From assembly GCA_000002435.2 (NCBI GenBank), contig CM018793.1: a stretch of 64,000 bases of DNA; one strand, given 5' to 3'. Source of the stretch: Giardia intestinalis. Taxonomy: Eukaryota. Positions 1 through 64,000 of this stretch are shown piece by piece; the first letter of the stretch is position 1, and every line of letters starts with the position of its first letter. The position numbers and the translations under genes are program-made. A model generated the notes under the pieces. That model did no database searches. It had not been told where the DNA came from and saw only the letters and a program-made list of their open reading frames with translations.

Positions 1-584
1 ATGCTTTATGATACATGTTGTGTAGTTGCTAGTTGTCTGCGCACGGTAGCTATTCCTGTATGCCTCACTCTGTAATGGGTGAGATGATAAAAGTAGGAGA
101 AACTGGAAGGTAGTTGTGCAGGTAGTTTGGAGACTTCATTCTAGGAAGCGTCTACATGCTCCAAAGAAGCTGTGCAGACGTTGAAGCAAAGTGGGAGCGC
201 TCTCTTCTATCACACTCTAGAGGGATGCGCCCCGTGAAAGATAGCTCTTCTGAAGTCACGGAATCTTTGCTCTGTGACTACATTCTCGCGCCTGCAACCC
301 TCATTTTCATCTGAAGGCACGTTAGCCGTTAGCTTCTCCAGGCTTGCTCATTGGCTTTCTGAAAAAGGCATGAAAGGTGAGCTCTTCTGCTACTAAACTA
401 TGCTACATAAGTACCAGAGCAAAGGTGCAGCAATAACTGGGTCATAGCTTGAATTTCACTTCGAGGATAGAATTCAAGAACGGTAATGTGGATCGAAGTA
501 AAGCTCTAGTTACGTACGCGACATCCACATCTTATACAAGCATCGATGGTGCAGTAATAGCGTAGTCACGCACTAAATGTGAAT

Positions 585-591
585 ATTTACT
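585..591 (-). promoter_or_regulatory. putative polyadenylation signal (AGTAAAT on minus strand) for the kinase gene
   Basis: The plus-strand sequence atttact at 585-591 is the reverse complement of AGTAAAT. It lies 12 nt downstream of the kinase stop at 603-605. It matches the Giardia AGTRAAY poly(A) consensus, which is established knowledge. Confidence 0.4.
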
Positions 592-602
592 ACACTGTGT
601 AC

Positions 603-2231
603 TCAATAACGTGTGTCTCGTATTTTGGGGAGGAGTGCTCCCCGTGACTGGGGATTCTTGGGGATACCATATTTAGGAGGGTTTAGAAACATATTATTGC
701 CACCAACATTCATTACTGTCAGGCTATTACCCCTGGACGGTGCTTCTCGAACCTTCGCTGCTCGAGACCCTGACCGGGACGCAGGAAGAAACGGAAGTCC
801 ACTGTCTTCAACATTCAGCGCATAGTGGGACTGTCTGGTTGCATTTGAGATAGCTCGCGCTTGTGCAGCAGCTGGGGACAGGGATTGCTGGACAGGATAA
901 TGATAGTTAACAGTGTTGTGCACGCTGTGTGCAGGATAGTTTGTATGATGCTGACCAAAATTAGACATGACCATAGGTCCAGTAATATTTGACACGCCCA
1001 TAGTCGTACCTGATGGTCCTATTGTATGATAGGTGGAGTGACTGCTGCCAGGCTTCCCAGAAGAAGTTGGTACCGTAGTTGCTGGATACCCGATGCCTAA
1101 GCTGCTGGCCCCAATATTCTGCCCTGACTGTGCGGTGGGATTAATGGAATGGGATGAAGTAGTGTGTAGGTTGTGTTGAAGATTTTGCTGAAGTTGTGTG
1201 CTGCTTATGTCTCCTGACAATGTGTTTGATGAGTACTGGGGCTCCTTAACAAGGGGACGAATACCCATGTCTTCCATGCACTTCATTTCAAGCTGAAGCG
1301 CTCGCTGACGTACAGAATCAAAAAACTCGTGATCTAGACACTGTGTTGCGCTCGGCCTTTCCGCAGGGTCCATCTTCAACATCATTTTGAGAAGAGAGAT
1401 TGCTTGCTTGTCTTTTATTTTTCCTGTAAGCTTCTTCTCCAGTCCCTCGGGCCGCGAGGTAGGAAACTCCACGCCGATGAATTTGGGATTTCGCAAAAAC
1501 TTTTCCATCTGCTTCCGAGTAAGGTTTCCGAGTACACGCTGAATCAAGTACAGCTGATCCACGTCACTGTCCCCGGCAAAGAGAGGCTCTGATGTGATCA
1601 TTTCTGATATTATGAGGGCCGCCGCCCATATATCAACTGTTTGGTTATAGTCAGTAGCGTTCAGTAAGAGCTCCGGAGAGCGGTACCATCTAGTGGCAAC
1701 ATAGTCTGTCAAATTAGACTGAGGAAAATTCCCAGCAGCTCCAGCCGTTTGGGCACCGTTTATATGGCGCGCAAAGCCAAAATCACAGAGCTTTAATGTC
1801 CACTCACCATGCTTCTTGACTAGAAGAAGATTTTCCGGCTTCAAATCTCTGTGACATATCTCCATGAACTCCCACAAAAATTCGACACCACGAAGCATCT
1901 GAAAGGTTAGAAGCTTAACAGTTTCTATTGGAATCCCGCCAGGACTGTCTTCTATCAATTCTAAGAGGGTTTTCTCGCAATATTCAAAGACTAAATAGAG
2001 CCGTTGCTTGCGCTTGAAAGCCTCTTTGAGACATACTATATGAGGATGCTGCGCGTTTTTCAAGATCTTGACCTCCCGGAGTGTAGTCTTCTTGAAAGTA
2101 GAGTCTTCTGGGTCATCCGTATCTTTGAATTTCTTAATGGCAACCAGCTCGTTTGTCTCCTTATTCCTGCACTTTAAAACGACTCCATATGCTCCTTCCC
2201 CAGAGACGCCTAGGATCTCGTACTTGTTCAT
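603..2231 (-). CDS. Ser/Thr protein kinase, CDKL (cyclin-dependent kinase-like) family with TDY activation loop
   Basis: The translated ORF carries a GEGAYGVV glycine loop, VAIKKF, HRDLKPENLLL, DFGFAR and a TDYVATRWYRSPELLL activation loop, followed by a long S/T/Q-rich tail. It aligns convincingly with CDKL1/CDKL5 as I recall them. The track ORF begins further upstream at 2303. The first in-frame ATG with an AT-rich context (aatttaaaaag...ATG) is at 2231, giving MNKYEILG. Confidence 0.85.
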   Translation of the reverse strand: MNKYEILGVSGEGAYGVVLKCRNKETNELVAIKKFKDTDDPEDSTFKKTTLREVKILKNAQHPHIVCLKEAFKRKQRLYLVFEYCEKTLLELIEDSPGGIPIETVKLLTFQMLRGVEFLWEFMEICHRDLKPENLLLVKKHGEWTLKLCDFGFARHINGAQTAGAAGNFPQSNLTDYVATRWYRSPELLLNATDYNQTVDIWAAALIISEMITSEPLFAGDSDVDQLYLIQRVLGNLTRKQMEKFLRNPKFIGVEFPTSRPEGLEKKLTGKIKDKQAISLLKMMLKMDPAERPSATQCLDHEFFDSVRQRALQLEMKCMEDMGIRPLVKEPQYSSNTLSGDISSTQLQQNLQHNLHTTSSHSINPTAQSGQNIGASSLGIGYPATTVPTSSGKPGSSHSTYHTIGPSGTTMGVSNITGPMVMSNFGQHHTNYPAHSVHNTVNYHYPVQQSLSPAAAQARAISNATRQSHYALNVEDSGLPFLPASRSGSRAAKVREAPSRGNSLTVMNVGGNNMFLNPPKYGIPKNPQSRGALLPKIRDTRY

Positions 2232-2337
2232 ATATCTCTTTTGCTTTTTAAATTCCAGGTTTTTGGGACCGAGGGTTCCCGTTAAGGGTTTACTTAGAAG
2301 CAAGCCGAATACAGGATTTTAGAGACCACACCGCAAC

Positions 2338-3948
2338 TCAGTCTTTTCTTTGATCCTTGGCTGGCTTTTTCTCGCAGAGCATGATGGCGTTCCGGCATTC
2401 TTCGTAAGCTTCCGTAGACGCAAACTTGCTTTTATACTTCATAAGACGATTTAGAGGCGTTTGCCCGTTCAATGCAGGTATATTTCCCTCCAGAGGACCC
2501 AATGCTACAATCATGTCCCTGTTCGCCTTCGTGATGGATATCAGTAGACCCGTTTCGCCCTTGGCATCTGGAATTCTTGCTTCGTGCTTGGCAAGCAGGC
2601 GCACTGTATCCACATTAGCTCTCTCTACTGCCATATGAAGCGCTGAGCGACGCTTGCGAGCCGTCAATCCCGATTCGTGAAGGCAAAGAACTCTTGCTGC
2701 GTCATAGTTATTTAGTTGTGCTGCCTTCATGAGGGACGTATACCCATACATGTCTCTAGTCCGTACCTCGTACGGCACGAGCTCCTCTATACAATTAGTA
2801 TGGTTCCCAATCGCCGCCATCATGATCGCAGTTTCATCTCTCATATTCCTTATGCGAACCTCTCTGATCAGTAATCTTACTCCGTCAAGGAATCCTGTTC
2901 TGGCTGCTATCATCAGCGCAGTTGTCCCCGGAGGAAACGATACTGTCTTATCGTCTATATCAAGGACCAAGGTCTTCTCTGTTGCGTGTCCAAGAAACGA
3001 GAGGTTTTCGTTGAGAGCCACAGAATCCTTGTTGTACACTGCATCCATGAGAGGCGTTTTCCCACCTAAGGCAACCGGCTTCTGATATCTTTTCGAGTCT
3101 GCAAGAAAGAGCTCATGCGAGTTAGCCAATGATGTCTTTTTCATAGGTGGCTCTTCACTAGTACTAGTAGTGCATCCATATCTACCAGAGTTTGCCGAGG
3201 AATCGCCATTAGTCAACTGAGTGGGAGTCTTTGGGGCCTCGCCTCCCAACATAGCATGCAGAGAGAGCGCCTGTATGTGGCTCTCCTGTGAATTATAATC
3301 GTCCTGGTCGCTCATGGAAAGATCTATGACAAAAGGGACCATGGAGAAGCAACTAGTGAAGCTGCGCACGTCATCGACACTTGTCAGCCCAAGCTCTACC
3401 GCAGTAAAAAGCGTTCCAGTGTCCTTCCTTAGGTCATATGGGGTTTTTCCGTGAAAGTAGCTGGATAAAACCTTAGACATTCGTTTCAAGGTCAATGTTG
3501 AACTTTGCTCACAAATTTCTGTTAGTAGCTCTACTTCCTTCTCCTGTATGCAGCATTGGATGCGTTTAACTAATTGTACAAAGGCATCAATGATGGAAAT
3601 CTCTGTACACTGGGACCGAACGTATGGGATAAGAGGCAGATAGTCGCCCGGAACAACAATCTTTTCTGGGGATAGAAGAGGTGTACAGCCCTCTGAATGG
3701 ATCAGCATGGACCGTTCCAATATCCCTAGCGCTAATGTAGCTCCCATACCTTCTAAAAATCTCACTTCACGCTTGATAAATAAGGCGGTAAGATCTTCAA
3801 GTGTGGGCATGTATCTCGAGGTTGAATTCGCCCACGCAACACGCGGAAGATCATATATAGCTTTATAGGGAAGTGCAGTTTGTAAAGGTAACTGTTTGTT
3901 AAAGTAGTAGGCAGAGCTTTGTACCGAATTACGCTCCAGCTCTGTCAT
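2338..3948 (-). CDS. ankyrin-repeat protein (Giardia 'protein 21.1'-type)
   Basis: The C-terminal half holds at least four ankyrin repeats (TALMIAARTGFLDGVRLL, TAIMMAAIGNHTNCIEEL, TSLMKAAQLNNYDAARVL, SALHMAVERANVDTVRLL). The track start at 3993 is a GTG codon. The first ATG is at 3948 (MTELERN) with an upstream gcattttaaaaagtggATG. Confidence 0.7.
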   Translation of the reverse strand: MTELERNSVQSSAYYFNKQLPLQTALPYKAIYDLPRVAWANSTSRYMPTLEDLTALFIKREVRFLEGMGATLALGILERSMLIHSEGCTPLLSPEKIVVPGDYLPLIPYVRSQCTEISIIDAFVQLVKRIQCCIQEKEVELLTEICEQSSTLTLKRMSKVLSSYFHGKTPYDLRKDTGTLFTAVELGLTSVDDVRSFTSCFSMVPFVIDLSMSDQDDYNSQESHIQALSLHAMLGGEAPKTPTQLTNGDSSANSGRYGCTTSTSEEPPMKKTSLANSHELFLADSKRYQKPVALGGKTPLMDAVYNKDSVALNENLSFLGHATEKTLVLDIDDKTVSFPPGTTALMIAARTGFLDGVRLLIREVRIRNMRDETAIMMAAIGNHTNCIEELVPYEVRTRDMYGYTSLMKAAQLNNYDAARVLCLHESGLTARKRRSALHMAVERANVDTVRLLAKHEARIPDAKGETGLLISITKANRDMIVALGPLEGNIPALNGQTPLNRLMKYKSKFASTEAYEECRNAIMLCEKKPAKDQRKD

Positions 3949-4212
3949 CCACTTTTTAAAATGCAACACCCTCCATTCGCTGTCGATACCCACTGCTCTG
4001 CATACCTTCTTCTATACGTGCACGCGGTGAAGTGCAACTAACACGCAGAAATTGCCCAATCAGTCATGAATATCAAGAGATAAAATTGTATCTACAAATG
4101 TACCTTAAGCGGCGTAGTACCGCACTTGCTCTATTAAAGCGTGTCACTGTTAGATGGCGATCAACATATAGTAAGCTACTGCTAAACAAGAAGACAAAAT
4201 GCGTATTTCAGA

Positions 4213-4635
4213 ATGACGAGATATCGCGTAACGAGTTTTTTGAGAAAAGAAATGCTTGTTGTCCTCTTAGCCACAGCGACACTTGCGTCTTATGCAGATA
4301 GATATATCCTCAACCCAGGTGGGCATATGTTTGCAACATTCGCCTCGTATGACTTAACAATTGCTACCTCTTCTGATGTGATTAATGTCTTGCCAAGTGG
4401 TCTTTGCGAGGAGACGCCTAGCATAGTTCCACAAGAACAATCATATATTCAAAGCTTGATCCATGAGAGAGAAGCCCTCAGAACCAAAAAGGAGGTGCTT
4501 CAAAAATTCTCACACCAGGCTCCAAAGGCCATCATGGCAATGGATGCAATCCAGCAGAAAATAGATGAAATTGAATCTAAAATACAACAAGCTCCAATCC
4601 TCTATGATATAGTAGACACAGACTTAACGTCTTGA
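4213..4635 (+). CDS. small hypothetical protein with hydrophobic N-terminus (possible signal peptide or TM) and a C-terminal coiled coil
   Basis: This 140-aa ORF lies in the about 1.1-kb divergent spacer between the ankyrin gene and the EF-hand gene. An internal ATG at 4252 (MLVVLLATATLASYA) has a strong AT-rich context (ttttttgagaaaagaaATG). No homology was recognised, so coding status is uncertain. Confidence 0.3.
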   Translation: MTRYRVTSFLRKEMLVVLLATATLASYADRYILNPGGHMFATFASYDLTIATSSDVINVLPSGLCEETPSIVPQEQSYIQSLIHEREALRTKKEVLQKFSHQAPKAIMAMDAIQQKIDEIESKIQQAPILYDIVDTDLTS

Positions 4636-5103
4636 GGCCCATCACAATCGAAATCCCAGTGAATCAAGTAAATTATCAATTAGACCTGGTTCATATATTT
4701 ATTTCTGGGCATTCCCTGCGTCACTCCCTGCAGGATTACTATCGTTAGCAGACACGCAGGGAGCAAGGTTCATAACCAAGACCTCATTTATAATACAAAA
4801 CTCTCCCTTCTGTCCTGGATTGTCCAGGAGACGTGTTGTTGGAAGAGTTTCGCGGTGAATCTGGAAGATGTTATTACCCGCGGTACCAAAGGACAAGTCT
4901 GGAACGTCAAGGTACGAAGGCAGCTTGAGAGGGAGGCGTATTTGTGTGCTAGGAGCCGCAAGCCCAGAGTCTAGAGATAGCAAGTAGTATTCTTCACTCA
5001 CGACATCCTGGGAAACAATCTCCTGCATGCCCCAGATCAAGGTGTTTCGCAATTTTTGATAAGATCTTGTGTCTTCACTTTTTTGAAAGAAAAACCGATT
5101 CCG

Positions 5104-6465
5104 ATGACATCTCTGGGTGCCATGCTAAAGGAATTTGCTGAAAGGCACCCCATCATTGAGCCGACGTATGCTGAAATGCAGAAGCAGATTTCAGCCTTCC
5201 TCCCGCCAATCTCTCCGTCTGTGTCAGTTCCTTTGTTTTCAAACCCCGGACTTCTTTCCTCAAGAGACGACCTTCAGGACACCTTTTATCGCATCAGCCG
5301 CACAGCCACACTGCGAAAGGTCTACGAACCCCTTCAACTCTGTACGATAAATGACCTCATAACGATCGTGGATACGCACACGCCAGCTGATCAGTTGATT
5401 GACTACAGGATTTTCCGTAGGATTCTAGCTGATATCTATCAGCGGAGCCCGATTTACAAGAATATTCTGACAGTTAAGACGTTTCTTGCTTTACCGCGTA
5501 CGAAGGACGTGGCGGCTTATCCTATAAAGACTCTCAAGTTCCACTCTGACGTTGTCAAGCTTTCTATTGTGCGCATTGTTTCTTCAGCCCAAACTCGAAT
5601 TACGCTTACAACGTGCGATGTTGACGGAAAAGGCTTTCTTTTAGAATCCGATGTTGAAAACTATATACTCGATATCTCGCATCTTTATCCACACTTGCAG
5701 GACTGTGACGAAGTGTTTCGCCCGTTCTATCTCTGCACCATCATCAAGCCCTTGTTTTTCTTTCTCGATCCTTATCACCGAAAGCGCATAGCTATATCAG
5801 ATTTGTTAATCAGCCCGTATCTTGACCAAATCTTTGCTAACCCATCTGATCAGCCGCAAGAAGCCCTGGGCACCCTGCAAGGGCCACTCGCACAACGCTA
5901 CTTAACTTGGTTCCATCCTGACGCTGTAATGGATCTCTACACCTCCTACATCAGCGCTGATACCGACCAGGATGGGCTCTTGAGTGATAAAGAGTTAGCA
6001 GCGTTGGCCAAATATAAGTTCACTAGCAGATTTATCAAGGCGTTGCTCTTGACAATTCAAACATTCAACGGCAAAATGGATTACCGTGGCTTCATAGATC
6101 TAATGCTCTGCGTCTCCTTCCCGCGCAGCAAAGCTGCGGCAGTCTATATCTTCAAAATACTAGACTTTAATTGTAAGGGACATCTAACTAGAGACGATGT
6201 GCTATATTTCCTACAGGAAATGGTAGATGGGCTTCAGGGGTACTGCGGCGAGGGCGTGAAGTTTAACGTCGATGACCTTTGTGATGAAGTGTTTGACAGC
6301 ATCTCTCCCAAAAGCAACAGCATGGTTACTCTTTCGGACATAATTAGCTCTCGTAGCGGCGACATTTTGATTACCTTTTTAATTGATCCACTCTTGTTCA
6401 TTGAAAAGGAGTTGCAGCTTCAACAAGGCCACGTGATGATGAGGCCCTTGCCTTTTGAGGTCTAG
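5104..6465 (+). CDS. EF-hand protein resembling protein phosphatase 2A regulatory subunit B'' (PR72/PR130/TON2 family)
   Basis: The protein has a canonical EF-hand loop DTDQDGLLSDKE plus two weaker loops (DVDGKGFLLESD, DFNCKGHLTRDD). The order and spacing of its hydrophobic blocks follow the B'' family: KGHLTRDDVLYFLQEMVDGL...FNVDDLCDEVFDSISP...VTLSDIIS corresponds to GVLSMYELEYFYEEQ...FHDLLCQMLDLV...ITLRDLK as I recall it. The track start at 5056 is TTG. The first ATG is at 5104, preceded by ttttttgaaagaaaaaccg. Confidence 0.55.
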   Translation: MTSLGAMLKEFAERHPIIEPTYAEMQKQISAFLPPISPSVSVPLFSNPGLLSSRDDLQDTFYRISRTATLRKVYEPLQLCTINDLITIVDTHTPADQLIDYRIFRRILADIYQRSPIYKNILTVKTFLALPRTKDVAAYPIKTLKFHSDVVKLSIVRIVSSAQTRITLTTCDVDGKGFLLESDVENYILDISHLYPHLQDCDEVFRPFYLCTIIKPLFFFLDPYHRKRIAISDLLISPYLDQIFANPSDQPQEALGTLQGPLAQRYLTWFHPDAVMDLYTSYISADTDQDGLLSDKELAALAKYKFTSRFIKALLLTIQTFNGKMDYRGFIDLMLCVSFPRSKAAAVYIFKILDFNCKGHLTRDDVLYFLQEMVDGLQGYCGEGVKFNVDDLCDEVFDSISPKSNSMVTLSDIISSRSGDILITFLIDPLLFIEKELQLQQGHVMMRPLPFEV

Positions 6466-6512
6466 AGCATGAGGGGTTATAGAATGCACTGAACCAAACT
6501 GATTCCAAGCTT

Positions 6513-9500
6513 TTAGTCTGATGAACCAGGTCGGCGTTTAAATTTGGTGTCTCTCCACTCCACCAGGATATTGTGGCCAAACATGATCACGGATTTGAGA
6601 TGTTTTAGACGGCCAGTCGACCAAATGAGAGCAATGATGCTAATTGTATAGACAAAGACTACGACGACTAAAACAATCACCACCGTCACAATCCTGTTAT
6701 AGAGGTATGTGTTTATTTGCTTGGACACCGCCTCCATCGCTACCTGAAGAGTGTCACTCATTACTCTAAAGGTTTCTAAGTTGCTTGTGAGGTTGATGTT
6801 ACTTAGAGGCACAAGAAGGTTTAAAATCTGACCTAGAGTGATACTTCCGGTAACGTTGGTGCCATTGGTGCTGTTGATGAGATTGATTGTATAATTAGCA
6901 TTGATTCCGAGAGGACTAATTTGGTCTGCGATATGAGTTATCCTCGTGAGGGCTGGGATACTCAATTCTGTAAGCCTCTCATACAACTTCCTGCAGGACA
7001 CATGACCCGTCGTCACGGATTCGTGTTGGTTCCAATAGAGGAGCGTTGAGTCTATCTCTGCAGAGAATCCTTGGATCCTCTCGCCAAAGCGCACACTGGG
7101 GCTACTAAACTTCAGCACATACTCAGAGCCATAGCAGATTGACTCTAGCATGATACGTAGCAAATGTATATGCTCTGCGTGAAGATCACAGAAAGACTGA
7201 AATCTCTGCGCGCTTTCCTTGATCGCAATCTTCTCTTCCACACTTAAGTTGTCCGTTGACGAGTATGAGTACTTAGATGCATATTCCGGGTGTGTTTCGG
7301 CCTCTGTAATCAGATACTGGTTAATGTAGCGGACGCTTTCTACAAGCATGGGCATGCCCTTTACATAGCTACTTATGCTGTAGTATTTTGCATACATGAA
7401 AATAAGCCCTATGCTCCCCCATAGAAAGAACAGCCCAAAGGTTCCAATAAGTAACGGAACTAGTGTATAGAAGACGATTTCTCCTAAAAAGAGCTGTTTT
7501 GTCCCAACGATTTGCGACGACGCTATCTTGTCAAATAGCTTTCGCACCTTGTCATTCCTATGAAGATGCTTTGCAGCATGCTCATCCATCTGCATGTTAT
7601 ACATGCTGTTCACCATGTGCCCTGTCTGCTCCAGTAGCATCTCGACTTCAATCGCAGAAACCTCCTGTGGAGAGTCTGAAGAACTCGAAGGGCTATCCTT
7701 GAGCATTCTAGCGTACACTGTGTATATGGGAAGGGAAGAAAATACTATACTGATCGATATAGTAACCAGCGTAAGGAGAACACTGCAAATGATTAACAGA
7801 GACCTAACTTCGAGCTTAGAGTCGTGCTCTTTTTGCTTCTGGACAAAGAGAGACATTATGCCATCGTAGAGTCTGCCAAAAGCATACTCCATTCCCATGT
7901 TTGCCTGATCAAGAGTATCTAGATGCATCTGAGCAATAGAATCTAAAATATTAATGTGGCTGTCTGGAGAATCTGCGGTTGGCTGATAGAGGGCTAAAAC
8001 GTAATTGTCTCTGAGATGTTTCTGAATTAAAATTGAAAAGCTTCTTTGCTCTGCAAACGAATAGAATGACGATAGCACTTCCTCGACAGTTCCCTGTGTG
8101 AACCTAGCGTTTCCAAGGTTCTCATTCCATCTAATCAGGGGTATATTCGGCTCTATTAACTTCTTTGCTGCATAGATGTACTCCTGGATGGAAATAGGAA
8201 AATCACTAAGGATGTAAGAGCTGTATGAAGGCATGGAGTTATAGAGCTGGAGCTCAGAGATATACGATGTCTCATTGTATCCGGAAAGCGCAGCATTCAA
8301 CAGGTCTTCCTTCAAGGCAGATATATTGTAGTAATCTTGGCGGTTTAAATGAGGAATGAAGAAGCCGTAGTAGTAGAGAAGCGATAGGCTTTCATGATAT
8401 ATAGTATCTAAGCGGTCTTGTGCCGGAACGAACACGTCTGTTGGTGAGTAGGCAACTGGTTGGTCTAGAAACGTCGCGATGCTGTCTCTTCGATAACGAA
8501 GGTGATAGCTGCTTAATTCATGGAGCGAGCGAATTAAGGCGTATTCTCTATCGATGCGAAATGCATATGCTAGATTAAAACCTGACAAGGAGACCAGCAT
8601 ACAGCCAGCAAGTCCTGCTGAAAAAATTCCGATGATTATCAAAATGTTAATATATTTTCTGATTTTCCCGGAGTTGAACCCGTGACTATGTCCATTAGAG
8701 AAGAGCAAGTGCTTGAAGCTCCAAAAAACATAGAGGCTGCAATAGAGAGCTAGAGGAATAATTGTTAGTAGAAGCACAGACAAGGAGATGATGGACATTA
8801 TGAAGTTAGTCGAAAGATTAAGGTCCACCAAACGGATTGTACCCGATGTATCTTTGAGTATATATTCCGTGAAGTTGCCGAACAGATAGAGCTTCATGGC
8901 ACGTTTCATAGTATCGTACACAGACTCACTGGAATTTTTGGGGCCCAAGTGAATCTCAACCTCTTGGTTAAAGCGCGCAGAGAAGAGATAGAAGAGGCTT
9001 TTGAAGCTTGTCATGTCCAGTATCTTATTTGCATGGTGATATAGGTCGCTGAAAGACCGCACAGCATCCTTGTTGGGACTATCGAAGTAATCTACAAGGA
9101 GAGTTGCTGGGGATCTTGGGTCCAAATAATGCTCCAAAGAATACGTATCATATAAAAGATTGCTGAAAAGTGTCTTCTTTAGGACGCATTCTGCGCTATC
9201 ATTTTCAACATCATAGTTTGTAGCGACGAAGTCGTAGGAGCTATCTTTTGCTTTGATCATTGGCAGCTCCAACATCGTATTTGAAACGTCTATAAAGTAG
9301 CGCAGAAGCTTGTAATATGTCAGGACCGTACTGTCGCTATAGAACGGCTTTACTTCTAAATGGTAATCGAGTTGGCGATGGATAACATTGCCGTCTCTAC
9401 GAGTATACTCAAGAAGTTGAGACGGAGCAACAATGCGGGTTAAGAACAAGAGGGGGGCTCGAAGCACAGTGAACAAATAACGAGGAGCCGTCAACAATGG

Positions 9501-12500
9501 CTCAAACACGAATGTTAATGCGTAGAACAAATTGCTGCATGGAGCTAAAATCCTTGCATAGGAGGTAAGCGGTATGGAGAAGACGTTGTACCTATTGAAC
9601 TCCGAAAACATGCTTTCTAACTCCTCAACATTGAGGTGCTTGACTGCGCTGGTATAGGTTTCTTTGTAAGTAGAAACGTTGGCGCCCATGCGAATGTTCC
9701 AGATCCCTGTTTCAAGATAGTTCAGCATGTGCTGAAAAAAGTGCAACTTCCGTGTCAAGAGGAGCGCAGACTCTGATGACATTACACGGTGGGTCAATGT
9801 CATGGAAATAGACCCCAGCACGTGAACAGATGCCACCGAAAGTACTACAGACAATATGACCAATAGGAGAAACAAACAGATAGGTTGGATGTTGTCTGCT
9901 TTGCGCTTTAAAGCCACGTATCGATAATTCATCTTGGAGTGCCTGGCGTTGATAACATTTATTGCACCTTCAACAATTTGCTTTTCTTCTGCTGATTGTG
10001 TGCTTAATGAACTTAGAAGGTCCAACTCACCCTTCAGCCTCGTGCACGTCTTCTCAAGCGCTTCCAGTCTTGACTTGAAGGATATAAAGATGCCCAAAAA
10101 GGGGCAGCAAATGAACACTCGCTGCATGAATGTTAAGCTGAGTGTGCTATCAGCTTGCTTTTTAATCTCTTTGATTTTTTCTAATACCTTGTGCGCCATC
10201 AGGTTGCAACAAAATCTCCTAGATTGCTTGAAGTGACTGACCCTGTGGCTTGATGATGTTGATCTGGTCTCTGCAATTAGACTCTCATTGTTCAGGTCCT
10301 CTGAGCGAAGGGGTGTGCTAAACCGTGATTTGGTTGTGCTTCTGTCACCCGTATTCTGTGAGCGACTGTCTAGCATAGTAGACAAGATTTCGGGACAATG
10401 ACGATGAGAGGATGATAGAAAAGATTGCTGGTTCTGCTGGCTCGTAGATGCCTCTGCTATTCTTGGCAATTCTCCGTGAGTCTTAACATCGTCTACCTCT
10501 TGAACAGACGGCTCTGCAGACGTTGCTGGGGTCTGCATCGTAGTCCCCGAAGCTCTTGTCTGGAGTTTAGATGTGCTAATACTTGTGCTAAAAGGGGTCA
10601 TCCGAGACTGACTAGATGACTTGTTAATGTGGGGGTCTCTTAAGAGCATCTGCAAGGCATTAATATCGTAAAACTGGATCACAAAGTCACATATCTTAAA
10701 ACAGATCGCGTTAGATAAACGAGAAATGTCATTGTAGTTAAGCTGCTGATAAATGCTGAGAATTCTAAAGAAAACAATGATGAGTTTGCGAAACTGGATG
10801 CTGCGGATAGTTGATATAACGATAACAAGACATAGCGTGCATATCAGTATGTGAATTGGGAGCTCTATGTTGAAAAGGTATTGAACAGCGAGATCCCTTG
10901 CGACTGTGGAATATAGAATCAACTTCTTGACCCCCTGTGGCGCTGTTTCAAAGATATTTTGATCAAATAACGGGGTCGTCGTGAACCTCGAATCATCAAA
11001 CTTGATATGGAACCTCTCGTTGTCGGGCAGATACGTCTTCTGATACAATAGAGACGACAAGATGTCTGCATATTCTCTGAAGGATACGGTATAGGCAAAA
11101 ATTGGGGATAACGCCTTGGACTGCTTAAGCACACTAGGAGTTATGCTAATACGAGGGATATAATTCTCCAGCTGTGCCTGATATTCCCACAGCCAGTGAA
11201 AGGTCTCTGGTATTTGCAATACTTTAGACAGTAGCGGGTTTGTTCGCATAACACTAATATATGAAAAGATTTTGGAGGGGTCTATGATCCCAGAGAGCAA
11301 ATCTTGGAAGGTCTTGCTGGGAGTTGTTAAATTGGTAAAGAAGCTTAAGAAGATTGTAATGTCATCACTATTCTCGTTGTAGAGCTCTGATGGAAATAGA
11401 TTGATCAGCTGAGACTTGTAGAAGGAATCGTTTTCTAGTGCGTTGACATCATTTGTTATCGCATTGCTGCTACCATTGTAAAGTAAGTAGTCCTGCGTGG
11501 AACTTGATTCGTTTCCATTTAGAAACGAGTACTGGGACAGGTGCGTTAAGATCCCGTTGCACAACCCTTCTCCATAAAAGCATGACAAGCTCAGACTCGC
11601 AGTGGCTACAGTCTCATACTGCTTCCGCATCTCCGCGGAGCACTTACCTCTAGTGTTGCTTGTGAGTTTCTTATCAATCGACCAAAGTCTAACGTTGTGT
11701 ATGTATTTATAGAGTAGAAGATCTAAGTAGTCTGACAATGTGAGACCTCTAACCCACAGATCGCCAAGATAAAAATAAATTATACAAAAGAGTACAAAAA
11801 GGAAGAGAGCCGTTCCTGCTAAGGATATGTAAAATGATGCAGTTGTATGGGGAGCGTTATCTAGCTGGTGAGGTAGATTGAACCAACCCTTTAGGGTCCT
11901 CATGCGTTCTGATATGAAGCCTAGATGCACCTTTCTCCCAACAATTGAGATTGCCCGGATTCCATCTGCACGCTTTGCAATCTGCTCTTCAAGTTGTCGC
12001 CTATAGGTTTTGCTCAGATTTGCACCAAAAATATCATTCTCATGAGCGGCTGCATGTTCTTCGTGATTGTGCGAATCAAATAAGGAGCCCAGATACCCTC
12101 TAGCCTTGATGTCAGAATAGTTATCTATCTGCGGGTCATAGTGCTGCGAAATGGGCAAGCCTTCGCTGAATATTTCTGTACTAGAATTGTCATTACCCGC
12201 AGAGCTCTGTGAAGCCGGCGTGTTTCGTCCTGAACTGTGCACGTGGTATAAGCCAGACATGCCGGGACTGTCGTGATGTGCCACGTTGATTCCGCTGTGT
12301 GTATGAACTACAATATTTAAGAAGCTTCTCAAGTGAGGCGTCCTATCTGCTTCTATCGCTTCTGGTATGATCTCTCTGCAAATCTTTGCAAAGCGTGCCG
12401 TATCCTTTGGGCAGAAATTAAAAGAACGAAGAAAACCATAATACATAAACAAAATCGATTGGTCCTTGTGTCGAATTGTAGTTGTGGACGAGAGGACTTT

Positions 12501-15500
12501 TCTTACGATACAGAACTCATTGTAGATTAACTGTAGTACTGTCACAAGGGTCCAGTTTTGCAAGGTAAGAGATTGATGACTCTTTGCTCCGAGAAGATCG
12601 TGATACATCGAGGTTTCCCCCTGGCCCCTAGTTAAGGGCTTGAAAAGTACTATAAACCCAGACAACAATCTAAAAAACCGAAGGAAATTGTTTTTAAATA
12701 GCGTATCCACAAATATGTGCCCAGTATTCCCTACTGTGAGGATGGAGTTGTTGTTATCTGCCGCCTCAAATGTATAGATGTTCTCAATCAAATCGATGAG
12801 TACAACTAATGTCATAATTGAGAAAGTATCTTGTGAAACGCCCCCAACGCGAACAATCTTTGCCTCGGGTCTAATTAGCTCCCCAACCGCCTGAGTGAGG
12901 AGTTTCTCGCTAGTAAGTAACTCGGAAACGGAGTGCTTCTCATCCTTAGAAGAAATACCGGCCAAGTCCCGCTGTACTTGCTCAGCGGTGTAATTACCTG
13001 GGGTGGGTACTGGATGGCCTCTTACTGGTGGTGTTGGTGCTGTTGTTGCGAAAGCCAGGTTTGAACTTGATCGGGACACGGACGAAAAGGCAGAGTCGGT
13101 TATTGCGATCGGTTCTAGCTTAGTTGAACCGAGAATAATTGAGGATGATGTGTCCTGTGTTTGGTCCGAGACCACAGACTCACAATACCCATTTGAATGG
13201 CCCTTATGAGGTTGTTCAGGGACCTTTTCCTGCTTCTTGGCATGCTTCTTCTGCTTTTTTCTCCGCCATATCTGTACCAAGTTTGGCCAGCGGGCTAGCT
13301 TGAATAGGCTGTTTTCAGATCTATTTCCCAAAGGATCTACTATCGTTTTAGTCTTGCGTTTACCGAAAATAAATTTCTGAAATGTGTTTTGGCCTATTGA
13401 AGTATTAATATATGCATAGTATTTAATGAGACGTGAAAGGGCAACTGCCGGAGGAAGATCATAGGTGATCGAGGGCGCAAACCTTGTACTCCATCTTTCC
13501 GTTGTGCCGATACCCAGTTTTCCACCGTCAGTTCCATCATCTACAAGATACACTTCATCTCCAGATACTTCTTTTGGACTGGAGAGTGTGTACTCCGAGT
13601 TCTCAAGAGAGGTGTACTTAATTCTCTGCTCCCGCAAGAAAAGCTGAAAGCTGTGTCCATATGGTGTAGCAGATCCCGGTGAATCATCTAACAATTGAAA
13701 TTGTGAGTGCATAGTACTGCGCCCAGCTAGATGCGCATCTGACCAGCACTTGAACAAAGGGGTGAAAACCTCCCTTTCGCTATACGTGTGTATGGTCACT
13801 AGTGTGCCCTTCTCAAAGCGGCTGTACAGAGTGGGCACGTAGGGAACTATAATCACGGTTCGGTCCTTTCCATCCGGCATCCTCTGTTGCAGATATGTGG
13901 AGTCTGTATCTGCGATCTTAGACCCTTGACCCTGTATCTTAACTGTAAAGGCGGTAAAAGCGGGCACATATGGGAACAGAGTGTCATAAATCAGAGAAGG
14001 ATAGCTCACCTCCTGATAGACAGACTCCAACTCAAAAATCTTGAAGTCAATCTTAGGGAACAAGGAGAGCAAGTGGGTCTTAAAGAAGTACTGCGCAGGC
14101 GATAGATGTTTTCCTGCTAGTGAAATGAAATTGAATAAAGTCGTCGTATCTTGATGGATTGCAGATTGATTTCCAGTCAACTTTTTAGAATTTAGTGCTG
14201 CAAATTGGAGCGTCTTCTGATGAATTTGTTCTTCGTAACGCTTGTTCCCCGTCATCCCAGTGTAATTCAACATAATTTCCAGAATAGTGCCGAAGTATAT
14301 AAAGACCCAGGGGCTTGCAAAGTAGCTCCAGGCGAAGTCCAGGGCCATAGTAAGCTCCGCGCTATGCAATATGCGTATGTGAGAAATGCTTACAGATTTG
14401 GTGAAAATGACAGCCAAGATCTGGCCAAACTCTGCACAGGTCGACGTTATAAATGGTACAGCATACTTCCTTGCCAAATACATTGCAATACAGTGCTCGC
14501 GATAAAGATGTTGGGGCATGAAAAACGAGTCCGTAATGGTCCGGGCCTCGGATGAGACGAGCACAGAACATATATCGATATATCTGAAGAAGCTTGTGCT
14601 GTGCAATTGAGACGCCAGCTCCTTGTAGTCATCCGCCTTTGTGGCGCTGTCATTGAGAAGAAGAAGAATAAACCCCAAGATTGCCATTTCAATCTTCTCC
14701 TGTCTAACAATGAGACAATTAAAAATAAGCTTTATCAAATATCTATCTAGTGCTGTATCCATTCCGTATGTGCGAAGCTCACAAAGTCGCGCAAGCCTGA
14801 TATTGTGGATAGAAAACTGCTCAAGGAGAAACGGTGGCTGCTGTCCGCGTGCATGCAAGGCAATTCCATACTTTTTATTCAAGAGGATTTCCTCTTGTGG
14901 GGTGCCCAAATTAACAAGGTCTATATCCTTAGAAAGGGTCATTCCTCTAACAAACTCGTAGAAGGACAACAAAAGGGACAGAGGATAGTAGATGCATATT
15001 AAGTACAGCAGTATCCCCGGAGGAAAAAGGAAGATCTTGGTGTTGAAGTAAGTTGTGGCCTTTTGTGTTTCTATGCTTAGTTGAATGCATGAGGCTTCAA
15101 ACCTGTGGATTGGAATCCCGTCTCTTTCATTGCAGTTTCTGACAAAGGTGGTTAGAAGCGCATATAGCCTAGATGACGATCTTCCCATCAGGCTGCTTCC
15201 CTCTAGGAACCGCATGAAGGAAATGGAGCGAGTGAAGTGCTCAACGCTGTCATGGTATTTGCTGTACTTATAAAGGACCATGAGTAACGCAATTAGTAGG
15301 GCACTTAGATACGTAATGGCATAGAAGCCTGCACTGGAAAGGCCTGGAGAAATTGTAGAAAAGAAGTACACTAGTGAACTAATTACCGTTATAGATGCAG
15401 TATACACTGTCACAAAGGTCAAGAGGATGTTACTAATAAGTGACGCAAAGATTTCAGCTTGAATTACAAAGAATATTAAGATGAGTGAGTGAAGTACATA

Positions 15501-16139
15501 GATGTAGTTGTCATAAAAAGGGTAGAGCTGTGCAAGAAAAGGCCCCAACGAAAAGAGCTTAATAATGGCCAGGAGCTGGCGAGTATCCAACACTGCAGAA
15601 ATAGTTAATATGTGGACATTGTGAACGTTAAAGCGGGAGATGATATTCAAATCAATGACTTGCTTAATAAGCCACCCCAACGTCAAGATCACGAGCCAGA
15701 GGATCTTCATGGAGGTACGAATATACACGACTTTGGCTATAAACTGACCCATGTTAATTAAAATCGGGGCTTCTGTCACTAAAATTAAATTGGTGCATAG
15801 TCCAAAGCTAAACCAATAGATATATGGATGCCGGAGAAGGGCGCGACTCAGGTAAGCTGTTAAAAGATAAAATAGAACGGCTCCTAGATATGCAAATGCT
15901 GCAACAGAAATAACGACTCTTTGCCAATCATCAATACCACACAGGAATCTGCTGATAGAAAAGGGAAGATGGGTGTGGTCCATCATACCCGGGGCTATGC
16001 ACATTCCTACGATGTTCTGAAAACCGATGAGTACAAAAACTATTAATAGCGGTCCAAGGGTTGTCTTATAGAGGTAATTATTTGGCCGCCAGCGCACAAA
16101 GCCCTTAGAAATAATTAAGAGTAGCCGGCGTAGGCCCAT
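6513..16139 (-). CDS. giant (3208 aa) polytopic membrane protein, function unknown
   Basis: A single uninterrupted 9.6-kb ORF begins with a true ATG whose upstream context is tttaaaaaataag. The first 620 residues or so contain roughly 10-12 strongly hydrophobic segments. Additional TM-like segments (ALFLFVLFCIIYFYLG, ICLFLLLVILSVVLSV, SIISLSVLLLTIIPLALY, INILIIIGIFSAGLAGCMLVSL, LLIICSVLLTLVTISISIVF, LVPLLIGTFGLFFLWGSIGLIF, C-terminal VTVVIVLVVVVFVYTISIIALIW) are scattered between long soluble, partly S/T-rich regions. I saw no Walker or other catalytic motif. Confidence 0.65.
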   Translation of the reverse strand: MGLRRLLLIISKGFVRWRPNNYLYKTTLGPLLIVFVLIGFQNIVGMCIAPGMMDHTHLPFSISRFLCGIDDWQRVVISVAAFAYLGAVLFYLLTAYLSRALLRHPYIYWFSFGLCTNLILVTEAPILINMGQFIAKVVYIRTSMKILWLVILTLGWLIKQVIDLNIISRFNVHNVHILTISAVLDTRQLLAIIKLFSLGPFLAQLYPFYDNYIYVLHSLILIFFVIQAEIFASLISNILLTFVTVYTASITVISSLVYFFSTISPGLSSAGFYAITYLSALLIALLMVLYKYSKYHDSVEHFTRSISFMRFLEGSSLMGRSSSRLYALLTTFVRNCNERDGIPIHRFEASCIQLSIETQKATTYFNTKIFLFPPGILLYLICIYYPLSLLLSFYEFVRGMTLSKDIDLVNLGTPQEEILLNKKYGIALHARGQQPPFLLEQFSIHNIRLARLCELRTYGMDTALDRYLIKLIFNCLIVRQEKIEMAILGFILLLLNDSATKADDYKELASQLHSTSFFRYIDICSVLVSSEARTITDSFFMPQHLYREHCIAMYLARKYAVPFITSTCAEFGQILAVIFTKSVSISHIRILHSAELTMALDFAWSYFASPWVFIYFGTILEIMLNYTGMTGNKRYEEQIHQKTLQFAALNSKKLTGNQSAIHQDTTTLFNFISLAGKHLSPAQYFFKTHLLSLFPKIDFKIFELESVYQEVSYPSLIYDTLFPYVPAFTAFTVKIQGQGSKIADTDSTYLQQRMPDGKDRTVIIVPYVPTLYSRFEKGTLVTIHTYSEREVFTPLFKCWSDAHLAGRSTMHSQFQLLDDSPGSATPYGHSFQLFLREQRIKYTSLENSEYTLSSPKEVSGDEVYLVDDGTDGGKLGIGTTERWSTRFAPSITYDLPPAVALSRLIKYYAYINTSIGQNTFQKFIFGKRKTKTIVDPLGNRSENSLFKLARWPNLVQIWRRKKQKKHAKKQEKVPEQPHKGHSNGYCESVVSDQTQDTSSSIILGSTKLEPIAITDSAFSSVSRSSSNLAFATTAPTPPVRGHPVPTPGNYTAEQVQRDLAGISSKDEKHSVSELLTSEKLLTQAVGELIRPEAKIVRVGGVSQDTFSIMTLVVLIDLIENIYTFEAADNNNSILTVGNTGHIFVDTLFKNNFLRFFRLLSGFIVLFKPLTRGQGETSMYHDLLGAKSHQSLTLQNWTLVTVLQLIYNEFCIVRKVLSSTTTIRHKDQSILFMYYGFLRSFNFCPKDTARFAKICREIIPEAIEADRTPHLRSFLNIVVHTHSGINVAHHDSPGMSGLYHVHSSGRNTPASQSSAGNDNSSTEIFSEGLPISQHYDPQIDNYSDIKARGYLGSLFDSHNHEEHAAAHENDIFGANLSKTYRRQLEEQIAKRADGIRAISIVGRKVHLGFISERMRTLKGWFNLPHQLDNAPHTTASFYISLAGTALFLFVLFCIIYFYLGDLWVRGLTLSDYLDLLLYKYIHNVRLWSIDKKLTSNTRGKCSAEMRKQYETVATASLSLSCFYGEGLCNGILTHLSQYSFLNGNESSSTQDYLLYNGSSNAITNDVNALENDSFYKSQLINLFPSELYNENSDDITIFLSFFTNLTTPSKTFQDLLSGIIDPSKIFSYISVMRTNPLLSKVLQIPETFHWLWEYQAQLENYIPRISITPSVLKQSKALSPIFAYTVSFREYADILSSLLYQKTYLPDNERFHIKFDDSRFTTTPLFDQNIFETAPQGVKKLILYSTVARDLAVQYLFNIELPIHILICTLCLVIVISTIRSIQFRKLIIVFFRILSIYQQLNYNDISRLSNAICFKICDFVIQFYDINALQMLLRDPHINKSSSQSRMTPFSTSISTSKLQTRASGTTMQTPATSAEPSVQEVDDVKTHGELPRIAEASTSQQNQQSFLSSSHRHCPEILSTMLDSRSQNTGDRSTTKSRFSTPLRSEDLNNESLIAETRSTSSSHRVSHFKQSRRFCCNLMAHKVLEKIKEIKKQADSTLSLTFMQRVFICCPFLGIFISFKSRLEALEKTCTRLKGELDLLSSLSTQSAEEKQIVEGAINVINARHSKMNYRYVALKRKADNIQPICLFLLLVILSVVLSVASVHVLGSISMTLTHRVMSSESALLLTRKLHFFQHMLNYLETGIWNIRMGANVSTYKETYTSAVKHLNVEELESMFSEFNRYNVFSIPLTSYARILAPCSNLFYALTFVFEPLLTAPRYLFTVLRAPLLFLTRIVAPSQLLEYTRRDGNVIHRQLDYHLEVKPFYSDSTVLTYYKLLRYFIDVSNTMLELPMIKAKDSSYDFVATNYDVENDSAECVLKKTLFSNLLYDTYSLEHYLDPRSPATLLVDYFDSPNKDAVRSFSDLYHHANKILDMTSFKSLFYLFSARFNQEVEIHLGPKNSSESVYDTMKRAMKLYLFGNFTEYILKDTSGTIRLVDLNLSTNFIMSIISLSVLLLTIIPLALYCSLYVFWSFKHLLFSNGHSHGFNSGKIRKYINILIIIGIFSAGLAGCMLVSLSGFNLAYAFRIDREYALIRSLHELSSYHLRYRRDSIATFLDQPVAYSPTDVFVPAQDRLDTIYHESLSLLYYYGFFIPHLNRQDYYNISALKEDLLNAALSGYNETSYISELQLYNSMPSYSSYILSDFPISIQEYIYAAKKLIEPNIPLIRWNENLGNARFTQGTVEEVLSSFYSFAEQRSFSILIQKHLRDNYVLALYQPTADSPDSHINILDSIAQMHLDTLDQANMGMEYAFGRLYDGIMSLFVQKQKEHDSKLEVRSLLIICSVLLTLVTISISIVFSSLPIYTVYARMLKDSPSSSSDSPQEVSAIEVEMLLEQTGHMVNSMYNMQMDEHAAKHLHRNDKVRKLFDKIASSQIVGTKQLFLGEIVFYTLVPLLIGTFGLFFLWGSIGLIFMYAKYYSISSYVKGMPMLVESVRYINQYLITEAETHPEYASKYSYSSTDNLSVEEKIAIKESAQRFQSFCDLHAEHIHLLRIMLESICYGSEYVLKFSSPSVRFGERIQGFSAEIDSTLLYWNQHESVTTGHVSCRKLYERLTELSIPALTRITHIADQISPLGINANYTINLINSTNGTNVTGSITLGQILNLLVPLSNINLTSNLETFRVMSDTLQVAMEAVSKQINTYLYNRIVTVVIVLVVVVFVYTISIIALIWSTGRLKHLKSVIMFGHNILVEWRDTKFKRRPGSSD

Positions 16140-17528
16140 ATCACTTATTTTTTAAATCGCGCCCTCACCTTTTTCAATCAAGATAGCACTGTGAGTATAA
16201 CAATTGCTCACGATTGGCAAAGGTATGCAAGGCTACAAAAGATGTACGCATCAGTAACACCTTGTAATTATGCCATAAGAACTTGTACGACTTAGTACTG
16301 CTTTACTGAATCCATAGTGCTATTTGCTCACCAAGCTTTTGCACATACCACTGATACACACGAATGCTGGGTATGTTCTTGCATCTAATTGTACCAATCG
16401 ATATGTAGTTTAGATAGATTGTAATTTTGCGGACGAAGTATCGTCTTCTATGCTGCTTCATACTGCTGCGCATCACCTTGTTGTAGTAGGAATCCTTCTT
16501 TAGGTTTTTGTGTCTATTGCTCTACTCATGCTATACTGAGAGAAACATCGACTGTCTGGAGCAGTGCAAAAAGCTTCCTAGCTGCAGGGTATTTCCGGAG
16601 TTTGAATAAGGAGTGTCTCCGGAGCGTGTCCCTTTCTAGGTTATCACCTGCCATTTCTGGTATACCGCCAAATGATGTACAAACTTTCAAGTCAGTGCAG
16701 CCGGTCTCAAGTTAATAGCAGCAACGCTCCTAGATGATAAAATAGCCCCAGAGGTGTTATGAAGCCAGTACATGGAATAATTTTATCTAAAGGCTCTGCT
16801 ATGCATGCATACTGTCTCAATGGTTCCAAGATAGTTGTGATCACTTGCCTTTAAGTGAGATGCTTGTAGTGCGGTGTGCAACCGCAGCAGACGTTGGCTC
16901 CGCTGCCACGTAGATCTTAAGCAATGATCTGTAGCATCCACAAGTATGCGGCTAGTTTAATATTGATCATAAACTGGAATGCCTTAGTCCGGCTGACTAT
17001 CACAAGTGACTGTGCAAAGATATGGGCACTGAGTAAACGGATATAACTAAAGAGAGCGGAAGTTATAGGGGTGCAATGCTCACTGACAAGTTGGAGGTTG
17101 AGGTACAGAAAGCTTCAGTCACCCTCGAGGTCCGTTCTCTTGTTACCATAAAGCATATCTGACATTGGTAGTAAGTATAGAGAGAAGGTTGTTACCACAA
17201 TACACACTTAGAGTAGGAGGTTTCGATAGACCAACCTTCGAATATGACGTATCCACAAATAAGAGCAAGACTTTCATAGAGAATTGAGGAGGTAGGACAG
17301 CATCAAGGCGCTCAACCTGGGCAAGGTTTATAAAACCTGTAAAGGACAGGTTGCAATCAAACTATCAAGTATTGACGTCAAAACCTTTTACACAATTCCT
17401 CCTTCTATCAAGACACGACACTAGTGTCTACTAAATTGGGCTCGACAAGCATAGCCGTCGTATTTCATGTTAATAAGCTAAAATGTTTTATCGTTTAATT
17501 CTTTGAGTAGCCAAATCAACGTATTGAT

Positions 17529-19040
17529 ATGCTAGTACTACTACTATTTTCTATTGCTTTGGGATGTGCCCTGGGTACACCTTTTACTAACGAACCTGAA
17601 CATGGAATGGGTGTCCGCTTCACCCGACGCGGACTGGAGAAGTTCTGCCAGAAGGGCTACTCTATCATTCCTGACGTTATCTCTGCTCTTCCAGCGTTTC
17701 CAGAGATACCCATAACTGTCGGGATTTTGCAGATTACTCTCTCCAATATCAGACCCCGTGCAGTGCGTGTTTCAACCATGAAGGTTTATTTGCAAGACAA
17801 CAACTTTGTCAAGATGGAGGCTCGGGACGGCATCATGCAGATCTCGATGCGGCTTAAAACTACCATTACTGGGATCACCGGGACCGTCGACTGCATCTTC
17901 ACCCTCAAGGACTTCGGGGCAGACATCTCCCTGAGGCTCGGAGACGACCCCACCTGCCCGTACCATTTCGGGCTTTCCGAGATATCGAACGTCGTGTACT
18001 CGTCTGGGCTCGACATCGATGCCATCGGACTTGACACGGGGGGATCTGTCCTTGCAACTGCCATCCAGGGCATGGGGCCCACGCTGGAGACCCTGGTGAA
18101 GGATACTGTGCTGCAATTCCTTTTAGATACCATCTTTAAGTCGATAAAGCAGTCAATGCTTAACCTGCCCATAGTTGTCCAGATCAACAATGACTACATG
18201 TCTGACCAGCGCTACATCAATGGCATCAATGTCGTCGATAACAAGATAGTGGCAGACCAAGGTGGCTTTTCAATGATCGTTGCTATCCCAGATTGGTCGG
18301 TCAGAGCTCTCTATCCAAACAAGATCACCTCTCCCCCTCCGAAGACAGTCTACACCGACAGGGACTATGAGTTCTATGTAGACAGGGAGTCGGTCAACTC
18401 CTACCTGTATGCCTGGCACGTGGCGTATGACAAGTTCAAGGCAGACGGTCTCACTGTCCCGTACAGCACCATCAGGGGGCAGAACATACCCGGCCTTGCA
18501 GAGGCTCTTGTGAAAGCAGGCATGTTAACCGATGTCAGTGATCCCGGAAATGATGTCACCCTGACTCTATCGGTCAGTCCCTCCAAGGATGCCGCACCCC
18601 ACATCCCGTGGATCGGGGCAGCTGCACTGTTGACCAATCTCACAGGAACACTTGTTGTGACAACCAGCAAGGTATCAGGCCAAACTCCGGTGACTTTAGC
18701 CAATCTCGAGGGCAATGTGCTCTTCTCTTCTGCGGTCAAGCTTAGGAAGTTTACCTACGGGTTTAACAACGACCAAGTTCGTGCATATGCAGAGTTCCTT
18801 GATGTGTACGATATTGCCACCAAGAAGCACAGCGAAGGGATGGATGATCCTGTTCCTCTACTGAAGCGTCTTCTTCTAGATAAGTACCTCCCCCTTGTTA
18901 ACCCGATCCTGGCCGAGACAGGGGTGGCCCTCATGAACGGGAACTTCATCGACTACGCTACCATCGACACTGTTTATCTGTGCAGCGAGGACAGAGTGCT
19001 CTTTGTTGCTGACATCGAGAAGAATCGATATTTTTCCTAA
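17529..19040 (+). CDS. secreted BPI/LBP/CETP-family (bactericidal/permeability-increasing-like) lipid-binding protein
   Basis: There is an N-terminal signal-peptide-like MLVLLLFSIALGCALG. The following 480 aa or so repeatedly match my recollection of the BPI N-terminal barrel (GVRFTRRGLEKFCQKGYSI vs RISQKGLDYASQQGTAA; VGILQITLSNIRP...; DCIFTLKDFGADISLRLGDDPTCPYHFGLSEISNVVYSSGLDID vs [40 protein letters not shown]). The start is a true ATG. Confidence 0.55.
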   Translation: MLVLLLFSIALGCALGTPFTNEPEHGMGVRFTRRGLEKFCQKGYSIIPDVISALPAFPEIPITVGILQITLSNIRPRAVRVSTMKVYLQDNNFVKMEARDGIMQISMRLKTTITGITGTVDCIFTLKDFGADISLRLGDDPTCPYHFGLSEISNVVYSSGLDIDAIGLDTGGSVLATAIQGMGPTLETLVKDTVLQFLLDTIFKSIKQSMLNLPIVVQINNDYMSDQRYINGINVVDNKIVADQGGFSMIVAIPDWSVRALYPNKITSPPPKTVYTDRDYEFYVDRESVNSYLYAWHVAYDKFKADGLTVPYSTIRGQNIPGLAEALVKAGMLTDVSDPGNDVTLTLSVSPSKDAAPHIPWIGAAALLTNLTGTLVVTTSKVSGQTPVTLANLEGNVLFSSAVKLRKFTYGFNNDQVRAYAEFLDVYDIATKKHSEGMDDPVPLLKRLLLDKYLPLVNPILAETGVALMNGNFIDYATIDTVYLCSEDRVLFVADIEKNRYFS

Positions 19041-20765
19041 ATCTTGCATCACGTATATCCTCGCACGTCGAGGGTTCAGTCTGTACCATATGAACGGCTT
19101 GACTGAACGAACGCGTGTCTTATTAGTAACACTACTTAGTAGTAAATGTTTGTAGACCTCCTCGGCGAAACGCCTTAGGCCAGGGCTTCTGAGCATCGAC
19201 GTGCACCGTCGCACTGATGATGCACAGGAGCATGAGTCTTCTCCAATGACGAGGACAAGCGGACCGGGGAGATGCGTGTGCTCGTGAGCTCCTGGGCTGG
19301 GCTTAGCAGGGTCGGCCGATGGACGTTTGCAATCACAGACCATGACATTGAGAATGCATCTTCAGCGTGTCACAGATAAGCCCTGGTATCCCTGAGCTCT
19401 GGAACTGCAAACCGGATCCCGTGCAGACATGTGGGCGTTGAACTGTATACTGAGCCGCGGACGCTTGCTTTGTTCCTTGATCCTCGGGATTGGATACATG
19501 GTCACTAGCGATTGACTGTGCTCCCTGCCAAATGCACCAGCTATGCGCCGTCATGGCTGCACACATCCATTCACAGTATGCGATGTGCCTACTATCCGGG
19601 TAGACACTAATCCTTAGTCGCAGAGGCTACTTGCAGATACGCTCAGCCACTGCGGCCTCTGACTGTATCTGTGTACTGGGGCAGCTCCGTGCATGCCTGG
19701 GCCCTTGTCGTGCAGCTACCCTTTGCCTACAAGCGTCCACTTGCACATGCTAGCCTGACTGCTGTCGACGCCCCGTGTGTCCAGCAGGCGTAGTTACAAT
19801 GAAGACACAGGCTAATGACCACTATGCAGTCGTTGACACACGAGTAACAGCTGTGCCGTGCAACTGCAGTCGATTCTCACCATTTACTAGGCACCAAGAT
19901 GAAAGTGACGCACTGTGGGACCTACGCCTTTGTGTGCCTTAGATCTACGACCCTCGATCCTAGTGTTGGTTCAGAGGTCTCTTGCTTGACCACAGTGGGG
20001 GTCTTGCAATGGTGTGCTCTCAGTCCCCATGGTCAAGATAGGGTGACTGGTATGAGTCACGACGCATATCCTGCTCATGCTCAGACAGACGGACGCTCCA
20101 GAGGCTCCGAAATACACGGTGCTCTCCTGTTCTGTGGGAATCGGTATGCTCAGGGATACCCGGGACTTGGATGTGTGTCCGGGTGGGCACCAGGCACTCC
20201 GGCAACACTGGCGGTAGAGTGGGATAGGAGACAGGTGTATTCTGTCGGGTGCTGATGGCAGTGCTCCCGGTGGCCATCCACTACACGTGCCCGTCCGTCT
20301 CATAAGGCCAGGTTGGCCTGCACAGCCCCTCAATGTGGTCAGCTAATGGGAGACCCAGTGGAAGAGAACCCTCGGAGACCGGAATCCATGGGAGACGGGT
20401 GGACTCAGACACTGGTCATGCAAGGAGCTGCCATAGCCCTATCGAGCTCCAGCATTTGCTTGAAGCAAAAAGAAGGTTGTTCTGGTAGATTCAGGACATG
20501 TCGGAACCATCAGATCTAGTAGAAGGAGACAAACATGAATACTATTTCATAGTGAAAACATTGTCCAGCTAGTGGCCACCATTTTTTCACCTTGGAAACA
20601 ACGCTTGAGGCCCCATACATTCAGTTAATGGTCATGAATAGTGGTACTGTGTAATAATTCTATGCCCATAGTAGTTGGTATTGGCGTTTTGTTAGCGCAA
20701 GAAGGTCTAGTTCAGCCATATCTGTGCACTAAAAATTTAAATAAAGAATTTAAAAATACCCTCTC

Positions 20766-21626
20766 ATGCATTTAGCGCAATCACTTGAAGAGCTCATTGC
20801 ATCGAGAAATGTGCAAGATGCGGTTAAATTTACAGCTGCAATGACCCAGGAGCAAAGGCTCACCATATCAGAAGACTTTCAAGAGCAATATGGCTCAAGT
20901 GTGGGAGATCATATTAGAAAGCTGATGTCACCATCAAGTTCCACCTCTCTTCTAATAAATATGTGGCTTCCTACAAAGATACTCCGTTTGCGTGTGTTAG
21001 AGCGGAACTTTAAGGAGCTCGTGCCTCTGGAGCTAGCGCACTGTGCAATCACCTGTCCCCAAGAAGAATTTGTAGAGATCTGCGACATTTACAATACTAC
21101 GGCGAAAGCCTCTCTGTATGCGGGGATTCGCAGGCAATGCATTGGGCCAGAGCCCTGGAAGTATCTCGTTCAACAATGGGTCACCTTCAATCATGGATCT
21201 ATAAGCAATTTGGTTTTTCTGAGAGACCAAGCGCGTTGTGCAATCGAAAGTGTCGACGGGAGGCTCTTCGTGGACACCATTTTCAGCGCAGATCGTACCG
21301 TTTGGCCAGTTGTCTGCAAAGAGTACGAATGCCAATATGGAGCACCACTGATCAAAGACCTAGCTGTGTTTGGTGAGGATTCTGCCCCTATTCTTTCGTT
21401 TGCATGCTTATTTATCTGTGACCAAACGCTAGCAATCTCTTATTTACTCAACCAGTTTATCATGACAGGTGACAATGATGGCGCAGGAATCGTATCCGCG
21501 CTGTATTCGGAAGAATGGCATGGGGTTCCTATGGCATATGTGCAGTATGGTTCTTTGAAAGAGGACATACGTGCCAACTTCAGCTCCCGATACACTGAGG
21601 CACTTGCAACAGTCTGGAAGATATAG
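20766..21626 (+). CDS. alpha-giardin (annexin-like, family E) paralog, first of a + strand triplet
   Basis: The 286-aa protein is built from annexin-like roughly 70-aa helical repeats. Its size, a C-terminal ...YTEALATVWKI and its tandem placement with two clear alpha-giardins support the call. The start is an ATG with a very AT-rich upstream (aaaaatttaaataaagaatttaaaaatac). Confidence 0.65.
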   Translation: MHLAQSLEELIASRNVQDAVKFTAAMTQEQRLTISEDFQEQYGSSVGDHIRKLMSPSSSTSLLINMWLPTKILRLRVLERNFKELVPLELAHCAITCPQEEFVEICDIYNTTAKASLYAGIRRQCIGPEPWKYLVQQWVTFNHGSISNLVFLRDQARCAIESVDGRLFVDTIFSADRTVWPVVCKEYECQYGAPLIKDLAVFGEDSAPILSFACLFICDQTLAISYLLNQFIMTGDNDGAGIVSALYSEEWHGVPMAYVQYGSLKEDIRANFSSRYTEALATVWKI

Positions 21627-21680
21627 TAAAGGCGACTGTAGTTTTGACGTTGATTGGCGGTATTGCTATTCCATAAAATT

Positions 21681-22613
21681 ATGTCCTACACTCAACTGAG
21701 TCGAGAGCTTCATGGGCTGGTTGAGGCTGGAGATGAGGTTGGCCTGGCTGTGTTTACTCGCAGGTTCAACGAGCTTCAGCGATCAGAGATGCAGATAGCC
21801 TATCAGGCTTTTCGCGGAGTGGACCTAACGTCCGAGATAAATAAGCGCCTTAAGAACAAAGCTCATGCAGAGCTCCTATCTTCGCTGTGGAAGGAAAGGA
21901 CCACAAATATCGTGGACACGCTCCAGGTCTTGATTAAGCGCAAGAAGAAGTGCCCCAGAGTCGTGCTTTCTGTGGTGTTTGGTAGTTCTCAGAACCAATG
22001 GGAGAAGGTGTCGGCAAGCTGGACAGCAATGTATAAGAATGATCTTTTGACTGCAATCAAGCAAGCCATTCAGCCTAGTGATTTTGTGAATCAGCTCATT
22101 GATAAGTGGGCAGCGGGGCCGCGATCTAACAATGGACAGCTTCGAGAAGGTGCCTATGCTTTAAAACAATCTTTACATGGAGAGGAACAGCCAGCTTTTG
22201 CAAATATTGACGATACAATGGACTACGACAAACTTTCTACAATTCTTGCCACCACCTCCTCCACAGAATGGCCTACCATAGTTTCCATTTATGAAAAGCT
22301 CTCAGGTGTTGCATTCGATAGCCTCCATATATTAGGTTCAAAGAAGTCCAAGATGGCATATGACACAGAGATATTGCACCTCGCAGCCCAGTTTGCTCGC
22401 AGCCCGGCAGAAGGCGTGGCTTATGCATTGAACTGGGCTGTTACTGACAAGGATCTTAGCGACATTTGTTCTTTGACAGCCCTCTTTGTCGACAAGGCTC
22501 CTCAGACAAACATCAGGTACCAGAAGTACGGGGTTCTCCGAGATGATCTCATAGCTGTGCTTACAAGTAAAGTGGCGGCTCCTATCGTCGAGCTTTGGGC
22601 TCCCGAGGCATGA
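21681..22613 (+). CDS. alpha-giardin paralog (annexin-like), second of + strand triplet
   Basis: The protein reads MSYTQLSRELHGLVEAGDEVGLAVFTRRFNELQRSEMQIAYQAFRG..., showing annexin repeat architecture. The track start at 21654 is TTG. The ATG at 21681 sits in ccataaaattATGTCC, the same MSY start context as the other alpha-giardins. Confidence 0.75.
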   Translation: MSYTQLSRELHGLVEAGDEVGLAVFTRRFNELQRSEMQIAYQAFRGVDLTSEINKRLKNKAHAELLSSLWKERTTNIVDTLQVLIKRKKKCPRVVLSVVFGSSQNQWEKVSASWTAMYKNDLLTAIKQAIQPSDFVNQLIDKWAAGPRSNNGQLREGAYALKQSLHGEEQPAFANIDDTMDYDKLSTILATTSSTEWPTIVSIYEKLSGVAFDSLHILGSKKSKMAYDTEILHLAAQFARSPAEGVAYALNWAVTDKDLSDICSLTALFVDKAPQTNIRYQKYGVLRDDLIAVLTSKVAAPIVELWAPEA

Positions 22614-22640
22614 CGTGGATGGATGTTAGTAAATTAAAAG

Positions 22641-23738
22641 ATGTCATACGGGAATATAGTAGGCCAGATAAGGGACATCCTAGATAACAGAGACCTTAAT
22701 GGGCTAATAGATGCAACAATTAGATATTCTCGACGCCAGCGGCGAGAGATCTCGCACCATTATGAAGAGTCATATGTATCAAGTTTTTCGCCAGGGAAGG
22801 AAGAAGAAGCCACGCAGCCCCTGAAAACAAGGAGAACAGTGTCAGAGAAAATGAGAAAGAACTACTTGTCAGATGCTGCGGATACCATCTTATCTGTAGA
22901 AGATACGGGGGTCATCCGACGTGATCTAACTGTAACAGAAGCACGGATGTTAGACTTAGCGACGATGGTGGCAGCAAGTAGCTATTCACCAGTGCTTGCA
23001 GAAGACATAGGAAAGTGCTTTAGAGGTGACGTGGGGGCTCTTCTTTCTTACTGGTGGTCAGACCCACTTGATTTACAATGCAGACTTCTCCACGATGCTT
23101 TGCGAGGAAAGGGGTGGCACGAGTATGTAGTCTCGATGTGTGTGTTTATGTGCCGGACAGAGGTTGACTGGCTGCGTCTCTGCAACACTTGGCATGCTAA
23201 GCACGGGACCGACCTTCGTGAACACGTTTACAAATGGGCGAATCCAAAACGCTCAGGGCATTCACTAGTGCTTTCGTGGCTGACCTACGATAAAATCACG
23301 TCTCCAAGTGCAGATGCAGATGCACTGACAATCAAGGAGGCTCTTGATAGGTCGGATCCCGACTTTGATTCTATAATCAGGGTTTTTGGTCTCAGATTGC
23401 CTGAAGAGTGGAAGGTAATCGTAGCTGCATACAAGAGAAGGTTCGGACACACTTTAGAAGAGGCCCTTGCCTCGATTCGATCTAAGCAGAAAGACAAGAT
23501 CTTCTTTGCCCTAGCACATGCCTCACTTCTGGGGCCAACTGCATTCACATGCTCTGTCCTTGATATTGCTGTACAGAATAAGGCATCTCCATCGTACTTT
23601 GCACTGATAGCAGGGGCCTTCTGTGATGCTGCCCTGAGAGGGGACGACGTATACGCAGACGAACTCTATAGCACTCTCACGCGCTACCCGCGGCAGTTCA
23701 CGGAGATATTCGTGAGCTTGTGGACGGCGGCGCCATAG
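22641..23738 (+). CDS. alpha-giardin paralog (annexin-like), third of + strand triplet, with C-terminal extension (365 aa)
   Basis: The protein reads MSYGNIVGQIRDILDNRDLNGLIDATIRYSRRQRREISHHYEESY... with repeated annexin-like helical units. The start context is taaattaaaagATGTCA. A plus-strand AGTAAAC lies at 23789-23795, downstream of the stop. Confidence 0.75.
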   Translation: MSYGNIVGQIRDILDNRDLNGLIDATIRYSRRQRREISHHYEESYVSSFSPGKEEEATQPLKTRRTVSEKMRKNYLSDAADTILSVEDTGVIRRDLTVTEARMLDLATMVAASSYSPVLAEDIGKCFRGDVGALLSYWWSDPLDLQCRLLHDALRGKGWHEYVVSMCVFMCRTEVDWLRLCNTWHAKHGTDLREHVYKWANPKRSGHSLVLSWLTYDKITSPSADADALTIKEALDRSDPDFDSIIRVFGLRLPEEWKVIVAAYKRRFGHTLEEALASIRSKQKDKIFFALAHASLLGPTAFTCSVLDIAVQNKASPSYFALIAGAFCDAALRGDDVYADELYSTLTRYPRQFTEIFVSLWTAAP

Positions 23739-23985
23739 GAGCAAAGCAAAATTCGTACCATTGTTTACTCTTATAGGAGCCTACGGTCAGTAAACTGCTG
23801 CGGAGCCTGTCCGACGCTCTACTTGCTCCTGGCCTTCATGTGCCGCCTCTTACGCTTGAGCTTGCGCATACGCTTCTTCGCCCACTTCGCCCTCATAATT
23901 TCGTTTTCAAAGTCCTTCTCCTGCACTGTCCTTTTACCGTTTAATGCAGTATTGCTTATGATGCAGAACACAGATTCCCATCAAT

Positions 23986-26900
23986 ATGGAGGAGGGTACA
24001 AGGCACACAATACCGCTCCAGGACATTGTACGCGAGGCGCTGGCAGAGCAGGTGGAGTCCTTCACCCCCATTAAACCACCTCCGCCGCACTTTCTCAACG
24101 AAATTGCAGCTGGACGTAATCGTCAAGCTGCTCGGAGCCAGATGCTTGAGGCGGCACGGAAGAGGGTTTCGGAAAGAAAGGACAGCAAACGGTCCCACAC
24201 CGCCAACATGGATTACTTCACTGGTGATACTATTAATCTACGCCACCTTCGGGAGGAGAAACGTCGAGCAGCTCTCATTGTTGATCGTGCAAACTATCTA
24301 GAGCACGTGGAGGATACTCGTAAGCCACTGCAGCTCTCCAAGAAAGAGATTGAATTTCACAGTTACTTATCAGGAAATATCTATTCCCAGACGATTGTGC
24401 TCACCAATCCAGGACCAACGTCTCGGAGGTATAATATTCTACCTCCGGATGCACCTTTTACTTGCGCTACACTTGCAGGGGAGCTGAAGCCGGGGCTTTC
24501 TAAGACAATAGAGGTACTCTTTCGTCCAGAAAGCTGTGCAGATGCTCAAGGTGTACTTACAGTCCGAGCAAAAAATTTTCAAGCAGTAGTGCCAATTCGA
24601 GCAGCGAATGAAAAGGCTAATTTCGTGTTTTTAGATTGCTGTTTAGACAATAATGAAAGCTCTGACATCTCGAACATCAAAGTAGAAGAGATAGCGCCTT
24701 CAGACTCACGTAAATATAACAAAGTGTTTAACGTCGATCTGGGTCCAATGATGTGTCGCCACGCACAGAAGCACAACCTTAGTCTTATATTGCAACACAA
24801 GGCCACCATGCCATGGCAAGAGTATGTGCAAACTCATAGGTTGCCAATTCAATCACAATATGCAGAGCAACCTCAGGAAGTTCCAATCCTACATTCGATC
24901 CATGTTACAAGTGTTTCAGTAGAGAACTCTAGCGGTGAATGCAAGATGGATTTATATCTAAATAAGGAATCGTGTGAAGGTTGCTATTTTCCGCTAGATC
25001 CTCCGCTGAGCGGCATGCGAACAAAGCTGGGGAAAGACAGACACGCGCGCTTAGAGACTGCTATGGCTCTTGCAGAGAGCGTTGGGCTTCTGGATCCTGC
25101 TGGGGTAGGTATTCATCTGCGGACTTCGTTCAGAAAAGATGCGAGTCTGAATGCGGATAGCCCAGTCGCTGTTGGTTCTTTGTCCTCATCTGCTAGAGAT
25201 AGGCCGGAATATCTGTGTAGAATGGAGCCGGATGGCATATTGTCCTTGGAGCTGGAGTTTGGAGATAACATACAAGCGACAGATACGCATATCGTTTCTA
25301 TTCTAACTGCAGAACGATCGTCCTTGGAGATTCGGCTGCAAGGATACATTAGCAGTGGGTTTGTCGAGATATCTTCGGTAGGCTCTACGCCCCTATCTAC
25401 CAAACCACGTAGTCTCATCAATATCAGCCAATTTCTCGATGGAAACTATACCCTTCTACCAGACCAGCTTTTGAATATTAAAACTAGCCTGTATACTGAT
25501 GGAGTGCAGAGGCTTCCTATTTACATTAATATTAGTAGTCTTCCCGACAAGCTGCTGCATGTATCATTATTGGAGTATACCCATGAGTTAGCCAGAGGTA
25601 TTGTGCCTGCAAACAGATTTCTTGAGAATCCACGAGCAGCATACCCCTGCGAATACATCGATACTGTTCGTCCAACTTCTACAAGTAGCTCGTCTCAATT
25701 GGGTATCTTTTCAATTCAGGATATCAAAACCCTTGCTGACATCCCAACAGAAGATAATGGTCAGATTGACAGCTATATGAAAATACTCAATCTATATTTG
25801 CATTTTTCTGAAAACATTACCACACCACAGAGATGCATCTTGGAACTTTCATACTATCTTCCTGGTGTGTATGCACCGATATTGCGAATTCTATTCACTG
25901 CTGTTCCTATCAGACGTAATCCAGCTTCAGTCAACATGCTGGAGACGGCATTAGCAGAACAGCTGCTGATAAACAGTTTGACGGAGCTCCGATCTGAAAA
26001 GAGAACCGATTATATATTTATTTCCAAGCCGTCTATTGACTTTGGTCTAGTTGCCGTATCTGAGACGGCCAGATTCTGTTTCAGCGTCCGTAATTGCAGC
26101 AAGACAGTCTTTTTCCCATTCATAGTGAGTATAAATCTGAAATCTCACGCAGTATCTATTACAGCGGGCCAGACTCCAGGAGGAATCAATTTCGTCTTGC
26201 ATGATAACACAATAGAGGGGAAGAGTCGTAAAATCTCAGAGACTGTTGAGTTCCCAGATGTTGTGGAGATGCTAGATAATGCTAAGCGCACTTCAGCTAT
26301 TGAAAAGCTGAAGCCGGTCATCACCACAGCTGGAATGGAGCTGAAGGGAGATGATGAAGCTTGTGAAGAAGATGTTTCTCAGTTGAAACAGGCTCTTCCA
26401 GGAAATGTTAATGAATTCCTCAAGCATAACAAGGTATTTGTACCAACTAATGTCCCAACCATCAGAACAACTCAAGGTAATACAAAAGCGCTCAAGGAAC
26501 TAAAGATAAGCAAGCACTTGGCTAACAGCTGTCTCGGTACTAGCACTGGATCTGGATTAAGTGTCAGTGGAAAAGCTTCCATCACATTTGGGGTCACCCA
26601 CTCCAACGACGCAGAGCACACCTCTTCCGTTCCTGAACTAGAGACTCTTAAGTCACGGATGCTGAAGAACAAAGGGAATATAACAGGACTCAACGATGTG
26701 CTGAGTGTTTATCCCTCTTGTGGTATTCTTCCACCTCGTACACAGGTGCAAATTAATGTGGAGCTTTGTCCTCTATCTATAGGTCCCATAGAGGCATTTC
26801 TGGTTATAAACACACCCTCGTCTCAATATTATGCCAATGTCATTCGGAGGATACAGGTACACTTGAAAGAGCAAGAAATGCGCATGTCAACTTATCAGTC

Positions 26901-29900
26901 TGGGTTGAACAAGACGGCCCTAGATCGCATCTACAAGGAGCGTTGCCTTGTAACAGTCCCCGAGCTCGAGCTTATACGCTATCAAGAAAAGCTTAATAAT
27001 ACGCGTCTTTACTCTGCGTCTGACAAACCTATAGACGGTATACTAGGCCATACTAGAAGCACGGCAAGTCTTACCCATGTTAGAAGCAGGAAAAGTCTTA
27101 AGAGCTTAACAGATACGTCTTCACTGGACGACGAGCAGCCGCTGTGGCTTGGGAATGCGGATACAAATCTTTCGGATGACACTAGAGATGAATTCCTCAC
27201 TGAAACTCCCGAAGGAATCATGTCTAATGATAGAGACGTCTGTTGTAGGGTATTTGGTGTTGTTGCTGCACCATCTGTAGCATTTCTAGAAGAATTTATA
27301 GAGCCGACAATGGACAGCGTTAAGTCTGTTACCATTCATCTTAAAAATACTGGACTAACAGAGATAACCGTCAATCTAACTGTTCTGAAAGGAGATGCAA
27401 TGCTAATCCAGCCCATCACCGATGAACAGCGAGCGATACTGACACCAAACTCACTCATGGCATTGGTTAACTCGACCCTTTTACGAAAAGATATTACACT
27501 TACATTGGGTGTTAACGAGACTATACCAGTAGACGTGATGCCTGGTGCCGAGCACGACTCTTATGTTGTGGCGCGCAAGGAGCTATCCTCTTTCGGAGCG
27601 TTAGCGTACAAAATTAGTAAGGACCAGCTAGATCTTTCTGACAACGTAATGCTTTCTGCAGTTCTTATTAAGGCCCGAGTAGAGTCTCCGCGGCCTTATA
27701 TCTACCTTGCTAATGATCCACAGAATAAGTACATAATTAGTGACCCTAAGATACCCCTTACACCAGAGATATTCCTAGATACAAAGCCATACAAGCCGGT
27801 AGTCGTTGAATTCGTTATTGCTAATCCATCCGGCAACCCCTTTACTGCCGAGCTCACAACAGGTCCCGACTTGGTTGCTCCCAGTACTATCAAGATCCCG
27901 CCCAAATCAAAAACGTTTGCCGCTTTTGCAATTCTTCCAGATAGATCCGGTCAGATGACTACGTTTATTAATTTCCACGATTGTCCAGTGCGAATTACCC
28001 TTAACGCAATTGGACCAGATATTGTTATCTCTTCTCCCTATATTAAGAACTCTAATTTGTTGGTTGATCATCAAGGCATGGCAGACGACGTTCTTCCTAT
28101 TACTGGGCCACTGGACCTCTCTAAAGACATGTCAGTTAGCCACAGACAACCAAAGAAGAGCTCAAAGTGGGACGAGATATTAGCCATTTTGCCAAACAGA
28201 ATCATCCACGTGCCTCTTACTTACACTGAACTAACAAATATAATCTCTGACTGTGTGGATACGCGGTCAGTAGATAACGAAGGAGACGACCCCGGTGACC
28301 CTAACGAAGATGCAACACAATCACAGATGGAAGTACTAGATACTCATCTAGCCGGCGGAGTCAAGCTGCCCAGCTCGCAGCAAGAAGCCTTTGCCCCTGT
28401 AAATAGGGACGCAAATCCTATATACCGCATGACAATAGAGGACACAGGAAAGGTGGTGCGTCCCTTGCAAAATTATCTTGACATACTTGACAGCAAGAAA
28501 TATGGAACCGTCATCTCTCAAACTGCAACTTTCAATCGTAGAGAAAACAATAAAAAGCCGCTAGATTTTTCTCGTATGCTGACAAGCAGAGAGCGATTCC
28601 TTGAAATCAGACAGTATCTGCCATCTATCTCTTTCAGCAAGACTGTCGGTGAAACAGCCAGTAGGGTATGTATTAATGTATTCAACCCCACAGTCACCGA
28701 TATGGACGTCGATATCAATGTCTATGACATCCCCAGCAGCTTTATAGGACTGAGAGCTGCACGAGACACTTCTGGCCATATCTATTTACATCCCTCGGGA
28801 CCATTTGTCTCTGAGTCTGTAGAGCACAAGCCTGATTTTGGGCGTCTAGGTCCAGAGTTTGACATGACTGTGCTGCATAGTGACCAGAATTCAGAATCAG
28901 CTACAATCAATACCCCTTCAACTCCAGCAGTGGACTCTACCACGGGTCACCATTTTGCAGCGCAGCTATTGCAGAGGAATGATGATAAGGGGAAAGGAAT
29001 CAACAAGTATTTTAAGGCATCGCCTGAGCACGTGGTTGTTGGCTCTCAGAAGTCCGCAAAGGTCTACATAGAGACCATGAACTTTGACGCCTTTCGAGAG
29101 TTTGAGGGGCTACTAAGTATAAAAGGGCTCTTCTTGTTGCTGAAGTGTCAACGTGTGCAGCCTCAGATATCTCTCAGCGACGGTATTGAGCTTATAAACA
29201 TTGCTGGCTCGTACGAGCGAGATACAGACTTGTTGCTCAATATTTCCAATCCTACGGATGACTGTATGTACACCTTGCTGTTGGACGTGCCTCCGCCCTT
29301 TGAGCTTCTTCAGAAGGAGCTAGCAGTTACCCCTACGCTTTTACGGCCGCACGGACTGCTCAGCTTCAAACTCATCTTACCTGCAGTCAATTGTCTCAAG
29401 ATGGCGCAAAACCAGTGGGTTGGGAAAGTCCCGAGGTCTCTTGAGGCAGCAACGACAATTCTAGATTTACTCAAGCAAGAGAGGACCAAGTTCCTGTTTG
29501 ATTCTACGCTCACCGTCATATTTCCAGAGTGTCGTGATGCGGAGAATACACCATATAATATTGTCTTCCCGATAGCATGTAGGATTGATGCGCCTGCCAT
29601 CACCCCAGAGTTCAGTAATGTAACCTTTCAACCAGCCTTTGTGGGTGAGTACTCTACGAAGTACATCAAGATTGAAAATCCAATCCATCTCTCTGCGTCC
29701 TGGGAAATGCTCCACGTACCACTAGGAGATGCGCAGAAGGTTGCAAACTTGGCCATTAGGAAGCTTCCACCCATGCATCATTTAGAGAACCTGCGCGAGC
29801 TCAAAGAGAAATACCTAGTCAACGAGCTTAATGACATTAAGGCCATTCTTCAGGCTGTGAACAGCACGTTTACGGAGAAGGCTTATGGATCTCTGTTTTA

Positions 29901-30186
29901 TGATGGGCTGACAAATACTATCATGGTCGATGATCCATCAGTCTTCACATTCGATTGCTTTAATGGAGTCATTGAGGGGCACAACAATACACACCCCTAC
30001 AAAAACTTCACAATTACGGCCAGATTTACTCCTGCAGATAACACGAAGAACTGTGCACTGTGTGCTACCAAGGATGGCGAAAAGAAAATAAAATTCTTTT
30101 CAGTATTCTATATTAGAGTGTATGGTGGTGCCGGCGCGTGGATTTTCATGACTGGAGAGGTCACGGAAGATATCTTCCAAATATGA
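23986..30186 (+). CDS. large (2066 aa) protein with multiple ASH/MSP (PapD-like) domains, likely cilia/flagella-associated (CFAP65/CFAP74/hydin-like)
   Basis: At least five segments fit the ASH/MSP beta-sandwich signature: IEFHSYLSGNIYSQTIVLTNPGPTSRRYNILPPDAPFTCATLAGELKPGLSKTIEVLFRPE..., FGLVAVSETARFCFSVRNCSKTVFFPF..., PSCGILPPRTQVQINVELCPLSIGPIEAFLVINTP..., FGVVAAPSVAFLEEFIEPTMDSVKSVTIHLKNTGLTEITVNLTV and PVVVEFVIANPSGNPFTAELTTGPDLVAPSTIKIPPKSKTFAAFAILP. The gene starts at a true ATG. Confidence 0.5.
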   Translation: MEEGTRHTIPLQDIVREALAEQVESFTPIKPPPPHFLNEIAAGRNRQAARSQMLEAARKRVSERKDSKRSHTANMDYFTGDTINLRHLREEKRRAALIVDRANYLEHVEDTRKPLQLSKKEIEFHSYLSGNIYSQTIVLTNPGPTSRRYNILPPDAPFTCATLAGELKPGLSKTIEVLFRPESCADAQGVLTVRAKNFQAVVPIRAANEKANFVFLDCCLDNNESSDISNIKVEEIAPSDSRKYNKVFNVDLGPMMCRHAQKHNLSLILQHKATMPWQEYVQTHRLPIQSQYAEQPQEVPILHSIHVTSVSVENSSGECKMDLYLNKESCEGCYFPLDPPLSGMRTKLGKDRHARLETAMALAESVGLLDPAGVGIHLRTSFRKDASLNADSPVAVGSLSSSARDRPEYLCRMEPDGILSLELEFGDNIQATDTHIVSILTAERSSLEIRLQGYISSGFVEISSVGSTPLSTKPRSLINISQFLDGNYTLLPDQLLNIKTSLYTDGVQRLPIYINISSLPDKLLHVSLLEYTHELARGIVPANRFLENPRAAYPCEYIDTVRPTSTSSSSQLGIFSIQDIKTLADIPTEDNGQIDSYMKILNLYLHFSENITTPQRCILELSYYLPGVYAPILRILFTAVPIRRNPASVNMLETALAEQLLINSLTELRSEKRTDYIFISKPSIDFGLVAVSETARFCFSVRNCSKTVFFPFIVSINLKSHAVSITAGQTPGGINFVLHDNTIEGKSRKISETVEFPDVVEMLDNAKRTSAIEKLKPVITTAGMELKGDDEACEEDVSQLKQALPGNVNEFLKHNKVFVPTNVPTIRTTQGNTKALKELKISKHLANSCLGTSTGSGLSVSGKASITFGVTHSNDAEHTSSVPELETLKSRMLKNKGNITGLNDVLSVYPSCGILPPRTQVQINVELCPLSIGPIEAFLVINTPSSQYYANVIRRIQVHLKEQEMRMSTYQSGLNKTALDRIYKERCLVTVPELELIRYQEKLNNTRLYSASDKPIDGILGHTRSTASLTHVRSRKSLKSLTDTSSLDDEQPLWLGNADTNLSDDTRDEFLTETPEGIMSNDRDVCCRVFGVVAAPSVAFLEEFIEPTMDSVKSVTIHLKNTGLTEITVNLTVLKGDAMLIQPITDEQRAILTPNSLMALVNSTLLRKDITLTLGVNETIPVDVMPGAEHDSYVVARKELSSFGALAYKISKDQLDLSDNVMLSAVLIKARVESPRPYIYLANDPQNKYIISDPKIPLTPEIFLDTKPYKPVVVEFVIANPSGNPFTAELTTGPDLVAPSTIKIPPKSKTFAAFAILPDRSGQMTTFINFHDCPVRITLNAIGPDIVISSPYIKNSNLLVDHQGMADDVLPITGPLDLSKDMSVSHRQPKKSSKWDEILAILPNRIIHVPLTYTELTNIISDCVDTRSVDNEGDDPGDPNEDATQSQMEVLDTHLAGGVKLPSSQQEAFAPVNRDANPIYRMTIEDTGKVVRPLQNYLDILDSKKYGTVISQTATFNRRENNKKPLDFSRMLTSRERFLEIRQYLPSISFSKTVGETASRVCINVFNPTVTDMDVDINVYDIPSSFIGLRAARDTSGHIYLHPSGPFVSESVEHKPDFGRLGPEFDMTVLHSDQNSESATINTPSTPAVDSTTGHHFAAQLLQRNDDKGKGINKYFKASPEHVVVGSQKSAKVYIETMNFDAFREFEGLLSIKGLFLLLKCQRVQPQISLSDGIELINIAGSYERDTDLLLNISNPTDDCMYTLLLDVPPPFELLQKELAVTPTLLRPHGLLSFKLILPAVNCLKMAQNQWVGKVPRSLEAATTILDLLKQERTKFLFDSTLTVIFPECRDAENTPYNIVFPIACRIDAPAITPEFSNVTFQPAFVGEYSTKYIKIENPIHLSASWEMLHVPLGDAQKVANLAIRKLPPMHHLENLRELKEKYLVNELNDIKAILQAVNSTFTEKAYGSLFYDGLTNTIMVDDPSVFTFDCFNGVIEGHNNTHPYKNFTITARFTPADNTKNCALCATKDGEKKIKFFSVFYIRVYGGAGAWIFMTGEVTEDIFQI

Positions 30187-30197
30187 TACTTTTGCAA

Positions 30198-31121
30198 CTA
30201 GAAGATTGATGTGCTGGTACTAGAGATGCCTGTTGTGTACTGCTGCTTCAGCTCCTTATACTTGTTATCTATTGCTGTGTTTTGAAGATGAACCCGTTTC
30301 TGAAGGTTGTGATAGTATTCAGACATGTGGCTGTCAAAACTTACATATCCTTGGCCAGGGGGTGTCTTTAATTCACCCCCCTCAGCGAAGATATCACTTT
30401 CTACATACTGAGGTAGTAAGGATTCCTGCGGTGGGGGTGCCACGGTAACTAACGATGAAGGCTGCTCAGATGCAGGGTTGAAACCGACTTCAACCGCAGT
30501 GGGGCCAGGTGGTGCAGGTTTGGCCGGTTCATCTTCATGAATACAACATTGGCAAGGGCGTGGAAGCGGCGCAAATGATGGAACTGGTGGTTTGGGATCT
30601 GGATAGCCCGGGTGACGTCGCCTATGATGGGCCAGCAGGAATTCATAGGCTCCGAACATCTTCCCGCAATGTAGACATGTTGGTAGGGCCTCGACAACCT
30701 CCGGACGCACAGACATTAGCCTATACATCATGTTCTCTGTCTCATGCTTTTGTTGTATGTGCTTAATCTCAGCCTTCAGCCTCTCAATCTCTTGTTGCAG
30801 GGATACTGCCAGATTGGGATCTGTTTGAGGAGTGACAAGCTCTCGGAGATATGCCTCACACTGAGATGTAGTGTAGAGAAGATACTGTGCAAAATATTGC
30901 TGCACTTGGCAGAGCTTTACCGCCCAGTTTGGTGTGTTTCTACTGCACACAAAAGCCCCTATATCTCCGTACACTAATGAACTCAGTGACGTGTTCAATC
31001 TAGCTATGTCCATATAGTCAGGGTTTAGCTCCATAACCTGCCGTTCATTAAAAAGCCCTGTGGTTCTTTGAAAGGTAAATTCGCTAGTTGGCGTGAAGTC
31101 TATGGTAGAAAACGGTTCCAT
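30198..31121 (-). CDS. DZIP1/Iguana-like protein: Dzip-like N domain, coiled coil and a single C2H2 zinc finger
   Basis: The zinc finger CLHCGKMFGAYEFLLAHHRRRH follows the C.HC.K.F...EFL..H..RRH pattern of the DZIP1 finger as I recall it. N-terminal FTFQRTT...NPDYMDIARLNTSL...AVKLCQVQQYFAQYLLYTTSQ resembles the Dzip-like N domain, and a heptad region (QQEIERLKAEIKHIQQKHE) sits between them. The C-terminus is proline-rich. The gene is divergently paired with the proteasome gene across only 42 bp. Confidence 0.45.
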   Translation of the reverse strand: MEPFSTIDFTPTSEFTFQRTTGLFNERQVMELNPDYMDIARLNTSLSSLVYGDIGAFVCSRNTPNWAVKLCQVQQYFAQYLLYTTSQCEAYLRELVTPQTDPNLAVSLQQEIERLKAEIKHIQQKHETENMMYRLMSVRPEVVEALPTCLHCGKMFGAYEFLLAHHRRRHPGYPDPKPPVPSFAPLPRPCQCCIHEDEPAKPAPPGPTAVEVGFNPASEQPSSLVTVAPPPQESLLPQYVESDIFAEGGELKTPPGQGYVSFDSHMSEYYHNLQKRVHLQNTAIDNKYKELKQQYTTGISSTSTSIF

Positions 31122-31163
31122 AAGCTGTAGCTCCGCTCCAAATGTTTATTAAAAGTTTTGAAG

Positions 31164-31808
31164 ATGTCAGGCAAGTACGACTCGTCCCTCACCGTCTTTA
31201 GCCCCGACGGACACCTTATCCAGGTCGAGCATGCACATAAGGCGGTTGAGCGAGGAACATCTGCGGTGGCAGTCCGCTCTGCAGCAGGCATTGTACTTGC
31301 CATTGAACGTAAGCAGACAGCAAGGTTACAGGATCCACGCGCCTCCCAGAAGATCTTCGATGTAGACGACCACATCATTGCAACATTTGCTGGACTCACG
31401 GCCGATGCTCGCGTCCTTATTGATAGGGCAAGGCTGGAATGTCAAGCGTATAGGATGACGTATGATGTGGCCCCGTCTGTAGAGATAATTGCCAAGGCTG
31501 TTGCGAGCATTCTACAAAGCCACACGCACAGGGGAGGCACTAGGCCCTTTGGGGTCTCGATCATTCTGGCTGGAAATGATCTCAATGGTTCCCATGTATT
31601 CATGTGTGATCCTTCCGGAGTGTATACCGAATGGAAGGCACTGGCCATCGGAAACCAGTGTGTCACCATAATAGAGTTTTTGGAGAAGAAGCTAAAGGAG
31701 GGAGAGCCGCAGAACACAAATGATGCACTTTCATTAGCAAAGGCTGCACTCAGTGAGCTTATTGATGTCAACGATGAGACATTTCAGTGCAAGGTATTGA
31801 AGGCCTAG
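31164..31808 (+). CDS. 20S proteasome subunit alpha type-7 (alpha4/PRE6-like)
   Basis: The protein reads MSGKYDSSLTVFSPDGHLIQVEHAHKAVERGTSAVAV... The segment ATFAGLTADARVLIDRARLECQAYRMT...RPFGVSIILAG...DPSGVYTEWKALAIG matches the human PSMA7 sequence I recall almost block for block. The track start at 31158 is TTG. The ATG at 31164 is preceded by tttattaaaagttttgaag. Confidence 0.9.
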   Translation: MSGKYDSSLTVFSPDGHLIQVEHAHKAVERGTSAVAVRSAAGIVLAIERKQTARLQDPRASQKIFDVDDHIIATFAGLTADARVLIDRARLECQAYRMTYDVAPSVEIIAKAVASILQSHTHRGGTRPFGVSIILAGNDLNGSHVFMCDPSGVYTEWKALAIGNQCVTIIEFLEKKLKEGEPQNTNDALSLAKAALSELIDVNDETFQCKVLKA

Positions 31809-31914
31809 ACCACTTCACTGCTCTTGTTACAGTCGTTCCTATGTCACACTTAACGATCAAGCATACTCTGACAGAGTAAGCGTCCAGCGTCCACTTAATT
31901 TACAGTAAATAACA

Positions 31915-33753
31915 TCAGTTTCGACTCACGCTTATTCTATTCTTCACAGATGAGAGATTCTCGTGGTACATCGCTGTTGAGATGTTGTCTCTGCGTTCAG
32001 TCATGGAATTTATGGAGCGAAGGCGCTTGGAGAGACAGTCACTCATTTGGAACTTGCTGGGAGCTTCTCCAGAAGGACCACTACCTGCCGTTCCAGATAA
32101 AGAGGCCGCTGAAACGGGGATAGGTCCACGGGACGTTTTGACATGCTTCATATACGGAGGCCGTATCGTACTAGGATCAGTGACGCCGGCTGCTTCCTGA
32201 CGGCGAATGGGCTGTGCCCGCAACTGCCCTGGGTTAACTCCGTGCTGCACGATGTTGATATTCATCGGTGAGTCATCCACGTAGTAGTTGCAGGATATCC
32301 CCTGCGCTGTAGGTTCATCGTCTAAGAAACCATTGAAGGTATCTGCAGAACCTGCTGGATTACCGCACCCAGGCACCTGGGCTATCCCTCCCTTTGTGTA
32401 AAGAAATGCTTCATGATTGACTGGGCCACCAAGTGTCCCACCAGAGGTGGGCTCATGCTCAGCTCCAGCTAGGAAGTCCTGATAGTCACAATCTGTCTTT
32501 GCTACAGCAATCTGTTCGGAGAGGATGGTCTGCTTCCTCGTGTCACCCGTCACATTACTACCAATCACATTGTCTACGGCCCCGACAATTCCCTGCAATG
32601 CCCCCCGCAACGTGCCATCGTGATCAAGCGCCGTTGTTGCCTCATCTGTTAAAGCGTTGATCCCTCGCAAAAAGGCTTGCTTCATTTGGTCCTTTAAGCC
32701 CTTCTCCTTGACAAGGTACTCATTACGCTCTGCCTGTAACAGCTCTATTTCCTGCTTGTACCGCTCACGCTCCTCCTTAAAGTAAAGCTCCCTTTCCTCC
32801 CTGACTTTGGCTACAGCGTCGTGCGCATCCTCAAAGACACGCATATAACGCTTCTTATAGCATATAAGCCTCCAGTGTGTGAGTGCGTTACGAATCATCC
32901 TTCCTCTACGGAGGTCATCCATCGTGCTGATTACGTGATTGTGACTGGCTTCAAGTCGTGCGTTACGTTTCCACCGGAGGAGTAGTCTGTGGAGCATGAG
33001 TGCATCCCTTTTCTCTTGCTTAAGATGGCTAATGAAGTCTGACATTCTCTCACAACACTCTGTTTTATGGACTTCGAGAGCCTTCAAGGCCTTGTGCTCC
33101 TGTTGAAGCTTTGCCAGTTCTTGTTCGGCATATGCCAATTTCTCTCGCAATATGGAGTTATCCTTAGAGAGAAGGGCTACCTCGTGCTCAACAGATTCGC
33201 TAACACCTTGAGCATAGGCATCTAAAACCATTCTTCTAAATGTGTGCATAGCGTCATCCAAGCCCATGATAAAGATGCCATTTTGGCTTGATGGTAGTGC
33301 ACCAGTTGATGCATGTTGTGTTCCATTAGAAAAAGAATGAGTCCCTGTGCCTGGCGGGGCTCCAGTAGAATGCCCGAGAGAAGTTGTTGTAATAAAAGAC
33401 TGTGACGGATGCTGCTGGCTTGCATAGCTAATGTTATGCTGGGTGGTAGATAGTGCGGCAGACAGTGGGACTGGTGGAAACGAAGCGCTATTTTGATTCC
33501 GTTTAGGCTCCACAACTTGAGCTAAATACGCGTCAGAATCAGGTAATCCACTACTATGCTCGTCATGTCTTTGCGATTTGCTCAGCTCCACGTCTGGCTC
33601 GGCCTGTGGGGCGGGATCTATCAAATCAAGTTGCTCGTGTTCCTGAAACGAAACGGTTGCATTTTTGGCACTTCTTGGCCGCCGACCACATTCGTGCTTG
33701 TAGGATGTCGATAAAGACTCTAGTATGGATGCATATGAAAGGTTAGTGCTCAT
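31915..33753 (-). CDS. coiled-coil protein with two Sfi1/POC5-type centrin-binding repeats (POC5-like)
   Basis: The N-terminal half is S/T/P-rich. The C-terminal half is a long coiled coil containing LLLRWKRNARL and ALTHWRLICYKKRY, which both fit the [F/L]xxW[K/R] core of centrin-binding repeats. The nearby KQAFLRGINAL resembles the POC5 conserved box as I remember it. The start is a true ATG with an AT-rich upstream. Confidence 0.3.
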   Translation of the reverse strand: MSTNLSYASILESLSTSYKHECGRRPRSAKNATVSFQEHEQLDLIDPAPQAEPDVELSKSQRHDEHSSGLPDSDAYLAQVVEPKRNQNSASFPPVPLSAALSTTQHNISYASQQHPSQSFITTTSLGHSTGAPPGTGTHSFSNGTQHASTGALPSSQNGIFIMGLDDAMHTFRRMVLDAYAQGVSESVEHEVALLSKDNSILREKLAYAEQELAKLQQEHKALKALEVHKTECCERMSDFISHLKQEKRDALMLHRLLLRWKRNARLEASHNHVISTMDDLRRGRMIRNALTHWRLICYKKRYMRVFEDAHDAVAKVREERELYFKEERERYKQEIELLQAERNEYLVKEKGLKDQMKQAFLRGINALTDEATTALDHDGTLRGALQGIVGAVDNVIGSNVTGDTRKQTILSEQIAVAKTDCDYQDFLAGAEHEPTSGGTLGGPVNHEAFLYTKGGIAQVPGCGNPAGSADTFNGFLDDEPTAQGISCNYYVDDSPMNINIVQHGVNPGQLRAQPIRRQEAAGVTDPSTIRPPYMKHVKTSRGPIPVSAASLSGTAGSGPSGEAPSKFQMSDCLSKRLRSINSMTERRDNISTAMYHENLSSVKNRISVSRN

Positions 33754-33807
33754 AAATCACCAATTGTAAAATTTCACACATAATATTTTTGGCGAAGCCC
33801 ACGATTA

Positions 33808-34563
33808 ATGAGCTCCTCTAGGTCTACCTCATCGGCACGCCGCACCCCAGCACGAGCAGGGTCAACTGCCAGTCGCGCTACGTCACAGTCTACTCAGGGC
33901 ATATCCTCTTCAAATAGGGTAGCCAGCTCAGCAGCGCAAGATAGGCGCACAGTGTCTAATACTTCTCGAGCATCCTCCAGTACATCACGGTCAGCATCCA
34001 ACGCTGTCAGAAACAGGAGCCTGCCGAGCACAAATGTCGCGGACATGTTTCATGCGAAGTACGGTCGCCTGGACACAGAATCAGAGCTTGAAAAGCGCAT
34101 TATCAAACAGTTAGAGTCCGAGTTAATTAAGGTAAAGAAGCAGCATGAAAAATCAATTACTGAAGCAGCCAATTTACAGCGTTTATTGGACGAACGTGGA
34201 AGGGAACACGACAAGGCGGCAAAGAAGTTCCACAATCTTCGAAAGCAACTAGATGACCTTAATGATCAGCTTGCACAGACAAAAGACGAAAAAGTGCAAG
34301 TTGGAATGCTTGTAGAGCGACAGAAGGAGCAGACGCTGGCTGCCTCGGGAAACCTGAATCGGTACCACATAGCCGTTAAGGATCTTCAGAAAAAGGTCAA
34401 TGAGCTTCAGGAGCAGAGGAATCTTGCAGAGACTACAAATCTGGCCATGAAGCAGGAAATTAAGAAGCTCAATTCAGAGACAGCCTCTCTAGAACAGTCT
34501 AACGCAGCACTACAACGACAAATCGACAAACTGAGTGAGTTAATGTACCTAAAGTTTGAATAG
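33808..34563 (+). CDS. hypothetical coiled-coil protein with Ser/Arg/Thr-rich N-terminal low-complexity region
   Basis: This 251-aa ORF starts at a true ATG. Its first 85 aa or so are S/T/R-rich (SSSRSTSSARRTPARAGSTASRATSQS...). The remainder forms a continuous heptad coiled coil (LESELIKVKKQHEKSITEAANLQRLL...LEQSNAALQRQIDKLSELM). Confidence 0.5.
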   Translation: MSSSRSTSSARRTPARAGSTASRATSQSTQGISSSNRVASSAAQDRRTVSNTSRASSSTSRSASNAVRNRSLPSTNVADMFHAKYGRLDTESELEKRIIKQLESELIKVKKQHEKSITEAANLQRLLDERGREHDKAAKKFHNLRKQLDDLNDQLAQTKDEKVQVGMLVERQKEQTLAASGNLNRYHIAVKDLQKKVNELQEQRNLAETTNLAMKQEIKKLNSETASLEQSNAALQRQIDKLSELMYLKFE

Positions 34564-34665
34564 TCTCCATCGTACAGTATCGTTCCTGTCTTTGGTGTCT
34601 TTAGTATCAGTAACTCACTATGATAGCTTCATAAATTTGTTTCTGGTTAATTAAATAAACCTCTG

Positions 34666-35493
34666 ATGGAGGACACTCACAACAGTGCTCCAGAGGTGGC
34701 TGCGGCGGATTTCAAGATTCTGTGGTTGCAGATCCTTGATTACAAGCCTGCTCCCCTCTACTTTTCCCTTCTTGACAACAGTGAGCGTGTGAATTTTTTC
34801 GTAACGGGGGTTCCTTACATCCTGACGCAGACGCATCTTAACCTTGTCTTTTCTTTCTTTGGGAGCGTGAAAGAGGTTATACTCCGAGACTTTGCTCTGA
34901 GAACGGCGCAGCCGCACTGGTCTGTCTGCGGTCCCCGCTTGCCACGGTATGCAGAAATCCGCTTTGACTCGTACCCAGACAAACTGACAGACTACACAGA
35001 AACAACTCTTTACTTTAATGGCAAGGACGTGAGTGATAAGAAGGACTCTGTCCCGCTGGAGTATAACTTTCTGTCACTTGTAGCCATGTATACACAAGCA
35101 TACGTTCGGGATACTTGTATGCCCGCAGATATCCTTGCAGAAGTGGCAGAGATATTTGTGAGAAAGTACGATGCATATTTGGGAGAAGCAGCGTCTGATC
35201 GCTCTCAGAAAGATGAGGATGGATGGAAGACGCTTAGACCTGACAGCAAATACTATAGGAACACCTATGTTTCGAAGAATAAGATATTAGGAATAGATGA
35301 GGAGTACACAGCTATGAAGCTTAAACAGATGAACCAAAAGATGGTGGAAAAGGGCTTCTATAAGTTTCAGCAAATAGAGAAAAAGCAGAGCGATTTGGAG
35401 AAGCTGAGACGCCGGCATGCGGCAGATAAGGAGGTTATAGAGAGGATGCGCTGCGCTGGCCGGCTCAATCCCTTCTTGCACAACATGAAATAG
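34666..35493 (+). CDS. RRP7-like ribosomal RNA processing protein
   Basis: The C-terminal DEDGWKTLRP...KGFYKFQQIEKKQSDLEKLRRRHAADKEVIERMRCAGRLNPF fits the RRP7 C-terminal signature (DEDGF..V.R...K...DFYRFQ.RE.K...L..L+.+FEEDK..I..M+..R+F.PF). The N-terminal part is compatible with a degenerate RRM-like fold. The start context is ggttaattaaataaacctctgATG. Confidence 0.55.
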   Translation: MEDTHNSAPEVAAADFKILWLQILDYKPAPLYFSLLDNSERVNFFVTGVPYILTQTHLNLVFSFFGSVKEVILRDFALRTAQPHWSVCGPRLPRYAEIRFDSYPDKLTDYTETTLYFNGKDVSDKKDSVPLEYNFLSLVAMYTQAYVRDTCMPADILAEVAEIFVRKYDAYLGEAASDRSQKDEDGWKTLRPDSKYYRNTYVSKNKILGIDEEYTAMKLKQMNQKMVEKGFYKFQQIEKKQSDLEKLRRRHAADKEVIERMRCAGRLNPFLHNMK

Positions 35494-37437
35494 CTATTCC
35501 AGGACGTCTGTCGTTTTCCTGAGATAAGTGGCAACAACGCGGGCTGCCTTATTCAGCACGAAGCGCATTCTATCAATTGAAAAGTAGATCCGTCGTTGAT
35601 ATTTTGATATCGCCTCTATCCGTGTTGCACGGGGAAGCGCGGGCCTGTCATTAAAGTAGGGTACTGCCACATTAGCAATGGCATAGCTCTTAAGAGGTAA
35701 CGACGGAGCAATGATGGACACTTCCAAGAGCACATGTGTGGGTTTAAGAGCCACGTCAAAAGGCAGAATAAACTGAGCTGTTTGCAATAGGTTGCCACTA
35801 CGAGGAATAAAAATAGCATCTGGGTGTTTGTAAAGAACAAAGCATAAGGTCGCCCAGACGAAGTTCCGCTCCATGGGGGAAATCAGCAAGCCATCAGGTT
35901 CATAGAAAAAACACTTCGCTAGCCGCTCTCTTAGTGTGTGTATAGAAGATACATTTATAACAGTATTACCAATCAATAGCAAGGGCTCTACAATGTTACC
36001 GATATAGCGACAACTACTTTGACCGAGTGCAAGAGCATCGGGGCACACAAGCTTAATTACATTAGTCCCTGTTATAAAGGCCTTCATAGCGTGTGGGCTA
36101 AACATCAATGTGTGTAGTTGCATAGCGTTTGTATGTTTAATAGAAGGTGCTGTGCAATTCGAAAACATAGGAGCACAGACACTAGCACCATCCTCTACTT
36201 GGTTGTTGTAGGTATTTGTGGGGTCTTGACCTTTCTCTGGAACAACAGTGTCTTTGGATGGAAGATATGCGCAGCCCTCGCCAAACGGCTTCTGATCTTG
36301 ATGCATGCTCTGACGCAGACGAGATTGTGCTAGTATAGGGAACAGTGCTGAGGATGTTTGGTTGTAAAGGTCATTTGGAGCGCATGAAGAAGAGGTTGGC
36401 GCGGCAATAGGATCCCTGATTGCAGATACTACATATTCTGGCACAAGCCTTTCTCCACGGTGAGAGACCGATGCTGTGGAAGGTCGTATACCAGCTGTAA
36501 CTTTTGGTGCAGAACATTTTGTGGGCAAGGGAGTAAGTTTGTCATAGCTTCCAAGGAGGTAACTTTTGAGATACTGATCGGCAGAGAGGTGGCCGTCCTT
36601 CAATTCATGGCTCCTTTGCTGCAGAGCCATGAGGCATGCCTGAATGAGCTTTTCATTATCTTTAAGCTGTGTCTTCAGCAATTGATTCCGCGAGTCTACT
36701 TCATTGGAGGCTTTTGCAATAGTGCGTCTCAGAATGTCTCTATCTTTGTAAAGATTCTCCAACATTCCATGGAGATCTAAATCAGTTTTCGTATCTCGAA
36801 GCGTGGCGCACAGTGAAGCTGTTTCGGTCGTGCTACTAGTAGCAGCCAGGTCAGCAAGTGTGTTACATTTTGTAGCATTGGCTGATGAAGGCCGCACCAG
36901 GCGAGTACCTTGTGTCCTTTGGCGCTGAGATTGCTCCATCTGCAGTTGCTTGAGCCGGTTATCAAACTCTCCGGCAAAAATGGGATTAGTATTGCTATGA
37001 GACGAGGCAGATGCTTCAGGGCTTGCAGAAGACTTGCTACAGCTGCTTTTCTGAGACTCTCTCCGGTGCCTTGAAGATGTAAGGGGAGACACCTGTCCAC
37101 CGGTACAGCCACGATCAAGAGGGTCAGAGTGATCGCTATCGTCCAGAATGCGCTGTTGTATCCGATATACTTGCGAGGCCAAGGACTCAGCCCGCCGCTT
37201 ACTCCGCAGTTCTGAGATAGAGAAGCTTTTTAGGACATCGTCACTAAGCTGGGCAAGAAAGTCATCCTGCAGCAGCCTGGTCTGGAACTCTGCCACTGCA
37301 GATAGCTGGTCAGCTTGTGGGGGCGGACTTTCGTGGGTTGGAGCTGCAAGGTAGGGCTTTACGTCAAGGATGGTTGCGTCTCGCAGTCGACGGGTGCACG
37401 TCCGCAGGCGCTCGTCGCGAGGGCGGGGGTCCAGCAT
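35494..37437 (-). CDS. hypothetical protein (S-rich linker, coiled coil, conserved-looking C-terminal globular domain)
   Basis: The track ORF begins at a TTG at 37446. The first ATG is at 37437 (MLDPRPRDERL...). There is a coiled coil (LENLYKDRDILRRTIAKASNEVDSRNQLLKTQLKDNEKLIQ) and a roughly 300-aa hydrophobic-core C-terminal domain. I recognised no family. Confidence 0.45.
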   Translation of the reverse strand: MLDPRPRDERLRTCTRRLRDATILDVKPYLAAPTHESPPPQADQLSAVAEFQTRLLQDDFLAQLSDDVLKSFSISELRSKRRAESLASQVYRIQQRILDDSDHSDPLDRGCTGGQVSPLTSSRHRRESQKSSCSKSSASPEASASSHSNTNPIFAGEFDNRLKQLQMEQSQRQRTQGTRLVRPSSANATKCNTLADLAATSSTTETASLCATLRDTKTDLDLHGMLENLYKDRDILRRTIAKASNEVDSRNQLLKTQLKDNEKLIQACLMALQQRSHELKDGHLSADQYLKSYLLGSYDKLTPLPTKCSAPKVTAGIRPSTASVSHRGERLVPEYVVSAIRDPIAAPTSSSCAPNDLYNQTSSALFPILAQSRLRQSMHQDQKPFGEGCAYLPSKDTVVPEKGQDPTNTYNNQVEDGASVCAPMFSNCTAPSIKHTNAMQLHTLMFSPHAMKAFITGTNVIKLVCPDALALGQSSCRYIGNIVEPLLLIGNTVINVSSIHTLRERLAKCFFYEPDGLLISPMERNFVWATLCFVLYKHPDAIFIPRSGNLLQTAQFILPFDVALKPTHVLLEVSIIAPSLPLKSYAIANVAVPYFNDRPALPRATRIEAISKYQRRIYFSIDRMRFVLNKAARVVATYLRKTTDVLE

Positions 37438-37501
37438 ACACAGCAACTTTGCTTTTCAAAGAGAGCTAGAGAGTCTATCCATTCTGCTTCCGGGCAAGCG
37501 T

Positions 37502-37583
37502 GACAGTTTGGCCGAGTGGTTAAGGCGATTGACTAGAAATCAATTGTGCTCCGCACGCATGGGTTCGAATCCCATAGCTGTCG
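37502..37583 (+). tRNA. tRNA-Ser (anticodon AGA), class II tRNA with long variable arm
   Basis: I folded it by hand. The acceptor stem GACAGTT/AGCTGTC has 7 bp including one G-U pair. The D arm is GCC-GAGTGGTTAA-GGC, typical of Ser/Leu tRNAs. The anticodon stem ATTGA/TCAAT carries the loop CTAGAAA, giving anticodon AGA. There is a long variable arm (TGTGCTCCGCACGC), the T arm is ATGGG-TTCGAAT-CCCAT, and the discriminator is G. No CCA is encoded. Confidence 0.85.
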
Positions 37584-37605
37584 CTTTCGCCCCCAAAGAA
37601 AAAAG

Positions 37606-39693
37606 ATGCCCGACTTCGTCACCGAGCGCCTCGCCAAGTTCAACGCCCTGCGTGAGAGGCACGCCGCCTCGCAGCCCACCGGGGGCCCTTTCACTGTCAC
37701 GCTGCCCGATGGAAAGACCACCGAGATCCCCGCAAGCTTTACAGCCCTCGACGTGGCCAAACAAGTCGTCAAAAACAAGAAGGTCTACTCCAAGTTTCTG
37801 GCCGCCGTTAGGGACGACGAGGTCATTGACATGTCTGCAAGATTAGGGAAGACCTGCAAGCTCGAGTTCCTCACCTTTGACGACCCTCGGGCAAGAGAAG
37901 TTTTCTGGCACTCCTCTGCGCATCTTCTGGGCTATGCACTTGAAAAGACATTCCAGGCCCACCTAGGTCATGGCCCGGCTATCGACTCCGGCTTCTTCTA
38001 TGACGCCTTTTTCGAGAACTCTCTGAAGATGGAGCCCGAGAGTCTCCTGCAGCTCGACAAGGCAGCTGCAGAAATCGTGAAGCAGGCCGCAGCAGCACCT
38101 GGCGATTCTCCTGTCCGCCGCTTCACACGTCTCGAGGTGACCAAGCAAGAGGCTCTCGATCTCTTTAGCTATTCGAAACTGAAGTCAGAGCTTATATCGG
38201 ATCACGTGCAAGATGGAGAGATGTGCAGTGTGTACCAGTGCGGGGATTTTGTCGACTTCTGCCGCGGCCCACATATTCCTGACTTGGGTCTTATCCAAGC
38301 CTTCAAGTGCATGTACTCCTCTGCTGCCTACTTCAAGGGCGATCAGAACCGCGAGTCTATGCAGCGCGTTTATGCGGTTGCCTTCCCCAGCAAAGACCAA
38401 CTAGATAAGCACATTGAACTTCTCGAGGAGGCAAAGAGACGAGATCATAGAAATCTAGCCAAGGAAATGGATCTTTTCATGACGCACAAGTATGCTCCGG
38501 GCGCGCCAATGTTCATGAACAATGGCACACGGATCTACCGCAAGCTCGAAGCTTTTATTCGCGAGCTCCTCCATGAGTTTGATTATGAAGAGGTCATGAC
38601 ACCGACGTTTCTCAACACTGATCTTTGGGGTATCTCTGGGCACCTGCAGCATTATAAGGAGAACATGTTCTTGTTAGAACGCAAGGAGAAAACCGATCCC
38701 CAATACGGTCTGAAACCCATGAACTGTCCGTGTCACTGTCTCCTCTATAAGAACCAGCACCACTCAGTACAAGAGCTTCCGATACGGATGGCAGAGTTTG
38801 GAGTTGTGCACCGCAATGAGCTTTCCGGTGCCCTCTCTGGCCTGACTCGTGTAGTGCGTTTTGAGCAAGATGATGCACACATTTTCTGCACCGTTGATCA
38901 AATAGAGCAGGAAATGACTGGCTTGATCGAATTTATCAAACGCGTTTATACACCCTTCGGGATTGACTTTGCTCTATCCTTATCTCTGAGACCAGAGAAA
39001 AAGATGGGCTCCGATGAGCTCTGGGATCGTGCAGAGGGCACCCTTCGCAAAGTCTTGACGAACACCGGCCTCGATTTTAAGGAAAATCCCGGGGATGGAG
39101 CGTTTTACGGCCCGAAGATTGATGTCCATCTAACAGATGCCTTAGGAAGACAGCATCAGTGCGGTACCATTCAGCTTGACTTCAACCTCCCCAGTAAGGA
39201 TAGGTTCGACCTGCTTTACAGTGTTTATGACGAAAAGACAGGCAGCGTGAAGCAGGAGCACCCAGTGATGATTCATAGGGCTATCCTTGGATCCGTTGAG
39301 CGCTTCATGGCCATCCTTATTGAAAACACGGGAGGCCGCTTTCCCTTTTGGATCAGCCCTCGTCAAATTGTGGTCATTCCTCTCCATGGCGAAGATATCG
39401 TTGCATACGCCAAGACCGTCCGCGAGCGATACCATTCAAAGGGCTATTTTGTAGATCTCGATATATCTTCCGAAAAGATGGAGAAGAAAATAGCTGTTGC
39501 ATGGAACAAGAAGTACAACTTCATTATGGTTGTGGGAGCTCAGGAGAAAGGAACCTGCAGTGTAGCTCTTAGTGGCCGCACGCTTAGCGCTTACATCGGT
39601 GAAAAGGACAACCAGCGAGCACGCAAAGTCCTTACCCTAGAGGAAACGGACGCCCTGCTGGCAGAGCTGTCGAGTGGCCGCGCGAACATGTGA
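37606..39693 (+). CDS. threonyl-tRNA synthetase (cytosolic, class II)
   Basis: The protein has an N-terminal TGS-like region, an editing domain, a class II catalytic core (LKPMNCPCHCLLYK, FGVVHRNELSGALSGLTRVVRFEQDDAHIF, HRAILGSVERFMAILIEN) and a C-terminal anticodon-binding domain. The track ORF at 37546 starts inside the tRNA gene at a non-ATG codon. The real ATG at 37606 is preceded by ccccaaagaaaaaag. Confidence 0.92.
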   Translation: MPDFVTERLAKFNALRERHAASQPTGGPFTVTLPDGKTTEIPASFTALDVAKQVVKNKKVYSKFLAAVRDDEVIDMSARLGKTCKLEFLTFDDPRAREVFWHSSAHLLGYALEKTFQAHLGHGPAIDSGFFYDAFFENSLKMEPESLLQLDKAAAEIVKQAAAAPGDSPVRRFTRLEVTKQEALDLFSYSKLKSELISDHVQDGEMCSVYQCGDFVDFCRGPHIPDLGLIQAFKCMYSSAAYFKGDQNRESMQRVYAVAFPSKDQLDKHIELLEEAKRRDHRNLAKEMDLFMTHKYAPGAPMFMNNGTRIYRKLEAFIRELLHEFDYEEVMTPTFLNTDLWGISGHLQHYKENMFLLERKEKTDPQYGLKPMNCPCHCLLYKNQHHSVQELPIRMAEFGVVHRNELSGALSGLTRVVRFEQDDAHIFCTVDQIEQEMTGLIEFIKRVYTPFGIDFALSLSLRPEKKMGSDELWDRAEGTLRKVLTNTGLDFKENPGDGAFYGPKIDVHLTDALGRQHQCGTIQLDFNLPSKDRFDLLYSVYDEKTGSVKQEHPVMIHRAILGSVERFMAILIENTGGRFPFWISPRQIVVIPLHGEDIVAYAKTVRERYHSKGYFVDLDISSEKMEKKIAVAWNKKYNFIMVVGAQEKGTCSVALSGRTLSAYIGEKDNQRARKVLTLEETDALLAELSSGRANM

Positions 39694-39707
39694 CGGTGGC
39701 GAACATT

Positions 39708-39714
39708 AGTAAAT
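39708..39714 (+). promoter_or_regulatory. putative polyadenylation signal AGTAAAT for ThrRS
   Basis: AGTAAAT lies 15 nt downstream of the ThrRS stop codon and matches the Giardia AGTRAAY consensus. Confidence 0.4.
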
Positions 39715-39748
39715 TGAAGAGTGACACGCGGCCATTCACTAAAGTAGA

Positions 39749-40672
39749 TCATTTAGCAAGCTTCCAGAACATGAGGCATGCATCGCGGAAGTTAACCTTG
39801 TTGGCCTCCTTGCTCTGGAATCTGCTGAGGATGTCGTCGCGCATAACGCCCCAGCACGCGTAGTGGACCCAGGCGAACTTGTGAAGATCATGGAAGAGCC
39901 CGGTGATGCGGGCAGCCTGCTCGTAGGCCATATCATCGTTCTGCGTCTCTACTGCGCTGTGGAACGCGTAGGCGACAGCACGAGCAGGGGCCAAATTGTA
40001 GTAGTGTGCAATGCACAAACCTCTAGCATTCTCCTTGTCGGCATACCTTGTCTCAATTGCCTCTTGGACGCTCTTGCCCGTAAGGACCTCAAACCTGTGG
40101 TTAATCTCCTTGTACTCGTCGGCGGTGCTCGTGATAATCAGACGCACGACGGCCTCGTGGTCGGGCTCGTCTGCATCTATGAGGTTGTGCTTTAGAACCT
40201 CGGCATCGCTGGCCACCGATCCGCGGGGGGTACGGTTCTCTCTGATGGCAAGGTGGCAGAGGTAGCTCGCAGCAGAGGTGAGGGGTATCTGGTCCACGAA
40301 GTCTTGAAGGAGGTCATTTCCGGTCTTCTCTTTGTAGGCCTGGGCCAGCTTGAGGCGCTCATCGGGCGTGGCAATAAGAACGACGTCGTGGATAGCACGG
40401 AAGTCGTTAACATTCTTCATGGCCTTCTTGATAACGTTCACACGAGCGCTGATGTTGCAGTCCCAACCGAGAGCCATAACATCCTCGTATGGGCCATTCT
40501 TGATGCACTTCTTGAGGAAAGCAATGAACTCCAGCCCGGTGGTATCCTGGAACTGCGTGCGAAGCTCCTTGCGCTCCTCTGCGCTCCACCTTGACGTGAA
40601 AGTCACGAGCTCCTCCTCGTTTTTGGCTTCCAAGATGGCCTTGACCTCAGGGATAGCGTCTCCGTAGGACAT
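39749..40672 (-). CDS. alpha-giardin paralog (annexin-like), third of - strand triplet
   Basis: The protein reads MSYGDAIPEVKAILEAKNEEELVTFTSRWSAEERKELRTQFQDTTG... with annexin-like four-repeat architecture and a family-typical C-terminus. The track start at 40699 is TTG. The ATG at 40672 sits in ttttaaaataATGTCC. A minus-strand AGTGAAT at 39734-39740 lies 9 nt after the stop. Confidence 0.8.
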   Translation of the reverse strand: MSYGDAIPEVKAILEAKNEEELVTFTSRWSAEERKELRTQFQDTTGLEFIAFLKKCIKNGPYEDVMALGWDCNISARVNVIKKAMKNVNDFRAIHDVVLIATPDERLKLAQAYKEKTGNDLLQDFVDQIPLTSAASYLCHLAIRENRTPRGSVASDAEVLKHNLIDADEPDHEAVVRLIITSTADEYKEINHRFEVLTGKSVQEAIETRYADKENARGLCIAHYYNLAPARAVAYAFHSAVETQNDDMAYEQAARITGLFHDLHKFAWVHYACWGVMRDDILSRFQSKEANKVNFRDACLMFWKLAK

Positions 40673-40716
40673 TATTTTAAAACAGTCACACCTTTTCAAA
40701 TGCTTTTGAATTCAAA

Positions 40717-41628
40717 TTATGGGCACAGGGAAGGGATGCCCCACAAAGTAGCGCATGCGCGCGCAACTGGCTCGCGGAATACACGTCTTATATCGCTTCC
40801 AATGTCTCCATACCTTTTGTAGTGTTCTCCTATATCCTTCACTCTATCATAGCAGAAGGCTGTAACACGTATGAGTCTATCGTGGTCTCCATAGTCTGCA
40901 ACAGCCCTGTATATCAAGAGAGCAGCCGCCTCGGCCTGGCCTAGCAATGCTTGAGATGCTAGCTGGCAAGCAACAAGATCGTGCCGCCTGAGGGTGTTGC
41001 TAAGAACCGACATGAGGGTGTCTCCAGCCTGGCGCTCGAACGCATTCAAAGTAAATTGCCAGGTGCTGGGGTCTGCGGTCCCTATTATGAAGGCTATTGC
41101 ATCTATATCCTTCGTCCGAAGAGCAACAAGGAGCTTGTTAGCGTCAGCTTCAGGGTCAGTGCTCCGCAGCTTCTGTGACTCTATCCACAGGAGGCAAAGT
41201 TTCGCCCAGAGGGACGGAAGCTTCGAAAGAACTATGTTGAGCGTGGCTGGGAGCTGAGTCTTGTAGGTGGTACTGTACTCCTTGCAGATTGTATGCCATT
41301 CATTATTCCCCGCAGAATCACTTACTGTAGGCGATAGAATAATGGTATCGATCAAGGAGGGCGGATTAATGTTATCTACGATACCCGCATGAATGGTGCG
41401 GACTCGTGCCGCGGTGTTCATGCTCCACACTAGGGTCATAAGGAGCTGGATATGTCCCCTGGGCAGATAGAAAACGATAGAATCAGCTAGAGAACGGTTG
41501 TGAATAGAAAGGTAAGTGGCGGATAAATCCTTTTTGTCTTGTGCAAGCTTGCTTAGTTGCACAAGCTCTTGCTCATCCTGCGTCGTGAGACATCTGTGCA
41601 ATTCGGTGCATAAAGAGATGTGGTCCAT
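40717..41628 (-). CDS. alpha-giardin paralog (annexin-like), second of - strand triplet
   Basis: The C-terminal ...YKRYGDIGSDIRRVFREPVARACATLWG matches the alpha-1 giardin end motif Y.MYGD.G.DIER.F......LW that I recall. The track start at 41667 is GTG. The ATG at 41628 (MDHISLCTELHRCLTTQDEQELV) is preceded by caagcaaaaaactct. Confidence 0.8.
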   Translation of the reverse strand: MDHISLCTELHRCLTTQDEQELVQLSKLAQDKKDLSATYLSIHNRSLADSIVFYLPRGHIQLLMTLVWSMNTAARVRTIHAGIVDNINPPSLIDTIILSPTVSDSAGNNEWHTICKEYSTTYKTQLPATLNIVLSKLPSLWAKLCLLWIESQKLRSTDPEADANKLLVALRTKDIDAIAFIIGTADPSTWQFTLNAFERQAGDTLMSVLSNTLRRHDLVACQLASQALLGQAEAAALLIYRAVADYGDHDRLIRVTAFCYDRVKDIGEHYKRYGDIGSDIRRVFREPVARACATLWGIPSLCP

Positions 41629-41714
41629 AGAGTTTTTTGCTTGACTGGAGACTGTGACTTCCCACACATTTACTGACTGCTGACTACTTTTACTAGATTA
41701 CTAAGTTTACTAAG

Positions 41715-42605
41715 TTATAGAACCCCCCACATGGTACAACAGGCCTCGCCGAAATTGCTCTTGAACACTCTGCGAATATCGCGTGCTAGATTACCGAAAA
41801 TAGCGTAGTTAAGCTTCACGTGCGGGCATTTGTCGTAATACATTGCCGTTGCGCGTGCACATCTCTCAACGTCACCCTTCTCTTCGACCGCCCTGAAGAT
41901 CAGGTACGCAGCGCCCTCGTTGGCATTGTTCAGGAAATGATGTGCAGTATGCGCGGCCGTTAGATCGTTCCCCTTGAACACTGTGCGCATACAATCGTGG
42001 ACAGTGCGCGACGTGGAAATTTCAAAGGCCTTTGAAATGCGCGCCCACTCATCGGGAGTTGTGGTGCCCAAGAGCTGAACAACGGCGTCCTCGTCTGCTT
42101 TCTTGCCACTGAGCGCCACGCGAAGCGCCTCTGCGTCTCCGGCGGGGTCATTTCGGGGTGCTCGACGAAATGCTATCCAAGAGAGGCAGAGGCGCGCCCA
42201 AAATGTCTTCGACCCAAGCTCTTGGAGCAGGTCGTTTGATAGATCGCGTCCAGTGCTGTTCTGATAGTACCTAGTAATGTAGTCCCATTCGTCCGGATTC
42301 GTTGTCAAAATATAGTCACATATTGCCTTTGGATTTTTGCCACCCTTCATCAGGGTTGTAAGATTTTGCGCCTTCATCTCTGGATACGGCTCCCAGGCCA
42401 TTGACATAAGACTTTGGAAGGGTCCTTTTTTGCAGTACATCTTGATGGCCTCACTTATGACGCGACCATGGTGCGCTTGGAAGGCGTTGGAAATCTCCTG
42501 ACGTTCTGCAGTTTTGTACCTCGCTGTTATCTTAAGCAAACCATCGTCGTTGCCATCGATTAGATGACGATTCAGCTCGTCTGCAACCTTGATAAAATCG
42601 ACCAT
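41715..42605 (-). CDS. alpha-giardin paralog (annexin-like), first of - strand triplet (296 aa)
   Basis: The protein reads MVDFIKVADELNRHLIDGNDDGLLKITARYKTAERQEISNAFQAHHG... and ends ...NYAIFGNLARDIRRVFKSNFGEACCTMWGVL. I prefer the ATG at 42605 (context gataaaaaccaaATG) over the upstream ATG at 42701. That upstream ATG would add a lysine-rich 32-aa extension encoded by the AT-rich promoter itself. Confidence 0.8.
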   Translation of the reverse strand: MVDFIKVADELNRHLIDGNDDGLLKITARYKTAERQEISNAFQAHHGRVISEAIKMYCKKGPFQSLMSMAWEPYPEMKAQNLTTLMKGGKNPKAICDYILTTNPDEWDYITRYYQNSTGRDLSNDLLQELGSKTFWARLCLSWIAFRRAPRNDPAGDAEALRVALSGKKADEDAVVQLLGTTTPDEWARISKAFEISTSRTVHDCMRTVFKGNDLTAAHTAHHFLNNANEGAAYLIFRAVEEKGDVERCARATAMYYDKCPHVKLNYAIFGNLARDIRRVFKSNFGEACCTMWGVL

Positions 42606-42715
42606 TTGGTTTTTATCTGCTCGCGTGTTTGTAAATTGACAAGGACAGATATTTTTGTCAACTTTTTTGTTAATTTTACTCTTTTCATAGAATTTTTTCA
42701 TCTATTTGGCGGACG
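42606..42715. promoter_or_regulatory. AT-rich divergent promoter region shared by alpha-giardin (-) and the 888-aa hypothetical gene (+)
   Basis: A 110-bp spacer (ttggtttttatctgc...tttttgttaattttactcttttcatagaattttttcatctatttggcggacg) lies between two divergently oriented ATGs. Giardia promoters are short AT-rich initiator regions placed directly upstream of the ATG, which is established knowledge. Confidence 0.4.
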
Positions 42716-45382
42716 ATGTCTCTGGCCGATATTTCCAGTAAACGGGACAAGTTGATCTCCGTCCTGGAAGCAGCGCGAGAGGAAGTAAAGAAACACAAAA
42801 AGTCTATCGCTAGTTGCAACCACGAAAGCTTCGACTGTAATGCAACCATGAAGGGTCTTTACGATACCAAGACAGTGATCGTTATGGCTCTAGGCGAAAA
42901 CGACAGTCTCATAGAAGATATAAACACGGCTATATCACAGGAGGATAACATTCTTAGCGAACCTTCTACGAAAGGACGACTCTTGTTTGCGGATTTGCTA
43001 GCTTTGAAAGAGAGTTTTTTAGCGACTAACGATCTCACAGATACATCCATTATAGAGCTCAAGTCATTGCTGGCACGGATAAAACCTGACTTGCTCAACA
43101 CCGCACTGGAGATGGACAAGCAAGTTCCACATTACTTGCCCACCCGGTCCACCCCAGATATTAGCGCGTCTAACGATCGCCGGTCGTTCTTGAGTAATCT
43201 GGATTCGTCCCGTGATGAAGGGCCTCAACCAGCTTCGGCAAAGGACGAATCAATGACTCACAAAGCTGACACTCTTCCATCTTCTGATTTGTCCGCTAAA
43301 GATGCTTATAACAAATTGGTATATTCGCACATCCCTGTTATCGATCACTATATGACTGCGCCAAGAAGCACGGAGTGTGTTGAAACAAAAGATCAAGCGT
43401 CTGCACAGAGAAGCGACTCCATAGCAATGCAGCAGGAATCGCAAGCTGATGCAGCAGCAACAGCCAAAGATATGGCCACAAAGCTGGAACGTCGCAAGAA
43501 TCGAGTGACCGCTGCACTGTCTGCTGCAGATTCGATTCGCAAAAACAGGTCCAAGCCTGCCTCCGCATTGTGCACTGATTCGGAGAAGGCTGCTCCTAAA
43601 GTGAGAATTAATCTATCCTCTTCTTATAACCGAAGACCTAACGCATCAGTAACCACTGACGATGATGCCCGTGTAGACATTGCAGCACGACGTGTTATGT
43701 ATAGACAACTTATGTTTCCAAGGTCTCAATCTGAACGGCGCCCTAGACGACAACAGCACACGAGTTCGAGCCTGCCGCCGCGCTCTCTGGAATCAAGTCT
43801 CTCTCTTAGACAAATGTGTACCCCGAAGCTTGCTGTCTCAAAGCGCCCTCTGTCTTCCATCTGTTCCACTGCACCGCATCCGTCTCATAGAGATTACACT
43901 ACAGAGCGAGAAGCCAAGGGCTGGCCAAAAGCGTCAGACAAATATGATATAGCACAGATTATGCATCCACCAAGAAACATATATGGGTGCAAGAAGCAAA
44001 TGAAGACAAGCACATGGAAGCGCTATAAGTATCAGGAGGAAGCATGTGCTCCATTCCGCAAGCTCAATCCTACGTATGACAATTCTCTCCACGGTGGGTT
44101 ACGCTATGATAAGGACCCCACACTTACCTACTCCGTAAAAAACAGGCCTCATTACCACCCATCATGGAGAGGCCCAGAAGATGTGCAGCAGGAAGTAGCG
44201 TCCAAAATACATTACGAAGGATTGCACAGTAAAGAAGATTATGTCCACTCAAGCATAGAGCATAACCCATTCCATAATAATGCGACCACGTCAGCGACGC
44301 GCGCTGGGCGCAAAGAACTTACGGAGGATCACTATAGCAACGGTGCTAATCGACGTAAGCTCGCTTGGGACCACTCTGCAAAGAAATATGAGAGCAGGAT
44401 GGAGGTAGCAGAAAGAAAACACACAACAAGGCGGCACCACACCTACGTTACTCACACCCCTCAGCCGACCATCGAAGAGCCAGGCCTATATAGCATAAAA
44501 AAGACAGTGTACTCTCTCAAAAACCAACTCAACGACGCGAAGGCAGAAATCAGATGGCTTAAGAACCAGATGGCGTCTCAGAACAACACTGTAGCCTCCT
44601 TTGGAAACTCTATTACCGATGTTGCCAAGGGCATCATGAGGGATAATGTTCGTGTTGCATCGTTAGTCCGCGCCAACAATGACTTGGTGAAAAGGGAATC
44701 AAACCTGCTAAACGCCAAAATTACTGCAGTTAAGCTCAAAGCGGAAAGGCAGCACAACGCTACAAGAGCAGAATCCAGAAGCTATCGTGAGCAAGATACT
44801 GCACACTATAGTAACACTGACAGCGAAGTAGAATCTGACGATCACCACTTTGTTGATCTACTTGCGCCATACAAGACGGGCGACGGGATTATGAGTGCCC
44901 AGAAGCCAGTCGTTGTTCTCGGCCACATTTTAGACAGTCAAGAAAATGTCATGCTGCGTCGTAGTGCAGATGCAATTGACACGTTGTCAACCATGTCGAC
45001 AGCCCTCGACAGTCTGCACTTGTCTAACTCACGTTCACAACCAACATCTGCTCTTCAGGACTCTAACAAATCGTTGCAGCGACCTAAGATCAACCCTACT
45101 CACGACATACTATCCATACCAAGCACTCAGGATGCATGCAAAAAGGGCTTGAGAAGAACATGTGATTGCTCGCGGTGCTCACGTAACATGAATAGAGGAT
45201 TCCTGCAAACAATGGGGGACTTCGCAGATCCACCACTGACGGGATCAGCGCCCAAAGCCAACGCAGACTCCATAGCATTTGCACAGAAAATGATGTCAGC
45301 AGATATGGCCGATGGATACTATCAGCGTAGATTTGTTGCTGCTGCTGTTAAGAATATATCAAATAGACCCAGGTATGATTGA
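42716..45382 (+). CDS. hypothetical protein (888 aa), largely low-complexity/basic with a short coiled coil
   Basis: The ORF begins at a true ATG and is long and uninterrupted. It is S/T/R/K-rich with a predicted heptad region (LKNQLNDAKAEIRWLKNQMASQNN...NNDLVKRESNLLNAKITAVKLKAERQ). I recognised no catalytic motifs. Confidence 0.5.
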   Translation: MSLADISSKRDKLISVLEAAREEVKKHKKSIASCNHESFDCNATMKGLYDTKTVIVMALGENDSLIEDINTAISQEDNILSEPSTKGRLLFADLLALKESFLATNDLTDTSIIELKSLLARIKPDLLNTALEMDKQVPHYLPTRSTPDISASNDRRSFLSNLDSSRDEGPQPASAKDESMTHKADTLPSSDLSAKDAYNKLVYSHIPVIDHYMTAPRSTECVETKDQASAQRSDSIAMQQESQADAAATAKDMATKLERRKNRVTAALSAADSIRKNRSKPASALCTDSEKAAPKVRINLSSSYNRRPNASVTTDDDARVDIAARRVMYRQLMFPRSQSERRPRRQQHTSSSLPPRSLESSLSLRQMCTPKLAVSKRPLSSICSTAPHPSHRDYTTEREAKGWPKASDKYDIAQIMHPPRNIYGCKKQMKTSTWKRYKYQEEACAPFRKLNPTYDNSLHGGLRYDKDPTLTYSVKNRPHYHPSWRGPEDVQQEVASKIHYEGLHSKEDYVHSSIEHNPFHNNATTSATRAGRKELTEDHYSNGANRRKLAWDHSAKKYESRMEVAERKHTTRRHHTYVTHTPQPTIEEPGLYSIKKTVYSLKNQLNDAKAEIRWLKNQMASQNNTVASFGNSITDVAKGIMRDNVRVASLVRANNDLVKRESNLLNAKITAVKLKAERQHNATRAESRSYREQDTAHYSNTDSEVESDDHHFVDLLAPYKTGDGIMSAQKPVVVLGHILDSQENVMLRRSADAIDTLSTMSTALDSLHLSNSRSQPTSALQDSNKSLQRPKINPTHDILSIPSTQDACKKGLRRTCDCSRCSRNMNRGFLQTMGDFADPPLTGSAPKANADSIAFAQKMMSADMADGYYQRRFVAAAVKNISNRPRYD

Positions 45383-45439
45383 AACTTCTACCTATTGTAA
45401 ATTTATGACTGTTAGATCTTGCTTGTTCACTTAAATTCA

Positions 45440-47656
45440 ATGACTACAAATCCCGTTGTAACTAGCCTCCTGTTAACTATCAACGAGATATCCCAACGCC
45501 AGGACACAACAATGCGTTTTGTTGAGCGGATAACGAAGCAGCTAGGTCATTTAAAAGGCGTAGTAGAATCCAGTCAGGGCCCGTTCCCAGGCTCCAAGAT
45601 GACAAAAGAGGAGTTAGCTACATCGTTGGGAGAGATACTAAAATACATAGAAGCTAATTTATTAGAGACTAACGATGTTCGTGAGCTGCTTTCAGGCTTG
45701 GAGGAGACACTTAATGGAATTGGTTCATCGTCAGACAAAGCCCTATTGAAAACCAAGCTGAGCCTAGGTCTTTCTGATTGCTACCTTATAATGGAGGGAC
45801 TTCTTGCAGCGAAAGACATAGGGCAATACATCCTATTAAATACTGACAAAGAAACTAAGCAAGACACGCCTTCAGAATTAGATACCGATAAGCAAGATGA
45901 TGAGCTTTCCATTCACGTTGATATATTATCAGAGAGCCTCGCCGATGAAGCGTCCTTATTGACAGTGGGAGAAAAGCTACCTGACCTTGAACGACGAGTC
46001 AAATTCGATCACGATAACGGGTCCTCTCTCAGTAGCCTTCCTGAATCAACTGTGCTGACTAGTTTGACTAGCGTCTGCCCTGCTGGATCACCTAATTCTG
46101 CGAAGAGTGCTTCAAAAACATCTATACAAGCAAAATTAGAAGAGTTTCTAGCAATTAGAGCTAGTGCAAAACAGAAGAAGCCCGAACTTGTCACCAAGCT
46201 TCCTCCAGCTGTGCCCCAACAACATGGAAAGAACCCCCCGATCTCATCTCTCAACCTAAGCGTGACCAGTGTGGATTCCAATGCAAATGATAGCCTGATA
46301 ACAGAGCCAGCTCCCTTGGCCGTTAGTGCCAGTGTGCTAGACCCCACGGAGCCACAGAATGGCCGCCAAAACATCGCACCAATACAATCTCTCAAAACCC
46401 TGGAATCTGTCTCAGAACTAGAACAGCGAAACCTGGAGAAGAAACATAACCCTATGACTAACCCACAGCAAGCATTGATAAAGTCTAATCGAAGTAATAA
46501 AAGTTGCACTGGGACTAGTACACGCTCTGGAAGTACTAACAGGACCCCCTTAAGAGCCATAAATACACCTCACCAGAGCAGCCAACCAGCCCAGACTGCA
46601 GTAAGACCTAGCTCTGTTAAGAAGTCTAGACCTATAGTGTTATTGGACAATGTTTCTTTGAGCATGGCGACTTCACCGCAACAGGTTCAAGCCACGGAGC
46701 TTACAGGCCATCCTGTGAAGAATTATTCGGGTAAAATATCCAAGCGGACTCCGTGCTCGATGCCTGCCACGCCGACAAAGTTTATATCTCCTAAGCAGCC
46801 TCAAGCGAAGTCATACTATAGTACCCCTACCTCCACAACACCAACCTCAGTACAGGTGGGGCGTTTACCCTCGCCACCCAAGCTATCATCTCGTTCTCCA
46901 TCCTCTGGTTCCCCAGCAACGGCCTCTTCGCAGGCTCGGCTAGTTATTAAAAACATGGAGGAGCAGGCTTTGAAACAGGACGCTATAATAAAGGGTTTGG
47001 CTACAGAGCTACAATCTATGAAACGGAAGGTCGAGGACATGCAGACTGATTATAGGCAGCAGGAAGAGGAAGTTAAGCAATTACTCTTAGAGTCTTCCAA
47101 GGTCCAGAATGAGTACGAAGAAAAAATCCGTAAACTCAAAGATGAGCTCGCTGAGCAAAGAGATCTAGCAATTTATTGGAGAGAAAAGGCACAGCAATGG
47201 GAGGAGATGAATCAGGCTTTAAGCCACCAGATTGCAATGTTTAAATACAACAAAGATGATTCCATTATACCCGTTTCACATGGGGACACCGATGGTGAGA
47301 ATTCAGAAGGTGCCAGCTCAATTGCAGGTACATATGCACACAAAAGCAGAGAGCCTACACACTCTACGTCCATAATTCAGCAACCCAGCAAAATACAGAG
47401 TAAGCCAGACTACACTACCTTATCTGATGAGAAGTACAACAGGCTAGAAACAGACTATCTTAATGGACGCCTAGGAAACTATTACAGCCTCAATAGAGAA
47501 AGATTTTCACAGAAGACCTTATCTGTGATAGATCTATACAAGATTCTTGGTAACTATGATCGTCAAATTGCAGAGCTGATGCATTCAAACAAAGATTTAG
47601 AGGAAAAGTTGGATGTATATCAGGGTCTGTTTAGGGCTATTTCAGGGGCCGATTGA
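45440..47656 (+). CDS. hypothetical S/T/P-rich protein (738 aa) with C-terminal coiled coil
   Basis: The track start at 45419 is TTG. The ATG at 45440 is preceded by cttaaattca. The central region is S/T/P/Q-rich. The C-terminal 230 aa or so are heptad coiled coil (MEEQALKQDAIIKGLATELQSMKRKVEDMQTDYRQQEEEVKQLLLESSKVQNEYEEKIRKLKDELAEQRDLAIYWREKAQQWEEMN). Confidence 0.5.
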   Translation: MTTNPVVTSLLLTINEISQRQDTTMRFVERITKQLGHLKGVVESSQGPFPGSKMTKEELATSLGEILKYIEANLLETNDVRELLSGLEETLNGIGSSSDKALLKTKLSLGLSDCYLIMEGLLAAKDIGQYILLNTDKETKQDTPSELDTDKQDDELSIHVDILSESLADEASLLTVGEKLPDLERRVKFDHDNGSSLSSLPESTVLTSLTSVCPAGSPNSAKSASKTSIQAKLEEFLAIRASAKQKKPELVTKLPPAVPQQHGKNPPISSLNLSVTSVDSNANDSLITEPAPLAVSASVLDPTEPQNGRQNIAPIQSLKTLESVSELEQRNLEKKHNPMTNPQQALIKSNRSNKSCTGTSTRSGSTNRTPLRAINTPHQSSQPAQTAVRPSSVKKSRPIVLLDNVSLSMATSPQQVQATELTGHPVKNYSGKISKRTPCSMPATPTKFISPKQPQAKSYYSTPTSTTPTSVQVGRLPSPPKLSSRSPSSGSPATASSQARLVIKNMEEQALKQDAIIKGLATELQSMKRKVEDMQTDYRQQEEEVKQLLLESSKVQNEYEEKIRKLKDELAEQRDLAIYWREKAQQWEEMNQALSHQIAMFKYNKDDSIIPVSHGDTDGENSEGASSIAGTYAHKSREPTHSTSIIQQPSKIQSKPDYTTLSDEKYNRLETDYLNGRLGNYYSLNRERFSQKTLSVIDLYKILGNYDRQIAELMHSNKDLEEKLDVYQGLFRAISGAD

Positions 47657-47744
47657 TATCTTTTGAGAGTCCTGATGTGATGCGGATAAGAAAGTTGTTT
47701 TATCTGCTTCGGAAGAGAAGAGATAAAAACTTCACATCACAAGC

Positions 47745-49754
47745 ATGCGCCGAACATTTGTGCTCGTTGCGTCATCCGATATCCTTTGCGTCAGTTTCTG
47801 TCTTTCTCGTATCACCGGTGCTCCTCTTACAGCAACAACATTTCGCGCTCCCTCTGACGAAACTGCTGATCTTCGTCGACAACTGTTTTCTGGCCTACTC
47901 TCCGTCAGAAACAGGGTGGTCTTGCCCTGGATAGATATTATTAGTGAAGATAATGCGTCTTTTTGCGTGCTGACTAAGATGTCGACTGGTATGCCTCTGC
48001 CGATTTTTTGGAAAGTATATAGGGCAGTTGAGGGCTCTGATGCTGCTTTCAGAGTGATTCGTTTATTAGTAACATTTATACTCACTGTAGAAAATCAAGT
48101 ACAATCTTCACTTATAAAAATATTGGTGTACAGCTTAGCCAATTGTCACGACTTAACTGTTAACGGAGATGGGTTCCTCGTGCTGTATATAGATGGGCCC
48201 AAGCTAATTAGTCGTTTGCCACTCGTTATGAGACCAGTACTTGGTCTTCAACAGCAGTTTCTCTGGCGTATAATGACTCACCTTCTCAAAGACCCAGATA
48301 GAGTTGGTGATACTACAGTAGAGCCTCCATCACTGTCTCAATTACACGGTTGGCCGGATAAGGTACTTTACTTTTTGAGGGATTTGTGTGCATATCCGGT
48401 TGTTTTGTCTGTAGGTGTTGCTGATACTTGCTCTTATCTAAGCAGCTATCCCAACCCTTGGCACATCCCCTTGCACACACTGCGGGCAAACCCGGTTTCA
48501 AGCTCCCTCAACTCGGTACAATCGTCCGAGCTCTTTGGGGAATCTATGGAGCTGCTCAACACATACATCGATATGAACTCTCGGTTGCGACAGCCTGAGT
48601 TCAAGGGCCTCCTACTTACAGCCGAGATATACCCGTGGAAGATTCCCGTTGGTGCTCTGGCCCGAGCATATATGTACGGCAGGTCAACTCTTGCTGTGGA
48701 GGAAGCATTCTCCTTAGCCATGCAGCGAGGCAACTACGGCATCCTGGCTGGCATGGCACACCTTTGTAAGTCAACCAACATAAAGCTGACATCTCTTATG
48801 CTGGAAGTTCTGCGTCAAGCAGATCCTGATGTCTCATGCTGCAGCTTCGTCTTATCTGAAAAAGATAAAGAAACCTTATGGCTGAACTCCACACATGGGT
48901 ATTCTGCACTTATGTTTGCTGTATTGACACGCAATAAGACAATAGTCGAATGCATTTTGCCCCATGAAGTGACTATGACGAATGCCTGCGGACACAGTGC
49001 CCTCGCCATTGCCCGGCAGCTTAGGCTAGAGCCTATATGTGCTGTGCTTACGCGCTACCTTCCTACTTATGATGCATTTGGAAACACCTATTTACACACG
49101 GTTGTTCAAGAGAACGGCGAGAATACAGATGCAATTAAGCAACATATATTTCTTTCTCAGATACAAAATAGCGCAGGAGAGTACGCCATCATGATAGCCT
49201 ACCGGCTAAAGAAATATAAGGTCCTTTCTGTCCTTTCGCAGTCTGAAGGCCGCCTCGTCCATCCAGTGACTATTTGTCATAACAATCTATCTATCTCTAA
49301 ACTCTCTGTACTTCAGCTTGCTGCTCTTGATGGGGATGGTGCCGCTGTGCGTGCTGTTAAGCAATACGGTCACTCTGTTGTCACCGATCATGGCTACACT
49401 GCATTGATGTTTGCCGCCGAAAGAGGACACAGTGACATAGTTCGTGAGCTGGCTCCATTTGAGGCACGACAGACAAATGACGCGGGAAAGACAGCCTTGT
49501 TGTTGGCTATATGTGCCGGACACTTGGATGTGGTTAAGGTCTTGGCGGACTATGAGACAAGGCTAACAGATAGCACAGGGTGGTGCCCTCTTGAACAGGC
49601 AGTGAGACGTAGCAGAATAGGCATGGTCGAAGTGCTTGCACCATATGAGGCCAAGATCTTTGGGGCAAGGGCCATCGATGCAGTTGACTCATCAGCATTT
49701 ATTGCACAGGCTAACCGCCGTTCTATTAAGGAGATCATCAGAAAATACATGTGA
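47745..49754 (+). CDS. ankyrin-repeat protein (protein 21.1-type)
   Basis: The C-terminal half holds multiple ankyrin repeats (YSALMFAVLTRNKTIVECIL, HSALAIARQL, NTYLHTVVQENGENTDAI, YTALMFAAERGHSDIVRELA, KTALLLAICAGHLDVVKVLA, WCPLEQAVRRSRIGMVEVLA). An ATG is present at 47745. An alternative start at 47979 (MSTGMPLPIFWK) cannot be excluded. Confidence 0.7.
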   Translation: MRRTFVLVASSDILCVSFCLSRITGAPLTATTFRAPSDETADLRRQLFSGLLSVRNRVVLPWIDIISEDNASFCVLTKMSTGMPLPIFWKVYRAVEGSDAAFRVIRLLVTFILTVENQVQSSLIKILVYSLANCHDLTVNGDGFLVLYIDGPKLISRLPLVMRPVLGLQQQFLWRIMTHLLKDPDRVGDTTVEPPSLSQLHGWPDKVLYFLRDLCAYPVVLSVGVADTCSYLSSYPNPWHIPLHTLRANPVSSSLNSVQSSELFGESMELLNTYIDMNSRLRQPEFKGLLLTAEIYPWKIPVGALARAYMYGRSTLAVEEAFSLAMQRGNYGILAGMAHLCKSTNIKLTSLMLEVLRQADPDVSCCSFVLSEKDKETLWLNSTHGYSALMFAVLTRNKTIVECILPHEVTMTNACGHSALAIARQLRLEPICAVLTRYLPTYDAFGNTYLHTVVQENGENTDAIKQHIFLSQIQNSAGEYAIMIAYRLKKYKVLSVLSQSEGRLVHPVTICHNNLSISKLSVLQLAALDGDGAAVRAVKQYGHSVVTDHGYTALMFAAERGHSDIVRELAPFEARQTNDAGKTALLLAICAGHLDVVKVLADYETRLTDSTGWCPLEQAVRRSRIGMVEVLAPYEAKIFGARAIDAVDSSAFIAQANRRSIKEIIRKYM

Positions 49755-49799
49755 TGCCTTTAGACGAGAAAAGCAATCCTACCTTAATTTACAAGCGTT

Positions 49800-50306
49800 C
49801 TACTTGGAGTCCTCATTGAACAGAGTAACGTACTGTGATAAAACTTCTTCTAAATTATCATCTCCAAAGATGGCAAATGGCTTCAAGACAATGCATTGAA
49901 AAAGCCGACCCATGGCACACACAGGTCTTGATATTTCATAAGGCGTTATGGTTTCCATGTAACTATCTAAGGTAGCTCCGCAGGTCATTATTACGCGCCA
50001 CTTCTTCTGTGCAAGTGGCTTCTGAGCACCCCCTGCCCATTCTATAGTGAACACACAGTCCAGAAATGCCTTCATAGATGCTGGACAATTATACCAATAC
50101 ACTGGGTACTGGAAGAAGATGGCGTCTGCCTTTTCGATGCGTCGCTGCTCCTCGGCTATCTGCTCTTTGGATAAAACGAGGGCGGGATATAGCCCATCGA
50201 GATGCCGTATCTTTATATTCTTCTGGTCGCGCACCTTGTCTAGGAGGGTCTTATTTACTTTGGAAGCCGGCTCCAACGGGTGTGAATAGTAAAGAAGAAT
50301 CCTCAT
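49800..50306 (-). CDS. NAD(P)H oxidoreductase, flavodoxin-like fold (KefF/MdaB/general stress protein 14 family; Flavodoxin_2)
   Basis: The protein reads MRILLYYSHPLEPASKVNKTLL...IKIRHLDGLYPALVLSKEQIAEEQRRIEKADAIFFQYPVYWYNCPASMKAFLDCVF. It aligns closely with E. coli KefF as I recall it (MILIIYAHP...IRSLYQLYPDFNIDIAAEQEALSRADLIVWQHPMQWYSIPPLLKLWIDKVF). The track start at 50330 is TTG. The ATG at 50306 is preceded by gtacataaaa. Confidence 0.8.
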   Translation of the reverse strand: MRILLYYSHPLEPASKVNKTLLDKVRDQKNIKIRHLDGLYPALVLSKEQIAEEQRRIEKADAIFFQYPVYWYNCPASMKAFLDCVFTIEWAGGAQKPLAQKKWRVIMTCGATLDSYMETITPYEISRPVCAMGRLFQCIVLKPFAIFGDDNLEEVLSQYVTLFNEDSK

Positions 50307-50361
50307 TTTTATGTACCTTCTCCAATCCAAGGTTGTGCCTTTGAAACATGCAAACCGGAAT

Positions 50362-50856
50362 TTACTTAAAGAGCTTCAAATAGTTATCCACTAGTGTGTC
50401 CTTGTCAGTGTCAGCAAAAACGATGAAAGGCGGGAGCGGATCGCACTTGCAGAACTTGAAGCTTTGGTTAAAAGGCTTAGCTAAGTCGCTTGCAGAAAGT
50501 TCTCCGCCATAGCCTTCCATCTTCCCTCCGCACGTGCAGATGACACGGAACTTCTTGCCCGCGATCACGGCCTTGGAGCCGAAGGCCCACCCGTACGTCA
50601 GCACGCTATCCATAAAGACCTTAAGAGAAGGCGGTGATGAATACCAATGCACGGGGAACTGGAAGAAAACTGCGTCCGCCTTCTCTATGATCCTTTGCTC
50701 CTCGCTGACCTGCTCAGGGGTCATATGCAGGCTCGGGTAGAGCTCATCCAGCCAGCGGACTTTTACGTTTCCGAGCTTCTTGGCCTCCTCAACGAGGGGT
50801 GCGTTGACGACGCTCTTCAACTCCGCAGGGTGGGAGTAGTAGAGGACGATACGCAT
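50362..50856 (-). CDS. NAD(P)H oxidoreductase, flavodoxin-like fold (tandem paralog of the preceding gene)
   Basis: The protein reads MRIVLYYSHPAELKSVVNAPLVEEAKKLGNVKVRWLDELYPSLHMTPEQVSEEQRIIEKADAVFFQFPVHWYSSPPSLKVFMDSVL. It is roughly half identical to the neighbouring paralog by eye. The ATG at 50856 is preceded by ccgtttaaaa. The track start at 50886 is TTG. Confidence 0.8.
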   Translation of the reverse strand: MRIVLYYSHPAELKSVVNAPLVEEAKKLGNVKVRWLDELYPSLHMTPEQVSEEQRIIEKADAVFFQFPVHWYSSPPSLKVFMDSVLTYGWAFGSKAVIAGKKFRVICTCGGKMEGYGGELSASDLAKPFNQSFKFCKCDPLPPFIVFADTDKDTLVDNYLKLFK

Positions 50857-50904
50857 TTTTAAACGGCTGAATAATATCAACCACAATAATTTGAGGCAAA
50901 TTGT

Positions 50905-51678
50905 TTATAGCCATATGAGGCAAACGATAAGAATGACCCCAAAGACAATCGCTAATGTCAAATATTTGCAGTCATTGTGACGGCAGAGAAGGCGAGAGGC
51001 TGCCTTGGCACGGCCCGTCGCAACCCTTGCATCTGCAGTTCGAGCATCAATATCCGCACCCAGGTCATCAATCAGTCGAGCATCTTCGTCTAGCCCAGCA
51101 CGGAGTAAAATCTGGTGGTGTTTGAGCTTTGTAACAGGGTCTTGCAGATTCGCTGCCATGGAAACCAGCTCCTGCATCTTAGAAGCCTGGTCGTGCGCCC
51201 TTTCCCATGCATCTATGGCTGCCATTCCCCCTCCCATCTTCTTCGCACTCATGGAATTGATAGCTTTTACAACTGTCTGCTTGAGCGCCACATATTCTTC
51301 AATATACCCATTGAGGATCTTTGTCTGCTGCATGGTGTTCGCATTCTCTAACGACCCTCCCGCCTTCATGTCCTGGTGACGAGCCTTTTCGCTGGAGTGA
51401 ACCCCGGTGCCGCCACCTGTATCCGCGCCTTCGTCGGTGCCAAGGCCAGCATCAGCGTCATCCTCTAGGCTCGGACTCACGCCTTGCAGATGTGTCTTCG
51501 TCTCCAAAAGACGCATTAGGGTCGTCTCGATCTCCCGCCGGATAATGGTGCCCTGGCTCTCCAGCCCCGGGTCGAACCCTACAGACCGAGAAACGGCCTG
51601 TGTAAATCCTTGCACACGTGATTCCAGTGCAGGCAGCTCCCTGCTAATCTTATAGTCGATCTCAATGAAACTGTACAT
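50905..51678 (-). CDS. tail-anchored coiled-coil protein, SNARE-like (Q/R-SNARE candidate)
   Basis: A C-terminal single TM (YLTLAIVFGVILIVCLIWL) sits at the extreme end. It is preceded by a roughly 55-aa heptad segment (ILLRAGLDEDARLIDDLGADIDARTADARVATGRAKAASRLL), the typical SNARE-motif-plus-tail-anchor layout. There is also an N-terminal helical region and an acidic/Gly-rich linker. The start is a true ATG with an AT-rich upstream. Confidence 0.35.
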   Translation of the reverse strand: MYSFIEIDYKISRELPALESRVQGFTQAVSRSVGFDPGLESQGTIIRREIETTLMRLLETKTHLQGVSPSLEDDADAGLGTDEGADTGGGTGVHSSEKARHQDMKAGGSLENANTMQQTKILNGYIEEYVALKQTVVKAINSMSAKKMGGGMAAIDAWERAHDQASKMQELVSMAANLQDPVTKLKHHQILLRAGLDEDARLIDDLGADIDARTADARVATGRAKAASRLLCRHNDCKYLTLAIVFGVILIVCLIWL

Positions 51679-51720
51679 TAAGTTTATATCTTGGCGTTTT
51701 CAGATTTCACACTACAGCCG

Positions 51721-54084
51721 TCACTCGCGCACGTCTAGAAGCACCAGGTAGGAGAAAAGAAAGACCAAGAGAGACATTATGATCTTAGACATGTGGAAGG
51801 GAGACCGAAAAAGGAACAACACCCATGCTGAATAGAACAGGCCCATGCTTATGGCATAGGCACACACGTTGCGTTGCGATATACAGAAGTTGAAAATGTG
51901 AGAGTGGAAAATACGACGGCATACACAGACAGAGCAAAAGTAGCAATACGTCCCCTGCTCAGGTTTCAAACAGGTTGAGCACAGATGGCTAGCCTCTGGT
52001 AATGCACTATCAGGTTTCACGGAAACCAAAACTCCGGCTAAATGCTGTCTATTTTCCTTGTCGCTGGAGAGGTCAAAAGGTGGCCGAGGTTCTACTGTAT
52101 AGAGGCAGTTGGCAGATCGGGTGAGCGACCTCGACACCAGAACATCACAGATCCTATAGACGGGTTCGGCGCTCATGATAGCCGAACAGGATGCAGAAGT
52201 GTCCGGAGTGTGTGTGCCTGTGCCTGTGCCTGTACCTGTACTTGTACCTGCATCAGTGTGCTCTTCTATCATCCTCCGGCTATTCCACATGTCATCGGAG
52301 AACCTTGAACTTTGCATGAAATCGTTCTTCGCTAGCGATATTGATGCCGTGCGGTCCAACCGCAAAGCATAGGTAGTAATAAAGAACAATGCTGAGAAGA
52401 CAACAGATACTAAAGAGCCTATTTGCAAGGTAAAATTATAGAGCCTGTGCTCAAGCAAGGTGCGTAGAGATGGTAGTAAGAAAAGCATGTAATTCTGCAC
52501 CCGTTTTGAAGTATGTGTCTGTATCGGCAGCTGAGTAGATTGATCTAAAAATAACTCGATCAGAATGCTGATTCCCAATCCAAGAAGCGATGCGGCATAC
52601 AGCAATATACCTGTATATCTAGATAGGCAGTCCAGGACTATGCCATACGTTGAACAGGTATTAGTGAGTATCTTGCAAGCAAGGGAATTTGGACACACGC
52701 AAGACAGATCAGAATTCATACAACACCCCTGCTGCATGAACCTCCGAGCTGACCTCTTATCAGATGCTGTGTAAACCATCTGCATAGAGCCGCAAATTTT
52801 CGCTTTGCAGAACTTCTCCGCTGCCCGAAAGAGCATTTTCTTTTCTGCGATTGACCTAGATATTATGAAATTGTAAATGTTGTGATACTGTTCTGTGTAA
52901 AATAAAAGCTCAATTACGCTACATCCCCTTGCAAAGGCATGTAGCAGAGGTAACTGCATATGTGGCTCATCATCTATTTTTAGGGGAAGCATTGTTACCA
53001 ACAGGTCGTCGGCTATAGAATGCTTTATCAAAAGGGACACTATGTCTCTGTTACTATAGAGTATGGCAAGGGCGAGGGCATTCGTCTGCAGGTTTCCAAA
53101 CCTGTGCTGCAGCTGCTTGCGGAGTGCAGTTTCTCCACCGATCTCCTTAATTAAATGGACTATGGCCGATACACAGTCAATAGAGTTAGACGAAATAGCA
53201 CAGCTTAAAAGATTGATGTTCGTGTCTTTTGTGAGTACGTCAATCATCCCCTTGTCATACTGCAGCAGCCAGAGGACACAGGAAAGGCGACCATTGAGGG
53301 CGGCAGCATGTATAGGAAGCATGCCGCAGGTGTCATAAGCATAGCAAAGAGGTGTCTCCGTGTCCTCGCCAGTCGTTAATTTGGAGGACATTAGGTATGA
53401 AAGACTATCAAAGTTGACCGCAGAGAGTGTGTGCATATCATTCGTTATGATAAGGTCGCGAAAGCTAACCCCTCCTCCAAACTGTGAATAGACTGAGAGA
53501 ATATACTTAATAATAAATGTGTTACCACGAATAATAGCTAACTGGAGGAGCCTTGTAACGTCCACAACATTCATTATGCTAAGTACGCAGTGGGCCTGCA
53601 ATGTTTGACTAAACAAGCTTGTAGCGAATTCATCTATGTAGAAGTTTGCTGAAATCACCATGGGCTCAGCAGAATGTCTATCAGTCAGTGCCGCCAACTC
53701 AATGGGCAGGAGCTGAAGAGAATTCGAGGACCTCGTCTCAAGCAGGAGTCGGAGTGAATCTGGACACGATTTTCTTAGGTCAAGTAAGCTGTATGTTGTG
53801 ATCTCTCCTAACACTATCAGATGCGCAATGTTGAATCCCCGCAGCGTAAAAGAACCGATATCATCTATTGATGCATTCTGAATACTAGCAAATCCGTTCT
53901 CGTTCAGACGCTGTACAGCTCCGGTGGGATTGTCCGGTTTAGTATCCTCGAACTTACGGCAATCTAAAACAGCTCTGGCCAGGGTAGAGTCGACATTATC
54001 CTCGAGCTCTTCGAGGGTCGAGGGAGCGACTACACAAAGATCATTTTGAGTCCTAATCCCCATGCGCCGGATTAGCTCAAAAGG
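51721..54084 (-). CDS. ankyrin-repeat membrane protein with a degenerate DHHC-type cysteine-rich domain (AKR1/ZDHHC13/17-like architecture, catalytic Cys apparently lost)
   Basis: Ankyrin repeats (MLPIHAAALNGRLSCVLWLL, NLLSCAISSNSIDCVSAIVHLI, NALALAILYSNRDIVSLLI) are followed by TM segments (ILLYAASLLGLGISILIELFL, LQIGSLVSVVFSALFFITTYAL). Near the C-terminus, CSTCLKPEQGTYCYFCSVCVCRRIFHSHIFNFCISQRN parallels the DHHC-CRD C-x2-C-x9-HC-x2-C-x2-C-x4-DHHC-x5-C-x4-N, but has HSHI where DHHC should be. Two further TMs follow. Start choice is uncertain: in-frame ATGs occur at 54405, 54177 and 54084. The ATG at 54084 has the best AT-rich context (aaaatattaATG) and avoids overlap with the phosphatase gene. 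Confidence 0.45.
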   Translation of the reverse strand, partial: PFELIRRMGIRTQNDLCVVAPSTLEELEDNVDSTLARAVLDCRKFEDTKPDNPTGAVQRLNENGFASIQNASIDDIGSFTLRGFNIAHLIVLGEITTYSLLDLRKSCPDSLRLLLETRSSNSLQLLPIELAALTDRHSAEPMVISANFYIDEFATSLFSQTLQAHCVLSIMNVVDVTRLLQLAIIRGNTFIIKYILSVYSQFGGGVSFRDLIITNDMHTLSAVNFDSLSYLMSSKLTTGEDTETPLCYAYDTCGMLPIHAAALNGRLSCVLWLLQYDKGMIDVLTKDTNINLLSCAISSNSIDCVSAIVHLIKEIGGETALRKQLQHRFGNLQTNALALAILYSNRDIVSLLIKHSIADDLLVTMLPLKIDDEPHMQLPLLHAFARGCSVIELLFYTEQYHNIYNFIISRSIAEKKMLFRAAEKFCKAKICGSMQMVYTASDKRSARRFMQQGCCMNSDLSCVCPNSLACKILTNTCSTYGIVLDCLSRYTGILLYAASLLGLGISILIELFLDQSTQLPIQTHTSKRVQNYMLFLLPSLRTLLEHRLYNFTLQIGSLVSVVFSALFFITTYALRLDRTASISLAKNDFMQSSRFSDDMWNSRRMIEEHTDAGTSTGTGTGTGTHTPDTSASCSAIMSAEPVYRICDVLVSRSLTRSANCLYTVEPRPPFDLSSDKENRQHLAGVLVSVKPDSALPEASHLCSTCLKPEQGTYCYFCSVCVCRRIFHSHIFNFCISQRNVCAYAISMGLFYSAWVLFLFRSPFHMSKIIMSLLVFLFSYLVLLDVRE
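52207..52250. repeat. imperfect (GT/AC)n-(GCCTGT)n microsatellite inside coding sequence (encodes TGTGTGTGTH on the minus strand)
   Basis: The sequence gtgtgtgtgcctgtgcctgtgcctgtacctgtacttgtacctg is read directly. On the coding minus strand it translates as a Thr-Gly dipeptide repeat within a disordered linker of the ankyrin/DHHC-like protein. Confidence 0.6.
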
Positions 54085-54175
54085 CATTAATATTTTAGGG
54101 TGCCATAAAACAGAAACGGCCGCTTCAAAAAATCGGCACTGTAAAAAAAGCCGTTGGGCCGAAATTTGAGGAGCC

Positions 54176-55432
54176 ATGGGTATGACACATTCCTTCATCA
54201 CAGAGTGGGATAATACCCCCAAGACCAAGATGCGTTTTAGTCGGGAGGTAAGCTTTGCAGAACTCCAAAGGGTGACCAACTGTATGGCTAAGCACGAAAT
54301 TCCCAGCATTGAGGACTTTATATGGGTGCTTAAGGAAGCTGCTAAGGTTCTTTCCACTTTACCAAATAATGTCCACGTGATTCCTGAGCCTAATGACCGC
54401 CTCATCTTTGTTGGGGATTTGCACGGGTGCTTTGAGACATTGATACGTTTATTCCTTGGGTATCCGCAACAAAATATCCCCAGAACGGGCTTCCCAGGTG
54501 AGATAGTTGATGGCAGACGCCTTGTTTACTTTTTCAACGGAGACTTTGTTGACCGAGGAGGGTCTGGATATCAGATTGTCTTCCTCCTGGCGTACATGGC
54601 AATTGCCTGCCCTGGTTCGTGCTATCTAAATCGCGGAAATCACGAGTCCGAAATGTTCGGTCTTTCGACGCAGGGCATGCTTGGGAACAAGTTCATGTCG
54701 GAGATGGCTGGTAAATTTTCTGGAATGGACCCGGAGACGTACAGGCCAGCTATTGGCGAATTCTTTTGCGCCCTTCCCATTGCCCACACCATAGATCGCA
54801 ATATATTTATGGTGCACGGTGGGGTACCCCTGGGAGACGACCTCAGTAATGTTCCGCGAGCTGCTCCGCAATCGTATTTCAGCACCGGGTCGCCTGCCCC
54901 CATACCCAAGGGGCTCAAGCCATACAAGATAAGCAACCTGGACAACCTAACTCCCTCACGCCAAAAAACAACGAACTTTGAAGACAATCCTCGCAAACAA
55001 AATGAGCTCTGGCACTCCTTTGTCTGGAACTATGACCGTCTACCGTACAGCGCCGACTTCATGGAAGAGAATAATTTCAAGACTATGGTTCACTCACATA
55101 CGGCCACCCCGTTCCACCAGATAACGTCCTTCCTTCCGCTTGAGAAAACCTCGGGAGAAAAGTACTCCATCCAATCGGTCATTAAGAACCAGGAGATGTT
55201 CGATAGAATGAAGGCTTTCTTCGCGAGCCACCAACTAGCAAACAGCAGTAAGCTCTCCATCTTGGAAATCTTCTCTTCTCCCACTAATAACGGGACTGTG
55301 TACGCAGCCTGTGTTGACGCCGTCCCCGGGGAGCCAGGCCAACGCATCAACTACGACCCCTTCCAGTGGACTTACATCTTCTTGGGTAACGCATCAGAGT
55401 ATAACTTTATACAGCAAGGAACCACGTACTAG
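54176..55432 (+). CDS. PPP-family Ser/Thr protein phosphatase (calcineurin-like metallophosphoesterase fold) with insertions
   Basis: The protein carries GDLHG (VGDLHGCFETL), GDFVDRG, GNHE (NRGNHESEMF) and HGG (MVHGGVP) in canonical order. The pre-GDLHG region resembles the PP1 N-terminus. ATG candidates are at 54176, 54182, 54230 (MRFSREVSFAELQRV, which gives a PP1-like 57-aa lead) and 54284. The C-terminal 120 aa or so are a non-canonical extension. Confidence 0.75.
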   Translation: MGMTHSFITEWDNTPKTKMRFSREVSFAELQRVTNCMAKHEIPSIEDFIWVLKEAAKVLSTLPNNVHVIPEPNDRLIFVGDLHGCFETLIRLFLGYPQQNIPRTGFPGEIVDGRRLVYFFNGDFVDRGGSGYQIVFLLAYMAIACPGSCYLNRGNHESEMFGLSTQGMLGNKFMSEMAGKFSGMDPETYRPAIGEFFCALPIAHTIDRNIFMVHGGVPLGDDLSNVPRAAPQSYFSTGSPAPIPKGLKPYKISNLDNLTPSRQKTTNFEDNPRKQNELWHSFVWNYDRLPYSADFMEENNFKTMVHSHTATPFHQITSFLPLEKTSGEKYSIQSVIKNQEMFDRMKAFFASHQLANSSKLSILEIFSSPTNNGTVYAACVDAVPGEPGQRINYDPFQWTYIFLGNASEYNFIQQGTTY

Positions 55433-55598
55433 TATCAGCTCCCATGGTGTGTTGAAATTGTGATTTATCTTTGGTGATAGGTAAACAAGTAAACAGGCAA
55501 CGGCAATCTAAATATTCTAGTGCAGATTGATACAATTAATAATTTCGGTTAGGTGCTTCCTTGCGGGCGCCTGTGGGTTAGTATCTATCACTCTCCAG

Positions 55599-55970
55599 CT
55601 AAAGCTCTAGAAGGGATGCGGCGTCGGCCACCTCCGCTGCTAGGCGTACAGGTATCGGGGCAAAAACGGGGATGTCGGCGGTGGTCTTATTCTTGGCCAC
55701 TTGTGCCCCATACCGAAGCTTATAGTAAAGATAATGTATCACCACTCCCATCACATCAGAAGAAATGTCGAGCTTTATGGGGCCTTCCTGGTCAACCCTT
55801 TTAAAGTATGGGCTCTGGAGGTAGGCCCTCTTAGATATAAAGTGTCTTCCACCGTCTTTATCGTGAAGCTCCCTGTATTGTTCTTGTGTAGGATCAATGG
55901 GAAACGGATATTCCACGGCAAATCCCCCAGATCTTCCTGACGGCACAAGTTTTTGTCCTGCATGTTTCAT
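55599..55970 (-). CDS. Elongin C (SKP1/BTB-fold adaptor of Cullin2/5 E3 ligases) homolog
   Basis: This is a 123-aa protein. [51 protein letters not shown] aligns with human Elongin C [64 protein letters not shown] aligns with [20 protein letters not shown]. The start is a true ATG with the context ataacaaaaATG. Confidence 0.7.
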   Translation of the reverse strand: [123 protein letters not shown]

Positions 55971-55998
55971 TTTTGTTATAGAATTTATTATAGAATAC

Positions 55999-58900
55999 TC
56001 ACTCAGCTTTCAGCCGCGCAAGAAGCTGGCCCAGAGCCGCATTTTGTATGGGTCCCTTGTTTAACCGGTTGACAATCTGTTGCACCTTTTCATTCACGAG
56101 CACCCTAGGGTCCTTTTCACTTGCCTCTGCTATAGCGGTCAACAAAGCCACCAGTGTATTTGTTTCTATTCTAGAAGAAGTAACGATATAAGTATGCGTG
56201 CATGACACAGGATCTAGCTGCGTATATCTTTTCAGTAATAGGTCAGTGACAGGTCCACAATCAACTTCAAGACTCAGCCGAAGGGTATACTCCATCAGCT
56301 TGGTCAAAAGCTCCAGGTGTCCTGTACACTCTATAGTGGCCAGGATAGCTGAGGACATCCCGTTGCATTTATCTTTTCTTATCAGGGATATCTTAGTTGC
56401 TATTAGTATTAGTAGTACAGAGTACTGAAACATGATTTGTACCAATGGTATTTCTGACGCAAAAACCTGTAAAGGTGTGGAATTATTTTCTTGCTGCAAT
56501 CTACCAATCAGTTTAAATATATCTGATATGGAAATAAATGTGAAGGCTTGACCAGTACATCGAGCCGTTTTAACTGGGAGTTGCTCCTGGTTTGGAACCG
56601 CTCCCTCAGAGATGATACTGAGGTAGTTCCCCAAGGCCGAGAGCATGCTTACTACTATGTCCAGTTGCTTGTCTGTAGTTGCTGTCCACGATAGCACATG
56701 CTGGCAGATAAGCCCAACAAATGTATCCTGTCGTAATATGGAAGTAGCAGGGCGGTTAGAATCCACTGTGCATAGTATCAATCCAACATTCAAATTAATA
56801 TTTGTCTCTATAAAAGATGATGCTGTAGACAACGTGTTTTGTGAACCATGACGCTGTGAAGATACAGGTAAACAAATAGGGTCTACTAGACCTTGTGGGT
56901 CCTCTCTGTGGATGGTGAAAAACGATCTTTTGGTAGGGGGCTCTCGCTCTTCAATTGCGGTGGTCAGTTCTATTAGAATTCTATAGAGGACAATAACATC
57001 ATATATAGCAATGGGAGTATTCTCTTTACGGTCTTTATTGATAAGGGAAGACTGGCCTGCTATGAATAGCTTGTACAGTGCACACTGTGTGGTATATAAC
57101 TCGTGTGGCATGAGCCTGCCTATCCCAACCCTGTCGGTATATAACTCTATTATCTCTCTGGCTTGTGAAAACATCTTAGAGTTTGCTTCGGGTGTCTGTG
57201 CTTCTGTCTGTATTAAATCATGCACTAGCTCGATAGAATATTCTATTAGAAGCTTTAGGTATTTATTATGCAAGGCGCAAAGGGACAAGTATCTTCTTGT
57301 GAGAGCCAAGAGCATAGTTGTAAGAATACTCGTTATCGCTGCACTAGGATTTACCAGAGAACCTCCCACATTGTGCTGGCGAGTAATGTATAGGCCCATG
57401 ATGGCTGCCAAGACCTCAAAGTCGAACAGCTGAAGATCTTCGTCTACTTCTAGCAAAGTGATCACGTGCTTTGTGAGCTGGATGGCGCTATCTATGTCTT
57501 GGCCATATATTAGGACACTTATGAACAAGTAATAGAATTCATATCGTGTTACGCCGTGCTTCCTTGCTAAAACGTTACTGGGCATACTTTTGTCAGTAAA
57601 CCACTGCTGAATATCTCGGAGAAGGGATGTTGACTGACTAATTAAATTGGCAGAAAGCTCCTTTATTGCTTCTCCGTTATTCTGAGAGGGCGTAGAAAAA
57701 GACGATGAGGATCCCTGAGAAGATACTCTGGCCTTACCGCACAGAGCCTCTATCTCTATAAGTGCGCACTGCACTACTAAGATGATGGACCGAGGATTGC
57801 TTTTCATACCATGCACAAGCTCAAGCAGCTGTGGGCACGGTATATCGCCTCTGGAAATTAGTGCTGTCAAGAGGTAAAACGAACGGTCATGTAGCATGGC
57901 CGTCATTTCTTTGTATTCATTGGTATTACTATTGTCAATATATACTCTGAATATACTTTTCAGTGTTGGCAGAATAGATGTAAGTTCTTGTCGATCTACA
58001 GTGTCTCCAGTTAAGATTACAATGTCCAGAACTAAAAGCACAATCTTGGTAGCGTATAGCTGATTGTTCTCTGAAATCTCTGTGGCGTATTTACCATCTT
58101 TCGGTTGTGTGGAGCGAAACGGAGACAGGCTACCTTTGTTAATCTCCTCGCGAAATATAAGCAAACCTGTTAGTGTGCGATCTATAATGGCTTTTGCAGC
58201 ACGAATCGCAGAAGATAGAAAGCCATTTTCTGCCAGGAATGACAGTATATTGGACAGCCCTGCAAACATAACGCCAGCTGGATCCTGAATACAGGAGCAT
58301 GTATCTAGGGCGTCCTGGATGCTACTATTTATTTGCTGACATGACTCTGCGCGGGCGGGTGCTGGCTTGCTTGTGACTAAGTGCTGGACTGTGCGCTTCA
58401 CCTTCAAGATTGCATCTGCAAAGGGCCATGGACATAGTTCCTGAGGCTTTGTTATACAGTAGTCAATGCTATAGCCAACAGAGATAGGCGTCTTCATCAG
58501 CGTCAGTAGTATAGATGCGTCTGCAAATGTGCGCAATATATTGGCAAGTGACTGCTTTGATGCTGCCTTGAGCTCAAACATCTGCTTGAGGATTCGAAAG
58601 ACACGGTCAATGAAGGAGATATTTGTTTTATAAAGAGATTGTCTATATGAGCGGATTGCAATCCCATCTAAGATGAGGTTTATAATAGCATCTTGCTGGT
58701 CGCCCTTTCTATAGAATGAGGCAGCATATGCAAGGCGATCAAGGAGCACGCTGCTATCCCCTGATTCGTAGACTTGAATGAAAAGGAATTTGAGCTCAAC
58801 AATATGATACATGAATATCTGCTGCAGAAGCTCTGGTGACCCAGACTTGAACAGAAAGGACGGCTGAAGAACAAGCTTGAATACTGTTGAGAGACAAACC

Positions 58901-59307
58901 AGTAAATCGTCGTACGTCTTAGAGCTCCATATCTTGCTACTGAATGCCGTGGGTGGTCGACTCCAGTGGTGCCTTATTAGCTGACCGAGCGATCTGAGAG
59001 CAACTACGAAGAGCGTAAGACCACGCTGCATATCCATGGTCTCACTTTCAACCTGATACAAGCGAAAGGCCAGCAAATGGAGGGCACAGTATATTTGAGT
59101 AAAGTCCTCAGTGGTATCAGTCATCGCGTCAAGCTCTTTATCAAGTTTTATGCAGAGATGCCAAAGGTCAGGCCCCATTTTCGCTGTGTCTTCACTTCGA
59201 GTCTCTGCTACTTTATCCAAAAGATCCGTGAGAGTCTCTAGCTTTGGGAGCACTCCTCTTTCTAGTCCAACAATGAGCCCCACCATATTCTCAGAAAAAG
59301 AGGACAT
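55999..59307 (-). CDS. large (1102 aa) alpha-helical repeat protein, function unknown
   Basis: The ORF starts at a true ATG (ttaaaacggcATG) and is uninterrupted. Its composition and periodic hydrophobic helices suggest a HEAT/ARM-like solenoid. I recognised no catalytic motifs. Confidence 0.5.
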   Translation of the reverse strand: MSSFSENMVGLIVGLERGVLPKLETLTDLLDKVAETRSEDTAKMGPDLWHLCIKLDKELDAMTDTTEDFTQIYCALHLLAFRLYQVESETMDMQRGLTLFVVALRSLGQLIRHHWSRPPTAFSSKIWSSKTYDDLLVCLSTVFKLVLQPSFLFKSGSPELLQQIFMYHIVELKFLFIQVYESGDSSVLLDRLAYAASFYRKGDQQDAIINLILDGIAIRSYRQSLYKTNISFIDRVFRILKQMFELKAASKQSLANILRTFADASILLTLMKTPISVGYSIDYCITKPQELCPWPFADAILKVKRTVQHLVTSKPAPARAESCQQINSSIQDALDTCSCIQDPAGVMFAGLSNILSFLAENGFLSSAIRAAKAIIDRTLTGLLIFREEINKGSLSPFRSTQPKDGKYATEISENNQLYATKIVLLVLDIVILTGDTVDRQELTSILPTLKSIFRVYIDNSNTNEYKEMTAMLHDRSFYLLTALISRGDIPCPQLLELVHGMKSNPRSIILVVQCALIEIEALCGKARVSSQGSSSSFSTPSQNNGEAIKELSANLISQSTSLLRDIQQWFTDKSMPSNVLARKHGVTRYEFYYLFISVLIYGQDIDSAIQLTKHVITLLEVDEDLQLFDFEVLAAIMGLYITRQHNVGGSLVNPSAAITSILTTMLLALTRRYLSLCALHNKYLKLLIEYSIELVHDLIQTEAQTPEANSKMFSQAREIIELYTDRVGIGRLMPHELYTTQCALYKLFIAGQSSLINKDRKENTPIAIYDVIVLYRILIELTTAIEEREPPTKRSFFTIHREDPQGLVDPICLPVSSQRHGSQNTLSTASSFIETNINLNVGLILCTVDSNRPATSILRQDTFVGLICQHVLSWTATTDKQLDIVVSMLSALGNYLSIISEGAVPNQEQLPVKTARCTGQAFTFISISDIFKLIGRLQQENNSTPLQVFASEIPLVQIMFQYSVLLILIATKISLIRKDKCNGMSSAILATIECTGHLELLTKLMEYTLRLSLEVDCGPVTDLLLKRYTQLDPVSCTHTYIVTSSRIETNTLVALLTAIAEASEKDPRVLVNEKVQQIVNRLNKGPIQNAALGQLLARLKAE

Positions 59308-59381
59308 GCCGTTTTAAGGGTTAAACCCAAGGAGAGAGACACGACATAAATTCACTAAACGTTTACCGCGAGTGGCTAATG

Positions 59382-60446
59382 TCATACGGTTGGAGATAAT
59401 AAGGAGGATACGTTGCCAAAGTGATGACTGGAAAACTTGACGAAAACCGCCGGTGGATGGCTACCCTGAGCTAGCTTCGTGACATGTATCCAGGTAGACA
59501 AGAGGAAAGCACGCTCAGACGCCAGCATCTCTGGACTGTAAGTGGTAAAAAAAGACAGCCTTTCAGTCCAGCAAGGCAACCCAAACGCCTCATTGACAAG
59601 TAAAACGCCTGCTGCCGTCAAGGCCGAAGGCTTATACCTATAACTTTCTGGAGTCATGGCGCACATCTGAGTGAGGTAATGCAAGAGAGACTTCTGTTGC
59701 ATCGTGAATCCTGCGGCATTGCTGAAGAACTTCACGTAGTGATAAGGAGTAATTGTCTCGACATGGAAATTAAGATAGTGTAGTAGGACAATCTCATTTC
59801 CGTATAGATCGGTGCTGGTGAAATGGGTATTGTTCTCCCCAAATAGTTTCGATAAAAGTCTAGATCCCGGTAAGATCCCCCACTGGCTTGGCTCTACTTT
59901 TTGGGCCACGAACAGAGCCGTCGCAAGAAGGTAGGGGCTCGTTGTTCCTATGTTAATTTGGGTCAAGATGCGGTGCACAATGTCGATTGCCAGATAAATC
60001 GCGGTCTCACACATCTTGAGTGCATTAGCACAACGGAGGAGATTGTTGAAAATAAGTCTAATGTCTTCATCTGATAAGCCCTGGACACGCTGGGGATAGT
60101 CTGGAGACACTCTATTTATATAGTCCTCTTCGTGATCCAGGTAGAACCTCGAAAGATTGACACACTCACGGTTCACATTCATATTCATAGATACCAATTC
60201 ATCCCAGGTTATCGACACGTGGCGAATTGTTGGATATAAAGAAGCTTTTGTAATGAAGAAGCAGGATGGGTCCGGGGCAAGAATCTGCTGCGCCTCAAAC
60301 TTAGTGCCAATATCATCATGAACCAGCTGGTGACTTGGCAATGCAGATGGCTCCAATGCCATTTTGTGTCCTGACTGTGCAAGCGCCCTTTTTAACTTCA
60401 ATTTTTGTATGTAATTCTCACATTTGCTAATGAAGGAGCCCTGCAT
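59382..60446 (-). CDS. cyclin (two cyclin-box folds)
   Basis: The first cyclin box reads ...LRCANALKMCETAIYLAIDIVHRIL...SPYLLATALFVAQKVEP. The second reads NEIVLLHYLNFHVETITPYHYVKFF. Both match consensus positions (MR.IL.DWL..V...LQLVG.TAMFIASKYEE; E..IL..L.F.L..PT...FL.R). The track start at 60569 is GTG. In-frame ATGs occur at 60446 and 60362, and the choice between them is uncertain. Confidence 0.7.
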   Translation of the reverse strand: MQGSFISKCENYIQKLKLKRALAQSGHKMALEPSALPSHQLVHDDIGTKFEAQQILAPDPSCFFITKASLYPTIRHVSITWDELVSMNMNVNRECVNLSRFYLDHEEDYINRVSPDYPQRVQGLSDEDIRLIFNNLLRCANALKMCETAIYLAIDIVHRILTQINIGTTSPYLLATALFVAQKVEPSQWGILPGSRLLSKLFGENNTHFTSTDLYGNEIVLLHYLNFHVETITPYHYVKFFSNAAGFTMQQKSLLHYLTQMCAMTPESYRYKPSALTAAGVLLVNEAFGLPCWTERLSFFTTYSPEMLASERAFLLSTWIHVTKLAQGSHPPAVFVKFSSHHFGNVSSLLSPTV

Positions 60447-61249
60447 TCCACAAAGCCATGTCTTATCAATCACACTATCCACCTGTATCTTTATATGCCA
60501 TAGATGTAGGTGTCGTGCGCTTTCTAGTGGAAGCCCTATGTACCCGTCTTGCCCCAACAGCTTATGCACCTCGATACATTCCTTTCAGTAATGTATTACG
60601 GGGTATTGCGGCCTTCACTCTAACCAAGTAGGTTAAGCTACAGCCTCTATTGATGAAAACTAATGAGTAGCTAGAGATAAAGGCAATTAGATAAGGAGAC
60701 CTAAACATATAGAGGTGACGCTTGCGTATACTGCACATCCTTGAGTAGTCTGGTACCAAAATGCATCACTAAACTTTGGTTGAGATTGGCGATGAAGAAG
60801 CAATTCTCTTTTCAGTTTGCAAAGAAGCGTAGCACACACCTAAAAGTAATGTTGAGAATGCACGCATGTGAATACAAATACCATATTACGGGTCAGAGCT
60901 CGGGCACATCAGTGAGAGAACTGTCTCTAGTTCCATTGAAGACGCTCTATTTTTTATCGTAAGAAACTGTAGTCGTGATAACCTTCATAAACTGTTAATA
61001 TCACACGTTGGACAGAGATTACTCCATGTTCCTGTCAACAATCTGTACAAATTTAAAGCACTATCTCATAGATTCCAAAGGTAATATCTGCAGGTAGTGT
61101 GCTCTTCCACAATATAGGGTTTGGTACAATTACTGACAAATCGCTGGGCTATGATACTGGTTACACCTAAGCAAGTGATTTTGGGTTACCTTGACCGCTA
61201 ATACAGACCTTAAAATTGAGGTTTTTCACTCTTCTCCAAATTGGACGAA

Positions 61250-64000
61250 ATGGCAGGCAGAATCAGATCATATCTTCATATTTTCTCTCCCCAACAACAC
61301 CATTTCCCTTTGATAGACCCTGGCGCAAGACAGCTTCCTATGGCCTTGGAAATCCCAGAATATATTTGTCCATTGCATATTTGTGATAATAATCCCACTC
61401 TTCAATCGCTACACCAATCCGAGCCATGTATTTCACTGGCGTCTGAAGCGGGTGGGACTTATTTATTCGACGGAATCATTACAGACCAGACCGTTTACAG
61501 AGCAATGAATAGCGTCTACCTTTATGAACAAGTCGTTCCACCCAATCCCCTGGAGAAACTAGACACTATTGCGTGTGATATTGCAGCCGGCGCTAATGCA
61601 GGAGTGTCTCAATTGGTCGTATCGGCCGGACCGGTTGGTTCTGGCCATGGAACAATAGCATTCAGCTGTCTTCAATCTTCAGTCGCTGCAGATAGAGGTT
61701 CTGCTTCCAGGATATCCGCAGATCAGAGGTGTGGGACCTGCTCGACTTGCGAGTATCAGGGGTCCTACCAGTCTGCAGATCTCAACCAGTTAATAACCAG
61801 TTGTGTAGATGATGCCTTGAAGCAGGTGGGTTCGTCACAACATCATCGCCTACAGACTATGACCCCTGCAAAAGAGCCAATCAGGCGTGAATCCTCACCT
61901 ACTCCTCAGGGGCTCCTTTGGCGAATACTTAAGCACCTCACCTTTGCTAGCAACAAGAATGACACAGAGTGGCCTAAACTGGCTTGTTTCACTCTCGATA
62001 GCGGGCAACAGGTTATGGATCTTCTCGACTATCCCGGAATTACCGAGGCTTATGGGATGGGAGACCATCTCGATATGCAGTCTATAGACTATGTGGATTG
62101 TCCAGACAAATCAGTAGAATATCAGATGTATACTGAAAAGTTTGGTGATAGAGCTCAGACCTTCGAAGGAACAGCATATGGAAATGTCCATGACGCAGCT
62201 TCAGCCTTCTTAGCGAGTGGAATTGTACAGCCAGGCGCTAAGGACCTTACTCTACCATTCCGCAAAGCCATGTCCATGTCGCAGCACTTCAATCCCTTAA
62301 AATCAAGCGTAATAAGCAATTCTAATACATTTACGACAAGTGGCACTGTGCTAGAAAAACGCACTAATGCATCTGGTACACTTCACATCCAATCGCTATA
62401 CCCAGACGATCCTCAAGACCAATCTGGAAGTAAAACAACCAGATCTCATGTGAGCGAGCTATCGGTTGAGGCTAGAACTTATTTAGGAGCCACTAGCCAA
62501 TCAGCAATAAGAAAAATGAGGCTTATCTCTACCATATCTACTAAGACACTTATCAAGGCTCTGTCAAAGCCATCACTTGTTACACTCAAAACACATAATG
62601 GGCTAATAACACCAGAGTGTATGGGTAAGTCTGGCTTAAGGATACTCAATCTTAACCCGTCATCTCTCTCATTGCTAAAGCGATCTCTCTCTGATCGTAG
62701 ACGACCAATTTGCACATGGGACGAGCTCATGAGTGTTTCAGATGGCACTGCACAGCGTAGAGGAAGCGAGTTGGAACTTCCGTGTTTACTGAATATCCGG
62801 AAGCAAACGGGGTTGCCAAATTATGTTCTTGCTATGGATTCTTGTGGGCCCACAGTAGTGGTCATATACCTTGGTCCTTCACAGGCTTATTCATGCATTA
62901 TCTTCGTTGACATCTGCACATGCACAACTCAGACACCACTCCAGCAGTTCTCTCTTAAGCCACAATTTAAAACTAGCCTTGAGTCTTTAGCAGCTCTAAA
63001 GTCGCTTGTTGATAACCTATCTACTGAAAAACGTGCATCGCAACCGGCAAAAGCATACATGCTTACGCGTTTGATACTAGGTCATGTTCCCAACCTATCA
63101 CTGTCTTCCAAAGAAGCGAAGCGATCAGTTCAGCATGTACCTACCACGCATCGATTTACATACTTGCAGGATATTTGCAAGTCTACGCAGAAGGCATCTG
63201 GTCAGTGTATGTATAGAGAGGCTGATACTGCCTTGGAATCAATAAGTATTTCAGATTCAAATCTGAATGTTGCTGAAGAGCACGATACACTCTCAGATGT
63301 CTTAGATAATGATCATATCCACGAAAGCGCTCTTCAACAGATTTCTGACTCTGTAAGTACAGATCTTCCCGGAATTAACTATGCCCCGCGTGATATAACA
63401 TTTATACACAGCGTGCAGATATGCGAGACGGATGCCAAGAACACACTACAGCAGCTGCGCTTAGCCTCTTCTCTGGACAAAAAAGTGGAGATGGGATTCT
63501 ATTGGTCTACTCAGCTTTACAATGACGCTATGTGCTTAGCTCGCATAGATCTTCTGCAAAAGGAAGGAGATGATAACCTGTCCAGCATGCCTGTAAGTCA
63601 TATAAGTGACCAATATGATTCACAATCTGTTGCAGACTGCAAAGAGAACCCTTATGCATCCCATGGCTCCCAAGTGAGTCGCAGCTGCACTGTTGTCAAT
63701 CTGGTACGACCGGATCAAGGCGATACGCTCGATAGCAATCTAGTTTCAGCTTATGATAAACTGCAAACTAACAAGGAGGATAATTGTGGCGAGTCAACGG
63801 TCATGAATTCTGGTCTTCCAACAAGGAAAGAGGAATCTCAATATAAGAGCTTTTCTTCACCAAGCAAAACTGAAGAAACAAAGGATTTCTTACCTAATAG
63901 ACATCTACCAATCCTGCAATCTCCTAGCGCTCCAGACTCTTCCCAATCTCAAGTCGTCACCACACTATTGCTGCGACTGCACAAATATATAGACAGAGCA
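61250..64000 (+). CDS. partial CDS (5' end present, continues beyond window end), hypothetical protein of at least 917 aa
   Basis: I checked a reading frame with codons at 61250+3n codon by codon. It has no stop from the TGA at 61217-61219 to position 64000. The first ATG is at 61250 (MAGRIRSYLHIF...) and a second at 61340 (MALEIPEYICPLHI...). The gene is absent from the supplied track, presumably because it has no stop inside the window. I recognised no domain. It is S/T-rich with several Cys pairs. Confidence 0.45.
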   Translation, partial: MAGRIRSYLHIFSPQQHHFPLIDPGARQLPMALEIPEYICPLHICDNNPTLQSLHQSEPCISLASEAGGTYLFDGIITDQTVYRAMNSVYLYEQVVPPNPLEKLDTIACDIAAGANAGVSQLVVSAGPVGSGHGTIAFSCLQSSVAADRGSASRISADQRCGTCSTCEYQGSYQSADLNQLITSCVDDALKQVGSSQHHRLQTMTPAKEPIRRESSPTPQGLLWRILKHLTFASNKNDTEWPKLACFTLDSGQQVMDLLDYPGITEAYGMGDHLDMQSIDYVDCPDKSVEYQMYTEKFGDRAQTFEGTAYGNVHDAASAFLASGIVQPGAKDLTLPFRKAMSMSQHFNPLKSSVISNSNTFTTSGTVLEKRTNASGTLHIQSLYPDDPQDQSGSKTTRSHVSELSVEARTYLGATSQSAIRKMRLISTISTKTLIKALSKPSLVTLKTHNGLITPECMGKSGLRILNLNPSSLSLLKRSLSDRRRPICTWDELMSVSDGTAQRRGSELELPCLLNIRKQTGLPNYVLAMDSCGPTVVVIYLGPSQAYSCIIFVDICTCTTQTPLQQFSLKPQFKTSLESLAALKSLVDNLSTEKRASQPAKAYMLTRLILGHVPNLSLSSKEAKRSVQHVPTTHRFTYLQDICKSTQKASGQCMYREADTALESISISDSNLNVAEEHDTLSDVLDNDHIHESALQQISDSVSTDLPGINYAPRDITFIHSVQICETDAKNTLQQLRLASSLDKKVEMGFYWSTQLYNDAMCLARIDLLQKEGDDNLSSMPVSHISDQYDSQSVADCKENPYASHGSQVSRSCTVVNLVRPDQGDTLDSNLVSAYDKLQTNKEDNCGESTVMNSGLPTRKEESQYKSFSSPSKTEETKDFLPNRHLPILQSPSAPDSSQSQVVTTLLLRLHKYIDRA

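What the first reader, a model, noticed from the sequence alone, without database searches (positions are those of the whole stretch)
51721..54084. Ankyrin-repeat protein fused to a degenerate DHHC-like cysteine-rich membrane module
The architecture (N-terminal ankyrin repeats, then TM helices, then CSTC-x8-CYFCSVCVC-RRIF-HSHI-FNF-C-ISQR-N, then two TM helices) mirrors ankyrin-DHHC palmitoyltransferases such as AKR1 and ZDHHC13/17. The catalytic DHHC tetrapeptide is replaced by HSHI and the spacings are shortened. This could be a palmitoyltransferase pseudoenzyme or scaffold, or a lineage-specific active-site variant. A (GT)n-derived Thr-Gly repeat sits in the linker.
Basis: inference. Interest (0 to 1): 0.6.

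Follow-up and report, generated by a model that had tools for sequence, protein, structure and literature searches.

The report
Giardia ankyrin protein with dead DHHC domain
This Giardia gene encodes a membrane protein with ankyrin repeats and a zinc-finger domain inherited from the enzymes that attach fatty acids to proteins, but all three catalytic residues are gone, so it is most likely a non-catalytic scaffold that the published list of nine Giardia enzymes of this type missed.

Summary
Window 51721..54087 (- strand) encodes a 788-aa protein identical to Giardia intestinalis WB XP_037902142.1, "Ankyrin repeat protein 1". It has ankyrin repeats (Pfam Ank_2, E 2e-11), two hydrophobic helices, a fast-evolving 125-aa linker, a Cys-rich domain, then two more helices, and it ends there.

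The Cys-rich domain is a true but very divergent DHHC domain:
- Pfam DHHC is sub-threshold (E 0.0023; 18.4 bits against a 28.7 cutoff).
- A profile search of 1.84 billion proteins found only three non-Giardia hits. All are DHHC-family proteins, and two carry ankyrin repeats that were not in the query.
- hhalign gives 97% probability.
- The only two PDB hits are palmitoyltransferases.

The Asp-His-Cys catalytic triad is therefore lost, while the Zn-binding second His and six of the seven other expected zinc ligands are kept. The DPG, TTxE and PaCCT motifs are absent. The domain is under strong purifying selection (pN/pS about 0.1) across four Giardia lineages.

The best reading is a catalytically dead ankyrin-DHHC pseudoenzyme acting as a membrane scaffold, like the role recently proposed for ZDHHC13. 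The scaffold function is inferred. The fold could not be checked because the AlphaFold models were poor.

The parts
51721..54087 (-). Complete coding sequence, 788 aa plus stop. It is identical to Giardia intestinalis WB XP_037902142.1 / KAE8304711.1, 'Ankyrin repeat protein 1'.
   Evidence: ORF. AT-rich initiator and ATG at 54087. Orthologues start at the same Met. Exact identity to P0005, with names.
53353..54087 (-). N-terminal 245 aa. This is the best conserved part of the protein and matches no recognised domain. It is predicted helical at low confidence and may be degenerate repeats.
   Evidence: 83-90% identity and pN/pS 0.10-0.15. No Pfam hit at E<=1. No meaningful PDB hit.
53020..53556 (-). 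Ankyrin-repeat region, residues about 178-356. The Pfam-significant core is residues 246-311 (window 53155..53352).
   Evidence: Ank_2 E 2.2e-11, and Ank_5, Ank_3, Ank_4 and Ank all above their cutoffs. Alignments to DARPins and consensus ankyrin proteins span this region.
52654..52725 (-). Invariant juxtamembrane cysteine cluster (GCCM..CVC..ACK..C, residues 455-478), just upstream of the first helix. These are candidate S-acylation sites (inference).
   Evidence: Invariant columns in the five-sequence alignment. Positions.
52549..52617 (-). Predicted transmembrane helix 1 (residues 491-513).
   Evidence: Kyte-Doolittle 19-residue window peak of 2.16. The same segment is found in the orthologues.
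52363..52437 (-). Predicted transmembrane helix 2 (residues 551-575).
   Evidence: Kyte-Doolittle peak of 2.05. Also found in the orthologues.
51988..52362 (-). A poorly conserved linker of 125 aa between helix 2 and the Cys-rich domain. It is an insertion relative to canonical DHHC proteins.
   Evidence: 32-47% identity and pN/pS 0.49-0.58. It has no counterpart in the relatives in alignment A8.
52213..52250 (-). Hexanucleotide (ACAGGY)n repeat encoding the Thr-Gly run, inside the linker. Its length varies between assemblage-A isolates.
   Evidence: TRF period 6, 6.3 copies. DNA. Three length alleles among cluster members. The repeat is absent in the other assemblages.
51856..51981 (-). Degenerate DHHC-type cysteine-rich zinc-finger domain (residues 703-744): C-x2-C-x7-YC-x2-C-x2-C-x4-IFHS-x5-C-x4-N-x3-Y.
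   Evidence: Pfam DHHC E 0.0023, 18.4 bits, below the 28.7 cutoff. The only PDB profile hits are ERF2 and ZDHHC5. Library-wide hits are P0036-38. hhalign 97.3%, E 2e-11. The pattern is unique in the window and absent from 50,000 shuffles. pN/pS 0.08-0.15.
51901..51912 (-). I726-F727-H728-S729, the position of the DHHC tetrapeptide. Asp, the first His and the catalytic Cys are replaced. Only the second His is kept.
   Evidence: HMMER, BLASTP, MAFFT and hhalign all give the same register. The tetrapeptide is invariant in all four Giardia lineages.
51808..51867 (-). Predicted transmembrane helix 3 (residues 741-760). It aligns with the helix that follows the Cys-rich domain in DHHC proteins.
   Evidence: Hydropathy. 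The hhalign and BLASTP alignments extend into it.
51733..51792 (-). Predicted transmembrane helix 4 (residues 766-785). The protein ends three residues later, so there is no TTxE or PaCCT tail.
   Evidence: Hydropathy. Alignment A8 shows the relatives continuing about 100 residues further, with LT.NE / NRHRYRYL / FKNPF motifs.

Best explanation
The gene encodes a polytopic membrane protein descended from an ankyrin-repeat DHHC S-acyltransferase, the broad group that holds yeast Akr1 and human ZDHHC13/17. It has lost the chemistry of that family and kept the scaffold.

**What is shown:**
- The topology fits a DHHC protein. The N-terminal ankyrin region, two helices, a cytosolic loop carrying the Cys-rich domain and two more helices follow in the expected order.
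- The domain keeps seven of the eight expected zinc-ligand positions: both CxxC cysteines, the C-x2-C-x2-C cysteines, the second His of DHHC and the Cys five residues after the motif. It also keeps the conserved Asn.
- The Asp-His-Cys catalytic triad reads Ile-Phe-(His)-Ser.
- The DPG, TTxE and PaCCT motifs are missing, and the protein stops right after helix 4.
- The domain is nevertheless under strong purifying selection.

**What is inferred:**
- The protein cannot form the acyl-thioester intermediate and so is not an S-acyltransferase by the canonical mechanism.
- It works as a membrane-anchored adaptor. The ankyrin and N-terminal regions would bind client proteins. The folded zinc domain with its helices would hold them at a membrane or dock onto one of the nine active Giardia DHHC enzymes, which would perform the acylation.
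- This is the non-canonical mode recently proposed for ZDHHC13.
For: **Identity and organism.** The protein is identical to G. intestinalis WB XP_037902142.1.

**Ankyrin repeats.** Pfam Ank families are significant.

**Homology of the Cys-rich domain to DHHC.**
- Pfam DHHC E 0.0023, and it is the only non-ankyrin family reported.
- The PDB profile search returns only ERF2 (8hfc) and ZDHHC5 (9oa6).
- The search of 1.84 billion representatives with the C-terminal profile returns only P0036, P0037 and P0038 besides the Giardia family. P0036 and P0037 match Pfam DHHC at about 1e-27, and P0038 at 5e-6. P0036 and P0038 also carry ankyrin repeats that were not in the query.
- hhalign gives 97.3% probability, E 2e-11.

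**Register.** DHHC aligns with IFHS, and the zinc-ligand columns are invariant across seven sequences.

**Which residues are catalytic.** The triad is Asp153, His154 and Cys156 in DHHC20. TTxE contacts the active site and PaCCT stabilises the C-terminal domain (PMC9006032).

**Missing tail.** The protein ends after helix 4.

**Selection.** The ORF is intact in four lineages. pN/pS is 0.08-0.15 in the Cys-rich domain and 0.5-0.6 in the linker. Synteny is conserved.

**Precedent.** ZDHHC13 orthologues naturally read DQHC, DQHS or DHHS. A Cys-to-Ser ZDHHC13 still supports substrate acylation, which suggests it scaffolds another enzyme (bioRxiv 10.64898/2026.04.20.719575).
Against: - Pfam DHHC is below the gathering threshold, so by Pfam's own rule this is not a family member.
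- The fold was not confirmed. Both AlphaFold2 models are poor (mean pLDDT 38 and 43), and Foldseek on the first returned only noise.
- The first zinc-ligand His is Tyr in Giardia, so one zinc site may be altered.
- There is no expression, localisation, interaction or acylation data for this protein, so the scaffold role is purely inferred.
- The invariant H-S-H around the former catalytic position leaves room for a residual or different chemistry. So does the recurrence of Ser at that position in unrelated lineages.
- No orthologue was found outside G. intestinalis, so the age of the inactivation is unknown.
Confidence: 0.72

Rival explanations
1. It is still an active acyltransferase with a lineage-specific active site. 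Ser729, flanked by His728 and His730, could form an oxy-ester acyl intermediate. Alternatively another conserved Cys, such as C723 in CVC, could take over as nucleophile.
For: - H728-S729-H730 and C723 are invariant in all four Giardia lineages, and the domain has the lowest pN/pS of the protein.
- Ser at the catalytic position recurs in other natural DHHC-like proteins: P0036 DHHS, P0050 DHYS, and the ciliate clade IFHS/IYHS/LFHS. This could reflect selection for Ser rather than mere loss.
Against: - Asp and the first His of the triad are replaced by Ile and Phe, which cannot activate a nucleophile (triad definition in PMC9006032).
- H728 aligns with the second, zinc-binding His. That assignment rests on my recollection of the DHHC20 structure (Rana et al. 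2018).
- Cys-to-Ser is the standard catalytically dead mutant of these enzymes. The DQHS and DHHS forms of ZDHHC13 are judged incapable of catalysis.
- TTxE, which contacts the active site, is absent.
Confidence: 0.12
2. The Cys-rich segment is an unrelated zinc finger (RING, PHD, B-box) or a Giardia-style CXXC-rich segment. Its resemblance to DHHC would then be chance in a Cys-rich sequence.
For: - Pfam DHHC is sub-threshold (18.4 against 28.7 bits).
- The E-values against individual PDB chains are weak (0.24 and 1.1).
- Giardia encodes many CXXC-rich membrane proteins (general knowledge).
Against: - No other zinc-finger family is reported even at E<=10.
- Every hit in three independent unbiased searches is a DHHC protein.
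- hhalign gives 97% against two separate clades.
- The spacing from the HC-equivalent position to the conserved Asn is exactly canonical, and the match runs on into the following transmembrane helix.
- The pattern occurs in 0 of 50,000 shuffles.
Confidence: 0.04
3. The C-terminal module is a decaying relic without function. The gene would be drifting towards a pseudogene, and only the ankyrin part would matter.
For: - The gene evolves fast overall: 68-70% identity between assemblages.
- The linker and helices 1-2 are weakly constrained (pN/pS 0.3-0.6).
- The C-terminal tail has been lost.
- A length-variable repeat sits in the coding region.
Against: - The reading frame is intact in all four lineages and in many isolates.
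- The Cys-rich domain and helices 3-4 are among the most constrained parts of the protein. pN/pS is 0.08-0.15 in the Cys-rich domain and 0.06-0.15 in helices 3-4 in five of the six lineage pairs (0.37 in the A-B pair), with synonymous sites saturated.
- Repeat alleles differ by whole hexamers and so preserve the frame.
Confidence: 0.04

Closest known systems
ZDHHC13 (HIP14L), the ankyrin-repeat DHHC protein of vertebrates proposed to be a pseudoenzyme (bioRxiv 10.64898/2026.04.20.719575)
   Same: - N-terminal ankyrin repeats followed by a membrane-embedded DHHC-type Cys-rich domain.
- A non-canonical active site, with Ser naturally replacing the catalytic Cys in some lineages (DHHS in ray-finned fish, DQHS in chicken).
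- It evolves faster than its active relatives.
- It is proposed to act by scaffolding another acyltransferase.
   Different: - ZDHHC13 keeps Asp and usually the Cys, keeps the TTxE and PaCCT motifs, has six helices and passes the family models.
- The Giardia protein has lost Asp, the first His and the Cys together (IFHS).
- It has no DPG, TTxE or PaCCT motif, has four helices and carries a 125-aa insertion before the Cys-rich domain.
- It scores below Pfam's cutoff.
- There is no evidence of orthology. The loss is independent and lies in a metamonad.
Yeast Akr1 / human ZDHHC17 (HIP14): active ankyrin-repeat DHHC S-acyltransferases
   Same: - The domain order is the same: ankyrin repeats, helices, cytosolic Cys-rich domain, helices.
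- The best distant hit (P0036) and its relatives have the LT.NE / N.RRY..F / NPF..G...N...F tail that I recall as typical of this group. That recollection was not tested here.
   Different: - These proteins are active enzymes (DHHC or DHYC) with six helices and the TTxE and PaCCT motifs.
- Their ankyrin domain binds the zDABM peptide motif.
- The Giardia ankyrin region shows no specific similarity to theirs. The listed PDB hits (the best 60 of 100) were almost all designed ankyrin proteins, plus generic ankyrin-repeat proteins such as ankyrin-1/2, ASB9 and espin; none was ZDHHC17.
The nine annotated Giardia DHHC proteins (Merino et al. 2014, PMC4109852)
   Same: Same organism and same superfamily. 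All are polytopic membrane proteins with a cytosolic Cys-rich domain.
   Different: - Those nine were found with the Pfam DHHC model and have DHHC, or DHYC in one case, plus the DPG and TTxE motifs.
[quoted passage not shown]
- This gene is a tenth, ankyrin-bearing and catalytically degenerate relative that such a search misses.
- None of the nine appeared among the significant hits of the library-wide search.
Uncultured rumen-ciliate ankyrin + DHHC-like proteins (P0038, P0047-49, L008 ORF)
   Same: - Ankyrin repeats, two helices, a Cys-rich domain and two helices.
- The DHHC position reads [IL][FY]HS, including the identical string RIFHS.
- The TTxE motif is degenerate.
- hhalign against the Giardia domain gives 97.2%.
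   Different: - The ciliate proteins keep the first zinc-ligand His, the canonical loop length and a conserved C-terminal tail of about 60 aa.
- They are no closer to Giardia than the DHHC/DHHS clade of P0036 is (hhalign scores 69 and 71). The shared IFHS may therefore be convergent.

Membership tests
DHHC palmitoyltransferase family (Pfam PF01529) | Score at or above Pfam's gathering threshold for PF01529 | tested here: not met
   18.4 bits against a cutoff of 28.7, E 0.0023. Residues 700-760 (788-aa numbering) match profile positions 5-69 of 133.
DHHC palmitoyltransferase family (Pfam PF01529) | Statistically supported homology of the Cys-rich domain to bona fide DHHC domains | tested here: met
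   Library-wide hmmsearch gives E 7e-6 and 2e-4 to proteins that match PF01529 at about 1e-27. hhalign gives 97.3%, E 2e-11. The only PDB hits are ERF2 and ZDHHC5.
DHHC palmitoyltransferase family (Pfam PF01529) | Asp-His-His-Cys motif supplying the Asp/His/Cys catalytic triad | tested here: not met
   The aligned tetrapeptide is IFHS in all four Giardia lineages. The triad definition is from PMC9006032.
DHHC palmitoyltransferase family (Pfam PF01529) | Two CCHC zinc sites: C-x2-C-x9-HC-x2-C-x2-C-x4-DHHC-x5-C | tested here: inconclusive
   Seven of the eight ligand positions are conserved and invariant. The first His is Tyr and its loop is two residues shorter. An extra invariant Cys (C723) might compensate. 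Metal binding cannot be tested here.
DHHC palmitoyltransferase family (Pfam PF01529) | Four-helix core with the Cys-rich domain in the cytosolic loop between helices 2 and 3 | tested here: met
   Hydropathy finds two segments before and two after the domain, in the window protein and in all orthologues. This is hydropathy only, not a dedicated topology predictor. A 125-aa insertion separates helix 2 from the domain.
DHHC palmitoyltransferase family (Pfam PF01529) | DPG motif after helix 2, and TTxE and PaCCT motifs after helix 4 | tested here: not met
   No DPG-like motif follows helix 2. The protein ends three residues after helix 4, whereas the relatives continue with LT.NE and NPF..G..NW..F.
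DHHC palmitoyltransferase family (Pfam PF01529) | DHHC fold: three stacked beta-hairpins with two zinc ions, packed on a tepee of helices | tested here: inconclusive
   The AlphaFold2 models have mean pLDDT 38 and 43. The second model predicts short strands at 713-737 followed by two helices, at pLDDT only 57-66. Foldseek returned noise.
Ankyrin-repeat DHHC subgroup (Akr1 / ZDHHC13 / ZDHHC17) | N-terminal ankyrin repeats on the same polypeptide as the DHHC domain | tested here: met
   Ank_2 E 2.2e-11 and four other Ank models are above their cutoffs. Two of the three distant hits to the ankyrin-free query also carry ankyrin repeats.
Ankyrin-repeat DHHC subgroup (Akr1 / ZDHHC13 / ZDHHC17) | Six transmembrane helices, with the domain between helices 4 and 5 | tested here: not met
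   Only four hydrophobic segments are found. The protist ankyrin-DHHC relatives P0036 and P0038 also show two before and two after the domain.
Ankyrin-repeat DHHC subgroup (Akr1 / ZDHHC13 / ZDHHC17) | Ankyrin pocket that binds the zDABM motif (Asn100 / Trp130 of ZDHHC17) | not tested
   No alignment to the ZDHHC17 ankyrin domain was obtained. The listed PDB hits (best 60 of 100) were mostly designed ankyrin proteins plus generic ankyrin-repeat proteins, and none was ZDHHC17.
Pseudoenzyme (catalytically dead homologue kept by selection) | Homology to an enzyme family, loss of catalytic residues, and purifying selection on the degenerate domain | tested here: met
   Homology. Triad lost. pN/pS 0.08-0.15 in the domain with saturated synonymous sites and intact ORFs in four lineages. 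Lack of activity is inferred, not measured.

The most novel reading that the evidence does not exclude
The [I/L][F/Y]HS signature shared by Giardia and rumen ciliates marks an old, unrecognised branch of ankyrin-DHHC proteins that was retooled rather than merely inactivated. Examples would be a Ser/His-based O-acyl enzyme, or an acyl-CoA or lipid-sensing membrane receptor that partners with active DHHC enzymes in anaerobic gut protists.
Probability: 0.08. Interest if true: 0.75.

Novelty: new variant of a known kind. Interest (0 to 1): 0.45.

Why it matters
- **Giardia's enzyme census.** Giardia has a small set of S-acylation enzymes. Nine are published, and all were reported to lack ankyrin repeats. 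S-acylation matters there for surface-antigen (VSP) biology and for encystation.
- **A tenth relative.** A conserved, ankyrin-bearing and catalytically stripped relative changes that census. It offers a natural, extreme case of a DHHC pseudoenzyme in a very divergent eukaryote.
- **A test of the scaffold idea.** It could test the recently proposed idea that ankyrin-DHHC proteins recruit substrates for other acyltransferases without using their own active site.
- **Which positions the fold needs.** It shows which positions survive when catalysis is lost: the zinc ligands, the second His and the Asn.
- **Limits.** The finding rests on sequence inference only. The gene itself is already in the databases under a generic name.

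Tried and rejected
1. **AlphaFold2 of the C-terminal 319 aa** with four sequences gave pLDDT 38 and pTM 0.21. Foldseek against the PDB returned only GPCR-like noise at E>3. This is unusable.
2. **AlphaFold2 of the full length** with a 15-row alignment that included the distant relatives gave pLDDT 43. It was too poor for a fold search, so I did not spend another one.
3. **The full-length protein search** found only G. intestinalis orthologues. No orthologue from G. muris or any other diplomonad surfaced in any search. No eukaryotic genome collection was available to check this directly.
4. **The N-terminal 245 aa** gave no Pfam hit at E<=1 and one spurious PDB hit. That region remains unassigned.
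5. **The 257-aa tail-anchored neighbour** was tested as a possible SNARE-type client. It has no Pfam family, so I dropped the idea.
6. **A specific Giardia-ciliate relationship**, suggested by the shared RIFHS, is not supported. The hhalign scores to the ciliate clade and to the DHHC/DHHS clade are equal (69 and 71).
7. **My first regular expression** had a wrong spacing and found nothing.
8. **The GiardiaDB gene number and any published localisation or expression data** for this gene could not be retrieved with the tools.


Full report
**What is there.** The window is Giardia intestinalis (assemblage A, WB). The protein encoded at 51721..54087 on the - strand is identical, residue for residue, to XP_037902142.1 / KAE8304711.1, "Ankyrin repeat protein 1". 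The 894-aa ORF listed mechanically equals an old UniParc entry (P0007). That longer ORF overlaps the divergently transcribed calcineurin-like phosphoesterase gene at 54176..55432. The real start is the ATG at 54087, which follows an AT-rich initiator, and all orthologues start there. Orthologues were found only in other G. intestinalis lineages. These are assemblage B (68-69% identity) and two further lineages from runs ERR3333382 and ERR3333383 (67-70%). Gene order is conserved: phosphoesterase, then this gene, then a 253-257-aa gene.

**Anatomy (788-aa numbering).**
- Residues 1-245 are the most conserved part (83-90% identity). They match no Pfam family at E<=1 and no solved structure.
- The ankyrin repeats are significant at 246-311 (Ank_2 E 2.2e-11, and four more Ank models above cutoff). 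Alignments to designed ankyrin proteins span about 178-356.
- An invariant cysteine cluster (GCCM..CVC..ACK..C, 455-478) precedes the first hydrophobic helix.
- Hydropathy gives four helices, at 491-513, 551-575, 741-760 and 766-785. The same four are found in every orthologue.
- Between helix 2 and the Cys-rich domain lies a 125-aa linker that is only 32-47% identical between lineages.
- The linker holds the Thr-Gly run. Its DNA is a hexanucleotide repeat (ACAGGY)n, TRF period 6, at 52213..52250. It is not (GT)n. Assemblage-A isolates carry three length alleles that differ by whole hexamers.
- The Cys-rich domain is residues 703-744: CSTC LKPEQGT YC YF C SV C VCRR IFHS HIFNF C ISQR N VCA Y.
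- The protein ends three residues after helix 4.

**Is the Cys-rich domain a DHHC domain?** Four independent tests point the same way.
1. Pfam reports DHHC as the only non-ankyrin family at E<=10. It is below the gathering threshold (E 0.0023; 18.4 against 28.7 bits).
2. A profile of the domain plus helices 3-4 from four Giardia lineages matches only two of 177,635 PDB sequences at E<=10. Both are palmitoyltransferases: yeast ERF2 (8hfc) and human ZDHHC5 (9oa6).
3. A profile of the C-terminal 319 aa, with no ankyrin repeats, was scored against all 1.84 billion representative proteins. It returned only three proteins besides the Giardia family, at E 7e-6, 2e-4 and 8e-4. P0036 and P0037 match Pfam DHHC at about 1e-27, and P0038 at 5e-6. 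P0036 and P0038 also have N-terminal ankyrin repeats.
4. hhalign of the Giardia domain gives 97.3% (E 2e-11) against an alignment of P0036, its relatives, P0050 and P0037. It gives 97.2% against the P0038 clade.

The zinc-ligand pattern occurs once in the six frames of the window and in none of 50,000 shuffles of the protein. One caveat applies: the comparison alignments were built from proteins reached through the Giardia profile. The fold itself could not be verified. Both AlphaFold2 runs were of low confidence (pLDDT 38 and 43), and the one Foldseek search gave noise.

**Active-site register.** HMMER, BLASTP, MAFFT and hhalign all align DHHC with I726-F727-H728-S729.
- With the correct register the spacing is canonical from the HC-equivalent position onward: YC-x2-C-x2-C-x4-IFHS-x5-C-x4-N-x3-Y. 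Only the loop after CxxC is two residues short.
- Seven columns are invariant across Giardia, P0036, P0037 and P0038. They are the two CxxC cysteines, the three cysteines of C-x2-C-x2-C, the second His of DHHC and the Cys after x5. The conserved Asn is also invariant.
- In DHHC20 the catalytic triad is Asp153, His154 and Cys156, and two structural zinc ions hold the domain together (PMC9006032).
- That the second His is a zinc ligand is my recollection of Rana et al. 2018, not something tested here.
- The Giardia protein has therefore replaced exactly the three catalytic residues and kept the structural ones. The exception is the first ligand His, which is Tyr.
- It also lacks a DPG motif after helix 2. 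Because it ends after helix 4, it lacks the TTxE and PaCCT motifs that its relatives still show (LT.NE, NRHRYRYL, FKNPF.KG..NW..F).

**Is it a live gene?** Yes. The frame is intact in four lineages whose synonymous sites are saturated (pS 0.6-0.95). The table gives pN/pS by region.

| Region | pN/pS |
|---|---|
| Cys-rich domain | 0.08-0.15 |
| Helices 3-4 | 0.06-0.15 (one pair 0.37) |
| N-terminal region | 0.10-0.15 |
| Ankyrin region | 0.12-0.21 |
| Helices 1-2 | 0.31-0.63 |
| Linker | 0.49-0.58 |

The degenerate domain is thus one of the most constrained parts.

**Mechanism.**
- Shown: the homology, the topology by hydropathy, the loss of the triad and of the C-terminal motifs, and the purifying selection.
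- Inferred: the protein cannot make the acyl-thioester intermediate. It acts as a membrane-anchored adaptor whose ankyrin and N-terminal regions bind clients. Its zinc domain and helices would either simply anchor it or dock it to one of the active Giardia DHHC enzymes.
- The closest precedent is ZDHHC13. Its orthologues read DQHC, DQHS or DHHS, and a Cys-to-Ser mutant still promotes huntingtin acylation. Its authors propose that it is a pseudoenzyme that scaffolds another acyltransferase (bioRxiv 10.64898/2026.04.20.719575).
- The invariant juxtamembrane Cys cluster at 455-478 could itself be acylated. This is speculation.
- The main rival is a retooled active site using Ser729 or Cys723. It is not excluded, but it is disfavoured because Ile and Phe cannot replace the Asp-His pair.

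**Comparison with the literature.** Merino et al. 2014 searched the Giardia proteome with the Pfam DHHC model. They found nine proteins and stated that none has ankyrin repeats (PMC4109852). A 2018 review repeats the count of nine (PMC6115752). This gene is annotated only as an ankyrin-repeat or hypothetical protein, and the precomputed Pfam lists for it and its orthologues show only Ank families. In the papers I could search, the DHHC relationship is not described.

**Wider context found on the way.**
- P0038 and its relatives (P0047-49 and the ORF on L008) are ankyrin plus DHHC-like proteins whose motif reads IFHS, IYHS or LFHS.
- They come from cattle-rumen metagenomes.
- L008 is a 1.9-kb, 19% GC, single-gene contig that ends in (GGGGATT)n. 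This is the (CCCCAAT)n telomere reported for Entodinium caudatum (PMC6211341). These are therefore gene-sized chromosomes of rumen ciliates.
- The P0036 clade shows DHHC, DHHS, DFHC, DHYC and DHYS.
- Loss of the catalytic Cys in ankyrin-DHHC proteins therefore seems to have happened repeatedly in protists.
- The Giardia domain is equally distant from both clades (hhalign scores 69 and 71), so the shared RIFHS string may be convergent.

**Verdict.** The finding is a more extreme variant of a known kind, of moderate interest. It rests on sequence evidence only, with the fold and the function untested.

Noticed in passing
L008 1..1911 (ORF 69..1736); also P0038 and P0047-P0049 (L001, L005-L007): A clade of ankyrin + DHHC-like proteins from cattle-rumen metagenomes has IFHS, IYHS or LFHS in place of DHHC. 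L008 is a 19% GC single-gene contig ending in (GGGGATT)n, which matches the (CCCCAAT)n telomere of Entodinium-type ciliates. It is therefore a gene-sized ciliate chromosome. The string RIFHS is identical to Giardia's, but profile scores show no special affinity.
   Followed up: partly
P0036, P0050-P0054 (metagenome proteins; no window coordinates): The clade of the best distant hit has an Akr1/ZDHHC17-like C-terminal tail. Its active-site motif varies from protein to protein: DHHC, DHHS, DFHC, DHYC and DHYS. One member also lacks a zinc-ligand Cys. This suggests repeated natural inactivation in an unidentified protist group.
   Followed up: partly
window 53353..54087 (-), residues 1-245: The N-terminal 245 aa are the most conserved part of the protein (83-90% identity; pN/pS 0.10-0.15). 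They match no Pfam family at E<=1 and no solved structure. Their role is unexplained.
   Followed up: partly
window 52654..52725 (-), residues 455-478: An invariant cysteine cluster (GCCM..CVC..ACK..C) lies 13-35 residues before the first transmembrane helix. This placement is typical of S-acylated juxtamembrane cysteines, so the protein may itself be a palmitoylation substrate.
   Followed up: no
window 52213..52250: The coding hexanucleotide repeat (ACAGGY)n has three length alleles among assemblage-A isolates (GTSTGTGTGTGT, GTSTGTGTGT and GTGTGT). It is absent from the other assemblages and could serve as a strain-typing marker.
   Followed up: yes
window 54088..54405 (-) and 54176..55432 (+): The upstream 106 codons of the mechanical 894-aa ORF overlap the divergent calcineurin-like phosphoesterase gene. 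They correspond to an obsolete gene model (UPI000018C039). The true intergenic spacer is only 88 bp.
   Followed up: yes
window 50905..51678 (-): A 257-aa protein with a C-terminal hydrophobic tail anchor lies 42 bp downstream, in conserved synteny in the two other lineages whose contigs reach that far (L002 and L004; the L003 contig ends just inside the gene). It has no Pfam family. I considered it as a SNARE-like neighbour but found no support.
   Followed up: partly
window 47745..49754 (+) and 50362..50886 (-): Two nearby genes were noted. One is another ankyrin-repeat protein (Ank_2 E 2.8e-26). The other is a flavodoxin-like-fold / FMN-reductase-type protein (Flavodoxin_2 E 3.5e-31).
   Followed up: no
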